Shown: piece by piece, positions 1 through 64,000 of the stretch
How positions within the stretch are numbered: position 1 is the stretch's first letter
Layout: each line of letters opens with the position of its first letter
NCBI GenBank assembly: GCA_977030845.1
Contig: OZ365111.1
Coordinates: 6,882,001 to 6,946,000 of the forward strand
Direction: 5' to 3'
DNA length: 64,000 bases
DNA from: Fimbriosthenelais zetlandica
Lineage: Eukaryota
Position numbers and translations under genes: made by a program
The notes under the pieces: generated by a model
Told to the model about the DNA's origin: nothing
What the model saw: only the letters and a program-made list of their open reading frames with translations
Database searches by the model: none

Positions 1-3000
1 CTTTAGAAAAAGCATTAGTCCCCCCGTCCTCCCCACTGCCCCTTATTGGTTTGGACATTTTTGTGGTGTTTCAGATTTAGCATGTGCAATACTTGGATAT
101 TACATCTTCTAGAATTACCCTCCAACCTTTTCCCCTCCTTCTCCTCCGGAAGAACTTGACTGACTGAGAAAATGGGAAGAAAAAAATAGGAGGGCATATA
201 TTACAGAGCTTTTCCGATATCTCTCTCGACTTGTCCCCGGAATGAATTTCCCCCCAATGTGAATTAGCCGCGGCCGTGGTTGTTACGGAAAGGGTTTTCC
301 TGAGATCTAAGAACTTAATGGGAAAAAGGATGATAAGGTATTAGTATTCAATAAGGCCAGTGTTGAATGTATGCTTGTCTGTATTCATTCAATCTTAAGC
401 TGGGGATCTGCGATGTGCCAGTTGCAATCTACACAAGATCCGTCAAGGATAAAACTTGGAAGCATGTCAAACATTACAATAATTAGATTCCTCCAAATAC
501 AGAATTAAATTGGTCGGGGATCAACAATATTCAAATTATATTCAATGATAGTTCTAGAATGTGTACCAGCTATAGGAAGAATGACAAGTTTTCAAGTGTC
601 ATTTTGAATTATATCAGGAAATATTATTCCATAGTGTTTTTGAGTATTTCTAGAGTGTTTATAAGCACCCTTAACCTTGTTTGAAAGGATGATTATTTTT
701 CAAAATTGAAGTATCTTAAGTTTTTAATTCAATTTTTAATTCAACGAGATATCCAAAAAGTTGTATCACCTTTCCTCTGAAACCCAATCCCCCTGCCTCA
801 CCAAACTATCAAGAATAAAATCAATGTACATTGAATCCCTTAAATAGATCCCATGATCCCACTTCATCTCTCTTTTCCAGGTCTGGGATTTCATTTTAAT
901 TGTGGCCGACCTTGGACATTTGAGGTTTGATGAGCGCAGACCATGGATGTACAGGTTAGTCTTTGTAAGCCAGGGCCTGTTGACTGTTCCACATGTACCT
1001 TTACCCGCTAAATGCGCACGTCCTGCCCCACTGTTTGCCCCAAATATTTGTGAGGATCAAGACCTGCATAGATGGGGCTCTCCCCCGGGTCAACAGGTGG
1101 CCAGGTCAATGAATAGTCTATGCTGAGCGCAATAGAGGCAGTGTATAGGAGGAGGAGGAGGGGCAGTATTGGGAAGGGTGGGCAGGGCAGTATCCCCCGG
1201 GGGCTAGGATTTTAAACCTTAATACCTGACAGCAAACCTGGTGAAAGTATAGCAAACTTCCCACATCCAAACACACAAATGTATTTAATGTTTTCCCTGC
1301 TTTAAATTACTGGCGTAGCTACCATTCCAAGACTGCCGGTCAGCAATTGTCCTGCCCGGCTCAGCTCTGGTCATCAGGGGTGTCAGATTGTTGACCTATG
1401 GGGGCAATGTCCTAAGGCTTTCTCCACCTGCACCGAGTAATTGCCATATTTACTCTGCAGCGTAACATCACCAAACAGTCAAACATGGCAAATTACTGTT
1501 AGTTTGCATTGGATACAATCCATCTAAGTCATTGCTGAACTTGAAGCAATTGCTCTCTCGACACTTAATGGATTTCTAATTGAGGAACTAGAGGAGGAGA
1601 CGGGTGGAGGAAGCCAGATTTCTTCACCATTTGAATAGCAGCACTCTCTTGTATTTGTATAGGGCAAGCTTTGGACGGGTCTGTCTCAAGTGCTTCTCTT
1701 GACGGACAGAGCAAGACAACAGATGGACAGGATGGCGTAAGTTGCATAGAGCAATGCTGTCTTGGAGGCATGTGGACACATACCAGCTGTGTGTAGGTTT
1801 GGGATCAAGTCTTATGCCATCTCTACTCGCCTTTCATGAGCGGATGGCGCAACAAGTTGAAGACGATATCTAATTAGCATCAGTCACTAACCCTGCCAAA
1901 CTCTCAATCCCTTCTCAGATTCTCTCTCCTCCAAATCTTCACCAAAATGCCATCAGTAACTCTAGCACTGCCGAGAATTTCAAACAAATATTTTTCTTGA
2001 TTTCTCACCGGGCGCAAATATTTTTTCTTATTTCCCTCGGATGAAATGCTATGATGTGTAGGAGGTTCCTCGAACCCATTTCAAAGCCCTTAATGGAACA
2101 TTCACATTAGTGATATTTTGCCACTGTCAATGTCCAAATAGAGACATGTTATTTCGTTGCAACCTAAATCCTCTGATGGGATTTACTTGTCACTTTCTTG
2201 AATTACCTTTTAAATATGGCGTTTCAGTTGTTTCTATTGGCTCAACTTGAGGGCAACACCCCGAGTTTTCATTGGAATTAATCTGTTGACCTCCAACTTT
2301 GGAATTAGTGCTAAGACCTGCTTGTAAGGCTCTTAGCTTTCAAGCCGTGGAAACCTTATCTGGTCTGTGGTGGGAGGCAGTGGTGGGTAACATGAGGGAG
2401 AAGCAAATTGCTCCCTTGTTGAAGGATCCTATGGGTTACGGTTTGTGAGTGGCAGAATAAGCGAGGGGAGGGGTGTATGGGGTATATGGGGGAGGGGGTT
2501 TACAAGTAATGGCAGGCACCTATTGTATGTATATTCCAAGCAGTGCTTAGTGTGGAATACAGCAGTGAAACCCAATCTGGGAGGGTCGTATGGAGGCAGG
2601 CACTCAGACCTAGCTGGGCCCCGCCCATGTCATTTCCTCGTGTGGACTGTGTGTTGTCCGTGGGGTCGAGTTTCCACTCCGGGATTCACCCCCGAGCCCC
2701 GGTGGCCATCAGGGTTCGTTTGTGGAACAGATCAGTGCTGTTTGGCCAGTCAAATATCAATACACCCACCTCCACCATTGGATACTCCACGCCGGAAGTA
2801 AGTACGCCACACCAGCGCCCCTCGCGGATTCTTCATTGAGGCTAAAATGTTCACTCATGAAATCAGGGATGTTGGGCATACTGATTGGTCAGGTACAAGA
2901 CCTGGCAGTAACTGTTCCAAAAAAATGTTTTCCTTCCTAGAGACTACCTATGTGCAAATTTTTTTTTCAAATATAGGAACTCTTCCATTTACTGATAAGT

Positions 3001-5480
3001 CCAGAGTCTTGATCATTGATTCAATTATTTTTCAGGATTCAGACAGGCCTAACGCAATTGGCTCAAAAGTAGTATTTCTTCGTAATTAAATTTAGTTTAG
3101 AGTGTTTAGATATATAGTTTCTGAGAGGGGTTACTTAATCGGTAAAAAATTATGTCCCAGGAGGCCACCTTCTCTTAAATGAAACCCTAACTAAAATTCT
3201 GTATCTGTCATATGCGATCAATTCAATCACATACTTCCATTAAGTTTTACAATTCTGTAGTCTTCAAGACTTGTCTGATGTATAGACTTGCATCTACTGC
3301 ATGTAGATGTCTGAGAAAGCGAAGTATGAAAGCTGAGAAACAACATTTAAGTTTAAACAGACAGTTCTTAAGCTGTTCCGAACATGTAGGTGTAATCCTT
3401 TTTTAAGAACACTCGCTCAAAAATCTCCAATGCTTAATCCCATCATCAGAAACCTGTTGGAAATTCAGCCACTTTCCTCCCTGTCATTTTTCCATCCATT
3501 TTTAAGCGCTTTCCCCGAAAGGTCCGCCGCCGTCTCCTCTTGCTGGGCAAGTTTGCATACACCTCTTGTGGCCAGATTCCCAGTTGATCCCAACTTGCTT
3601 TTAACCAAGTCACGGAGGGGAATGATAAGAATGCCACAGTGCCACGCACCTCTACCCACACAGTCAGTCTGACACTATGTCAATGTTTCACACATTGGCT
3701 TTTCATATCGTCTTTCAGTGCATGTTATGGTTTGAGATGGCGATGGATGGAGGGAGGGAGTGGGAGGGGGGGGGGGGGGGGGTGGAAGGTAAGGAAGGTA
3801 TGAGGGATGGACAGGTAGGGGGGATGAGGTGCAAAGCTTGGTGACAAGACATTCAAAGTTATACCAGGGGAAGACATGACTGTGAACATCAAATGTGACA
3901 ATTGCTAATTATATCAAGTCTCATTATTTTTTATAACATCATATTACATAACCAAAATGTCAATAGATGGGTGGGTGGGTGGGGGTGGGGGTAGAGAGAT
4001 TGTGAGTGAGATGTGAGAGGAGTGAGGGCCGTGGTCATGGGAAGAGCATGCTGATCCCTGCCACTGTTTACACTCACCCAGCACCTTCAGATTGTGTTCT
4101 CCTGAAAACAGAGAAAGATGAGTATGTTGGGAGAGACTTGGTCAGGTGCAAACAAACAGTTTATCACTTTACAAGTCTTGATAAAACACTACCAGGAAAT
4201 GAGGGGACGACAGTTACCACAGATTGGGCCATCTGTGACAAGACCTCTGAGGCAATAACTAAGATGCCTAATGAGAAAAAGTCAAGAGGCTAAATTTCAC
4301 CAAAATCCATTCATGGCTTTCATAAAGATCCACGGTTTTGAAGGGTTTAGCTCTAATTGACTCAAAATCAATTGATGCATTGCGATTGCTTTGCAAGATC
4401 AGATGATTCTCTAAGGCCAACCCAAAAGATTTTAAAAGGTCAAATAACTTTTCATACTATTTCGCTGAAATCCTGATCGATCCCACAATCAGTAATCTGC
4501 ATTATTTAAAAAAATTGAAAAAACTCCAAAAATTAGGGGTTTAATGAGGCATTATGTTGTACATTTTGTAGTTACGAAGTTACGGCCTGGTATGAGGCCT
4601 TCTGCAGTAATCGGCATTGGTGGGGTGTATTGGAAGACAAAGCCATACCTGTATAAGACATTGTCATCATGACTGTATGTCTCCCGCGGCAGAATGTCTA
4701 AATCATGATTGACACCTCCAGCATGGAGAGACAGAGGGCACACACAGGTGCAGTTATAAAGGTAGGCTCTAGACTCATGCTCCTCTCATCATTTCTTTCA
4801 GCTCAGGGTCATGTTTCCCTAGGCAGAAAAAAAACGTGCTGAGGAGATGTGCGGATCCATGCTTGCTGAGTAGGAGCTGGTACACATATATATGTATACC
4901 CAGCAGCGGGATCCAACTGACACTGGCCATAATAGTGGGTCACGGAGAGGGTGAGGTGAGTGACAGGTAGTGAGTGACAGGTGTAAGGTGGAGGGTACAT
5001 AGTGCATTTGGCCACAGCCGGACGTAGGCACGCTGTATATATGTACATTGACGTTGCGGTGTCGGGTGGCGGGCGGGGGAGCCTGAGGTCTTCAAGTAGA
5101 CGCTGTCACTCTATTGACAGCCAAGCAAGGGCCCTCATATCTAGCTGCAGACCAGTCCAAGGATGCTACAGCAGACAGGGCTAAAGTTTGATACTGAAAA
5201 TTTTAAGGCCCCCTCTCTCTCCCCCCCCCCCCCCCCCAATCATGTCATATTTTGGTCCTGGACAGGATCCCTCTTGATCCCTTGCTGGTTGACTAACAGA
5301 GATTTGCATTGCTGAGGAGGGAGACAGGCAGAGACATTTTGTGGGTCAGGCTCCTTCAGATACATTCTTGCATAGCTTGCATAGATGCAACGAAAGTTAC
5401 CTGGATTAAAAAATATAGAGGCCTGCATATCTGTTAGCCACAAATGTACCCAAAATCAATTGTCCTTAGAACGACTACAT

Positions 5481-5724
5481 CAGGGTTCCCAGCGGTTCAT
5501 GAAAACAGAATTCCCTGATTTCCCCCCCTGACTAAGCCCTTAAATTCCAGGAGATATTTTAGTCATATGAAGCACTCGGAACTTCAGTGGCTGGCAGTTG
5601 AAATTGAAATGTGAGCGTTGAAATTCTCGTTTTACCTCATTTTTGTTCAGTTTTTCTCAAATTCTCTGGGCTTGAAACTCATTTTCCAGGTTTTCCCTGA
5701 TTTCCAGAGTCGCTGGGAACCCTG
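5481..5724. mobile_element. 244-bp MITE (non-autonomous DNA transposon), hAT5-like by its 5-bp TSD
   Basis: Perfect 14-bp TIRs CAGGGTTCCCAGCG (5481-5494) and CGCTGGGAACCCTG (5711-5724); TACAT direct repeat on both flanks (5476-5480, 5725-5729); subterminal TTCCCTGATTTCC near both ends; no ORF. Superfamily assignment is inference. Confidence 0.85.
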
Positions 5725-8700
5725 TACATGGATATCTGAACTAGAACGAGCAAACAACAGAACAGAAAAAAACAGGTCTAGATCCAATCAAGTGTAATGA
5801 TGTGTAATGATGCATAATATATGTTTAGTTATCAACGATTGCATGTTTGGTTATCAACTAATGTATTTAAGGGTATACGAGGTGGCAAGGCAATACTAAA
5901 GTTGCCAATTAATGGGCCACAAGAGAAGGTAACAGTGCATGCATTGCTATGAAATGTCGTGATATGAGATTTGAGTATCAGCTTTGTTGGGGTATAAGTG
6001 ATGGTTAATCTCAGCCTCAGGTCATTGCCCTTATCCACCAACACCTAGCTAACAAAATCTGATCTCCTCCTCTCCTCCAACCATTGTCAGGTTCCTATTG
6101 TTCTCACACCACCTGCTTCTGGACATCCCAGCGTCCAAAAAACATTTCAAAACACTGGCGATAAAGGATGTGCCCAGAGGAAAACCACACAAGTTTGATA
6201 TTGGAAGAATATAACATTTATTGATAATCAATTGTGTTACCAACTGCAAGACATTTTGTCAGAGAGAAGAGCGAGCAAGAAAATGCTGGATTGCTATTCA
6301 AAACAGCACAATGATTATTGGTAATTCATTTTAGATTAAAGTAACCATGAAAGTAACCATTAAAGATGTCATTACAGATCTTATTCCTGACGATCTAAAC
6401 AGACCAACTCGGGAAATCTTTCCGAAAATAAATGGACACTTCTTATTGGATGGCCAATGAAATGCTTTCAAAAGTAGTTGCATCATTCAATACTAAGAGA
6501 GAACTAATTACACTTTCACCAGAAGTGCCGAACTATAATCTCAATGTGTGAAAGTAGAGGGCATTCAAGATGAACCACAATGAAGAACAATTGAGTTTAA
6601 GGGCAGTGCAAACTAAGGGGGGCAGTGGGTGAGGACTGAGCCCCTCCCGACCCTGGGCAGCACACCTTATACCCCTTGTTCCAGCCTTTTATTCACCCCA
6701 GCCCACCCTCCTGCCCCACACGTGGCGACACAATTACCTTGTTTAAAGTCCACATTAAGCAGGAAGCTCTGGGGAGGCCTAGTTAGTATGAAATAGGAAC
6801 TGAGAGTGGGTTAGCTTGGTGGGGTTTGAAGGGTGGAATGGCTAATCCATGGCCAGTAACAGAAGGTCTGTTTACTCTGTCTCCAGGATTTCCCTGGCGC
6901 ATCAACCAAATATGCCGACTATCCGTTACTCCGTTACTCGCAGGGAGACAGAGGGATAAGCCTATCTGGAAGGGACAGGCAAAGGGACAGGCAAATGTGA
7001 GACAAATATCAAATGTTGGGGTAAAGGCAGGGTTAAGCCTGCACTACACTAATCCGATTCTCTATCTGGCTCCATCCGATAGCTGTCCGAAACTATATTT
7101 CTATTCTCAACAAATGCTTGTAATTTTAACAGTTCGTTATACCTTAATAAGGCTAACCACTGACAATATTTCAATCATTGAATGTCATTTGAAATTGGGG
7201 TTCGGATGGCAACGGATTAGTGTGTACCAGGTTTTAATATCTGGGAAAGGGATGCTAAACGACTACTTGCCCACGACTACAAGGCCTATACCCCAGCCAA
7301 CCAGGCGGCCACCCATCCTCCACACACAGGAAATGCCACATTGAAGCTCCTATTTAAAATCAACAATATCCACACCGATTTAGGCAAAGTCGGTGAAATG
7401 GCCAAACATTGAAAGCAACATTTGGATCAGGTATCGTGGGTGTGTCTCGTCCATATACCCTCTAAGACGGCCAGGGCTTATTTGGTAAATCTACCCCTGT
7501 GTATGCCCTCAGGCAACACCTGTCCCATCAGGCTACTTCTTTTCATTTTTGGCTCCGCATGTTTGTTAAGGACTCTGGACTTAGCTCGGGTGAAATCACT
7601 TCATCATGCGCTATGTCTCAAGTTTATGTTTTCTTTTTGAAAAACTGTCCTTCGAGTGCTCAATTGCTGTTACTGAATTGAGGGGTCTTTGAGAAACAGT
7701 TGTTGAAGATGCCACGCCAAAGCAAATATGGATTTGTATAATTTTCATCGCAAAGTCCTGACCCAGAAGCCTTTAAAAAGTTGGCCTATATATAGCGTTA
7801 GTATGACTTGAAATTACCACACATAATAAAGGGAAATGGCAATAATACAGCCAATAATGGTTATGAATATCAATGGGATCCAAGAATTATTGCATTTCAG
7901 CCTAGGCTTGATCATGAAAATCAGATTTTATGATCAAAATTCTTTAGTCAAATCCCTGAACCATTTAATACTCAATGGATGACCTTCTTGAGTCTCACAA
8001 GAACATGTTATGAAAACCAAAGAATTTGGAGGCAGTGAGTAAGAGACAAGAGATTGAGAGCTGTCAGTGACCGGATATTGCTTATGTACCTTTACAGGGC
8101 TGAGTGGCCATGGAGATGGTCGAATGAATGTCTCTAACATCTGAAGAATAGGATTTAGACCTCTCTAGGTAGGAAACAATAGAAATCTTGTCACCTCTTG
8201 GCCCAGCCTCTGATGACCTACCATATCTCTTCTTCTGTCTTCTTGGCTAGGAGACAAACAAAGGCTAATCGTCTTCCTATTTGCTCCAGAGATGAGACAT
8301 GCCCTTGGCGGAAGGTGTTATTCAGAACAATTCCTTCCTCATCCCGTTTCTACATATATATTCAATATAGACCAATGCAAATGGCACACATTTATATCCT
8401 GTGTAGGCCTGTCTGCTGGGGTGAAATAAGGCGATATTTTCTTTCTTGCTCAAGATTAACCTCGATAGGTTTGGTCTTATTTGTGAGAAACAATACTCCT
8501 GGATTTCCTGAAAGGATTATGGTCCTCAAAAGGAAGTAAAATGTCCTGGTCACATTTTGGCATAGGAGAAATAAGGGAGAAAATCATTTATGTTATATAT
8601 ATATGTGTAAAAGAAGGATATAAATCTAAAATATACTGGTGTAATTGAAATAAATAAAAAATAATATATTGATACATAATATGGAGGTCGTGGAAATCTA

Positions 8701-11700
8701 TTTTAAATCTTCAACAATCTTATTTAACTCAGTCTAACCATGGAAGCCAACATGTTTTCAAGAGAGGACAAGCTACATTCCTAACCAATATTATCCTCCT
8801 GCGACACCGGAAGTAGAAAGGTCAGCAGGAGCAATGCTTGAGGCGTTTAAGGGGCGATAATAAGGAGGGACATATGGACCTGAGGTGACAGGGAAATCTC
8901 TAAAACTAACACTGAGCCCCTTCACTTCATTCTCCTCCTCTCATGAGGAACATATATGATATAACAAGCAAAACATCCCACACAAAAATTTCTATCAGGA
9001 TTTTTTAAAATCAATTTAAAGGCTGATCACCAATTCACAGCTCAAGATAATTGGTAAAAGATGGGAAGTATTGATAATGGGTTCTTGCGGGGATTTTTTT
9101 CACAATGGTTTGTATTTACCCATGAATCATTTAGGAAATTGAAGATTTGAAGGAAAATTTAAGAGTCATGTTCGGGTTTAGTAATGCCCTAAGCATAGTA
9201 AAGTACTGGTGTCATCCAGTGCACCAAAGCCCATAATATGATATTGTTTATGTAGGTGTCTTCAAAAGGCTTTTGAATCCAATAGTTCTACAAGGTGTAT
9301 GGCTTTATATCATTACTTTACAAAGGAAATAATGGGTGGTAACATCTAAAAAGAAAAATCTAAACCAGGGAAATATCCACTTCATAAATGGTTAAAATTA
9401 TATTTTTTTTAAAGCTTTCATTATGGGTAACTTTCAGACCAAATGGATTGAGATTGGGAGGATGGACTTCTGGTCAAATCCTATCCAAACATGTCCATGC
9501 TTTTCCAGGACACCTGTCATCCTCAACTTGCAAGGATTGGTCGGCCTTTATTGCTTTTGGGAGATTAAAGCATTAAAAATGCTCCGAGAATTCCCAGCTC
9601 CGAACAACACCTGTTCGCTGAAATAACTTTCACCAAATGGCGTTACCGTTTATAGTGCTTTTAAAATGGCCAAAGAAATTCATAGGTTTCAAGGGCAATA
9701 TTTTCTCAACAATTAAAAGCGTGGATGGTTCCAAGGATGAGCGACGAAAATTATAGCATTTGTTTCTGAGATATAGTGGCCCAGAAACCAATAGTACAGA
9801 TTCTCACAACTGGAATTTCAGGCCGTCGAAATTCAATTAACAAAATTGTGAGAATAATTCCACTTTGAGTCGGTCATTATCTCGGAAATGGCATTTTCTT
9901 TTATTTCTGTCAATTACTTTATTCACCAACATTTAATAGGGCTGAGGAAATGTTAAATAATGCCAAACAAGGGAGAAAGCCAGGTTTTAAAGCCGCCTGA
10001 TTAATCCAGTTCTCTCGCCGGGACGACCATTTCAGTAGCCTTGCTGGCCGAAGAAAGCTGGAATTGACAGGCGCCGACATGGCAATTGGCAGGCCACTTA
10101 GCCAAGTGTGGCCATGGCACAAAAAGTTCACTTGGCCAAGTGTAATGGTATTAGAGGAGGGAGGGCCTCTGCCTGCCCCGTTTCTGATTGATAATGGCAT
10201 CTTAAAAGGCTCCTATAATGCCTGTCACAATCATACCATTGGATAACAGCACAGTGGGGCTCCAGCAATGAGCAGGAGAATCGGCGAAGGCAATTGCTCA
10301 ACGACCAATCGCAATTAGACAAGCCTCCCTGGCCAATCAGGGGAGGCCCCCACTACCAATTAGACAAGATGAACCATCAATTGAATTAGAGACAATTGAA
10401 TAAGGTGTTTCATACTCAAATGGCTCTAGGCCCTCCCTTGATGACTTTTTTTCCTCGATGTATTGGTATTTTGCATTTTACGAAGTTGGAGAAAGTAGAT
10501 GTATTGTAGGATTTGATATATATTGGTGCCTTATGTATCAAACATCATAGAAAGGGACGAGAGCGCAAAATTGCTTTGATCAGACCAGAGCGTTTTGGCA
10601 GTGGCGCTCATGGCACCGGCGACTGGCGGCTATAGTATAGACGAATCGAACCGCCTTGGTCTTTCTTCTTGTGTATAGCAAGAGCAGAGATAGCCTGCGT
10701 CTAAATCAAGTAAACGCATAGCCTCTGCGACTTAATTAGAAAAATCTAATGACAGGGAAAACTAATGACAGGAGCAACCGGAGGCGTTCCTCGTCTGTTC
10801 CGGGCATAAGATGAGGTATATATTATGGGTTTAACCGTAATACAATTCTATAACCTAAATATTAAAGATCAAATTTAATGACTTGCATCAGATAGGAATT
10901 ATAGGAAAAAATCTAACATGAAGATTATATCCTTCATATATGTTAGAAGTGGTCACCAAGTTCTATTAACGAAAAACAAAGGACTACAGGAAGTTGACTT
11001 ATTTCATGATCTGAATGAATGTCCCTAAAGTTCGTCCATTTGCAAGGATGCCTATTTAACCTCCTATATTTCAGAAGTGTATTGTCTTATCTCCTCCCAA
11101 ATACATTTTTCCACATCTAAAAGCTTAAGTTCCACCCGCATGAGGTGCCATTAAAGTGTATAAACCTAACCCTTTGTGTTCCCAAATCTAAACGTCAATC
11201 ACTCACAGCGACGGATTCACAGCCATCGACATTTTTTAAAACCAGATATTTGTGAAAGGGCATCTCCAGTGCTCCCGTCTGTTTATGTTTTTTCTTTTTC
11301 TCCACCAAATTGTCCACACTTAACCGTATTTGGAGTGTTTAAATTGCACAGTCGACCCAGAACACATAGGAATAGCATTATGGATCTCCTGTACTGACTG
11401 ACCCTAGCTTCTGCCTCTCGGATATAAGGCTTACTAATATCACCTAAGTTTGAGGCAGCCAGAAAACTATGGCATATCATTTTTCTTTTAAATATTGCCC
11501 ATCCATTCAGTGATGGCAACTTGGAAAGGGGGCTTCAGGGATTTAAAAAAAATATATATAAAGGCCCCCAAAGGTAGAAATGTATTCGAGATTTTACACA
11601 ATCTTTTGATAACTACCTAAAGTTATGCAATGAAATTCATGATGAATAAACTGACATTTCTATCTGGCAATTAAAATGAACTGGCAATAATTGTGAGGTT

Positions 11701-14700
11701 TTAATTACATTTTCCGTAGACATCACTTCATATAATATATGAGTTAACTACAGTCTTGAATGCCATTCTATACATATTATGTCATGTGTATATACCCCAT
11801 GGCTTCTGCATTGTTACCAGGTATCAGGGGAAACCCCGAAAATGTATGTAATAATAGCCCTACATTATGTTCCCCTCATCTATATAAATGCCACCCCCAC
11901 CCCATACCCCGACAATATTGTGACGTGTCGCCCAACACCCCTCCTCACTCTTGTAATCTTTCATTGCCTAAGCATGCCTAATGAAATATTCTCGCCATCC
12001 CTCCTTTTCTTCCTACCTCTCGCCCTTCGTGTTACCACTGTCTATTTTTCCCCTCCGCGCCTCCCCTCCCCTCTCCATCCTTTTCCCCTCCAAGCAGTAA
12101 ACCCGACCCTGTCTGTTTGGGCCACAAACACGGCTGAGCAATGGCGAGGCGTTTGGAGGGAGAGCTGAATATGACCAGTTGTGCCTGCGCGTCAATATCA
12201 ATATTGACATTGTTTTGACTGACAGCGGGCTTCTTGAGAGTTGACAGTTTCTCTGACAGCCACCAGCAGAGGACAGTCATGGACAAGGCCCCCGTTTCAC
12301 TATGAGACATGTATGGGACAGGAGCAGAAATTAAAGATAGATTTATGATTGTCTGTCTCCTGATAGTTCCATAATCTGACCTTAACTGAATATTCCAATA
12401 CATTTTTGTTTAAATTTTAATAAACGGTGCAGGTAGGATAGTGATATTCATCTCAATCACTAACCTATATTGAATATTTTAAAAATGAAATTAACCTTTC
12501 TAAATACTTATATTATATTATTATTGCTTTGAAAACTCCAATCGACGAGAAGTCCTTTTTTCATTCTAATGACCAAGTACTCACTAACAGGATAAAGTAT
12601 TTAAAAACTCAATTTTACAAATGTAGTATCATACATTAATATCATTACTATTGCATTGTAATGGGAAGTGTACCAAGAAGTAATAGAACTATTAGTGAAG
12701 ACGGACTGGGACTGGGAAGATGGATGATTGACAGGTAGGGACTTCTCTATAGAAGGTCCCCCTGCTATATTTAACACATTTATTTGTCTGGAGGAATTTA
12801 GACCATAGGTTATTGGGTCGTTGAAAATTGCTATTATGTGAAGTTCATCAGAGAATGGGCACAATTCACAATAGAATGGGCACAATTCGCAATTGAAACT
12901 ATTGTATCTTCCAATTAAGAAGGGACTTTCTGCATTATGTGTACTGTAGATAGAACCAATGAAGATCATCAACTAAGAAACTGTCCGAAATAGTCAATTA
13001 AATATTGCCATCAAGACATGAATTACTGATCACATTTTTCACGCAGATATTGTCAGACTACAAAGTGTCCATCATACCTAATAGCTCTGTCTAACTTAAA
13101 TACAATGACACTTTTGATGCTCTCTGCATATGACATTTTTCTTCCTCGTCCTCATGCACCACATCTGACATTTGAATAACTTCATTGTACCCGACTGCTC
13201 ACAAAAGACACATTGTAATAAGATCATAGATTCCAATTAAATTCATATTCACCCTCAAACACCCCTGTCATTGGCAATTTATTTCTACACAGCATAAATT
13301 GAGATGCACATCTCATTTTTATGGATATACCAAAATACCCTTGTTTTTTTATTTTTTAAAGTTTTTTTTCTTGGCTAAGAAAGAAGATTGACATGAGAGG
13401 AGGGATGGTGACAGGGGCTGACGACATGGATTTGGGAGCTGAGCGGGACATGACATGGCTTTTGTGATGATCCGGGGCCGCTTTGATTGTTCGCGCCATC
13501 ACAGGTGTCGGCCAGGTTCAGCAGACTGTTAACCCTGGTCTGATCCTGCATTGTGGCCCGGTCTCAGCACTCTATAGTTACAAACAATATTTGGGATAAT
13601 ATTGGGACAACAGAACGCTGGGAAATGATGCAAAACAAACACAGGCATCCTGTGCCTTCTCCCCCTAAAGCCTCTCGGGTATTGAGGGTCTATGAATTCA
13701 ATTTCCTGCATCTTTTCAGCCAGATATACCATGTCTTCCCCCAGTTATCCCCTAATGGCCCGTGCCAAAGAGGTGGTAAAGCTACACCATTCTTGCCATA
13801 TCTTCAAATATATCTCTGCATATAGCAGGATGATCATGGCAGGGTAATTGCTATGGGCTATAGACAAAGGCTGGGCGTGCCATGTTGGTCACACTTATCC
13901 ATGTCTGTTTGATTTCTACATTCTCTCAGCCTTGCCTTAGGCTGACGTTTCCCATGAACCATTGTGAGACTAACCCGGCAGACAATCACCCTTCACCGAA
14001 GAAAGACAGGGAGAAGAAGCAAAGAGAGATATATAAAAGAGCATCAATCGCTACAGCCAACACCTCCAAACCACACAAAAGGGCAAAGGACACAATGTAG
14101 CACTAATGCTCAAATTAGAGTTTTCATTGCAGATTGCACCATGCCCTCAGGCCAACCACAACCCACTACTCCTCCCAACCCATCCAGCCGCCACTTTGCT
14201 AGTCAAGCTTTTTATCATCATTTTTCTGGGACTCAAAAACCCCAATATTCCACCCTTCCACCTTGAAGCAGACCAGAGGGTATTCTAAGGGTGATTGGTG
14301 GTAAATTTGTAATGATAATATTGGATTTTAGGAGGGTACAAAGCAGGGTGACATCATGAATGGGAGAGTTTAATATCCCTCAATACTGGATGTGGCCGGA
14401 GGGCCTGGCTAGGCTTTCTGACACATGGCAAACATTGGTGGTAATATTAGAAAATTGCTAATCCCCTGCTTCAAAACACTTTGTGGCTTCATGTTGTCAC
14501 ACTTCTTTAAGCACAATAAAAGGGGATTAAAAACAGGCGGACTTTTGAAATTTTATGATTTAGCTCCATTTCCATAGTCCCACTGAAAGGGGAAACTCAA
14601 CTTGAACTTCGTTGAATTTTCAAAATTATAAACAAAGTGAGAGAAATAGCAATTTCCAATTTAATGTAGAACGATCTAGAAAATTAATAGTGAATATAAT

Positions 14701-17542
14701 CACTTTTTAAAGCCTTGTAGGACCATGCAGCTCTATGTACCTCATGTAATGTTGAGGGATACTGCATGTAAAATGCTAAAAGATATTAGCATAAATAAGT
14801 CTGAACTTCAAAATCAAATGTCAGAGTCAGAGAGTAAATCTTTCAGGAAATTTTATCGCAATAACCTTATCCATGTCTCTCTATAAACTGAGCGAGATGG
14901 AAATTTAAACAAAAAAGAACGGTAACTTAGCAGATAGAGGGGGAGAGAGAGAGAGGGAGAGAGAAAGACAGGTATAGTGGTGACCAGAGGAGAGCTTGGT
15001 GACACGATTACAATAGGTACCCTGGAGCTATACACGAGAGGGCCTCGACACGGGGCAAAGGGCCCTCCAAAGGCCCTCACCAATGCCCTCACTGCTTATA
15101 CTGAGGGCACCAGCGAGGGGTAGACTCTAAACATGGAGTGTCAATCTGACTAGGGGTCTGATAGGGGGAGATAGTGCTGTTGTAGTAAGGCCAAAGGAGT
15201 GAACGGATGGGCAAGTAAGGCTGCAGGGCCATATCCCTCTATGTGTCTGATAGGCTTTGCTGCATGGCATTCCCTCCCATTGTATAACCATAAAAGCATT
15301 GTCGTGCAACCCAACCAATATAGTCGTATTCAAGAGCCATTATGTATTTTAGGAAATAGAATTATTTTTGAGTTTGAGTTGTTCATCATCACTTCCAAGT
15401 GATATTTAGGTATGAACATTTTGAAGAACAGAGAAGTTCACTGAACACCCTAAAGATTGAGGCACACATTTGGTTTGTGCGAACGGTGGTCGTTCTTTTC
15501 TCAGGACTACACATTCTTACAGGTTAATGCCAGTGGGACTATAGAAACCTTTTCTTCCACCAATTTCACAGTATGAATCAACTGATATCACTGCCATTGA
15601 ACTTACACAAACATAGGATTAAACTCCTAATTTATCACACCTTGTCAACACAAACTTTGTGGGTCCTGATCCGCACCCAGTTTGCTGGACATGGCTGCAT
15701 TATGCTGTCAAAAAGCCGTGTACACTAAAGCCCTAAAATATTGACAGAGTTAAAGACCGGGCCATTTTGACTGAGACAATAGGGACTGTGCCAACTTCCC
15801 ACCTCCACACAGGGTCACACAATAGCTTGTATGGTCTGGTCTTGTACAGCCTGAGAGCATTAGAGGTGTTAAAAAGGTGTTAAAATTAAGTAGCACACCT
15901 GATTCAGATCAATTCGAATACTCGAACGTGCTGGGCAGCTCAGATTTTATCCCTCCGTCCCTTTTCTAAACTTTTCTACAGCAGAATAGAAGGAAACTTT
16001 TAGTATTGCAATTTAAGACATTTAATCTATTAATATGATAAATGTTTTGCATTCTCAGGGTTGGCTGGGTCAGGGTAGGATTGGGCCACTTGAAAATTTA
16101 ATACATTAAGAAATCCAAAAGCCCAAAAGTGGATGGGAAAGAAAAAAGTCAGCTAAGCCCTCTCCTCATACCTTTTCTTTCCAAGAATCAACTAATTTAA
16201 ATTGGTAATAGATCGAGATATCTCAGAATAAATATAGCAGAATTATATATGTTTTAAAAACATTTGGTGTCATCCAAAGGTAACATAAATCTTGAAATTC
16301 TCAGTGAGGGATATTATTTTTTTCCGAAGTATTTCCGAAGATCGTTGAAAGTCTTTGGTGTAAGGGGAGGAGGCCAAAAGGTGATCTGGTCTTGCTTTGA
16401 GTGGAAATGCCAATAGGTAATGGAGATTTAATCTTCTAATGTGTAGCCCCCTTCATTCCTATCATAATACCTTGTAGAGTGGTGGCTGGAGGACACTTAG
16501 TTCTCCGCTAAAATTGCTCTTCAATATACTATGACATGCTGTGAGAATATGTTCAAGACTTCTATGGGGAGGTAGACCACAACAGACTAATCTCTCATTT
16601 GGACTCAAGTTGTCCTTAACTCGAGTCAATTGATATTTTAATCGATGGCAGTTCCATATGGGGTCCGTGTGTATACATGTCATTGACACTTGAACTATGG
16701 AAGTTCAAGATTAAGTTTACCTTCTCATATAAGAGTTTAATTATTTCATTTCTCCTCAGGGAGAAATGAAATCAAGTTTTTCACCGCGTTTCTGTACACT
16801 ATTATTATTCTTTTTATTATTATTATTTCATTTCTCCTCAGGGAGAAATGAAATCAAGTTTTTCACCGCGTTTCTGTACACTATTATTATTATTATTATT
16901 ATTATTATTCTTATTATTGTTGTAGTTAGACAAATTTTAAATCGGCTTAAAATCGACTTTCTAATAGAGACAGGAATCTGGTCTTTGGCACACAGGTAGA
17001 GCATGGTCAGAAGATGTCAAATGTGGCAGGATTGACTTTCATGTCATGTCATGTCATGTCATAAAATGACGTCAAACTTGCATAACTGGAAAAATGTATT
17101 GGCTGTTTTTTTCAGAAATATTGCCAACCAAAAATCATGTCACTGGTATCAGGTAACATGTACTTGATGCCCTATCATTTGGTACCATCATTTGACCTGT
17201 GGCCTAATTACTGTCTGTTAATTAGCTAATTAACATGAAATGCAATCACTTAAATGCTATCTACTCCTAGCCTGGTTATTCCAGGTGAATGAAAATTGCA
17301 TTATGGACCCTTAAGAGGCTTCTTGTCATCATGATTAGTTTGATTTTTTAATTGACGTCATAATGACGTCATAATTGACGTCTTAATGACGTCATGGCAT
17401 CTTTGGGTAAAAAATGGAAAAAATGCTTCAAACATGTGAGGGACGGTCATATATGTCCAAATATAAAATATTGTGACAATCCATATTTTAATAAGGGTGT
17501 TAATTAAAAAAAAAAAAAAATTTCAATATGGGAAAAAACAAA

Positions 17543-17623
17543 GCCAGCAGCAGGATTCGAACCCACACTTGCAACTACCATTGGATCACAAGACCAACAG
17601 CTTATCCATTGGGCCATGGAGAC
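17543..17623 (-). pseudogene. tRNA-Leu(TAA)-derived pseudogene, anticodon loop CT-TGT-GA
   Basis: Reverse complement is GTCTCCATGGCCCAATGGATAAGCTGTTGGTCTTGTGATCCAATGGTAGTTGCAAGTGTGGGTTCGAATCCTGCTGCTGGC: A box, B box GGTTCGAATCC, TTGG..TCCAA anticodon stem typical of animal Leu-TAA, long variable arm; acceptor stem broken. Confidence 0.75.
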
Positions 17624-18315
17624 GGCACACATAAGCATGGCTTGTAGCCCAGTACCAATTGATCTGTATGTGATGCATGAGTAGTAAGTAAGGGGTGGTT
17701 TGGTTCATGATATAGATTGTGAACTTTGACAGTCATTCAATTACTTGTGACTCCTATAAATTAATGGGAGTTGGGAAAGTTGGGGAAAATAAATCCTTAG
17801 ATCTGGCTTGGACATTATTGGCCATAAATATCACAGATTACCATGGTTACTATTTTCAATTGGCTTAAAATCGACTTTCTACTAGAGACAGGATTCTGGT
17901 TTTGGGTACACAGGTAAGGCATGGTCAGAAGAGGTCAAATGTGGGAGGTTTGACTTTCATATCATGTCATGTCATGTCATAAAATGATGTAAAATCAGGC
18001 ATTTAACTGGGCAAATGTATTGGCCGTTTTTTCATAAATCTGGCCTTCGAAAAATCATGTCACTGGTTATTCCAGGTGAATGGCAAGTTGCATTATGGAC
18101 CCTTTAGAGGCTTCTTGTCATCATGATTTTTTAATTGACGTCATAATGACATCTTAATGATGTCATGGCATCTTTTGGTAAAAAGTGGATAAAAATGCTT
18201 CAAACATGTGAGGGATGGTCAGATAAGTCCAAATATAAAATATTGTGAAAATCCATATTTTATTAAGGGTGTTCATTAAAAATAAATTTTTAAAAAAAAT
18301 ATGGGAAAAAAACAA

Positions 18316-18396
18316 GCCAACAGCAGGATTCGAACCCACACTTGCAACCACCATTGGATCTCAAGACCAAGTCATTATACCTCTAGGCTACAAGCC
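18316..18396 (-). pseudogene. tRNA-Leu(TAA)-derived pseudogene, anticodon loop CT-TGA-GA
   Basis: Same 3' half (TTGGTCTTGAGATCCAATGG...GGTTCGAATCC) with a diverged 5' half (TAGCCTAGAGG A box). Confidence 0.7.
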
Positions 18397-18411
18397 ATCC
18401 TTGTTTGTGGA

Positions 18412-18493
18412 GTCTTGATGGCCGAGTGGTATTAGGTGTTGGTCTTGAGATCCAATGGTGGTTGCAAGTGTGTGTTCGAATCCTGCTGTTGGC
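18412..18493 (+). pseudogene. tRNA-Leu(TAA)-derived pseudogene, anticodon loop CT-TGA-GA (inverted copy)
   Basis: ATGGCCGAGTGGTATTAGGTGTTGGTCTTGAGATCCAATGG closely resembles animal tRNA-Leu(TAA) ATGGCCGAGTGGTTAAGGCGTTGGACTTAAGATCCAATGG (recalled); followed by a T-run. Confidence 0.8.
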
Positions 18494-18826
18494 TTGGTTT
18501 TTTCCCATATTTTTTTTTAATTTCTTTTTTAATTAACCCCCTCAATAAAATATGGATTGTCACAATGGATTGTCCAGGCAAATGACAAGGTGCATATATG
18601 GACTCTTTAGAGGCTTCTTGTCATCATGATGTTTTCAATTTTTTAATTGACGTCATAATTGACATCATAATGACATCATGGCATCTTTGGGTAAAAAATG
18701 GAAAAAATGCTTCACATATGTGAGGGATGGACAAATACATCCAAATATAAAATATTGTGACAATCCATATTTTATTAAGGGTGTTAATTAAAAACAAAAA
18801 ATTTAAATTATCGGCAACAAAAAAAA

Positions 18827-18909
18827 GCCAACAGCAGGATTCGAACCCACACTTGCAACTACCATTGGATCTCAAGACCAAGACCTTAACCCTCTGAGCC
18901 ATGCTAGAC
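18827..18909 (-). pseudogene. tRNA-Leu(TAA)-derived pseudogene, loop CT-TGA-GA
   Basis: A box TGGCTCAGAGG, B box GGTTCGAATCC, downstream T-run. Confidence 0.72.
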
Positions 18910-19708
18910 ACATGCATGGCTTGTAGCCCACTGATCTATGGTGGATGAGAAGTAAGTCAGGGTGGTTTGGGCTCAAGATTTCAATTCCATATGGTTCCAC
19001 TGGTTTTCCTACCCCCATTAACATGACCACAAGTGAAATGAAATATCTGTAATTGCAGCAATTACATGATGACTAGTTATTATTGTTGTAGTTAGACAAA
19101 TTTTCAATTGGCTTAAAATCGACTTTCTAATAGAGACAGGAATCTGGTCTTTGGCACACAGGTAGAGCATGGTCAGAAGATGTCAAATGTGGCAGGATTG
19201 ACTTTCATGTCATGTCATGTCATGTCATAAAATGACGTCAAACTTGCTTAACTGGAAAAATGTATTGGCTGTTTTTTTCAGAAATATTGCCAACCAAAAA
19301 TCATGTCACTGGTATCAGGTAACATGTACTTGATGCCCTATCATTTGGTACCATCATTTGACCTGTGGCCTAATTACTGTCTGTTAATTAGCTAATTAAC
19401 ATGAAATGCAATCACTTAAATGCTATCTACTCCTAGCCTGGTTATTCCAGGTGAATGAAAAGTTGCATTATGGCCCTTTAGAGGCTTCTTGTCATCATGA
19501 TTAGTTTGATTTTTTAATTGACGTCATAATGACGTCATAATTGACGTCTTAACGACGTCATGGCATCTTTGGGTAAAAAATGGAAAAAATGCTTCAAACA
19601 TGTGAGGGACGGTCATATATGTCCAAATATAAAATATTGTGACAATCCATATTTTAATAAGGGTGTTAATTAAAAAAAAAAAAAAATTTCAATATGGGAA
19701 AAAACAAA

Positions 19709-19789
19709 GCCAGCAGCAGGATTCGAACCCACACTTGCAACTACCATTGGATCACAAGACCAACAGCTTATCCATTGGGCCATGGAGAC
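19709..19789 (-). pseudogene. tRNA-Leu-derived pseudogene, loop CT-TGT-GA
   Basis: Identical to the 17543-17623 module. Confidence 0.75.
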
Positions 19790-20480
19790 GGCACACATAA
19801 GCATGGCTTGTAGCCCAGTACCAATTGATCTGTATGTGATGCATGAGTAGTAAGTAAGGGGTGGTTTGGTTCATGATATAGATTGTGAACTTTGACAGTC
19901 ATTCAATGACTTGTGACTCCTATAAATTAATGGGAGTTGGGAAAGTTGGGGAAAATAAATCCTTAGATCTGGCTTGGACATTATTGGCCATAAATATCAC
20001 AGATTACCATGGTTACTATTTTCAATTGGCTTAAAATCGACTTTCTACTAGAGACAGGATTCTGGTTTTGGGTACACAGGTAAGGCATGGTCAGAAGAGG
20101 TCAAATGTGGGAGGTTTGACTTTCATATCATGTCATGTCATGTCATAAAATGATGTAAAATCAGGCATTTAACTGGGCAAATGTATTGGCCGTTTTTTCA
20201 TAAATCTGGCCTTCGAAAAATCATGTCACTGGTTATTCCAGGTGAATGGCAAGTTGCATTATGGACCCTTTAGAGGCTTCTTGTCATCATGATTTTTTAA
20301 TTGACGTCATAATAACATCTTAATGACGTCATGGCATCTTTTGGTAAAAAGTGGATAAAAATGCTTCAAACATGTGAGGGATGGTCATATATGTCCAAAT
20401 ATAAAATATTGTGACAATCCATATTTTAATAAGGGTGTTAATTAAAAAAAAAAAAAAATTTCAATATGGGAAAAAACAAA

Positions 20481-20561
20481 GCCAGCAGCAGGATTCGAAC
20501 CCACACTTGCAACTACCATTGGATCACAAGACCAACAGCTTATCCATTGGGCCATGGAGAC
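20481..20561 (-). pseudogene. tRNA-Leu-derived pseudogene, loop CT-TGT-GA
   Basis: Identical to the 17543-17623 module; part of the 772-bp repeat. Confidence 0.75.
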
Positions 20562-21252
20562 GGCACACATAAGCATGGCTTGTAGCCCAGTACCAATTGA
20601 TCTGTATGTGATGCATGAGTAGTAAGTAAGGGGTGGTTTGGTTCATGATATAGATTGTGAACTTTGACAGTCATTCAATGACTTGTGACTCCTATAAATT
20701 AATGGGAGTTGGGAAAGTTGGGGAAAATAAATCCTTAGATCTGGCTTGGACATTATTGGCCATAAATATCACAGATTACCATGGTTACTATTTTCAATTG
20801 GCTTAAAATCGACTTTCTACTAGAGACAGGATTCTGGTTTTGGGTACACAGGTAAGGCATGGTCAGAAGAGGTCAAATGTGGGAGGTTTGACTTTCATAT
20901 CATGTCATGTCATGTCATAAAATGATGTAAAATCAGGCATTTAACTGGGCAAATGTATTGGCCGTTTTTTCATAAATCTGGCCTTCGAAAAATCATGTCA
21001 CTGGTTATTCCAGGTGAATGGCAAGTTGCATTATGGACCCTTTAGAGGCTTCTTGTCATCATGATTTTTTAATTGACGTCATAATAACATCTTAATGACG
21101 TCATGGCATCTTTTGGTAAAAAGTGGATAAAAATGCTTCAAACATGTGAGGGATGGTCATATATGTCCAAATATAAAATATTGTGACAATCCATATTTTA
21201 ATAAGGGTGTTAATTAAAAAAAAAAAAAAATTTCAATATGGGAAAAAACAAA

Positions 21253-21333
21253 GCCAGCAGCAGGATTCGAACCCACACTTGCAACTACCATTGGATCACA
21301 AGACCAACAGCTTATCCATTGGGCCATGGAGAC
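21253..21333 (-). pseudogene. tRNA-Leu-derived pseudogene, loop CT-TGT-GA
   Basis: Identical to the 17543-17623 module; part of the 772-bp repeat. Confidence 0.75.
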
Positions 21334-22026
21334 GGCACACATAAGCATGGCTTGTAGCCCAGTACCAATTGATCTGTATGTGATGCATGAGTAGTAAGTA
21401 AGGGGTGGTTTGGTTCATGATATAGATTGTGAACTTTGACAGTCATTCAATGACTTGTGACTCCTATAAATTAATGGGAGTTGGGAAAGTTGGGGAAAAT
21501 AAATCCTTAGATCTGGCTTGGACATTATTGGCCATAAATATCACAGATTACCATGGTTACTATTTTCAATTGGCTTAAAATCGACTTTCTACTAGAGACA
21601 GGATTCTGGTTTTGGGTACACAGGTAAGGCATGGTCAGAAGAGGTCAAATGTGGGAGGTTTGACTTTCATATCATGTCATGTCATGTCATAAAATGATGT
21701 AAAATCAGGCATTTAACTGGGCAAATGTATTGGCCGTTTTTTTCATAAATCTGGCCTTCGAAAAATCATGTCACTGGTTATTCCAGGTGAATGGCAAGTT
21801 GCATTATGGACCCTTTAGAGGCTTCTTGTCATCATGATTTTTTAATTGACGTCATAATAACATCTTAATGACGTCATGGCATCTTTTGGTAAAAAGTGGA
21901 TAAAAATGCTTCAAACATGTGAGGGATGGTCAGATAAGTCCAAATATAAAATATTGTGAAAATCCATATTTTATTAAGGGTGTTCATTAAAAATAAATTT
22001 AAAAAAAAAATATGGGAAAAAAACAA

Positions 22027-22107
22027 GCCAACAGCAGGATTCGAACCCACACTTGCAACCACCATTGGATCTCAAGACCAAGTCATTATACCTCTAGGCT
22101 ACAAGCC
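22027..22107 (-). pseudogene. tRNA-Leu-derived pseudogene, loop CT-TGA-GA
   Basis: Matches the 18316-18396 module. Confidence 0.7.
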
Positions 22108-22126
22108 ATGCAGTTTGTGGAGTCTT

Positions 22127-22201
22127 GTCTTGATGGCCGAGTGGTGTTGGTCTTGAGATCCAATGGTGGTTGCACGTGTGTGTTCAAATCCTGCTGTTGG
22201 C
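22127..22201 (+). pseudogene. tRNA-Leu-derived pseudogene (inverted copy; D-arm deletion, B box changed to TTCAAA)
   Basis: Matches 18412-18493 apart from a short deletion and substitutions. Confidence 0.65.
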
Positions 22202-22532
22202 TTGGTTTTTTCCCATTTTTTTTTTTTATTTTTTTTTAATTAACCCTCAATAAAATATGGATTGTCACAATGGATTGTCCAGGCAAATGACAAGGTGCAT
22301 ATATGGACTCTTTAGAGGCTTCTTGTCATCATGATGTTTTCAATTTTTTAATTGATGTCATAATTGACATCATAATGATGTCATGGCATCTTTGGGTAAA
22401 AAATAGAAAAAATGCTTCACACATGTGAGGGATGGACAAATACATCCAAATATAAAATATTGTGAAAATCCATATTTTATTAAGGGTGTTCATTAAAAAT
22501 AAATTTTTAAAAAAAATATGGGAAAAAAACAA

Positions 22533-22613
22533 GCCAACAGCAGGATTCGAACCCACACTTGCAACCACCATTGGATCTCAAGACCAAGTCATTATACCTC
22601 TAGGCTACAAGCC
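22533..22613 (-). pseudogene. tRNA-Leu-derived pseudogene, loop CT-TGA-GA
   Basis: Matches the 18316-18396 module. Confidence 0.7.
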
Positions 22614-22628
22614 ATGCTTGTTTGTGGA

Positions 22629-22710
22629 GTCTTGATGGCCGAGTGGTATTAGGTGTTGGTCTTGAGATCCAATGGTGGTTGCAAGTGTGTGTTCGAATCC
22701 TGCTGTTGGC
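22629..22710 (+). pseudogene. tRNA-Leu-derived pseudogene, loop CT-TGA-GA (inverted copy)
   Basis: Identical to 18412-18493. Confidence 0.8.
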
Positions 22711-23042
22711 TTGGTTTTTTCCCATATTTTTTTTTATTTTTTTTTTAATTAACCCCCTCAATAAAATATGGATTGTCACAATGGATTGTCTAGGCAAATG
22801 ACAAGGTGCATATATGGACTCTTTAGAGGCTTCTTGTCATCATGATGTTTTCAATTTTTTAATTGACGTCATAATTGACATCATAATGAAGTCATGGCAT
22901 CTTTGGGTAAAAAATGGAAAAAATGCTTCACACATGTGAGGGATGGACAAATACATCCAAATATAAAATATTGTGACAATCCATATTTTATTAAGGGTGT
23001 TAATTAAAAACAAAAAATTTAAATTATCGGCAACAAAAAAAA

Positions 23043-23125
23043 GCCAACAGCAGGATTCGAACCCACACTTGCAACTACCATTGGATCTCAAGACCAAGAC
23101 CTTAACCCTCTGAGCCATGCTAGAC
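23043..23125 (-). pseudogene. tRNA-Leu-derived pseudogene, loop CT-TGA-GA
   Basis: Identical to 18827-18909. Confidence 0.72.
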
Positions 23126-25180
23126 ACATGCATGGCTTGTAGCCCACTGATCTATGGTGGATGAGAAGTAAGTCAGGGTGGTTTGGGCTCAAGATTTCAA
23201 TTCCATATGGTTCCACTGGTTTTCCTACCCCCATTAACATGACCACAAGTGAAATGAAATATCTGTAATTGCAGCAATTACATGATGACTAGTTGTCCTT
23301 AATGCCACATAAATATCTTCAGATCAAGAACTTCCATTGAAGAGAATTAGCCGTTTCATGGCCATGTATCAACGGTTCATGTATTATGTGTATATGAACT
23401 CCAACTTCGGGATACACAGGATTATTTGATAATTGACTAAAGTTCATTAATTTATCAATATTAATATGAAATAGTTATGAAATGTAAAGTATACGAGATA
23501 GTATCATGAAATATCATACAACAGTTGAAAAAATATGATACAAAATGACAATGAATTTGATTCATAAAGACAGGCATGCCAGTCGACCAAGGCAAAAAAA
23601 ACTGAAAATATTTGGAGGAACCAAACCAGCATACCATAAGAAAATAAAACTATTTCTGGGCCTTTCAGGATGTAAAAGGTAAATTTTTCCCAGATGATGA
23701 AAAAACATGACTGTCATCCCTGAAAGAACAATTTTAAAGGCCCTTTCCCATTAAGAATCTGATTTGAGTGCATAGCTTGTATTTCTACGCGTTATCATGA
23801 GAGACCCAGATCTCTTAACCTCACCTCATGCTATCACTGATAAGAAGCGAGTGAAGACAATACTTTGAGCAGTGAAAAACAAGCAATGACTGCCCAGAAT
23901 GCTGATCCTTCTTATCACCCCCCACTCCTTATCAGATAAGATCCTGTCTCAAGTAGGGGAGAGGAAGACATGGACTGTCTTCTCAGTGACAGGGTTTTGT
24001 GTAAAGTATGTGTTGATTGGATATGAGCTCATATATTATAAGTCAAGGTTGGGACCTTGTCAGTGCTAATCAGTGCTAATCAGGGCGCCTTCTTCTCATG
24101 TGCGGAGATGGCTTATCTCCTATAATTGTTCTGTTGTTAGCAGCAGTACTATACATGCACCTGTCCACCAAGGATCTTATCTTAATAACTTCTTGTTTTT
24201 CTTTAAACAGCTTTTCCTCCAGGTCAAGGAGGCGTCCCTGCACACCACTTTATACTCGAGGAAATCTCAGTAATTTAAAAATGTTTTGCCCCCAACTGGG
24301 AGCGAATTAGATAGTAACTACATGGCAACAAAGATATTCCACCAGATATGGACTTTTCTTTGTATGAGTTGGCTAGAATTCTTTTGCATGATCATTGATG
24401 GTAATTGGCAATACAGTGGTTAAGTATGATATGATGGGATATAGAGAAAAATCTCAGGATCTAATTAGAAAAAAATAAATTTTTTTGGAGGGGGGGGGGG
24501 GGGGGGGGGAGTATGGAGGGGGAATAAATCAACCTTTTTTGGTCTACAGATATCTTGGTATTCAAATATGCAATGTCATAAATCCTAGTGAAAAACATAC
24601 TTTTCCTAGATATGGATATGGCCCCCCACAATCAACTTATCTAGCATTCGGATGGACCTTACGACCTCTCACACAATGAGCTACAGACTAAATACCTGCG
24701 CAATAATCTAAGCACACAAATATTTGCCGGGTTACAGACATATTAGCCTGCCATATTACATGATAAAAGATTCCGATTAAAATTTTTATCAATCACGGGG
24801 GGTCGATATCTGATCAGTCACCGAATATCAATGAGTCTAATATTTTTAAGGGGAGTTTGGAGGCTTGCCTTTAAACGAACTTTAAAACAGAAACGATCGC
24901 AGCGCCACCGCCGCCACTGAGCTGCTCTCTCTCTCTGACCCGGCACGGGTGGTCAGTTGACCTCATTAACTCCATGCAACAACAGCAGTGACTAATTATC
25001 TCTTGCCTCCACCGTCCCCATCCACCTCCTAACAATACAGGTGGTTATTTTTTGTGGAAGCGGCATTTCAGAGCTATTAATTTTAAACGTGTTAAGTTAA
25101 GTTTAAACTTGCAGTATAATACATCGAACATTCATTGACACTACCTTATATGCATTATTGATAAAACCTGATTCATTTAC

Positions 25181-25306
25181 TCATGTATTGATATTTGTAA
25201 CCATTAGTGGTGTATTATTGGTTTATGCATAATTTCTTCATTTCTCATGTTTTGATATTTGTAACCATTAGTGGTGTATTATTTTTATGCATAATTTCTT
25301 CATTTC
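25181..25306. repeat. ~63-bp direct tandem duplication (2 copies)
   Basis: TCATGT(A/T)TTGATATTTGTAACCATTAGTGGTGTATTA...TATGCATAATTTCTTCATTTC occurs twice in tandem. Confidence 0.85.
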
Positions 25307-28300
25307 AATTTCAAACCAACTTGCCAGTTGGAGTCTTCGTTGTTTTAGGTAGTCTGAGTTGTAATAAACTCCTCTTCACCCAAATCGTTTTCATGTTTTA
25401 AAGAAATCAATCTCAATGTGTCTCAGCCGATTATAAATTGATCTAAACTTTCAATATCATTTTAAAATCATATTCTCAGTAGGTTTGGGATTCATTATGA
25501 TTTAATGCATCAAAATATGATAAGGATTGATATTCCTACTGAGCAATAAAACTGAAGGGAAGAAATGTTACTTTAAGAACTATAATTCATATTGTTGGCA
25601 TATATATAGAACAAGACTCATATGGAAGGTATAAAGGACAACTTGCGGAGTGTCGACTACCCTTGACATTAGCATGAAGGACCTGGCAAGGGCCACTACA
25701 ATAGAGAAGGACATACAGGGAGCACAAAGGCTACAAATGCTTGTGTAACCAGTCTTTGCCATCTGCCATGGATATTTGGCACGAGTCGGTAACTTGCCTT
25801 CAATCTAGAGCAAGGTAAAGCCATCGACCAATGGTGGTGGTGTGTAAATAAGAAATAAATAAATAAACTTATATCAAAGGAGAGGCCTCTATAGGTGTAC
25901 TTGTATCATTCTCTGCAAAAATGAAGTCTCTTGACACCTTATCATGAGAGCTATGCACTGGCTCTTCATTCAGAATTAGTCTGGGGCAATTTTTACTTTG
26001 ATGTTTTTTTGCCAGTTGTATGTTTACTGGTATGAAAATCTGGTGCAATGATTTCCGTTTCACATAATTCCAATTTATAACAAAAAGAGTCCAAATTAAT
26101 ATTATATTTTCTATTGTGTAATATCTCATTTTTCATTCGAACTTTAACAAAGGTTCAAATAAATAATTTTGAGCTGTCAAAAAAACCCCAGGATATTCAT
26201 CACTTGAATTGACAAGTGAACAATAATATATTCTGACACCCGATCATATATGTACATAGAATGGGTGCATTTGGAGAAGCCCATATATATCAGGGCCAAG
26301 CCATGAATCTAACCTTTTGTTTTCCACTCGGAAACCTCCCCTAGTCAGCCACGAGACAGTTGGTCACTTTGTACACAGCAAACTATCAACTTCCACCCCA
26401 GGACCAGCCTGTATATGTGTGGATTAGGCAAAACCTGTGAGTGCCGGACATGATAAGATAGCCACAAAGTGACCGCTGGTCAACCAGAGTCAAGCTCTGT
26501 GTTAACAAAGTGACCACAATAAAGAAGCTTCTCAGATTGTGCCGAGTGGCGGCAGTTGGCTACTGTTCCAATACTGTTAACACTTCATATACTTGAAAAA
26601 TTCTGGAAAAAAATTGCAATTCATGGGCATTTTTCAGGGTGTTATACCAAGTATTCATGTCAACTTCCAGAGGAGAGAAAATCATTAAATTTCATAATTC
26701 AACTGGGAATTTTGAGTTTATAAGCTAGATGTTTTATTCAAGAGATATAAGAGTTAAGGGAAAGAGATTAAGGAGCTTTTCTGGTGATAATTTAGACAAA
26801 CTTGGATCATCTTCTTAACCAAAGTTGAGCCCGGCAGCGGCGGTATACATCAAGGGGTGGGATACCTGAGCCACACTCAGGACACACCTGCCCAGTGTAC
26901 TTACAGTCCAGAGGGGAGCAAAGGGCTTGAGGCCAGTACTGGTAAACCATAGAGGGACTATATGAGCATATGAACCAGCAAACCCTATAGAGGTTTCGAC
27001 CATATGTGATCTATCAAGTTATTGCCCAAACATTTTTTATTTTTTCCCAAAAAGAATTATAATACCATGGAATATATTCCATGAAGAATTAAGATGGCCG
27101 CTCGGCTGTGCTTGGCAATTGTACTTCCAAACCAATCAGACTTTGCTCTTTACTAATACTAACTTTAGGCCCACCTGTTATTTAGAAATTAATTTGTCTC
27201 TTTATATCAAGGAAAGTTTGACAAATGACCGATATGAAGCCTGACATTGGATACAGTAAAGTAAGAGAGTAAAGGACGAGCCTACACAATGATAATATAG
27301 TCCATCTGATAGCACACATATGTCTCCACGGTTCAAAGAGCTTCTGGCGGATTCCACCAACTCTTTGGCACTCTCGTCGTCACATAATGGCGGCTGAGAG
27401 TGCTCCACGATGGTTCCTCACCACCACTTGATCAGCCCTCAGAAGAGTTCAACTGTTTGATTTGAACCATCGAGAGGAATTAGAAGCTATATAGGATTGA
27501 GGTAGCGAGCCTCAGAGCATGGTTTGGAGTGTGAGTTTTCTAGAGGAGATAAACCTGGGAGATTAACCACTCGTTGTGTTATTGTAATAATGATGAGGAT
27601 GCTTGAACACATCAATGTGAATTTTAATCGATTGAGGTCAAGATTGTTCCGTTAAATTCTTGGCACTGATTTATGATAGAGCTGTCCGTCTGGCAGCACG
27701 TTCCTATACCATTCAATTGTATAAGGTGATTTAGAAGAAAAGCCAAGGCTGAGATGAAAAGGTTATTAGAAAGAAATATGATATGACTGCCTTCAAACTT
27801 CTACCACACAACTCCCCTGGATTTGAATAATTATTGTACATTCAAAAGAGAACGAGTATTTGGTGTAGAAGACAGGAACAAATATTACGAGTTGAGATTG
27901 TCAATTTCTAAATTAAAATAAATTGATAAACCATGATAAGATAACTAAGTGATAAGAGAAGGTAGGGAAGATATAATATGGATGTATAGATCATTTGTAA
28001 TAAATCATTAATCGTGTGGCAGTACCAGTTACTGATATAGGTCTAATATCGAAAATCATAGTTGTATACATGTGACTTTCCACCAATGATAATATTGTAA
28101 ACGTTTTATTTCCGTTATTATAGTATCTCATATCTCCAAGATCAATGCTTCCATCAAAAATTATTTTGTTATATACGTTTATTGATTTGGTTAATCAGAA
28201 AAATCGCAATCATGTATTGGTTATAGTAAATCTTCTCGTGAACATAGATAAAATCCGAGACTCCTGTTCTACAACTTTTCAGCTACGGAGGGTGCAGAAG

Positions 28301-31300
28301 AGCCACCAACCTAATGGGCAACAGGAGTTTTACCTGAATAACAGGATCCTTGAATCAAAAGGAAAATACCTGTAATTTTTTTTACTGTTATCAAGCAATT
28401 GAGAGATCGCATGCTATTTCAATTCTGTAATTATCTATTGCATAATCTTTTTTACAAACGAAACATTACTTAATCACAGGATGTTAATGTATGCCTGCAC
28501 TTTTCTCAAGCTCCCACAGACGCTGACATCAAAATAGAAATTAGCAACACAGGAATTCCATTGCATTTATCCGTCTTGGGAGGCTTGTACATTAAGACAG
28601 TACTATAGTAATTGTTCATGATCGAATTGTGCAGTTATAAATGAATGTCAAGACCGTGCCAGGATACAAGATAAAGAGTTATCTGTTATATTATCATGTA
28701 TTCTTATCTGACCCACGCTAAGTTTTTATCTCTCGATTTCCTGTGTGTAATAGCAGGCATTGATAGGCCACCTGAAACTTCACGATCATCTTGATCGATC
28801 TCAAGGCGCGTGACTTTCAACAAGGGAAAACCATGAGATTTCTTTTAAAAGTTTTTTTTTAACAGAAGGTAAATTGAAATATATAATTTCAAGTTCCCTC
28901 TATTTCGAGACTAAATTGCAGCCAAGAAGTCTACATGAACGGGATACAATCTGTTCATCAATATAAAAATTATGCAGCATTACTTGGAAGACAAAATACC
29001 AAATAACAGCAACATTTCCTAACGAAAATGGATGACATTAAGCAAATATGTTAGCGATAATCCTATTCATGAAATAGTACAAAAACCAAATACACTGACT
29101 AATGATCATAAAAGAGACACCCCTCCCCATACGTCTTCTTATAAATGTACTAAAGCTAATGATTGTCCGAGTGAAAGCTAATCTCATTGGTAAAGGGAAT
29201 AGAAGAATGGACATGTGTTCAGTGATTTTTCATTAGACTTGAGGTCAATATCTTTATCCTGCTTTGTCAAGTTTCATAGGAGTGGACATGCTTAGCAAAC
29301 ACGATTAGAGACTGGTGAGTGAAGCCCCAATTTAGTCCAAAGATGACTAAAAAGAACCTATTCAAAAATTGGGATGGACGATTATGTAACCAATCGCATT
29401 AGTTAACTACAAGAATTAGAACACCTGCGAGAAGACAGTAGGGGGGGGGGGGGGGTGGATAAACTCAGAACATATTGTCAGGACATGGCTTATTCCGGTT
29501 TGAAAATTAAGACCTAATTAGATAGATGATAAGATACAGAAATACTGAATTAAATGATAACCGATATCAATCAAGGTAATGTGTATACTACAACCTACTA
29601 TCCTATTTGTACAACAACATTCAACTTTCAATTCAGTCTTAGTATTCACTTAGGATTAGTTCAAGGCTCCATCAAAATCAAATCAGGCTTTGTATTAAAG
29701 AGGGATATAAGTTATGATATTTTACACTAAATCATGACTGAAAGTACATAGATAATGTTAGGTTCGTATAAAAGGTAAATTATTCAGTAAAAATTAGATC
29801 AATGTTAAAATGTTAGACAGAATTTTCCGAGAGCACCCCATTGTAAGAAGGAAATGCATCACAACCTTGATTTTTGCCCATTATGAATGGAACAGACTAC
29901 AAACGCCTCTGGTTGCTTGCGTTTTTCTTGTCGTGAGACTTCAGAAAAAGTTAGTAGTTGAGCATGCTGATTTTGGAATTGAATCACAGAGGCTATGGGA
30001 CCGCTTGATTTAGGTGCTCGGCTGGCAGTGCACAAAGAGTGACCAAGGCGGGTGCATCTATAAAAGTTCGCCTGTGCCAAGAACGCGATCGAAAAAACGC
30101 TCCAGTCTGTTCAAGGCATTATAATGACAGTTGACACTGAGAGAGTGGGGAGTGGGGGAATAGGAGCAAATAATGGCATGATTAGGAATGGCTGTGGTGC
30201 TGGTAGTGAGGGTTTGTAGTATCAACATACTGGTAGTTTAGACTGGCCGGGATTTAGAGATAAGCTGGTATAGGGAGTGAGATAACACCTGGAGTCGGTC
30301 TTTTGATCTCCACGCCACACCTGCAGACGTCCAGACGGTCAAAACTCAACACATTTATTGAGACTAACAAACAGGTGGCAAGGGTGGATCCAGGGGAGGT
30401 CCAGGGGTTCAGTGACCCCTTTTTTCAAAGATTAATTTTCTGAGTGACAAGCGTGAACCTTCCTTTTAGGGGGCTGACTAATTGATTTTGAATTCACAAA
30501 ATTTTGTATGTATGGCAGTGGTGGCCGTAGCATTTTTGACTATTGGGTCCTTTATAATTGTGTGTCCTGTAGTGGTCTAAAATTAAAAACATGCAATAGA
30601 TTCACCATTTCTCTTGGTGTGTATAATATATGCAGGCCATATAAAATAATCAATTTTTGATACAACTGACTGTGGGAGAAATTGGCGGGAAAATAACAGT
30701 ATATATGATGGCTGGTGCCCTATAGTATGTGAGTGTTTAATGTGTCCTAGCTAGATAAACCATTTATCTAAATCCACACTTGGCTTATCACTTGATCCCC
30801 TCACCTCTCACCTGCTCTCCCTGACCACAACCCACATAATTTAAAAATATTTTACATATTTGTTCATTTAACATCGATTGCTCTATTTCCTTCCCAATTC
30901 ACACAAAAAAATTACGAGTCTCTCCTATGACAATGGATCATCGAATTTCAGAACTACAATTCTTTAAAATGTTAAAAATTGAAAGGTTGTCTCCGAAACA
31001 TATTATGTAAATTATTTTCCTTTGAGTTCAGTTTCAAACGACCTCACCAGATTAATATACGGTAGTAATCTCAAATATCAAAATATTCCTTTTATGGGAC
31101 CATCAAGAGTTAAATCAACATGGAGTATTAGCTTTTCTATGCAAATTTGAAAAGTATTCCCCATGGAAGGTTCTCGAACAAAACCAGAGAGAGGATCTGA
31201 GCACTCAAGTTCTCAACGACCAAGTGACAACCCACTATAGGAGCACTTGAGAGTGACAATGGAGGGTCATCATATACCTTATTATTAGTGCTCCATGAGG

Positions 31301-34300
31301 GCGACAAGGGCCGATCATCCCATAGAATAATAGCCAATAATAACTTCTGATAGAAGATAGAGGGGTAAACTTGCTGCTATTTGCAACTGAACGAGCACAC
31401 ACAATTTTTGAGACTATTATGAATCATGCCTCAATTATCAAGAAATAACCGAATTGATATTATTTCGGATTAAGTCTTTGATGTTATGGATACTCAATGT
31501 TGGAGATATAATTCTAAACTTGAAATATGCATCTAAAAATATGTAATCTTTCCACTAAAGTTTCATGGTCGCAGTAAATCATTTGATCCAATTCATTGAA
31601 TAAAAATATCATTGAATAAATGTTGGATCGGATTTGATCATGCACTTGCGGAATTAATCTCGGTGAATTACCAATAATGGAAATGTAACTAAAATCAATA
31701 AAATGTCATCACTGTGGTTGAATTAGTGAAGGATAATCTACTTCACCATAGCTACACACTCTGATGCAACGAACTCAATGAAACAGAAGGAGAAGGCTTA
31801 TAGCATAGTGGAAGCCTGAGGCTGGGGTGGTGGTACAAGGATGGCTGGATGGCTGGATGGATGGATGGCGGGAGATGGTGGTTGGTTGAGTTCACACTTC
31901 TCGCCCGAGTTGAGAACTCTTGTGGAGGGTCATCAATGACCTAGCAGTGGCCTTGGATGGGCCAGACTTATGGGGGCTGGAGAGGTACCTAGAGCCCGCC
32001 TCGATGGGTCCTGGAAAGCTACCTGTAAGGGGACTTATACTTACTTTGGGCCTAATACTAAGCACGCCCTCCAACCGTCCCAAGAGTTCTCAAAGATCGG
32101 CAGCTCATTTTTGCACCCATTTTAATTTTGTCCCTTAAATAAAAGTCTATGCCAAAACCTAGAAGGATTTAATTCAACAGTTCAACTAGATTAATTCATC
32201 TTCCTGTTTTCTTGATTAGTTACTGAATTGGTCCATTTTAGAACACAGAGTATATTTGGTGTTTAATCAGTTAATATTTCTTATAGTGAAAATATCGAGG
32301 TTTTCTACTGGGAGTATCATGGCCTGGAGGGGTGGGGAGGACCGTGGAGCATTCTCACCTGTCCTCCAGATTGCAGGTAAGTTCACTCTCAGACCAAGTC
32401 TCCAGAGGCGAGTTAAATACACTATTTATAGACATGCGAGCACTCTGGCAGGGACTCAAAGGTGCTTCTCCCCCTGTAAGAGTGAGCTAAGATCAGTTTA
32501 GAAGCTCTCCATTGAAGAAGTTGAAGGGGGCAAGAGTTGACTTGAATTGAGCATTGTGAATGACTCTCGATCGACAATGATTTAAGCTGATAAAGCAACA
32601 AGTGAGCAGTATAAGAATTATTGATCACTTTATCAATGACTGTTCTGGCTCAAAAACTAAACAATACTTCTTGACTCCACCATTTGATATCCAAGTCCCT
32701 TCATCCACCATAAGTATCAATTAATGCATACTGAACCACGCTGTGAACAGCATCTTGATCTAGATCAGTTATGGCAATGGAGCCCCATAGACATCACTCT
32801 CACCACACGCCAATCACTCGTTTGCGAATTCTCATGGTACTTTATTCCCACTTAAGCAGGCTATTAAACATATACATGTATATATATTTGAATTCCACTT
32901 AATTTCTCCAACACTCGGTATCTCCATGCGCGGAGTATTGCACTTTAAGGCGGCTTCACATCAACTTGGCAGGTGGAGGGGGACCGGCTTGAGCACATGC
33001 TACTGACTGTTTAGATGGGTGTGAACGAGGGCTCTCAATCGTCGGGAGAACAAGCGCCAACTCCAGCTCGAATTAAGCACTAAATCTGATCATATAACAC
33101 TCTGCCAAGCGCTTTATGATTCCAAACGAATCATTACACTCACAGCAAATTATATCTGCGGAAACAATAACTAAAATATTGCCCCCAGAACTGTTTTCAG
33201 AGCTTTTCCAATGTTTTATAGTCCCAGATCAAATTAGGTCTTAATTGTTTTTGATCATTTTTTAGTGATTTCAGCATGGACATTGAGGCATTGATATCTA
33301 TTTCGCAATTAATCAAATAATGTTAATGGACCCTGGAGTTTCACGCTTATTAATCAGCGTTTATATAGATTTATTTGAGAGGGAGCCAGGTGGGCTTGCA
33401 GGCTTTAGATCACATTAATATGATGGTATTATTAGAGCACGCTCAATTACAGGTATTGTGGGCTAGGTGTGGTTAATACAGGCTTACTCCGCCCCAAAAT
33501 CATAAACCTGTCTATATACTCAGATTTATCACAGTACCATGCCTCACAATGCCAATATCCCACCACTAAATCACGCTAATATTATAACCAAGCGTGAAGA
33601 ATTATAGATTTTAAGATTAGCTCTGGGCAAGGCGTCACTATTTGGGGATAATGACACCTTGAATAATTCCATAACCGCGAGGGGTCCGCAATTAAATAAT
33701 ACACAGAATAATCAAATCGTAGTTACAAAATGAGAAAAAAAAATGGGGAAAAACACGAAAAAAATGTACAAGAAAATCATGTACAATTTGAATAATGACC
33801 TTTTTTTTTAGCAAAGGAAGTAGCCCCATGAATTTTCCTTAAGCCTGATAATAGTTTTTATCGGGAATATAGATCACTTTGTGACATTTCCGGACGTAAA
33901 ATAAACAAAATCACCTAGACGGCAAACAATGTTCACCTCCCGAATCAATCTCAAGTCCCCAGAAGACATATAGCTTAAGGAAAGGTTGAAAGAAAAGAGC
34001 GCTATCTCTGGTGATAAGAAGGGAGCGATGGATTTTCGTTCTTTATCGTGATAATAAAGTCACATTCAGCTTCCTGTTTTGTGCATCACCTGCTTGTATG
34101 AAGTCACTAGTCGTGAAGGTCAAGAGAGATATATTTATCATGTGTAAACATGAGGTAAAATGAAATCTGACCTTTCTCAACGTGTTCATCAAGGGAAAAC
34201 AGTTTCTTGTTTCTTTTTCCTATATGACATTCCCAGATTTTTTGTTTAAAAAAACGCCTAAAAAATTCTAGTTGTGAGTCATCCTCGGAATGACAATTGT

Positions 34301-37300
34301 CAAAGTTATAATCAAAGGCCAAAGATGTAAAGACAATTTAAAGTCAACAATAGAAAATCACACTTGAAAATATCATACGTTCCTCACTTTAAATTCAAAA
34401 ATATTTTGTTAATGTCCCCACTATCTAATATAGTGATTTGAATGAATAATTTAAAAATTTATTTTGCGAGTTTGGGAAAATGATTGATAAAATAAACAGA
34501 ATTAAGCCTGGGAATGGGAGGGCACAATTAAAATGCACAAGGTGGATGGTGAGACCATTAACTTGGTCCATAATGTTGTTGGTTAAAACCTAAACAAACA
34601 GTGCTCTATCCGCAGGCATACAGTGGACGGTGGTCAATGGGCAGGTCTCCATACAATAGCTTAGTGAAGTCACCGTGCAAAGTTACATTTGGGTTTTCTC
34701 ACCAGCCCCGCCCCCAATCTTTAATCCCTATTATAGACAATCCCATTAGTTACCCGCCAAAAATGTCTACCCTTTTAATCGGTGTTGTATCAGGCCTGCA
34801 AAATCCTTTCTAATACAAATAAAGTGTAATTTGGCATATAAAAGATTATGATGGTTTTATCCCTCCGGTTTGATAATGATTTGAAAATATAAAGGTTAGG
34901 GTTAAAACGTTCATATTCCGATGGAATTAAATTAAAATAATCTGCAAGTGTAGGGGATGGGAGTGGGGGGTTTGGAAGTGGGTTCAGGGGGAGGGGTGGG
35001 GAGTAGCAGAAGAATTGTGCTGTATGCACAGGTGCAGCAGGGGAGGAAAGGTGGACAATATTGACTCAGCAAAACACATGATGGTCAGTTAAAAACGGTC
35101 AATGGACTCCCGAGGTAAAGGAACTAAACTATAGCATGACCAACTGGTTCTGTTTGAGAAAGGTCAACTATATTTAAACTGAAGTACTCGACCTTAAAAA
35201 TTAAATTTATAAATGGGAAGTGTATTCATAATAATAAAAAAAGTTATCAACACGTTGGAAAGAAGATATAGCAAGATATCCCCCATCTGGATATTTTTAT
35301 ATGAAGTATGGCAAAATTCCAAAGAAATTCCCATAGATTCAAGGCACATTTAATAATGGATAATATAATACTGCTGTATGAAATGTATGAAATATACTTA
35401 GAACACAGTATCTCGTGAAAGGAAATGGAACATAGGGGTGTAGGAAATACAAAACCTAACTTAAGTCAGTCCATTCAGGGAAGGGTTAAATGGTGGCACT
35501 GTGTAAAGTTAGGATATAACCTGATCTGTCAATGTTAATACTGACCCCATGTCTGGACATCTTTGTATGTTTGTGTGTATGTATGGGTCTGTGTTAATTC
35601 AAGCTAAGCTATGATGCAACAAAAACTAACGACAAACTAACAAACGCACTCTGCAACTGCCTGTAAATTCTCAGTCCCGATTAATGTTAATTGGTGCACT
35701 GAAAGTTAACTAGTTGTGACATAAAAATGTCTGGTAAATCCTTGCATCATGCTTGGGATTCCTTTACCAACTTGGTAAATTTGATATCTTTATAATAGGC
35801 CAAACAAAAATTTGGCAACTGGAACAGCTTAAATAACACCGTTATGAAGATCATCTCCACTAAAGGCTGAAGCCAAAAAGTCTCAGGAAGAGGAAGACCG
35901 AAAACCTTGGAAAAAGACTGAAGAAGTAATTTCTACCAGTACTTCTGGTCAAACCCTAGGCACTACCTGAGTCAGTGGTTCCACCTCTCGGAGGTTCCAC
36001 GAACCAAAACCAACAGTGGACCAACAACAGGACTTCATATCCCAAAGACTATTTCATTTCCCTTCCTATACTTTCAAATAAAATCTCATTATATTTTTAC
36101 CCCAATGCTAATAACCAAGGGAAAATATGATTTTTTCACACAGTCCATGGGGGGAGTACAATCTCATCAAAATATAATACATTTTGAGAGATAATAAAAG
36201 GATGGATAGGTTTAACCATGTGGGATGGAGGAGCCAATACATCCTGACCAATTCCACCATCTCCCTCCTCGCCTCGTCCCACCAGCTCATCCCCACCCCC
36301 ACCCAACATGTAATAAGTAAGCTGGACAAGGTACTTGTGTGTCGTAATTAAGCTAGAGCTTTCCTGCCACAGCCGCCTCCTACCCTAGCCCACACAAAAC
36401 CCCGCGCCACTCCCAATGCAATTAAACCTCCCAAACTCCCAGTGACTGACACTTTCAAGCAGCGCCGAAATTTGGACAAATTTGATTGGCGAGGCCGGTG
36501 GGCTTAATTTGTTGGATTTGGAGCGATGGCAAAGCCAGGCTTACACAATGATCAATGTGGGTGGTAGAGATGATTGACGTGACTAATCAATATGCCCAGT
36601 CAGTGCAGCACATCTCACAAGTGTCGCCGCTTGCCTGCAATGCTGCAGCAATAACCGCCGGAATCTGCACAGATCCATTACAACTGGCCCCCCATCTTCA
36701 ATGTGCCTGTGACTTTGGTTGTGGGAACAATACTCGCTAATACCACCGTCGCCGCCTCGTGGATCCTCCCTCTCTCTTGTTCGTTCCGGCACAAAATGAC
36801 TAGTCGCGTTAACATGGCTATTGTCACTGGCTGAGGGAAGTCCGTAATGCCGTTAATCGCAAGAAATGTGACTGGATTTTAAATGTGTGGTGCTGATGGG
36901 AAGTACTCCGAGCATGAGCCCAAGAAAGATGGCCTTCTCACTAGTTATGGTTTTCAGTTTTGCCTGGCTCCATTTACTTTCCTTAATGCCATACAAGTTC
37001 CATAGTCATACAATTTTTGTTTGTTATCAACAAAGGCTGCTTATATTGGGTTGGTTAGTTTGTTCTTCCATTATTCCCTCCCGAGTCAAGAATCAGTTTG
37101 GATGGAGAAAAAAGTCATGAAAATTTGATCACTGCAGCAAGATGTAAAACCATAGCACTGCACTGAAATCTGGGGAATCTTCACTCCAATTTTCTTGGAT
37201 GAAAATGCATTTCAGAATTATGGATTAATGATCCTTTCATGATATTAAAACATTGGTGAAACCAATGAATTGCTGGACTATAAAATCCAACTGATAATGA

Positions 37301-40300
37301 CAAAACTGAAAATATGAAATACTTTACATAACCAGAAGCCTGATATGGCCTTCCCCTATTCTTGAGAATCAATTGCCTGGCGATTGATTTGCCAAAGATA
37401 TCTGCAACAAGGCAATAAAAATGTGGAGAATATCTTTTCTTTTTGACAATACTGCCCTTTTTTGTTAGTTCTATAGTAAGATTTCTCAGAAGTGGAGAGT
37501 AGGAAATCCATCCCCAGCCTGGTTGCAGTACATGGACTGGATGCAGGGAGTGGGGTGGGGGTTATGTAGGGAGGGGAGGGGGGGGGGGAGAGGGGGGAGG
37601 GGCTAGGGAGTCTGAACGAGGAGTAGGAGGAAGAGGTGGTGAGGAAGAGAGAGAGGGAGCAGGGTAATGGTATGTACTTGATGTCAGCAAAATTTGGCCG
37701 CACAAATTGGGTGCCATTAGCTACAGGAGACTGGAGGAGGCTTGAGGAAGGCTGGATGACGTGGCCGCCCGGCAGACGACTTTCAGACCGGTCGGCTTTC
37801 CCGCCAAAACGTCAATCACACCGCCCTCTACCGCAAATTAAAACTGCTCTGTGTCAAATTACCCGTTGCCTTAACGTTCTCTGCTCATTAAAACCATTTT
37901 CCATGTGATTATGCAAAATTTAGGGCGATCCATCGCAGCGGTGCTTGGCCTGACTGGAGGGTTCTCCATGTACAAAACGCTCATTGCCATCGCCATTTGG
38001 TATGCGGCGGTCGCGCTGGATGAGTCGCGGTGATACAATGGTCGCTGATACCCGCGACCAAATCACAGCCTTGCCAACTGTCATTCTGTAGGGCTATTAC
38101 ATAATGGGGTTTAAAATCAGGGGAATTTTCGCTACCATTGAGCCCGGCCCCGATGCAAATGGGGGGTTAGTGAGAGGGGTACTTAGGGGCTGGGTGATTG
38201 GTGGTTGGGAGGACTGGGGCTAAATGATACATGTTTAAAACATGATCAAGCCCTAACCACATCACATCATATTTCTCCATCCATCTCCACCATACAGCGT
38301 TCCTTCCTCCCTCCCTTCTTTATCTCCACCTCAGCATGCCTTCCCCCACAACTGGTATTGATAGCAGTCTCTGCTGGTAGGGCATTAAAGGCATTGGTTC
38401 TGTGGGACTGACAGAGCTGATAGGCAGAGGCTTATAAACAAGTGAGCAGAGAAATGATTAGTTCCAGTGTATGATATTAGATAGTGGCGTGCCACCTCAC
38501 ATTGTGGGTGGCACGGCTCTGTTCTGTCAGACCTGAATAATGGCATGGAATGCCCAAGTTATAGACAATTTCTCCGCCATATCATGTTTCGTAAATTCAG
38601 TGGTCTAGAAAATATATCAAAGTAAATCAACCCTATACCCTTACACAGAATTCCACAAACTTTGTTCAGCATTTAAAATCCACTGAATTCCTCCATTTCA
38701 CATAAAGCTCTTCACAGTACCATTTATTCTGGCGACCAGAGCTAAAAAGATCTCAAATGAAAGCTACATCTCTAAACATAACTCCCCACCACTCTCCACC
38801 TTGAAAAAAGCCTATCAAGTTTCTCCAATCTATTCAACTTTAAATTGAATCTCGCAAGTAAAAGAGTGCGATATATGAAGACATGGTCCCTCTGAGCCAC
38901 CAGCTTCTAATACGTACCCCCACCCATCCACCAACTCATTCTAATTGTACAGATGTCCTCCAGGTCGTCTAACTCGAGCTTGGAGTGGTCCCATCACCTG
39001 GCCCATCCACAGCCACCAGCCGGGGCCACAAGAGCCCTCCCCTAAACCGGCGCCACGTGGAACTCCATGCAAAATAGGTGTAAATTCATGTTAACAGCCA
39101 ATATATACACACTCCAGCCCTCACAAGGACATGTCTGTTCAATGTGGGCTGTTTGTACTCGCCCTGTTTGGATTGACTTTTTTGCCTTGTTTTGGAGGGG
39201 AAGTACAAGGGTGAACCAACATGACAGGTTATTATTTCATACTGTTTTATCTCCTGCTTTTAATCTTTAACCCAGGTCACAATGTCGACCTGAGATGAAT
39301 ATTTCAAAAGGTTTCACAAAGCATACGAGTGAAACATTGTAGTTTTTCCATATCACCAATAACAGTATATTGCAGTTCATTTTACTTGGGAATCATCAAT
39401 GAATCATGTAGGGGAAATCCCTGAATTTTGTTTTGGTAGAAAATATTATATTTGAACAGGGTAAAATCAAAATGTTTCAGGTAAAATTAAAATAAATTGC
39501 AAGCCTTCTGCAAATATTGAACCGAGCAGGGGGTTCTTTCATTTATTTAGCTTCATTTTGAATTTCCCCCTTCATTTTAGAATTTTGCTAGAATATCTAT
39601 TTTGAAGACGACAGCGTAGGTCCATACTGGTCCAGTAAAAAAGACGACTGTTAGAATATCTGTTTTACAAATATCAACAAATTGGCAATGAACGGTTGGC
39701 ATTTAGTTGATATTTTTCCCTCGGGGAATTCTTATGATATCGGAGCAGTTTCATGGACAGAATGATCGGATAAAACAGGTTGGAATGACTCATCAAAAAC
39801 CATCGGTTCTGCTGGGAGCCAGAGGCTGGAAGAATAGGCGCTAACTCCACCCAACTGTCTCATCCAGCACAAATCAACTGGCCAATCTGAGCAGTGGGCA
39901 AAACTGAGGAGCAATTCCAGAGACCGTTTGACCTGTGACCTGAGCTCTGACCCCTCAGATAGTGAGCCCAGGATGGCAATCAGGGAGTGTGTGGGGGAAT
40001 GGTAGGGAGTGGTCATTTACTGGAATGGTTATGATTATCATTGCGCTGGATGGTTGGCAGTTTGCTATGGGGGTCGGGGGGGGGGGGTATTATAGACAGA
40101 TGATGTGTTAAGATTGAAAGCAGACTGGTGTGATATTCCCAGTCGGAAATCATGGCTCCATATAAATATATGAATCTACGGGTTCATATCAACTGGCCAA
40201 TATTTATGAATGTCGGACAAAATCTATATTGACATTTGACATTTTCAATTGACAAGATGCAAGACTTGAACACGAGATAACGTGAAAAAAAGTTTATGAA

Positions 40301-42125
40301 ATGGTTTCACGAATCCAAATTCATGAGAAATCTATCTATAGACATTTTGAATCTTTCAGTCCCAGAGAAACAGTTCTGGGACCGTACATAACGGGGAACA
40401 AGAGCAATGATGGGCAGTCAAAGCCTTTCCATGTCGGCCCCCCGCTAACATGGCAGTATCATTTGACAAAATGAAACAATCATTTCTAGCTGCCGCATCC
40501 TTCCCTCATATTAGTGCCCGGAAGATGTAGCCCGGATCAAAGGTGCCTTTTATAGATGGACAATAGGGAGGACTGACCAGGCAATAGGTCCTGGTGTATT
40601 GCCAGTAAGTAGTGGACAATGGTGGACAATAGCCAATAAAGGGAGGCAGAGACTGGAATAATTGTGATGATAGGACTGTAAGTTTCCCCATCAGGCAGTG
40701 TTTAGCTTGGCCTAATGGCCGGCCGAGGGCCTGTAGGGGCCCTTCTCACCATTTTATTGGTTCAGCATTTCAATCTCAGCAAGACTGGAGTTCAGGGAGT
40801 GCCATTAGCGAAATGATAAGTCAGAGTTGATACGAAGTCATCATTGGGCAAAATGGTGCGAGATATTGTCATTTCCCAGTGGCCTTTTGGTGCCCACTGT
40901 TTTGTAGTTCACACCTTGGATGGAGGGAGCTTGCCTATAAAGGGCAGTGGGAGTCTATTGGGGCCTGAGGCGGGTTGAGGGGGTAGTAATATTTAGAGGT
41001 AGAGCGGTGGGGGGTTGGGGGTTCAATGCTTGAAAACTAGGACCAAAGCCAGAGCGCAGTCAGTGATATTCATAAACAGTGTAAGCGGAGGGCCCTCAGA
41101 TGAAGTCAGTGTTTTGATAGTTTTTCTCTCCCACAGGAAGCAAGTTGGGAGACAAGAAGTGGTAGAGTGGTCACAATGTGCCTAGAGGATCCTCCTGGGG
41201 GACTTCACAGCTCGTGAATCCAATGTGCTGGGGCTCTCCGCTCCCTGGCCTCCGACAACATGCCAAATTACAAATCAAGAGCATGTCCTCAGGGCTGGCT
41301 CGGCTATTGGCAGGGCCTCAGTCGCCGGCCGGCCCGCACGCTCCACATATGTCGCCCTTCATTTCGCCAGCTTCAGGTTTACCCACCAAACACCGGGGCT
41401 GACCCACTGACATCGCCCAGCCTTTAATACAGGCGGCTGATGAGGAATTTCACACCACTAAACACACACCCCGCCTCCCAAAATGAAACATCCTGGAGAG
41501 GCTCTCTGTGTGAGGAAAAATGAAGTCGGAGGTGGAGGCCCCTTCCTTGCTCAGTTAAAGTAATAACTTGGGTGAAAATGAGCATGAAGGGAGGAATAAA
41601 AAAAATCTCCTATATTACTGAAGGGCTTACACTTCTGGTACGGAAGCGCTCTCAGAATGAATGGTGTATTATAGGGCTTTTTCATAACGGGGACAATTTA
41701 GCTAAGGAGGGTTCATTACTAGTGCCTTTAGGGCTTTTGTGGGGTATACACAATAACGGTTCCTTGCTCTCTATTCTATCAGCATCGTATGAAATGAGAA
41801 CAATTTTTCAAAAACCTTTTGCCATCAATTGGTGAATTAAAATGCAATGTTTCAATGCATTTCCAATGAACCAAAAGAAACGTTAAATTCAGCAAAGTTT
41901 TAGGAATAAATCCTATGCACTTATATATAAAAAAGAAAACTCTAAGGCTTAGTCTAAGGGGAAAAATCAGTAATACATTCTGAAATTTAGATTCATAAAG
42001 TTAGTTTAGACTGAAAGATAAAACATCCACGGAAGAAAGGGTTTTCGGTGATTTATACCAAAAGTATGGAGAGATCACACTTAATGGGTTGGTCATTAGA
42101 AAAGTTGAATATAATGAAAACTTAC

Positions 42126-45100
42126 CCCTGTGTCTGTTTCTACCATCGTTATAGCCTCCACCTCCTCCTCCTCCTCCTCCACCTCCGTAGCCGCCTCCCC
42201 CGCTGTAGCCTCCTCCTCCTCTACCACTCAAACCCATGAGAGGTGGAGGAGCATTAGAGTAGACTCCTGCTCCAGATGAACCCAGGCCAGCCCTGTAAAG
42301 GAATAGTACATTTAGTAAAGATAGATATATCCCAATGTTATTACAGTAATAAGAAATTATCTATATTAACAGATGTCAATGGGTTTGGAAAAATATAAAG
42401 AAGAATGAAATTTTGTGCCCTGGGTCTCTATTATGAGAGGTGACCTGTTAGAAAATATTCAGTTTAAAATACTGTTATTTGATTGACTGAATGGAGCCCT
42501 GAAGGAAGATTCGCAGCAGTATTAAATATATGTTTTTTAAAGAACCAGAATCTCGAATTTATTTCATACATGAATTTGGGTAGTGAGATGAATCAAAGAG
42601 CTCTTTGTATGAATGAATAACACTGGCGACATAGAGGAACAGTGGCGCCGCCTAGTGGAAGAAGGAAGAACTGTCAACGGTAACGAATGGAACAGAGAAG
42701 ATTGAAATGCAACTTTTAACTGGCATGCCGAATAAATATTTAGTAAACAACATTAAAAAGGAATGTTAGAACGGTTCCTCGAGGTATTTATACATCTTAA
42801 TAATTGTCAATATTAATTCTTTTACATCCATGTATTTCTAATGCATTTTACATTTAAATTAAACTAAGGCGGAATGCGAAACCTGAAAATTAATTATCAA
42901 GCGAGGATCTATGACATTTTGAAAAAAAAATTCATTGGGTTATTTAACTTAGGTACATATGTTAACATTGTTTGTATATATGTAATTTTTGATGTTATAC
43001 CTGGGACCAATGATCCGGAAAAATAAATATTTCCAGTTGCTAAGGAAATACACGTTCAAGCAATCAGTAAGAGTAACAGACAGGGCAAAGAATCAATTGA
43101 AGAGGGAGAACAGAATTCTTAAAATCACTTTTTTTACAATTTCAACTCTATAGTCTGTAAGGCAAATGGTCCAAATATTTTTCATAACCAAGAACTATAC
43201 AAATGCCAATTTCTCCAGCTAATTGCACTACAGATATCTTAAGAGTAGTTTAAGATTCTGTACGATTAATAAGGTAATGACCTTAGGACATTTACAACAC
43301 AGGAATAGACACACAACACAGGAATAGACACAAAATAGACACAATAGACACAAAATCCATAAGGAATAGAAAATATAACCCCAAACAAGCATAAACTAAA
43401 TAACGTCAAACTGTACGATAAAAAACGTATTCCCATGAAAATAGTATAAAAAAGTATCATGATTGTGTTAGAGAATGTGTCTCACCTGACGTGTCTCATG
43501 GCAGAGGCCGGGTTGCGGGTGTCGCGCCCTCTGTAGTGACTGTCCCGGGAGAAGCCGAGCTGAGGTCGGTAGCCCTGGCCGGGGTTACGGTTATTCCAGT
43601 CCTCGGGTTTCAAAGACGGTGGAGGTAACCTAAAATACAATCGTTTTAAATGTAGTTCATTATTTAGATGAAAACTTAATAAAGTACAATCATTTAAAAA
43701 TAATTATACATGTACTCGTCTCCAAAGCCTAATTTAATATTATAGTTTTTTCTTTATTATTCAACATAATTTATACAGCAGTATTGGAAGGATCCTAGCC
43801 TAGGCTCACGGGGTACAATAAAATATATGTGGCTGGTCCCTGACAGCATAAAATTTAATACCAAACAAAGCCTAAGACCAAACTTCAGAAACCTTAACCC
43901 GAAAAATAAAACCAGAAAAGTGACACAGAGGCGCCATCAACCGAAAGTTTCCTGCATTGGTAATTCAAGGCAAGGATACCCAGCACAGAGGCGCCATCAA
44001 CCAAAAGTTTCCTGCATTGGTAATTCAAGGCAAGGATACCCAGCACAGAGGCGCCATCTACAGTAAATTTCATGCATTGGTGCTTCATGGCAAGACCCTG
44101 CACAGAGGCGCCATCTACAGCAAGTTTCCTGCATTGGTGCATCTAGGCAAGGAGCCCTAGCACAGAGGCGCCATCTACATGGCTTTGGGAATTTTTGGAT
44201 GGGAATTCAACTTACTTTGCTCCAGGCAGCATTGTAGCAGGGAAGACATAGTCCTTGTCGTATACCGGATCTCTGTATTGTATGCTGGAAAAGTATGGAA
44301 AGTTTTTTAAACATGTGATTACAATTGTTGGGGAAAAAATTGATCAAAGTGTTCTGAAATATACAAGAAATATAGATATCATTGTTGCTACTCACACTAA
44401 TGCCGAATTGCTAGGCAAAGCACGACAAGCTGCCAGAGGTGATTCGTATGTTCTGCAAAGTGGTAACAGGAATGTATAAGCAAAATTGTTTTTTAAAAAA
44501 TCTTAAAAATACGGAATGTGTAAATGCTGTAAATACTACACGATGTTTCAAGATGTTTAGCGATGTTTCCCAAGTACTGTATGATGTAAAGTAATAGATA
44601 AATAAATGCACTGGCCCTGTGGGGAGTGGAAAGAGAAAAAAAAACACGGAATATTATAGAGCTATTATTTAATTTCCCAAAACCACACTTTTGTCTACTA
44701 CTAAAGACACTGCTTTCAGGGAAGTGTAAATATTTTTGAGAATAAAATGTCTTAGTATATCGTTTCACCCCATCAAAATATAGAAAAAAGGCTTACTCTC
44801 CAGGCATGCAGACTAGAGGATCGCACCACACATCACAAGCAACTCCCTTCATGTAGTCAGTGGGAATACGAGTGGGCTGAAATGTGAGAATTAAAAAATT
44901 AAAAATCAAGTATTGAATTAAATCTTATGTGGATTTTAAATTAAAAATTTCATAAATAATATACTGGTATATTTTTGAATAAAATTTAATAAAGTCATAG
45001 TGATTTAAAATTTAGATACCATATGTATTCATGTTAGAAATTGTAAATTTATTTTCTAGGAAGTAGTAATACACACATCTTGGGTTGTTGTGCCTTCGTA

Positions 45101-48100
45101 AAGACCCTGAAGAAAGGCGTAGGCCGGGTGGTTTTTACCGATGAACATACGGTCTGGTCCGCGCACATTACGTCGTTCTGAGAATGTATATGTATCATAT
45201 ATAAATTACTCTTGACTCAATGTTCATTGCTTCATAAAATTAAGAGATAAATACAAGGCATAGTAAAAACCAAATATAATCATGTACCGAATCATGTATA
45301 TAAATTAATGATAAAATCAAATCAATACATATAAAAGGGAATTTAAAAAGCATGTTTATATTGGAAATATTACTTACTTTCGGCATCAGACAGATCATTG
45401 TACACAGAGACAAGTGTATCGTTCAGTCTTAGTTCGTCCACAAACGGTAAGAGTGCCACTCCTGCACGAGAAAACAAATTTAAATTCTTTATACTTTATA
45501 CTGGAATTAAATAACAATGGAATGTGTTGAGGGGGGGGGGGGGCGAGAGGGGTGGGGGGGGGGGGGGGTGGACAAGGTAAAAGTCCTCACCTTGCCAGGC
45601 AAACTTCTTCCCATTCAAATCGATTTTGAAGTTGATCGGGTAGAAATCGATGATCTGAGACTCCTGAAAAAATCAATGACATAAATATATACAATGAGTT
45701 ATATAATTAGGGTATACAATTAGATTTATATGCCATAATATTGTCAAGGGAAATACAAATAATAAAAGACAAACTATTTTTTTTAAATGTGTTTTTCATA
45801 TCTGGTTCTTACCGGATCATCCATCAGATCTCCCCAGGTCTCGGGTAAGTGCTGCTTACTGGCTGCCGGGAAGACACTCATCAACTGTTCCATTGGTTTG
45901 ATCTGCGGACACGAAACAGTCGTAGTTGTAGTTAAATGGAGTTTAAAGTCGCTTTTAACAATTTTTCAGTTACATCATGATGGTGCCTACTTATGACATT
46001 GACCCCAATGATCTGTCATAGTGCTGCCTCGCTGAGCTATCATGTCGCAGGAACATGATACTGACTCAGTCACATTATACTGACACCGGGTTGACCAGTC
46101 CTAGTACTGTAATATTTTGCTGAGTGCCAAGCGAGAGAGCCACTAGTCCTTATCCTTTCAGTCGTTGGTTTGAACCGGCGAGCTTACACACACGGGGCAG
46201 ACACCCTAACCACTACACCAAAGTGGTGATTGGGATACGAGGGAGAGTAAATATCTAAGGAACTGAGAATACGCGACTGATAACGCTACTCACCGGGGCG
46301 GTGTCCTTGGGGAAATTGATGTCCACATCTGCGATGTTAACGAAGTCAGAAGCAAAGGGAGCGTAGTGGTATGGGAAATACCACTTCCAGGAGGCACAAC
46401 CCTGTGAACACAAGATGAAAATGAATATGGAAGTTCAACTAGACAAATCCTTCTGAAATTGTCTCTTCATATATTTTTATTCCAAAAGAAAAATTCAAGT
46501 GTTTTATATACCTGATAGTAGTACTGGAGAACCCAAGCAAGACCGAGAACGTAGGCTCGTCCCTGTAAAGAAATTCCATGTAAAGATACATAACTCAGAA
46601 AATACCTCCACTGATGCTTATGTACATGTAGTTATTTTAAGAGACTAATTCGAATGTAATCAAATGTAACAGGTGAAGAAGGCTTACCACTTTCTGTCTG
46701 AATTCCACATCGTTCTCTCCCACCTCAAACTTGCTCTGGTAATAGCGCTCCTTCCATCCATCCTCCCACAGTCTGTAACAGAGCGATATTATCAGAATTC
46801 CATTTGTTTAAAAATAAAATATTTTTCTATTTTTACTTCAGATTTAGCTAGAAATCTACTGAGATGACCAATTAATTACTGTTGATAATCGTATATAAGA
46901 CCTACTTGACATCATCATCAGGTTCAGGCTCTGAGTCAGAATCCCCATTAGGATGCTTCCTCTTTGTTCCTCGTTGGTCTTGGCCCTGTATTTTAAAGAG
47001 AAAATTAATTAAACTACTCATAAAATTTTAAACATTATTCGGATTAATATCTAGATCAACCATTAAATGTTTGTGCAACTAGCATAATTCCGCCACCCCC
47101 CAGATCTTCTAAACTAATCTTAATGTGGAGAAAACAATAATATCATATCAGGTGAAAGAATATAGAATATCTAGCAAGTTATTTCAAGAACCATCTGTAG
47201 TTCTGGAGATCAATGACGTCACTCACACTGTCAGTGTTGCCCTCTGATGAATATAGGCCTAATCCCCTTTACTGGGAATTTTGTTATTTCCTAATATAAA
47301 TTCACCATAATAAATTAATATTTATCGCCTTACATCTTTGGTGAGCATGCTTTTGAGTCCGGCCGCGGCGTCGGCACCAGAATGCTGCTGGTTCTGTGCA
47401 GCCATGCGCATCTCATAAGCTGTCTGTCTAGGGTTAGAGACGGCGGCTGAGCCACCTCCCACAGCCTGGGGGCTGTACTGCCCACCGAGCAGGAAGGCTG
47501 GACGATTGGCATTCTTAAACTAAAATGTCAAACAATTTAAATATTATTAGGGTTGAAAATCCAGAGAAAAATAGGCAAATTATATAGGTTATCTATATAG
47601 AATGCATTGCGAGTCAATACTATTGTATGGATAATGAATCGTGAATATTCAGATTGAGAATATGCTTTGATCAATTTAACATACCTGTCTTTCTCTTCGT
47701 CTTCTCATTTTATTTCTTCTGCGAAAGTTCATCTGTAAATGACAAAGTACAAAAATGATTAAGGAAAATATATATCAAATAGTATCAGATATTATCTCAT
47801 ATGTATGTTACTGGAAAGGTAACTTTGTCTTTAAAAATAAAATTAATCTTTATCGTTAGAAATTAAAATAACATTGGAGAAAAGCACAACTGCTCTGGAA
47901 ATATTAATTAAAACAAACTTACATCACTTTCACGTCTTTTCTTGAAAATTTCATCTTCAACCTCTCCCAGATCTTTAAAATAGAAAGAAAGAAATTAAAG
48001 TAAATTGACTCATTTCGTCATGTGATCACATGAAATACAATTTGTTTAAAACATATTTATTTTGCATATAATACTTTACATACCCTTGAGGATCAGTTGC

Positions 48101-51100
48101 ACCCGATCCAAATGAACGAATCCATTCTTGGTAAGGTAGCCCTAGACAACAGATGAATAAATATTAGTTATCTTATGAATATTATACGCGAGTTTATTAG
48201 TAAATACTCAGTTTGTCTATTGTTATTGTTATTGAATCCAATGGAACTTACCCCTGTTTTGTGCACTGTCTGTTTATAGATCTTGATTAGCCTGTCTATT
48301 GCTCCCTCTCTGCAAAAGAACATACATTTAGTATCATAATAAAAAAATATGATGTCTTGTATCTGATTTCTGAGAAATTATTCAATATTCAAGTTAGGAA
48401 GGGAACTTACCTAATTTCTAATGAAGGCAAATGTGGTAAGAAATCATTACCAACGAAGAAACACATGAAAACCCAATCGTCTATGGCTCTCTGGAAAGAA
48501 GTGATCCAATATATATTATTTTCGAAACCAGAAAGTATCTTCGGAAATTCACAAATTTATTCTCCGGTTATAAATAAAATAATATCGGGTCTTACCTCTA
48601 TATCTTGTTTGAAGGGTAGATTGGTTATCTCCAACTCCTTAGTTAGGTACTCACGAAGAACACACAAACGTATGAAGATGAACTCAGTATCGGAACCCAT
48701 AGACTGGATTTCGTCATGCTGAGAAACAGAACAGAGAAGGTAAAATATTATAAAAAAGAATCGCAGAAATCGGGAAAATATATCCAGAGAACAAGGCCTT
48801 ACTAGGGCACAAGATTAAGAACTTCCAAAAATGTTGTCTTACCTCGCCCGATTTCTCCTTGGGTAAACCACAGCATTCTTTCATCTCATGACCTGAAAAT
48901 TATTTTAGAATTTTACAACAGAAAACTCAGAAGTGGTCTGGCTATATAAAATGTTAATACACACATTTATTGATACTTAAATATGAGATAGGTATGCACA
49001 ATTTTATAAACGTAGTATGGTAATTTGGGGCATAGAATTCATTAAAATTAAAAACATTTAAATCAAACACAGATTAGTTATTAATATTGGTCAAGCTAAA
49101 ATGACTTTGATCAATGACTTACCAAACTGTCCACATATGTCACAAGGCTTGGGCTGGTTGGGTTTGAACTCTTCTCGGATTATAGTGAAATTAGGTTCGT
49201 GAGTAGCCAGGCCTGTAAACAAATTTAATATTTTTACGTTAGGAGAATACATATTTGTGTTCAGTAGCAGAGTAAATACATTACAAAGTAAGAGATAGAA
49301 TGATTTAGTTCCCACTTACCCAGCATAATCAAGTCAGCTGAAATAGAGAAAAAAACATAAATTCAGTAGGATTCAACCAAATAAATTAATGTTGATCTTT
49401 TATTTTATTGGACATTGTATCTTACTCTATTAAACCTTTTTTATGGTATGGCGTTAAATAACCATTCATCATTAGACCTTTTCAAATTTCTTAATTTGAG
49501 AAATAATACAATATCAAATAACTCAATACATACCATCAGCACCACAGAGGCAATGTTGTGTGTTAGGATCGTGATCTGGTTGAGCTGAAAAATAAAATAA
49601 TTTTCCGTTAAGTTTGTAATGAATTTTAAATTTAAAAAATCATAGGTTTTATTAGAAAAAATAAATTCTGTCCATGTACCTCTCTGTTTACGGATATAGT
49701 CCATAATTTTGTGCTCCCCTTCACCAGGTACATTGGCATCTGATAGGATGATTTCAATTCCCTGCCAGCCTGGATCGCTGTTTAATCTGTCGTGGATGTA
49801 GTAACGAAGGCAGTCCGCCAGCCGGAACATGAAGGGTGTACCCTGAAACAAACAACATGTGTTTTAAAAATAGAAACTACAATGTCAGACACACCTATTA
49901 TTTGAGTTTTCTTTTTTTGATTAAGTTGCATTATATCTGAATTATTTAGACCAATACGACTTTGCCAAAAAGGGAGGGAAAGTGCATTATTTATGGTCAT
50001 TTTTTGGTTTTATATTTCTTATCAACAACAAAGAAAGCATTGGTTTGACCACAAAGAATTCAATTGGGAATAAGAGGTGAAAAATGATGACTTACAGGAG
50101 TGATGCAATTGCTATCAAAGTGCTCCGCGGCAGGCTTGTCTGGAGGAACATCAAGACCTTTGGACCTCAGCTCTTCCTTAATTCTGGCGATTTCTTCTCT
50201 TTTCTCACTAAAATTTAAAAAATAATAATTTAATTACATTAATAATAGTATAGATAATCATATGAGTAAATCTGTCGCTGTTTAAAATCATTTGGCCATA
50301 TATTATATGGATATTGTTCTAAAGTGAAATACATTACCCGCTCCCACCACGGCACTCCCCCCCAAAATAAATATATAAAACAAAAAAGTTCTTGGAGAAT
50401 ATGAATGTCATGTATGGTCCAAAGAATTTGCGACCACTTATTGTACTGGTTCTCATCCCATGGTTTTATGATCCTTGATCTATCAACAAACCATAGTTGC
50501 CAAATTGAAATCAACAACCAAAGTTCTCCATATATATTTACCGCAGTGACCCCTCGGGTGAAAAAGAGAGGAAACTTCCTATTACACACCTGTATGGCTG
50601 TATACATATTCTAAATAAAAAAAGAAAAAAAACTTACATAGATTCTTTGGCAGCCCTGAAACGCCTGGATCTTTGTTGGTTCATCTTTGCTCTGGGTGCC
50701 TGAAAGTGCATCATATATTATGATGAGTCAAATACACCAGAATACAAAAGTTATATATTCTTGTGACAAAGATTTGTAGAATTATTTTGTTTCGACAATA
50801 ATGCACAGGCACTCACCACGCCATCTATGGCCATGTATAGGAGCCTCCTGGGACGGCAGATGGAGAAGATTCTGTCGATGTATGCGAAGATTTCCACCAT
50901 CATCTCATCTTCATTCTTGGGAGCTGGTCTGAAAAAGTGGGGGGAAACGCAAATAATCATTTCACTGCAATTAAGAGATCGTTTTGGAATAGGATTATCT
51001 GAATAGTCGTCTGTGAAACTGAAATAATCATTTAAACCATCTGGGGACACAATTTAGAAACGTACACAGCGCCATGTGATATATAACTTATCAAGGTATA

Positions 51101-51973
51101 AATTTAACATCAATTCTCGAACATTATCATTATTGCAAGGTATTTGAATACAAAGCCAACTGTTGCCTACTTATTCTCTGGATGGCAGCAAGGATGAATG
51201 ATTCCATTCATATCCAAATAGAGGTTGTCGAATTCCACATCATTGGGATTTGGTTTGCTGGTATCAACAGGTATGTTGATGCCATCGACTTCTTTTGGCT
51301 GAAGAGAAACCAACACATGTCATTAGGTGAGAATAAAATGTGTACCAGTAACGCACTAACGGGCACAAGAAGCTCAAAAACTGACAAAATCGAAGGTCGA
51401 AATGAAAAAGCTATGATTCAAATTAATTATTGGAGACAACTGTCTCCCACAGTGCCACCCTTCCAAGGCTTCCTAAGATAGGGTTTTCTGTGAAGCCTCC
51501 AAGTAGATTCAAGGGGAATACGGGCATTACAAAACCTTTCCTACCAATTAAATAGGATTAAAATACGAATATTATCCAATACACAATGTGAATACCGGCA
51601 TATGTCTACGGTGTCAATAAAAAAATTCAATTGGGCCTAGATAGGCCTCCCCTAGCAGGCTAAGACACACACCTAGATTCATTGTTTCCTTTCAACAAAT
51701 TATCTGGGATGTTGGGAGGTGCTACATGAGGGACCAAATGACGATCATAGACTTGAAAATTATGTCAAGAAAAATTTAAAACATTGAAACTGGAAGCGTG
51801 GGCCAGGACAAGTGCGTGGTCTGAAGCGAGGCTGATGCAGTGATGGTCGAAAGAAAAGGTTACCGCGCGGTTACTATAAAAATCATTGGTTAACTTACCT
51901 TCTCTTCCACGCAATGCACAACTAACGAGCAGTATTTCTTACTCAACCAGCGGAAAAATGCCGGAACACCCAT
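42126..51973 (-). CDS. XRN2: 5'-3' exoribonuclease 2 (XRN2/Rat1), spliced; at least 30 coding exons; 3' terminal exon not identified
   Basis: Exon 1 (51973-51899) [25 protein letters not shown]; exon 2 (51298-51171) [21 protein letters not shown]; exon 3 (50928-50817) LLYMAIDGV; then [154 protein letters not shown] and a Gly-rich exon (42291-42126). GT-AG junctions with consistent phases wherever checked. Confidence 0.97.
43924..44179. repeat. ~60-bp minisatellite (4 units plus a partial) in an XRN2 intron
   Basis: CACAGAGGCGCCATC...TTTCCTGCATTGGT...GGCAAGG recurs at 43924, 43984, 44044, 44101 and 44161. Confidence 0.92.
45920..46228 (-). mobile_element. tRNA-derived SINE (mollusc-type, probably Meta/MESC-core class) in an XRN2 intron
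   Basis: Minus-strand head CACCACTTTGGTGTAGTGGTTAGGGTGTCTGCC...GGTTCAAACC (A and B boxes); core GCTTGGCACTCAGC...GGACTGGTCAACCCGGTGTCAGTATAATGTGACTG and a 3' region resembling SINEs I recall from molluscan genomes. Family assignment is from memory. Confidence 0.75.
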
Positions 51974-52176
51974 TATGTATGTGAATCTGGTCGCATATAA
52001 ATCCAAAACAACGCGGCCTCCTCAGGTGCAGGTGGCCGACGGAAGTAATTTTCCGGAAGTAAGACACCGGAAGAGTAGATTTTGTAACAAGAGTTGTGAT
52101 TGGCCGAGGCTCTGGCGGAGAAAAATATTGACCAATGAAAAGGCTTCTCTCAAACAAAGTTCCAGAAAGGTTAAAC
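51974..52176. promoter_or_regulatory. Bidirectional CpG-rich promoter shared by XRN2 and the HEAT-repeat gene
   Basis: Only 203 bp between the divergent ATGs; three ETS cores (ACGGAAGT 52039, CCGGAAGT 52053, CCGGAAGA 52067); opposed CCAAT boxes (ATTGG 52099, CCAAT 52132); YY1-like AACATGGCGG over the plus-strand ATG. Confidence 0.8.
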
Positions 52177-55100
52177 ATGGCGGACCAAATCCTTCAACAG
52201 CTCACGAGCTCAGCAAAAATTGAAAGAGATCGCGGTGTTTTGGATCTTCAAAGGTTCCTGAATGGGGCACAAAGCTCGGATATCCAGCAAATCGAGTCCC
52301 AGTTAATTTGTTGGATGAGAGATGGCGAGGTTCCATGGGAAACCGTGCACGGAGCGTTGATGGGGAGCGCGGCTCTCATCACTCATGAGGCTGCTCTTCA
52401 CGCGGAAGATTTTGCGCGTGATGTTCAGGAACAAGCGATCAAATTACTGGAGCATAAGGAATCAAGAATACGTCTGGCAGCAGGTAAAACTAGTATGATC
52501 TGTAAAGAAATCAGGCTTATTCAGCCCATGTAATGTCCTCATTCATGTCGAGATATAGCAGGCCATGTCACATGCCTGATGCCATGATAATGTTGATAGA
52601 TAGGCCCTATAAAAAATTATGAGTCATGGCCATATCTGGTACCTGTCCTGCTTGGCAGAGTTCTATATGTACTGAGCTATTGATTTATATTTACCTTCAC
52701 CAGGTAGATTTCTTTTTATGCCAAGGCCCCATGCTTTATCTTAAGGATCCATACCAATTTCAATTTGACCTCGAGCAGAATTTACTGAAGAATCAGGACT
52801 AGCCTAAATTCCCTAATTAACTGGGTCTGGGACAAGTTAGTCTTGGATGTACAATAACCTATATTTGATGTATTCATATTTGCAGTTCTTTTATGAGGTC
52901 ATTTTTGGAGCATTTTTTCAATAAAACCCCTTCTTGACCAACAATAATTGGCGTCTTGCTAGTAGGCCTAAAATAATAGCTCAACAAACTGTTTCTTTCC
53001 CACAAAATAAAGGTGAATTGATGGGAGAGTTGTGTGTCAAGCATGGACCCAGTCTCTATGCAAGCTGCCGAGAAAAAGTTATACAAGGCGTGAGGAGTAA
53101 TCTGGAGAGGCAGCCCCTGGACGAAGCTGGTCAGGCTGAGAAAGAACAGGCGGACAAACTGCGTGAAAAACTCTCTTCTAGTCCTACCTCCGGTACTGGC
53201 AGGGAACGGGTGAGTAAACGCAGAAATTAAAAAAAAAAAAACAATACCCGGTACAATTTTTTTTTTTTTAAAGTGCATAAATAGGCCTACCGTATACACA
53301 TGCCTACATACAGTAATGACAAAATTATTGTGTATTGTATTTTATCCATCAATCTTTGTAATTCTACAGTGACTGAGTCTGTTCATTATCTGTATTTTCT
53401 TTCTTAACAGCGAAGCTCAAGTTCTGAGGACATCTTCCATGACACGGCTGGTTGGAAGTCTTTAGAGACATGGATGAAGTAAGTTGACATTCAGAGAATC
53501 TGGAAATATGCATCTCACATAATGAATACCAGACTAAACTAATGTCTATATAAAAAATTGGAAATTTGACAATTCTTTACTAAAGTCTTTACTAGATTCT
53601 TCATTCGCATTAATATCATTCTCTTCAGTTATATGAAATATAAATAGGTTATTAAATATCTTCTGATATCTTCATCTCCTGATTTAGATGCCTGCAGTCT
53701 ATGATTGAAGGATGTGGATCTGGCTTCAATCAATACATTGATCAGGAACTCTTGGATCTTATCTTCACAAGTCTGACTCATACAAATAGATTCGTCAGAG
53801 AAACTGGCTATTTTGTTTGTGCTGCGCTGGTTAGTTGTAACACAAAAGAAGGTAGGTTCATTCAATATTCTTTCTCCTATTCAGTGTCCATCCTGAGTAA
53901 ACCAGATTTTTAGGGGAAAAAACCCCGCTTAATTTAATATTGAAAGTCTGAAGAAGATGGGTTTATTCAATATTTTTTCTCCCATTAAGCAAGTATGCCT
54001 CCTAATAGATTTAAACCGCTTAATTTAAATTTTAATATTGAAAAAATCATTCCTCTTTTACAGGGCAATAAAAGAATGAGTTACTAGGCTTGTGAATACA
54101 TGTACACAGACGTATACTTTTGTGTCTGTGATGTAACGAAAACCTAAATGTTATAGACCATCAGTATAATCCAAATAAAAATAATATTATACGGTATCAG
54201 TACCAGATATTTTGAAATTCTGACAATGTGTGAGGATAATTAGCTTGGCTTTTTTTCCATTATTTTTAAAAACTCATCCCTATATATTTGTTTAAGGTGA
54301 AGTTATTGCTGACCTGGGAGATGATAATGCCATTTTTCGTCACGGAGAGGCCTTTGCGGAGCACGTGTCTCGAGGTCTGGCTGACAACTGGAGTCAAGTC
54401 CGCCTGGCTGCTTCAGTAGCTGGACGTAAATTCATCCTGGGTCTCCCTGAACCAGTCAGACACAAATACTTCCCACAGCTCCTACCTCCTCTCTGTCTCA
54501 ACAGGTTAGCATCACAAAAAAATTCTTTGACAGATGTTTAAAAATTATTATAGAACCATACACCGTCAAGTGACGGTCTCTGATAGAACTTAAGTTTGGA
54601 AAAACGGCTCAAAATTCGATAGATTTTTTTTTAGCCAATTCCGATAATCGAATCTGATCATTCCTACTCTTGGTAGTACTTCTGTTATTTTAGAAAGATA
54701 TTGGTAATTTTTAATTTTCTATATCTTAGATCGGATAGGAAGTTCAGAACATTAGCATTGAAAATGACACAAATGAGCATGTAATATTATTTTGTTTTGT
54801 CAGATATTACGTGGCGGAGGGTGTGAGAATATACAATCAGGACACATGGAGAATGGTGACGGGTGGTGATGGGCGTCACGCTGTGGAAACATACATCGAC
54901 GATGTGGTAGGCCTTTCATATCATTACTCAGGGGAAAAAATGAGAAAATATTTGCTAAAGAGTCCATATTTTAAAAATCATATCAGTTCCAGATATTTTT
55001 GCAACAGAATTGGTGATGATATTTAGTGTTGACATATGTTTTGGACAATTTTTAATTTGGCAGCGTTTTTAACATTTTAAATTTTTTTCAGGTTAAATTT

Positions 55101-57553
55101 TACGTCAGTCAGACAGAGGCAGATAACCACGCGGTGAGAGAGGCAGCCTGCGCTTGTATCGCTGAACTTGGTTCTAAGGTTGGTGACCATCTATTTCATG
55201 TAGAACAAGATTTAAAATCATGCAGCACTTTAAATACATTACTTTGTATCTCGTTAATTCCAACATCATTTTCTTACCTTCAGATTGACAGAGATATTGT
55301 TCGACCTCATGTACCTCTGCTGCTAGATGCGCTCCTTGTATGTTTCAAGGACGAGAGTTGGCCAGTCAGAGATGGTGAGAATTCTTTAAATATTTCCTCA
55401 TTGAATCTGAAAATCTGTATTAATTCTCGAATGAAATTATTATACTATTTCTTTCTAATTTCAGCTTCATGCGTTGCCTGTGGAAACTTCATTCTATGCT
55501 TCCCAGAAGAGTCGAAGTATGTGAAATTCGTGTTAAAAATACCTTACATATGAAACATTCCATTGCAAAAAATTCTTAAATGTAACCTTTCTTTTAAAGT
55601 TGTTATACGTTACTAAGTCCTCCTTAAAACAGGCGAAAAACATATTAGTTGTTAAATAGTAATAAATATAAATTGGATTAAATTCAATAGTACCTCTATT
55701 ATATTTCTGTAATTTAAATACATCTACGAGTTATTAGACATAGGGTACATCTTAACTTAAGAAATTGTACTTTTATTTTTACAGACCTGTTTTGGAAGAA
55801 CTCTATCCCCTCTTCTTTGAAAATCTCCAGGACAACATTCCGTCAGTGAGACAGGGGGCAGCTATGGCTTTAGCTAATGTGGTCAGAGCTTATGGTAAGT
55901 TCATATAGTGTGATTTAAAATTGTAGAAAACATTTTTTGAGTTGTCGTCGCATTGAAGTCGGGAGCTGCCTCTTTTTCTTGTTATTAAAATTAAATATAT
56001 AACTTATGGTAGACTTTCATAGCCAGATCTGTGAAAGTTTAAAATGTTTTTATACCATTCACAGGACAGGAGGCTGCTACATTTGTGATGGGCAAGATGG
56101 AGGAGGGACTGAGTGGAGTAGAGAAACAACCAGAGAATACAGAAAAATACAGCAACATGGAGAAAGGCCCAGCTACGTATGGTGTGGTGAAACAACTCCG
56201 AGATAACGACTTGGAACTACACAGTAACCAACAGGTAGGCCAATACAGATAAAATAAAATTATAAATTAAAAAAAATCACTTCTAGCCTACATTGGAACA
56301 CAGTAACCGACTGGTTGGACAATACAGATAAAATAAAATTTAAAAAAACTCAATGCATTCAAGTTTCTATGATCGCTACATGTTAATGGCTGTTTATCGA
56401 AATTTAATTTTGAAGTTCTCCGGCTTAATCCTGATTTTAAAAAAACATTTGTTAAACATTTCAGATGTATTCCTGTGGATCATTAGCTCCCAAAATGCAC
56501 AGAGGGAAGCGTGGAGGAGGCTGTATGGACCATCAATTCAAGAGACAACCAGAACCATGGGAGATGACAGATGGGTAGGTCAGGATTTCAACAACTTATG
56601 TAAAAATAAAAATCATTAATTATATATCTATTAAATAGGCATTGATAAACATAATATTTTAATTTTCAGTTGTTTTCACCTGGTCGCCGAACTCTCGCAA
56701 GTTCAAGAGCTTGGCCAACAAGTTGGAAAACATCTGCCCCTAGTTGCCAAAGCTGCAGGTTTTAAGCACTACACGCAACATGTTAATTTACTGGAGACAT
56801 TGTGCAAACAGGTTAGGAATTTAGATTATCATTTCCTAAAAAAAATTGTCATAAAACTAGTTTGTTGCAAATTCTGATAAAATCAACTTAATTTACCCAT
56901 ACTCTATTTCCCAGCTTCCGATAATTGCAAAGGGCCTGGGAAAAAGGAATTTCAAGATGCACCTCGAATTGTTCTTGGATGCAATCTTTTATGCATTGGT
57001 GAGTACTGTTACATGTATGTAATTCAAATTTTAAGTGATATAATATTTTTCCATATTTCACTCCTCCTACATATCATTCTTTGTCAATTTTTTGGAACTG
57101 TTTTAATCTTTCTTTCATAAACCAGGCATGTGATAATGCACTAACCAGTACAGCAGCCAGTCAGTGTCTCAATCATCTTGCGGCCTTCATTGGTCCCAAT
57201 ATACTTCGTGGTCGGGTGGAACAGTATAATCCTCGGTAAGGCAATTTCATATTTTGGCAACTTCATATTCTCCAAAAGAGTGATAAATAAAAATAAGTAA
57301 TCCGTAAAACTAATGAATTCATTCGGGCCTCAGATTGACTGAAAGGGTGAGCTCCTACCGAGGGCAGAAAGAGTCCAAGGAGGGAAGGGAATATTGAGCG
57401 TTTCCTAATTCAAAATAATATTTAATATTATACTACATACAGTATAGAATTTTGACCAACTTACAAGTGTCTCCTGGTAAAATATCATTTACTAAACTGT
57501 CTTGCAGCTATTTGGATGCATTGGGAGCCAACCAGTTCACAGCCCCTTTATAG
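52177..57553 (+). CDS. Uncharacterised HEAT/ARM-repeat protein, 16 exons, 682 aa
   Basis: Exons 52177-52483, 53013-53209, 53411-53478, 53688-53851, 54297-54504, 54804-54906, 55092-55178, 55284-55374, 55465-55516, 55785-55894, 56065-56234, 56465-56574, 56670-56811, 56915-56998, 57126-57235, 57508-57553; total 2049 nt, in frame, all GT-AG. HEAT signatures: HKESRIRLAAG, HTNRFVRETG, DNWSQVRLAASVA, DNHAVREAACAC, DESWPVRDASC, DNIPSVRQGAA. Confidence 0.9.
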
Positions 57554-59554
57554 TGGTTCCAAGATTTCAAGGACTACCAAGACTTACTTACCACCCATAC
57601 GGATAGCGCAGAGAACAAGATTTTCAACCTTTACTTCACTTCTTGAGGGCGTTATTGTTTAAGTATTGTCATGCATTGTCACACAACTGTTCTTGTAATC
57701 GAAGTATCGGAAACGCTATTGCTATGATGGGTTAAATTTGTGTTATATGAAAACATACTATGTTAGTTATAAGTTAGTGGCACTTGTGATATTCTATAGG
57801 CTTAACACTACCTATAATTCCGGATGGGTAAGCAGGTTCTCTGAATGAATTGCCAAAATATTCGTGGCTGGTTTAATTTTGTATGAAATGTTTGAAGTTT
57901 CAATAGACTCCTTCACCTTCACGCGACACAGGGCTGGTACCTATATTTGTAAAGTAAGCCTACCATAATGTTGCTAGTGGAAATAATACATTTTATCCGG
58001 TGAATTTGTGGGGAGGGGATATGTTCTTAAGGCTTGACATTGAAGCAGATTTTATAAAGATTGAATTTAATAGATAATGCATGTATATTCATTTTCTATT
58101 ATATTAGGCCTACCAACTCATTATTTAACAAATATCTATGAGAAAATCTATCAAATGAGTACTAGGGAATCAGGAGTTTTCAAAAATGCCTAAAATCTGG
58201 TCATAATACAGATCCAGGTGAAGAAAAGTATTTCATTTAGCATAATAAGATTTTCCAGTTTTACTTACCCTAGTTACCAATTGATTTAGATAGTCCTTAG
58301 CTAGAACCAACATCGATCTAGCAATTTATTACCGTAATATAATGGATATCTAATATAAATATATGCAGGTGAGAGTTTAAGAAAGGCGCCTATTTCCTGT
58401 ATGAGACAGACTAGATCTTCCATGATATTAACTTATGCACTTATCTCGGTTAACTGTTCGATATAAAAATGCTAAATATAAAAAAAACAAAAAAAAACAC
58501 AAGACATATCAGTCTAGCTCAGTGTATAAAAGTTGTGAACGCACACAAATATTTGAGTCATGGAAAGTAGCAGATATTGCAATGAAGGTAAAGGTTCTGG
58601 AGCCCTTGGAGCATTTTAAAATACGCACTCATTGACTTTATGTTGTAATAAGAAACATGTCATAGATGTGATCAGTCTAAGATTTATTACTACACAACAG
58701 GATGTAATGACATAAACTATGTTTGTAATCTTATTGTAAAACATCGATCTTTAGTCAGTTTGATCTCTTAGTAAGTTGTCTTCACAAGTATGATTTATGA
58801 AAGACATTTTTCAATGGTGGTATCCAACCTATTAAATCCTGAAGAGATGATATAAGTATGTACCTTAAAGAATTATTATATTTAACAGATTTGTTTGTAA
58901 GTTGAATCTTCAATAAACGTTGTAGATTGAGATACATGCTTAGTTAATAATTATCGAATCAATACATTGACTAAGTAGACTAAAGAGACTAGGGTTAGGA
59001 TACATAGGTTAGGCTCGAAATATAACTGAAAATATAGTAGTGTATAATCTTAGCAACAGTTTCTAGTTCAAAGAAATATCTTTGTATAATTAGAGATGAC
59101 TAGAGTGGCAACTATTACAAGATGCCTATAAAGTATTATAAACAAATGTTTAAGCTTATACCCTAGTACATAAATACCTTCAATGCTGAAATGCTCCTAC
59201 ACTATCTTCACACAATATTTCATGTCCATTCTGAGAAAATGGATGTAGCAAGTGTTCGTGAAATTACTCATCCTTATATGATCCTAAGCCCTTTAAGTCA
59301 CAGGATGAAGTGATTATTTTTGGTTCTTCTTTAAGTACGAAGGAATGTCAGATTATTTCAAATTCATTTTTTTCAAGTCTTCATTTCTTGATATTTCCAT
59401 ATTGGAATTAAATGGATTGTACATTAAGGTATTGCAAGACTATGAATAATTCCCATTGAAAGTTAGTGACTGGTGACCAGTAGTATTTCATCCCCTTCAC
59501 CAGGGGCATGCCACCTTTGAAACTATATTCACTGGTCTTTCTCACTCCATAAAC

Positions 59555-62500
59555 TCAGTCAAAATATTCATCCTCATCTTCATCCTCGTCGAAGGGATTT
59601 GTTGATTTCTTTTCCTTATCAAATGGATTGGACATATTTGCTGCCTTTTGTTCTATTTTGCCGGGCATGCCAGTGGGAGCTGATCCAGTTGTAGCCAGCA
59701 CTGGGCTTCCAGAAGATACCTGTTTCACAAGGTTAGCAGCTGCGGATTTTCTCAATGCTTCACTTGCCTGAGGTGGAATTTCCTTAAGAGGAGGTGGTTC
59801 CTTGGATTTCGGGGCTGCTACCACTGCAGGCCCAGTGTCAGTCCCTGCAGATTTTGTCTTGTCACTTTTGGTCTTGGGAGAAACTGTTGGTGATTTTTTG
59901 TCAGCACTATCTCTGTAGTCTTTGTCTCGATCATAATCCCTTGAGGGTTCTCTCCTATACTCTCTGTCTCTTTCCCGTGGATAGTCCCTGTCCTTATGTC
60001 TATCTCTGTCTCTGTCATAATCTCTGCCTCTGTCCCTGTCATAATCTCTATCCCTATCCCTGTCATAATCCCTGTCTCTATCTCTATCCCTGTCTCTATT
60101 TCTATCGTAATCCCCATCTCTCTCATAATCTCTGTCTCTGCTGGATCCTCTCCGTCTGTCCCTATCCTCATACCTGTCCTCCCTCCTATATCTCTCCCTA
60201 TCATAATCCTCCCTGGGTCTCTCTTCCCTCCCTCTCTCATACTCATCTCTGTCGCGGTCATATCTGGGACTTTCTGGTCGTGTCTCATATCTCTCCTCAC
60301 TATCCGTCTTTTCATAACGTTGTTTTTTCCGCCCGGTACGGTCCAGGAATTGATCAGGCCGTTGGTCTCCGTCGCTGCGGTTTGATCCGCTCCTGGGCCG
60401 GCTCAGTGAGTCCCTCTGGCGGGGCTGGACGGTAGCGGGGAGGGTATGGGTAGCGTGGTACCCCGGGGGAGCACCATCTTTCCCCACCTGGACGTGATGG
60501 GGAACCATGCTGGTCCTAGGGGTACCAGTTTGTACATACGCATCTTTACGTCTCGTCCGCGTGACACATTTCGATTCTTTGAATGATTTGGTGAAGTAAA
60601 ATCCACCCGCCACGATTAAAAAGAGACCTGTGGAAAGAATGGAGAATAAAATCATCTCATTGGTAAATTACCCATGTATACCTATTCCAGCTAGCTCCAA
60701 CATCAGCTAGCTCAAAAAAATTGATTTCATTTCGTGTAGCTTACATTTAATGATTTAATGATCATATTTCTCAACGAATCATACTTTTGTAATATACTTT
60801 TTTGTTGAGTTTCGATCAATTGCCCTTAGCCTCATGGTATTGATAGCCATGTTATTGGGAAATATCTAAATAATATTAATTAACTTTTAAAGGGATTCTA
60901 GCATGAGTCATTTCCGAAATTTGAAGTTGGTCCGAGCGCGCGCCTGCCACCTAGCGTGATTTTTTTGAATTGCAGTAGCCTACCTCGCCTGGATATTTTA
61001 AAGATTGAAAAATAAAATAATTATCTTTAGTTTGCTCACCCACTACGCATGTTTCAACAGTGAAAAGTGCCTGCAGAAAACATGGAACAGCAAAGAGAAC
61101 ATAAAGAACAGTTTTCCTCCAGTTGTCAATCCAGACAAGGAACCTCCAGAACGTGCAGCAACAGCCATCCTGACGCCTATAAAAACAAAATTAATGTTCA
61201 TTTTAATTTAAACGCAGTTTATATAACGTGTCAAAAGGGAGTTATTAACATACCGAATATAAATAAATTGTACATGTAGGTTTAAGTGACAGGGAAAAAA
61301 CATGAAAATTGTATTTTTATAATTATAATTATCACAATTACACAGTTAAATTCACTTTTAACCCTTTCGGGGCGGGCAATGATTTAAGGCTTCTAATCAG
61401 TGGACGGCGACTACATTAATGGTGCCATGCTATAGGACGGCGAATGTATTTATGCATTTTTATCTGTTTTTGATCAATATAGAATGGGAAATTTGCAATA
61501 TTTTGGTGAAAATCCTGCCTCAAAATTCCGAGTAGAAGCAGAGATACAGCCCTCTAGATTTGGTAATCGCAACTTTGTTCTGTAATAGGGATTTCCCTGG
61601 GGTATGAGATATTTAAACGAAAAAGGAGCCTAAAGTTGGGAAATATAATTTTAGGAAAATGAATAATATATAATGTAATCTTTCACTATTTCCTTATTTC
61701 TGATCCAATTTCTACAAAATAAATTTTCTTCGGAAGGTCAAATTATTTTCTTCGGGAATGTAATGATATTTCAGTATTTCACTTTTTGACCGTTTCCATG
61801 GTAACCATCAAATGCACGAACCTTTTATTTTACTGAAAATCCTGTTGCCATGGCAACGAAAATCCCCAATTATATAAATGATTTTTTTGGCAAAAAAATA
61901 ATATCTTTGAATTGTCTGGAAAAAATCATTGAAGGGGCTTTTTTAAGATGTTTTTTGTCACTTTTTTTTTTTTTTCAGTTTTCCCGTAAATATTATGATA
62001 AAGGCTGCTAAAATTTTGTAAAATTTCTTGAATTTCATAGAGCCATAGCTTTTTGAAGGAATATGGCACTGATATACTAGCTACCTTGTTAGATTGAGTG
62101 CATCAAGCTGAATACAAATATAGCTGATATTAGAGTGGAAGAAATGTTTGTAAGGGTTACTCAGTGTGTCAAAAACATGACAAAATGCATAACGGTGAAT
62201 GCATTTATGCATTCCCCGTCCATAGCGGCGGATGCATTTATGCATTCACCGTCCATAGCGGCGGATGCATTTATGCATTCGTCGCCGCGATAGGGTTAAA
62301 AATACAAGTTTTATTTATTTGAGAATAAGGCCTATATATTATGTCAGTAGGTCAGGTGGTTAGTACCGTAGTTAGTTCAAACCATTAAGTTTTTCTTGAG
62401 CAATTAGGCAATTTATCTATAATAATATTAATTTAATATGAACAGAGATGGAAAGACTATATCGTGATGTGCAGGAAGGTGAATTTAGCTCGTCATAAAT

Positions 62501-63844
62501 ATTGTAGATAGCAAAAGCCGACCATGCCACACTCTCTTATTATCACAATTATATAAGTGTCCCACTTAAAGTAATTCGTATCCCCGACTCTTTCCCCACC
62601 GTTCCCACGTTCCCATGATCTTAGACTTGCAGCACTTTGAATATGGTATGTGAAGTTTTTGCATGCGGATATTCAGATGTCTTTACTAGTGCATGTGTCA
62701 GCATGTATAATGTGAGGTATGCATTAATTTTAATGTTTACTCGATGAAACTTATGAATCATTCTTGTAACAGGGTGACCGGTATAGGTAAAGAAAGGCAT
62801 TCAAACAGACTTAGTTCTAAGCACATTTTCTGGGAATATCAGTTTGGTGTTAGTTGTAGGATTAATAGTAGAGTAGACTGCTAGGCTTAATTAATTTGTT
62901 GTGATCTGGTTATCTTAAGTTTCAAAATCTTATATCATCAGGGCTAATCAATATGAAAAATCAGTATGTACCAATCATGGCAGCAACACTTGTGATTACT
63001 GCAAGAAAAAACATGATCAAGGAACTGAGGTGAAATAACTATCTGACCATTATAGCGCTCGTTATGGAAGAATCTATGAAACATAACAATCATGTTGCAA
63101 AAACAATAATCAAGAACTGAAGATTGGCCTTTCCTACATTATATATAACAGTATTTACACATATGTACTGAATTGGTGAGTAATCAAAAATTATAAAATA
63201 TTACTTACATGCAGGATATGACACATTTGTTGATGATCCAGATGATTTCAAAGAACGTTGTTAAAATTGATATCGTCCTGAAAAGTTAAGGTACATCGGC
63301 GAGTCAAATTCAATTCATTTTTAAAATATTTACAAAGAGAATTTTTACTAAAATGTTAAATAAAACGAGGTTATACTCACAGAATATACCAAGGTGAATA
63401 TTTGTGCTCAGACAACTTATGGAGTAAAATTCCAGTGAGAAGCCACATTACTGAAAACAATATATTTTGGTCAGTCATTTTGAGTTTAAATAAAACAGCT
63501 AAGAGGTCATATCGAAATTGATTTTAAATAAAGAATTGAAAGAAGTAATAATCGAATATTGCAATATTCAATATTGTAATAATTTAGTTGACAATTACTC
63601 AATATTGTAATAATTTAGATGACAATTTGAAACTAAAAAATTTACCACAGACGAGGAGTATGCCCACAGTCCGGGAGAGGGCGGTAATGTAGCGGATGAT
63701 ACAGGGAGTGTACTTCTCTTCTGCCCCCACAGACTCCCTCTCCACGTCATGGTGGTCATAACCATTATAGGGAGGGGGCTGATTTTTAATTGGGAGTGGG
63801 GTCGAGTCCCCCTCATCCTCCAGCCCACCCCTCCTCACTGGCAT
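59555..63844 (-). CDS. TMEM72/Flower(CACFD1)-like four-transmembrane protein with a long RD-repeat cytoplasmic tail, 5 exons, ~515 aa
   Basis: Exons 63844-63646, 63450-63381, 63277-63209, 61176-61040, 60627-59555, in frame, GT-AG. TM segments SRTVGILLVCVMWLLTGILL, WYILTISILTTFFEIIWII, WIDNWRKTVLYVLFAVPCFL, CVVGLFLIVAGGFYF resemble TMEM72 in spacing and motifs. Orthology not verified, so no symbol is given. Confidence 0.78.
61362..62295. mobile_element. piggyBac-type MITE in intron 3 of the TMEM72-like gene
   Basis: TTAA on both sides (61358-61361, 62296-62299); CCCT...AGGG ends with imperfect TIR (CCCTTTCGGGGCG vs CCCTATCGCGGCG); 33-bp internal tandem repeat at 62201, 62234 and 62267; no ORF. 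Confidence 0.8.
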
Positions 63845-64000
63845 CACACAAAACCGACTACATCAAGTCTGAATGATGAAACAAACTCTCATTATATTAT
63901 TGAATCCCCCAGGCGCAAAAAGAATTATTTTTAATGTGAAATCATTGTCAATTCAAGGCAATGGTAAAATGTAAAAATAATTAATATACATGTACAATGA

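Follow-up and report, generated by a model that had tools for sequence, protein, structure and literature searches.

The first-pass annotation read positions 16741-23294 of the window (the whole 64,000-nucleotide stretch of DNA that we analyzed) as one rolling-circle element built from captured tRNA-Leu genes, which raises the question of how many elements lie here, what moves them and where their tRNA-like modules come from. We hold with good confidence that the locus is a nested pair of non-autonomous Helentron-type elements (HINEs), that a Helentron most likely mobilized the pair, and that the modules are old parts of the Helentron's own ends.

The stretch starts with TTATTTC at 16741 and ends with CTAGTT at 23294. 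The HINE architecture that had been proposed for it is present in full, with an 11-bp subTIR, a 13-bp 5' hairpin, a (TAT)n microsatellite, a 3' subTIR and a 3' stem-loop. Together with insertion at T^T, unrelated left and right flanks and the lack of a target duplication, these features include every structural hallmark of a non-autonomous Helentron-type element. It is not one element, since two heads and two tails lie between 16741 and 23294; a young inner copy is nested in the microsatellite of an older, expanded outer copy.

16741-16822, plus strand: 5' head of the outer, older copy (boundary T, subTIR, hairpin and left part of the (TAT)n)
16742-16752: 5' subTIR of the outer copy, 11 nt, TATTTCATTTC
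16743-16772: perfect 13-bp hairpin of the outer copy, its 5' arm formed by the subTIR
16800-16822: left part of the outer (TAT)n, split by the inner copy
16823-19078, plus strand: inner complete young HINE copy, 2,256 bp, with four tRNA-like modules in its body
16823-16881: head of the inner copy
16882-16918: (TAT)12 of the inner copy
16925-16934: conserved core of the inner copy, GTTAGACAAA
17349-17395, no strand: cluster of TGACGTCA (CRE-type) palindromes at 11-12 bp spacing
near 18117-18166, 18644-18679, 19515-19561, 22349-22384 and 22860-22895: other TGACGTCA clusters
19035-19045: 3' subTIR of the inner copy
19049-19065: 7-bp stem-loop of the inner copy
19066-19078: terminus of the inner copy
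19079-23294, plus strand: remainder of the outer copy, with eight modules in its body
from 19079: right part of the outer microsatellite
19091-19100: core of the outer copy
about 19438-21774: three A-type repeats of 772 bp in the outer copy
about 21769-22774: two copies of a B/C pair of about 510 bp in the outer copy
23251-23261: 3' subTIR of the outer copy
23265-23281: 7-bp stem-loop of the outer copy
23282-23294: terminus of the outer copy

As DNA, the 5' hairpin at 16743-16772 folds at -12.3 kcal/mol (z -5.9). The 7-bp stem-loop stands 13 nt from the element end in both copies and, taken alone, has a weak fold energy (z -1.5). Each monomer has one TGACGTCA cluster, which lies downstream of the tRNA-like module (in the module's orientation) at a distance of about 150 bp; the element holds 16 perfect sites against 0.08 expected from base composition, a count in which the repeat copies are not independent.

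Genome-wide, more than 70 loci hold the same 2.16-kb body at 98-100% identity, which excludes chance. We counted 183 heads (at most two mismatches) and at least 215 tails, 176 of the major and 39 of the minor subtype. Thirty standard units of 2153-2163 bp have a mean pairwise identity of 99.37%, and the family is young and recently active. All 30 carry four modules between their termini, so the two do occur together elsewhere, and the dispersal of tRNA-like units with A box, B box and terminator that the annotation had envisaged amounts to 919 modules in this genome. In about 22 of 25 outer heads (by hand count) the base preceding TTATTTC is A, a direct tail-to-head junction reads CTAGTTATTTC, and insertion is often into the family's own microsatellite. 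The heads are modular, and chaining with heads of other families was also seen.

The autonomous Rep/Hel partner expected to share the subTIR is present in the same genome, as a 23-24 kb Helentron with the same head and tail. Its subTIR differs from that of the HINE at one of 11 positions (TTTC to TTCC), a change compensated by complementary changes in the hairpin arm and the 3' repeat. Its giant protein combines a Rep (HUH) domain with a PIF1-type helicase and a domain that resembles AP-endonucleases (Pfam Helitron_like_N, PIF1 and Exo_endo_phos), and an HIH motif is present. Its open frame runs to as many as 4,260 codons, of which about 3,000 upstream of Rep matched no family. In three copies (C30, C31 and C27), each with a different 3' flank, the Rep domain lies 13.7-13.9 kb upstream of a HINE-type tail. 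Homology between C30 and C31 starts exactly at a head variant; relative to the HINE, identity is about 90% over the next 1.2 kb and 84-93% over the last 0.8 kb, and at the extreme ends the first 60 nt of C30 match at 57 positions and the last 60 nt of C27 at 59. The C30 reading frame shifts within the helicase region, which could reflect an intron or a defect, and C27 is interrupted or truncated on its 5' side. A paralogous empty site is available for C31: at the junction that C31 occupies, three composite elements without the interruption read ACAC(TAT)4TAGCC.

The HINE looks like an internal-deletion derivative of the 23-24 kb Helentron. In pattern searches of the genome, neither the exact head nor the exact tail of the HINE turned up fused to non-HINE sequence. 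Because identity between the two is only 84-93% outside the extreme ends, and because their subTIRs differ at one position in 11, the driver of the 99.4%-identical burst may be a closer relative of the Helentron that we found. Most likely, we infer, the family was mobilized by this Helentron or by such a relative.

The annotation had counted 12 internal tRNA-derived modules in four variants, and exactly 12 are there: four A, three B, three C and two D, nine on the minus and three on the plus strand, with B and C arranged head-to-head.

17542-17623, minus strand: module variant A (TGT in the anticodon loop), ARAGORN 'Thr tgt'; A box TGGCCCAATGG, B box GGTTCGAATCC, spacing 53 nt, then a T run
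19708-19789, 20480-20561 and 21252-21333: further variant A copies
18314-18397, minus strand: module variant B (TGA), acceptor stem largely unpaired
about 22025-22108 and about 22531-22614: further variant B copies
18411-18495, plus strand: module variant C (TGA), perfect A box TGGCCGAGTGG, B box matching at 10 of 11 positions
ending at 22203 (D-arm deletion) and at 22712: further variant C copies
18825-18909, minus strand: module variant D (TGA), the most tRNA-like of the variants, ARAGORN 'Ser tga', Rfam 27.9 bits
23041-23125: second variant D copy

An A-box-like motif (matching at 10-11 of 11 positions) is found in each module, with a B box 53-54 nt away, and a run of at least six T begins 1-3 nt past the module's 3' end, much as had been reported; in the C copy at about 22147 the B box is more degenerate and the D arm carries a deletion. 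The label Leu(TAA), by contrast, has to be given up, since none of the 12 modules has a TAA anticodon, eight having TGA and four TGT. ARAGORN calls variant D as Ser(tga) and variant A as Thr(tgt), and the Rfam tRNA model gives them 27.9 and 23.2 bits, both below its threshold of 29; variants B and C are called by neither. With the genome's genuine tRNA-Ser(UGA) and tRNA-Leu(UAA) genes, the modules share a long variable arm, a 53-54 nt spacing between the boxes and a GGTTCGAA T-loop, and their anticodon arm is one or two bases away. Unlike those genes, they have a broken last anticodon-stem pair, partly or largely unpaired acceptor stems (2-6 of 7 pairs, by hand count), TGA or TGT followed by G37, and subthreshold Rfam scores, and they are only 73-80% identical to tRNA-Leu(TAA) and tRNA-Ser(TGA), equally to both. 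Nor are they freshly captured genes: they are old and degenerate, and one module, in the same orientation, already stands in each non-coding end of the Helentron. The HINE therefore most likely inherited its modules rather than capturing them from host genes.

We considered whether the modules might be functional as Pol III units or TFIIIC-binding sites and be retained by the Helentron to its own advantage. This reading complements the nested-pair explanation rather than competing with it, and we regard it as possible but doubtful. Pol III or TFIIIC activity is plausible from the sequence: the A-box match of 10-11 of 11 extends to every variant, those of the autonomous element included, the B box matches at 10 or more of 11 positions in nearly all copies, the spacing equals that in the real Leu and Ser genes of this genome, and a terminator follows. 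The A box survives although no part of the monomer has diverged more than the 5' third of the module (42-62% identity among variants), and the autonomous element has one module per non-coding end, both facing the same way. Against this, the cloverleaf is not maintained, as the poor acceptor pairing and the uncalled B and C variants indicate, and from the anticodon arm onward the modules are no better conserved than the roughly 150 nt of monomer downstream (83-98%), an equality that could reflect homogenization instead of selection. Copies that are 99.4% identical are, moreover, too young to reveal constraint. A barrier role of tRNA genes and of SINEs derived from tRNAs is established for yeast and mammals. 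If active, the modules could serve as chromatin barriers, insulators or a source of small RNA, and the host genome would have received about 900 such sites from the spread of the HINE.

Tandem arrays are known from Helitron-type elements, and the two-unit arrangement might instead have arisen by local tandem duplication, or by rolling-circle read-through past the 3' end. The 772-bp and roughly 510-bp repeats inside the outer copy have clearly been duplicated locally in tandem, and some clusters have one head and two tails or two heads and one tail. As an account of the pair itself we find this improbable. The inner copy is on average 99.4% (up to 99.9%) identical to 29 copies elsewhere and is nearer to copies on other chromosomes than to its neighbor (96-98%), while the outer copy is 96.1-97.9% identical to copies elsewhere. 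The half-microsatellites that flank the inner copy join into a normal (TAT)n. Read-through predicts the order head-body-tail-head-body-tail, whereas here and in most clusters the heads are grouped at the 5' side; major and minor tail subtypes are also mixed inside single clusters. When heads and tails were counted in 22 multi-copy clusters, the numbers were equal in 10, and most others were off by one, with heads ahead of tails. The 12 unequal clusters include head-only duplications (two heads, one tail), which nesting alone is insufficient to explain.

A tRNA-like head with A and B boxes is the hallmark of SINEs. That the modules are a tRNA-derived SINE, a SINE-derived satellite array of the kind reported in molluscs (by the title of PMC11121367) or a real tRNA gene cluster merely lying between HINE-like sequences is, despite their tRNA-like heads, very improbable indeed: they always travel with the same head and tail, they recur in the non-coding ends of a DNA transposon with Rep and helicase, no target is duplicated, their tRNA scores fall short and acceptor stems are unpaired in two variants, and the terminator immediately after each module means that a SINE-type read-through transcript is not expected.

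For the nested pair, then, we suggest the following course of events. The modules would be old, derived from a tRNA with a long variable arm of the Ser(UGA)/Leu(UAA) kind, and native to the Helentron's non-coding ends. Loss of the coding interior would have turned a Helentron into the HINE, a direction of descent that we infer, and module-bearing monomers would then have multiplied. Recognition of the ends probably relies on the 11-nt subTIR, the 5' hairpin in which it pairs with its nearby complement, and the 3' stem-loop. Insertion splits a TT that is mostly preceded by A and leaves no target duplication. With such a target, the element's own TAT microsatellite would be favored for landing, and insertions there would produce clusters of heads followed by bodies and tails. 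At this locus, the central repeats of the older copy would have expanded by local tandem duplication before the young 2.26-kb copy transposed into its (TAT)n.

Our literature search found no paper on a Helentron or HINE with tRNA modules, nor any description of a tRNA-like module in each non-coding Helentron end, and the subTIR, stem-loop and core motifs are absent from the supplementary sequence files of PMC4067079 and PMC7492417. In general plan, the element agrees with the HINE or DINE-1-type non-autonomous Helentrons defined by Thomas et al. 2014 (PMC4067079) and with the Cg_HINE elements of the Pacific oyster (Vojvoda Zeljko et al. 2020, PMC7492417). The common features are subTIRs of 11-13 nt, of which the 5' one starts within a few nt of the end and has a pairing inverted repeat, a microsatellite that follows the left flank, tandem repeats in the center, a 3' palindrome near the end, a TT target and a Rep-helicase-endonuclease partner. 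In contrast to the satellite-like 140-180 bp monomers of Cg_HINE, the central repeats here are 330-770 bp monomers that each carry a tRNA-like module with A box, B box and terminator; the heads are modular and can be chained with those of other families, and an autonomous partner could be linked, which was not possible for Cg_HINE. That partner shares with known Helentrons the order Helitron_like_N, PIF1, Exo_endo_phos, with DUF6570 upstream, as well as the subTIR and stem-loop ends and the T^T target, and differs from them in its very large size and long open frame.

The modules themselves find a parallel in TRIMp3 (Helenus, Ajax and Cassandra; Kojima 2024, PMC10886601), LTR retrotransposons that are non-autonomous and whose LTRs contain Pol III promoter sequences derived from tRNA or 5S. 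Both are non-SINE mobile elements with promoter boxes from small RNA genes in their terminal regions, and both spread interspersed tRNA-like copies that are unlikely to encode a working tRNA. TRIMp3 elements depend on reverse transcription and have LTRs, a primer-binding site and 4-5 bp target duplications, whereas the carrier here is a rolling-circle DNA transposon, with modules that are also found in the autonomous element and have been multiplied as internal tandem repeats.

The stretch 16741-23294 opens with TTATTTC and closes with CTAGTT, and every structural part of the HINE (non-autonomous Helentron) architecture that the first-pass annotation had described there (subTIR, hairpin, microsatellite, internal repeats and 3' stem-loop) can be located in the sequence. 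What that annotation took for one element nevertheless has two heads and two tails, since the subTIR and stem-loop of the 3' end and the entire 5' head are each found twice. The 82-bp head occurs at 16741-16822 and again from 16823, and the (TAT)n microsatellite follows directly after each occurrence. In both heads the 11-nt subterminal inverted repeat (subTIR) supplies the 5' arm of a hairpin whose 13-bp stem is perfect and whose loop is 4 nt long; folded as DNA, this hairpin has an energy of -12.3 kcal/mol (z = -5.9), which none of 200 shuffles equals. In both tails the 3' subTIR lies 33 nt from the 3' terminus; after it come the stem-loop GTAATTG-CAG-CAATTAC and then the 13 terminal nt. The fold energy of this stem-loop taken alone is not significant (z -1.5); its sequence is identical in the HINE and in the autonomous Helentron.

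Features of the nested HINE pair (window positions)
16741-16822 and 19079-23294: outer HINE copy
16823-19078: inner HINE copy
16742-16752: 5' subTIR TATTTCATTTC, 11 nt, at the start of each head
19035-19045 and 23251-23261: 3' subTIR, exact complement of the 11-mer TATTTCATTTC
16925-16934 and 19091-19100: motif GTTAGACAAA, after the microsatellite
17349-17395, 18117-18166, 18644-18679, 19515-19561 and others: clusters of TGACGTCA palindromes

HINEs are defined by subTIRs of about 11-15 nt, set in by 2-4 nt at the 5' end and by tens of nt at the 3' end (PMC4067079), and by a short palindrome near the 3' terminus, at a distance of 8-35 nt, here 13 nt; in the DINE-1 and Cg_HINE type an inverted repeat complementary to the nearby 5' subTIR precedes a microsatellite (PMC4067079, PMC7492417). 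HINEs also have central tandem repeats and lack coding capacity; in our element the monomer variants of the repeats are 81-87% alike, and no ORF of at least 150 aa was found within the element. The subTIR, stem-loop and core are absent from the supplementary sequences of Thomas et al. 2014 and Vojvoda Zeljko et al. 2020. The motif GTTAGACAAA is found after the microsatellite of the tRNA-bearing HINE, and also in the autonomous Helentron and in other head families (loci L054, L059, L067 and L078), and it may be a conserved core comparable to that of DINE-1. Palindromes of the form TGACGTCA (CRE/ATF-type) are clustered in every monomer at a spacing of 11-12 bp, with 16 perfect sites in the element versus one in the remaining 57 kb of the window, and a similar cluster is seen in a different head family (L067:395-430). 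These clusters could be host bZIP sites, or sites bound by a protein of the element.

We considered whether the two units might have arisen side by side. A local duplication would make neighbours the closest relatives, and they are not: the inner unit shares a mean identity of 99.4% (up to 99.9%) with 29 copies elsewhere and only 96-98% with the adjoining outer unit, which is itself 96.1-97.9% identical to the 29 copies elsewhere. Moreover, the two halves of the outer microsatellite rejoin once the inner copy is taken out. Thus, the window holds a nested pair, an inner copy inside an outer one. The eight tRNA-like modules of the outer copy arose through local tandem duplication of a 772-bp A-type repeat, present three times, and of an approximately 510-bp B/C pair, present twice.

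The family to which this pair belongs is large and, for the most part, very young. The 2.3-kb unit recurs at 98-100% identity over the 447-Mb assembly, where exact-pattern searches count 183 heads, 176 tails of the major type and 39 of the minor type, the last having ACTGTGATGACTAGTT in place of ACATGATGACTAGTT. Thirty standard bodies among the retrieved loci measure 2153-2163 bp, carry four modules apiece and have a mean pairwise identity of 99.37%, and a 47-nt block of the module has 919 genomic matches at no more than 3 mismatches. Older copies, 93-96% identical, are also present. Orphan modules lacking a listed head or tail, at C1:40.81 Mb and C1:31.53 Mb, were weighed as a separate SINE and rejected; both are such older copies, with slightly diverged ends. 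A complete single HINE copy lies about 6 kb past the right end of the window, on the minus strand and in the opposite orientation (C11:6952327-6954577). Long ORFs are few in the window itself, the sole example being 59555-60655 (minus strand, 366 aa), 36 kb from the element.

The assembly also contains a probable coding partner of the kind that the first-pass annotation proposed looking for, a Rep/Hel element with shared ends. The Helitron Rep domain has 30 genomic matches in about six families, several with open frames of 2,200-4,260 codons. Genome pattern searches with excluded-base IUPAC positions gave no match for an exact HINE head or tail joined to non-HINE sequence; the search with the minor tail yielded tails with one mismatch (GAAATGGAAT for GAAATGAAAT) at C30:1077229 and C31:656197, each 13.75 kb downstream of a family-B Rep domain on the same strand. 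In a third copy, on C27, the distance from Rep to the downstream tail is 13.9 kb, and the 3' flanks differ among the three copies. Homology between the C30 and C31 copies starts exactly at a variant head, TTATTCCATTTCTCC-TCAG-GGAGAAATGGAAT, giving element spans of 24.3 kb and 23.1 kb, respectively. The T-to-C change in the 5' repeat of this head is mirrored by the complementary change in the hairpin arm and in the 3' repeat, so that the 13-bp stem is retained (-13.1 kcal/mol) and all three pairings are kept. This compensation at the 5' subTIR, hairpin arm and 3' subTIR argues that the pairings matter. The Helentron subTIR agrees with that of the HINE at 10 of 11 positions, one base short of the rule of strict 11-nt identity; with this exception, all HINE hallmarks of Thomas et al. 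2014 and Vojvoda Zeljko et al. 2020 are present.

Between its ends the family-B element encodes DUF6570, Helitron_like_N (with the HIH motif), PIF1 helicase and Exo_endo_phos domains, the same Rep-helicase-endonuclease order that defines Helentrons (PMC4067079). In the C30 copy the reading frame shifts within the helicase region, which could reflect an intron or a defect. Over the 1.2 kb following the Helentron head, identity to the 5' part of the HINE is about 90%; over the final 0.8 kb, identity to HINE sequence is 84-93%. The first 60 nt agree with the HINE at 57 positions (in C30) and the last 60 nt at 59 (in C27). One tRNA-like module, called by ARAGORN, lies in the 5' non-coding region of both the C30 and the C31 copy, and a further module lies just ahead of the Helentron tail, both antisense to the gene. 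Given this similarity of the ends and the modules in both non-coding ends, the HINE looks like an internal-deletion derivative of the Helentron that kept the module-bearing ends. Because the identity is 84-93%, and not above 95%, the recent HINE burst may have been driven by a closer relative.

The open frame of the family-B copies runs for up to 4,260 codons without a stop (L077:3765 to the end of L035, C27:6884265-6896594; also C30 and C31). In the roughly 3,000 codons that precede DUF6570 and Rep, the sole Pfam match is a weak, partial one to SBDS_domain_II, and three short in-frame tandem repeats (51-60 bp) were the only ones found in this giant N-terminal part. No head was found in the 4 kb upstream of the giant ORF on C27, where another repeat interrupts the copy. 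A second Helentron family, family C, was rejected as the partner, with no HINE-like tail within 5 kb downstream. Its copy at C40:656810-667403 (loci L038 and L053) carries Rep, PIF1 and endonuclease domains in a single uninterrupted frame at least 1,902 codons long. Repeated short GC-richer blocks follow downstream, each with a GTAAGT-like end, and have the look of small exons duplicated as a series.

The junctions of these elements bear on how they insert. Left and right flanks are unrelated in more than 20 copies, and there is thus no target-site duplication. TTATTTC is usually preceded by A (by hand count, in about 22 of 25 outer heads), and at one locus a tail directly abutting a head reads CTAGTTATTTC, which implies that two of the four terminal T are host-derived. 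The Helentron on C31 sits between the TAT run of an F1 head (the HINE head type) and the head of another family, and the corresponding junction in three uninterrupted composites, ACAC(TAT)4TAGCC, provides a paralogous empty site. Excising TATTCC...CTAGT from the filled C31 site gives back (TAT)3TAGCC. The comparison fits an insertion between T and T with nothing duplicated, as judged from this one paralogous empty site (n = 1); a search within the retrieved-locus DNA using the flanks of 30 copies found no paralogous empty site. A TT target, the same as here, has been described for Helentrons and HINEs (PMC4067079).

Such a target has consequences for the element's own microsatellite, since (TAT)n offers an ATT target at every repeat. 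When heads and tails were grouped on the six contigs for which both lists are complete, 40 of the 74 resulting clusters were simple head-tail pairs. Head and tail numbers are equal in 10 of the 22 multi-copy clusters (2/2 in six, 3/3 in two, 4/4 and 6/6 in one each) and mostly off by one in the unequal ones; within clusters the heads sit together on the 5' side, and a single cluster can hold tails of both the major and the minor subtype. The simplest account of the clusters is repeated insertion of the element into its own (TAT)n. Nesting does not explain the loci with two heads and only one body and tail (for example C1:14850000-14852341, C11:39314903-39317215 and C19:10940111-10946641), which indicate that heads can also duplicate on their own: either the head of about 70-88 bp and its microsatellite duplicate independently, or head-only mini-insertions occur.

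The F1 head and (TAT)n also precede quite different sequence elsewhere, at L056-L058, L061, L063 and three further loci:

F1 heads preceding sequence other than the HINE body (contig positions)
C1:32324360-32324860: L054
C11:27178150-27178660: L059
C10:27286195-27286705: L067

What comes next at some loci is a second head type in one to five tandem copies, with the hairpin CCTTTTCCCC-TGAAA-GGGGGAAAAGG and a TATT microsatellite; at others it is a third type, whose hairpin measures 17 bp (CAAGCTAGAACCGGACT...). The heads look modular and able to be chained, probably by insertion into microsatellites or as composite families.

We turn to the tRNA-like modules. As the first-pass annotation had it, there are exactly 12 modules in four variants; the minus strand carries nine of them and the plus strand three (four of A, three each of B and C, and two of D). 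The first explanation to be set aside is a cluster of functional tRNA genes: although ARAGORN calls the A copies as Thr(tgt) and the D copies as Ser(tga), it leaves B and C uncalled, the Rfam tRNA scores of D (27.9 bits) and A (23.2) fall below the gathering score of 29 with B and C undetected, and the cloverleaf is poorly paired, with 2-6 of 7 acceptor pairs and a broken 31-39 pair by hand count. A tRNA-derived SINE would account for the tRNA likeness, and would have a tRNA head at its 5' end, a body transcribed by Pol III read-through, a LINE-related or A-rich tail and target-site duplications. Here the modules lie inside the element, for the most part in antisense orientation, and a terminator comes directly after each, all of which argues against a SINE, and the element has HINE ends and no target duplications.

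The proposed derivation from tRNA-Leu(TAA) is not singled out by comparison with the genome's own tRNA-Leu(TAA) and tRNA-Ser(TGA) genes. The four variants are 73-78% identical to the former and 75-80% to the latter, a single transition separates the module anticodon loop CTTGAGA from that of either parent, the 5' strand of the T stem is Leu-like and its 3' strand Ser-like, and the variable arm matches both at 10 of 16-17 positions (hand count). With the evidence so evenly split and the TAA anticodon in none of the 12 modules, Leu(TAA) is not favored over Ser(TGA), and the modules are safely described as a degenerate derivative of a tRNA with a long variable arm.

The internal promoter signals noted in the first-pass annotation are indeed retained. 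An A-box-like motif matches at 10-11 of 11 positions in every module, the B box does so in all but one, more degenerate C copy, the spacing between them is 53-54 nt, as in genuine Leu and Ser genes, and a run of at least 6 T lies within 3 nt of the module 3' end. By these sequence features the modules have the make-up of type-2 Pol III units. Divergence among monomer variants A, B and D is greatest in the 5' third of the tRNA part (42-62% identity), and yet the A-box-like motif is correctly spaced in every variant; the segment from anticodon arm to T arm is 96-98% identical, and about 150 nt downstream of it still show 83-98% identity. This pattern agrees with conservation of DNA signals, and not of an RNA fold. 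Homogenization among repeats could yield this pattern as well, and constraint would not yet be visible in copies so young.

That these putative units are truly active in Pol III transcription or TFIIIC binding seems to us possible but doubtful, and a role of the modules for the element itself slightly more doubtful still. More speculative, and in our judgment unlikely, is the idea that the Helentron lineage kept Pol III/TFIIIC-like sites in both non-coding ends as functional parts, and that its derivative then seeded about 900 extra TFIIIC sites very quickly. The retained modules might in that case be built-in chromatin barriers around the giant gene, or a source of small RNA, and a DNA transposon would then be a natural system for rewiring chromatin boundaries. 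If TFIIIC binds the modules, chromatin boundaries near many genes could be affected.

The feature is real and well defined, and its value lies in the linked Helentron/HINE pair, the compensatory changes at the ends and the microsatellite self-targeting. Pairs with both partners identified are rare, and with a HINE side that is also very young, at 99.4% identity, it becomes possible to test the rules of Helentron end recognition. Self-insertion into the microsatellite shows where head clusters and pseudo-tandem arrays can originate, and self-targeting of this kind bears on how Helentrons seed satellite-like arrays. The family has put 919 tRNA-like units into a genome of 447 Mb, each with the full complement of Pol III promoter and terminator signals, and tRNA annotation will be contaminated by them, ARAGORN calling 6 of the 12 in the window as tRNA genes. 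In the full-text literature searched on Helitrons or Helentrons and tRNA, we found no description of tRNA-like modules in a rolling-circle element, and DNA transposons with promoters derived from small-RNA genes appear not to have been described before in the literature searched. The nearest parallel is found among retrotransposons, in the TRIMp3 LTR elements, which carry tRNA- or 5S-derived promoters in their LTRs (PMC10886601).
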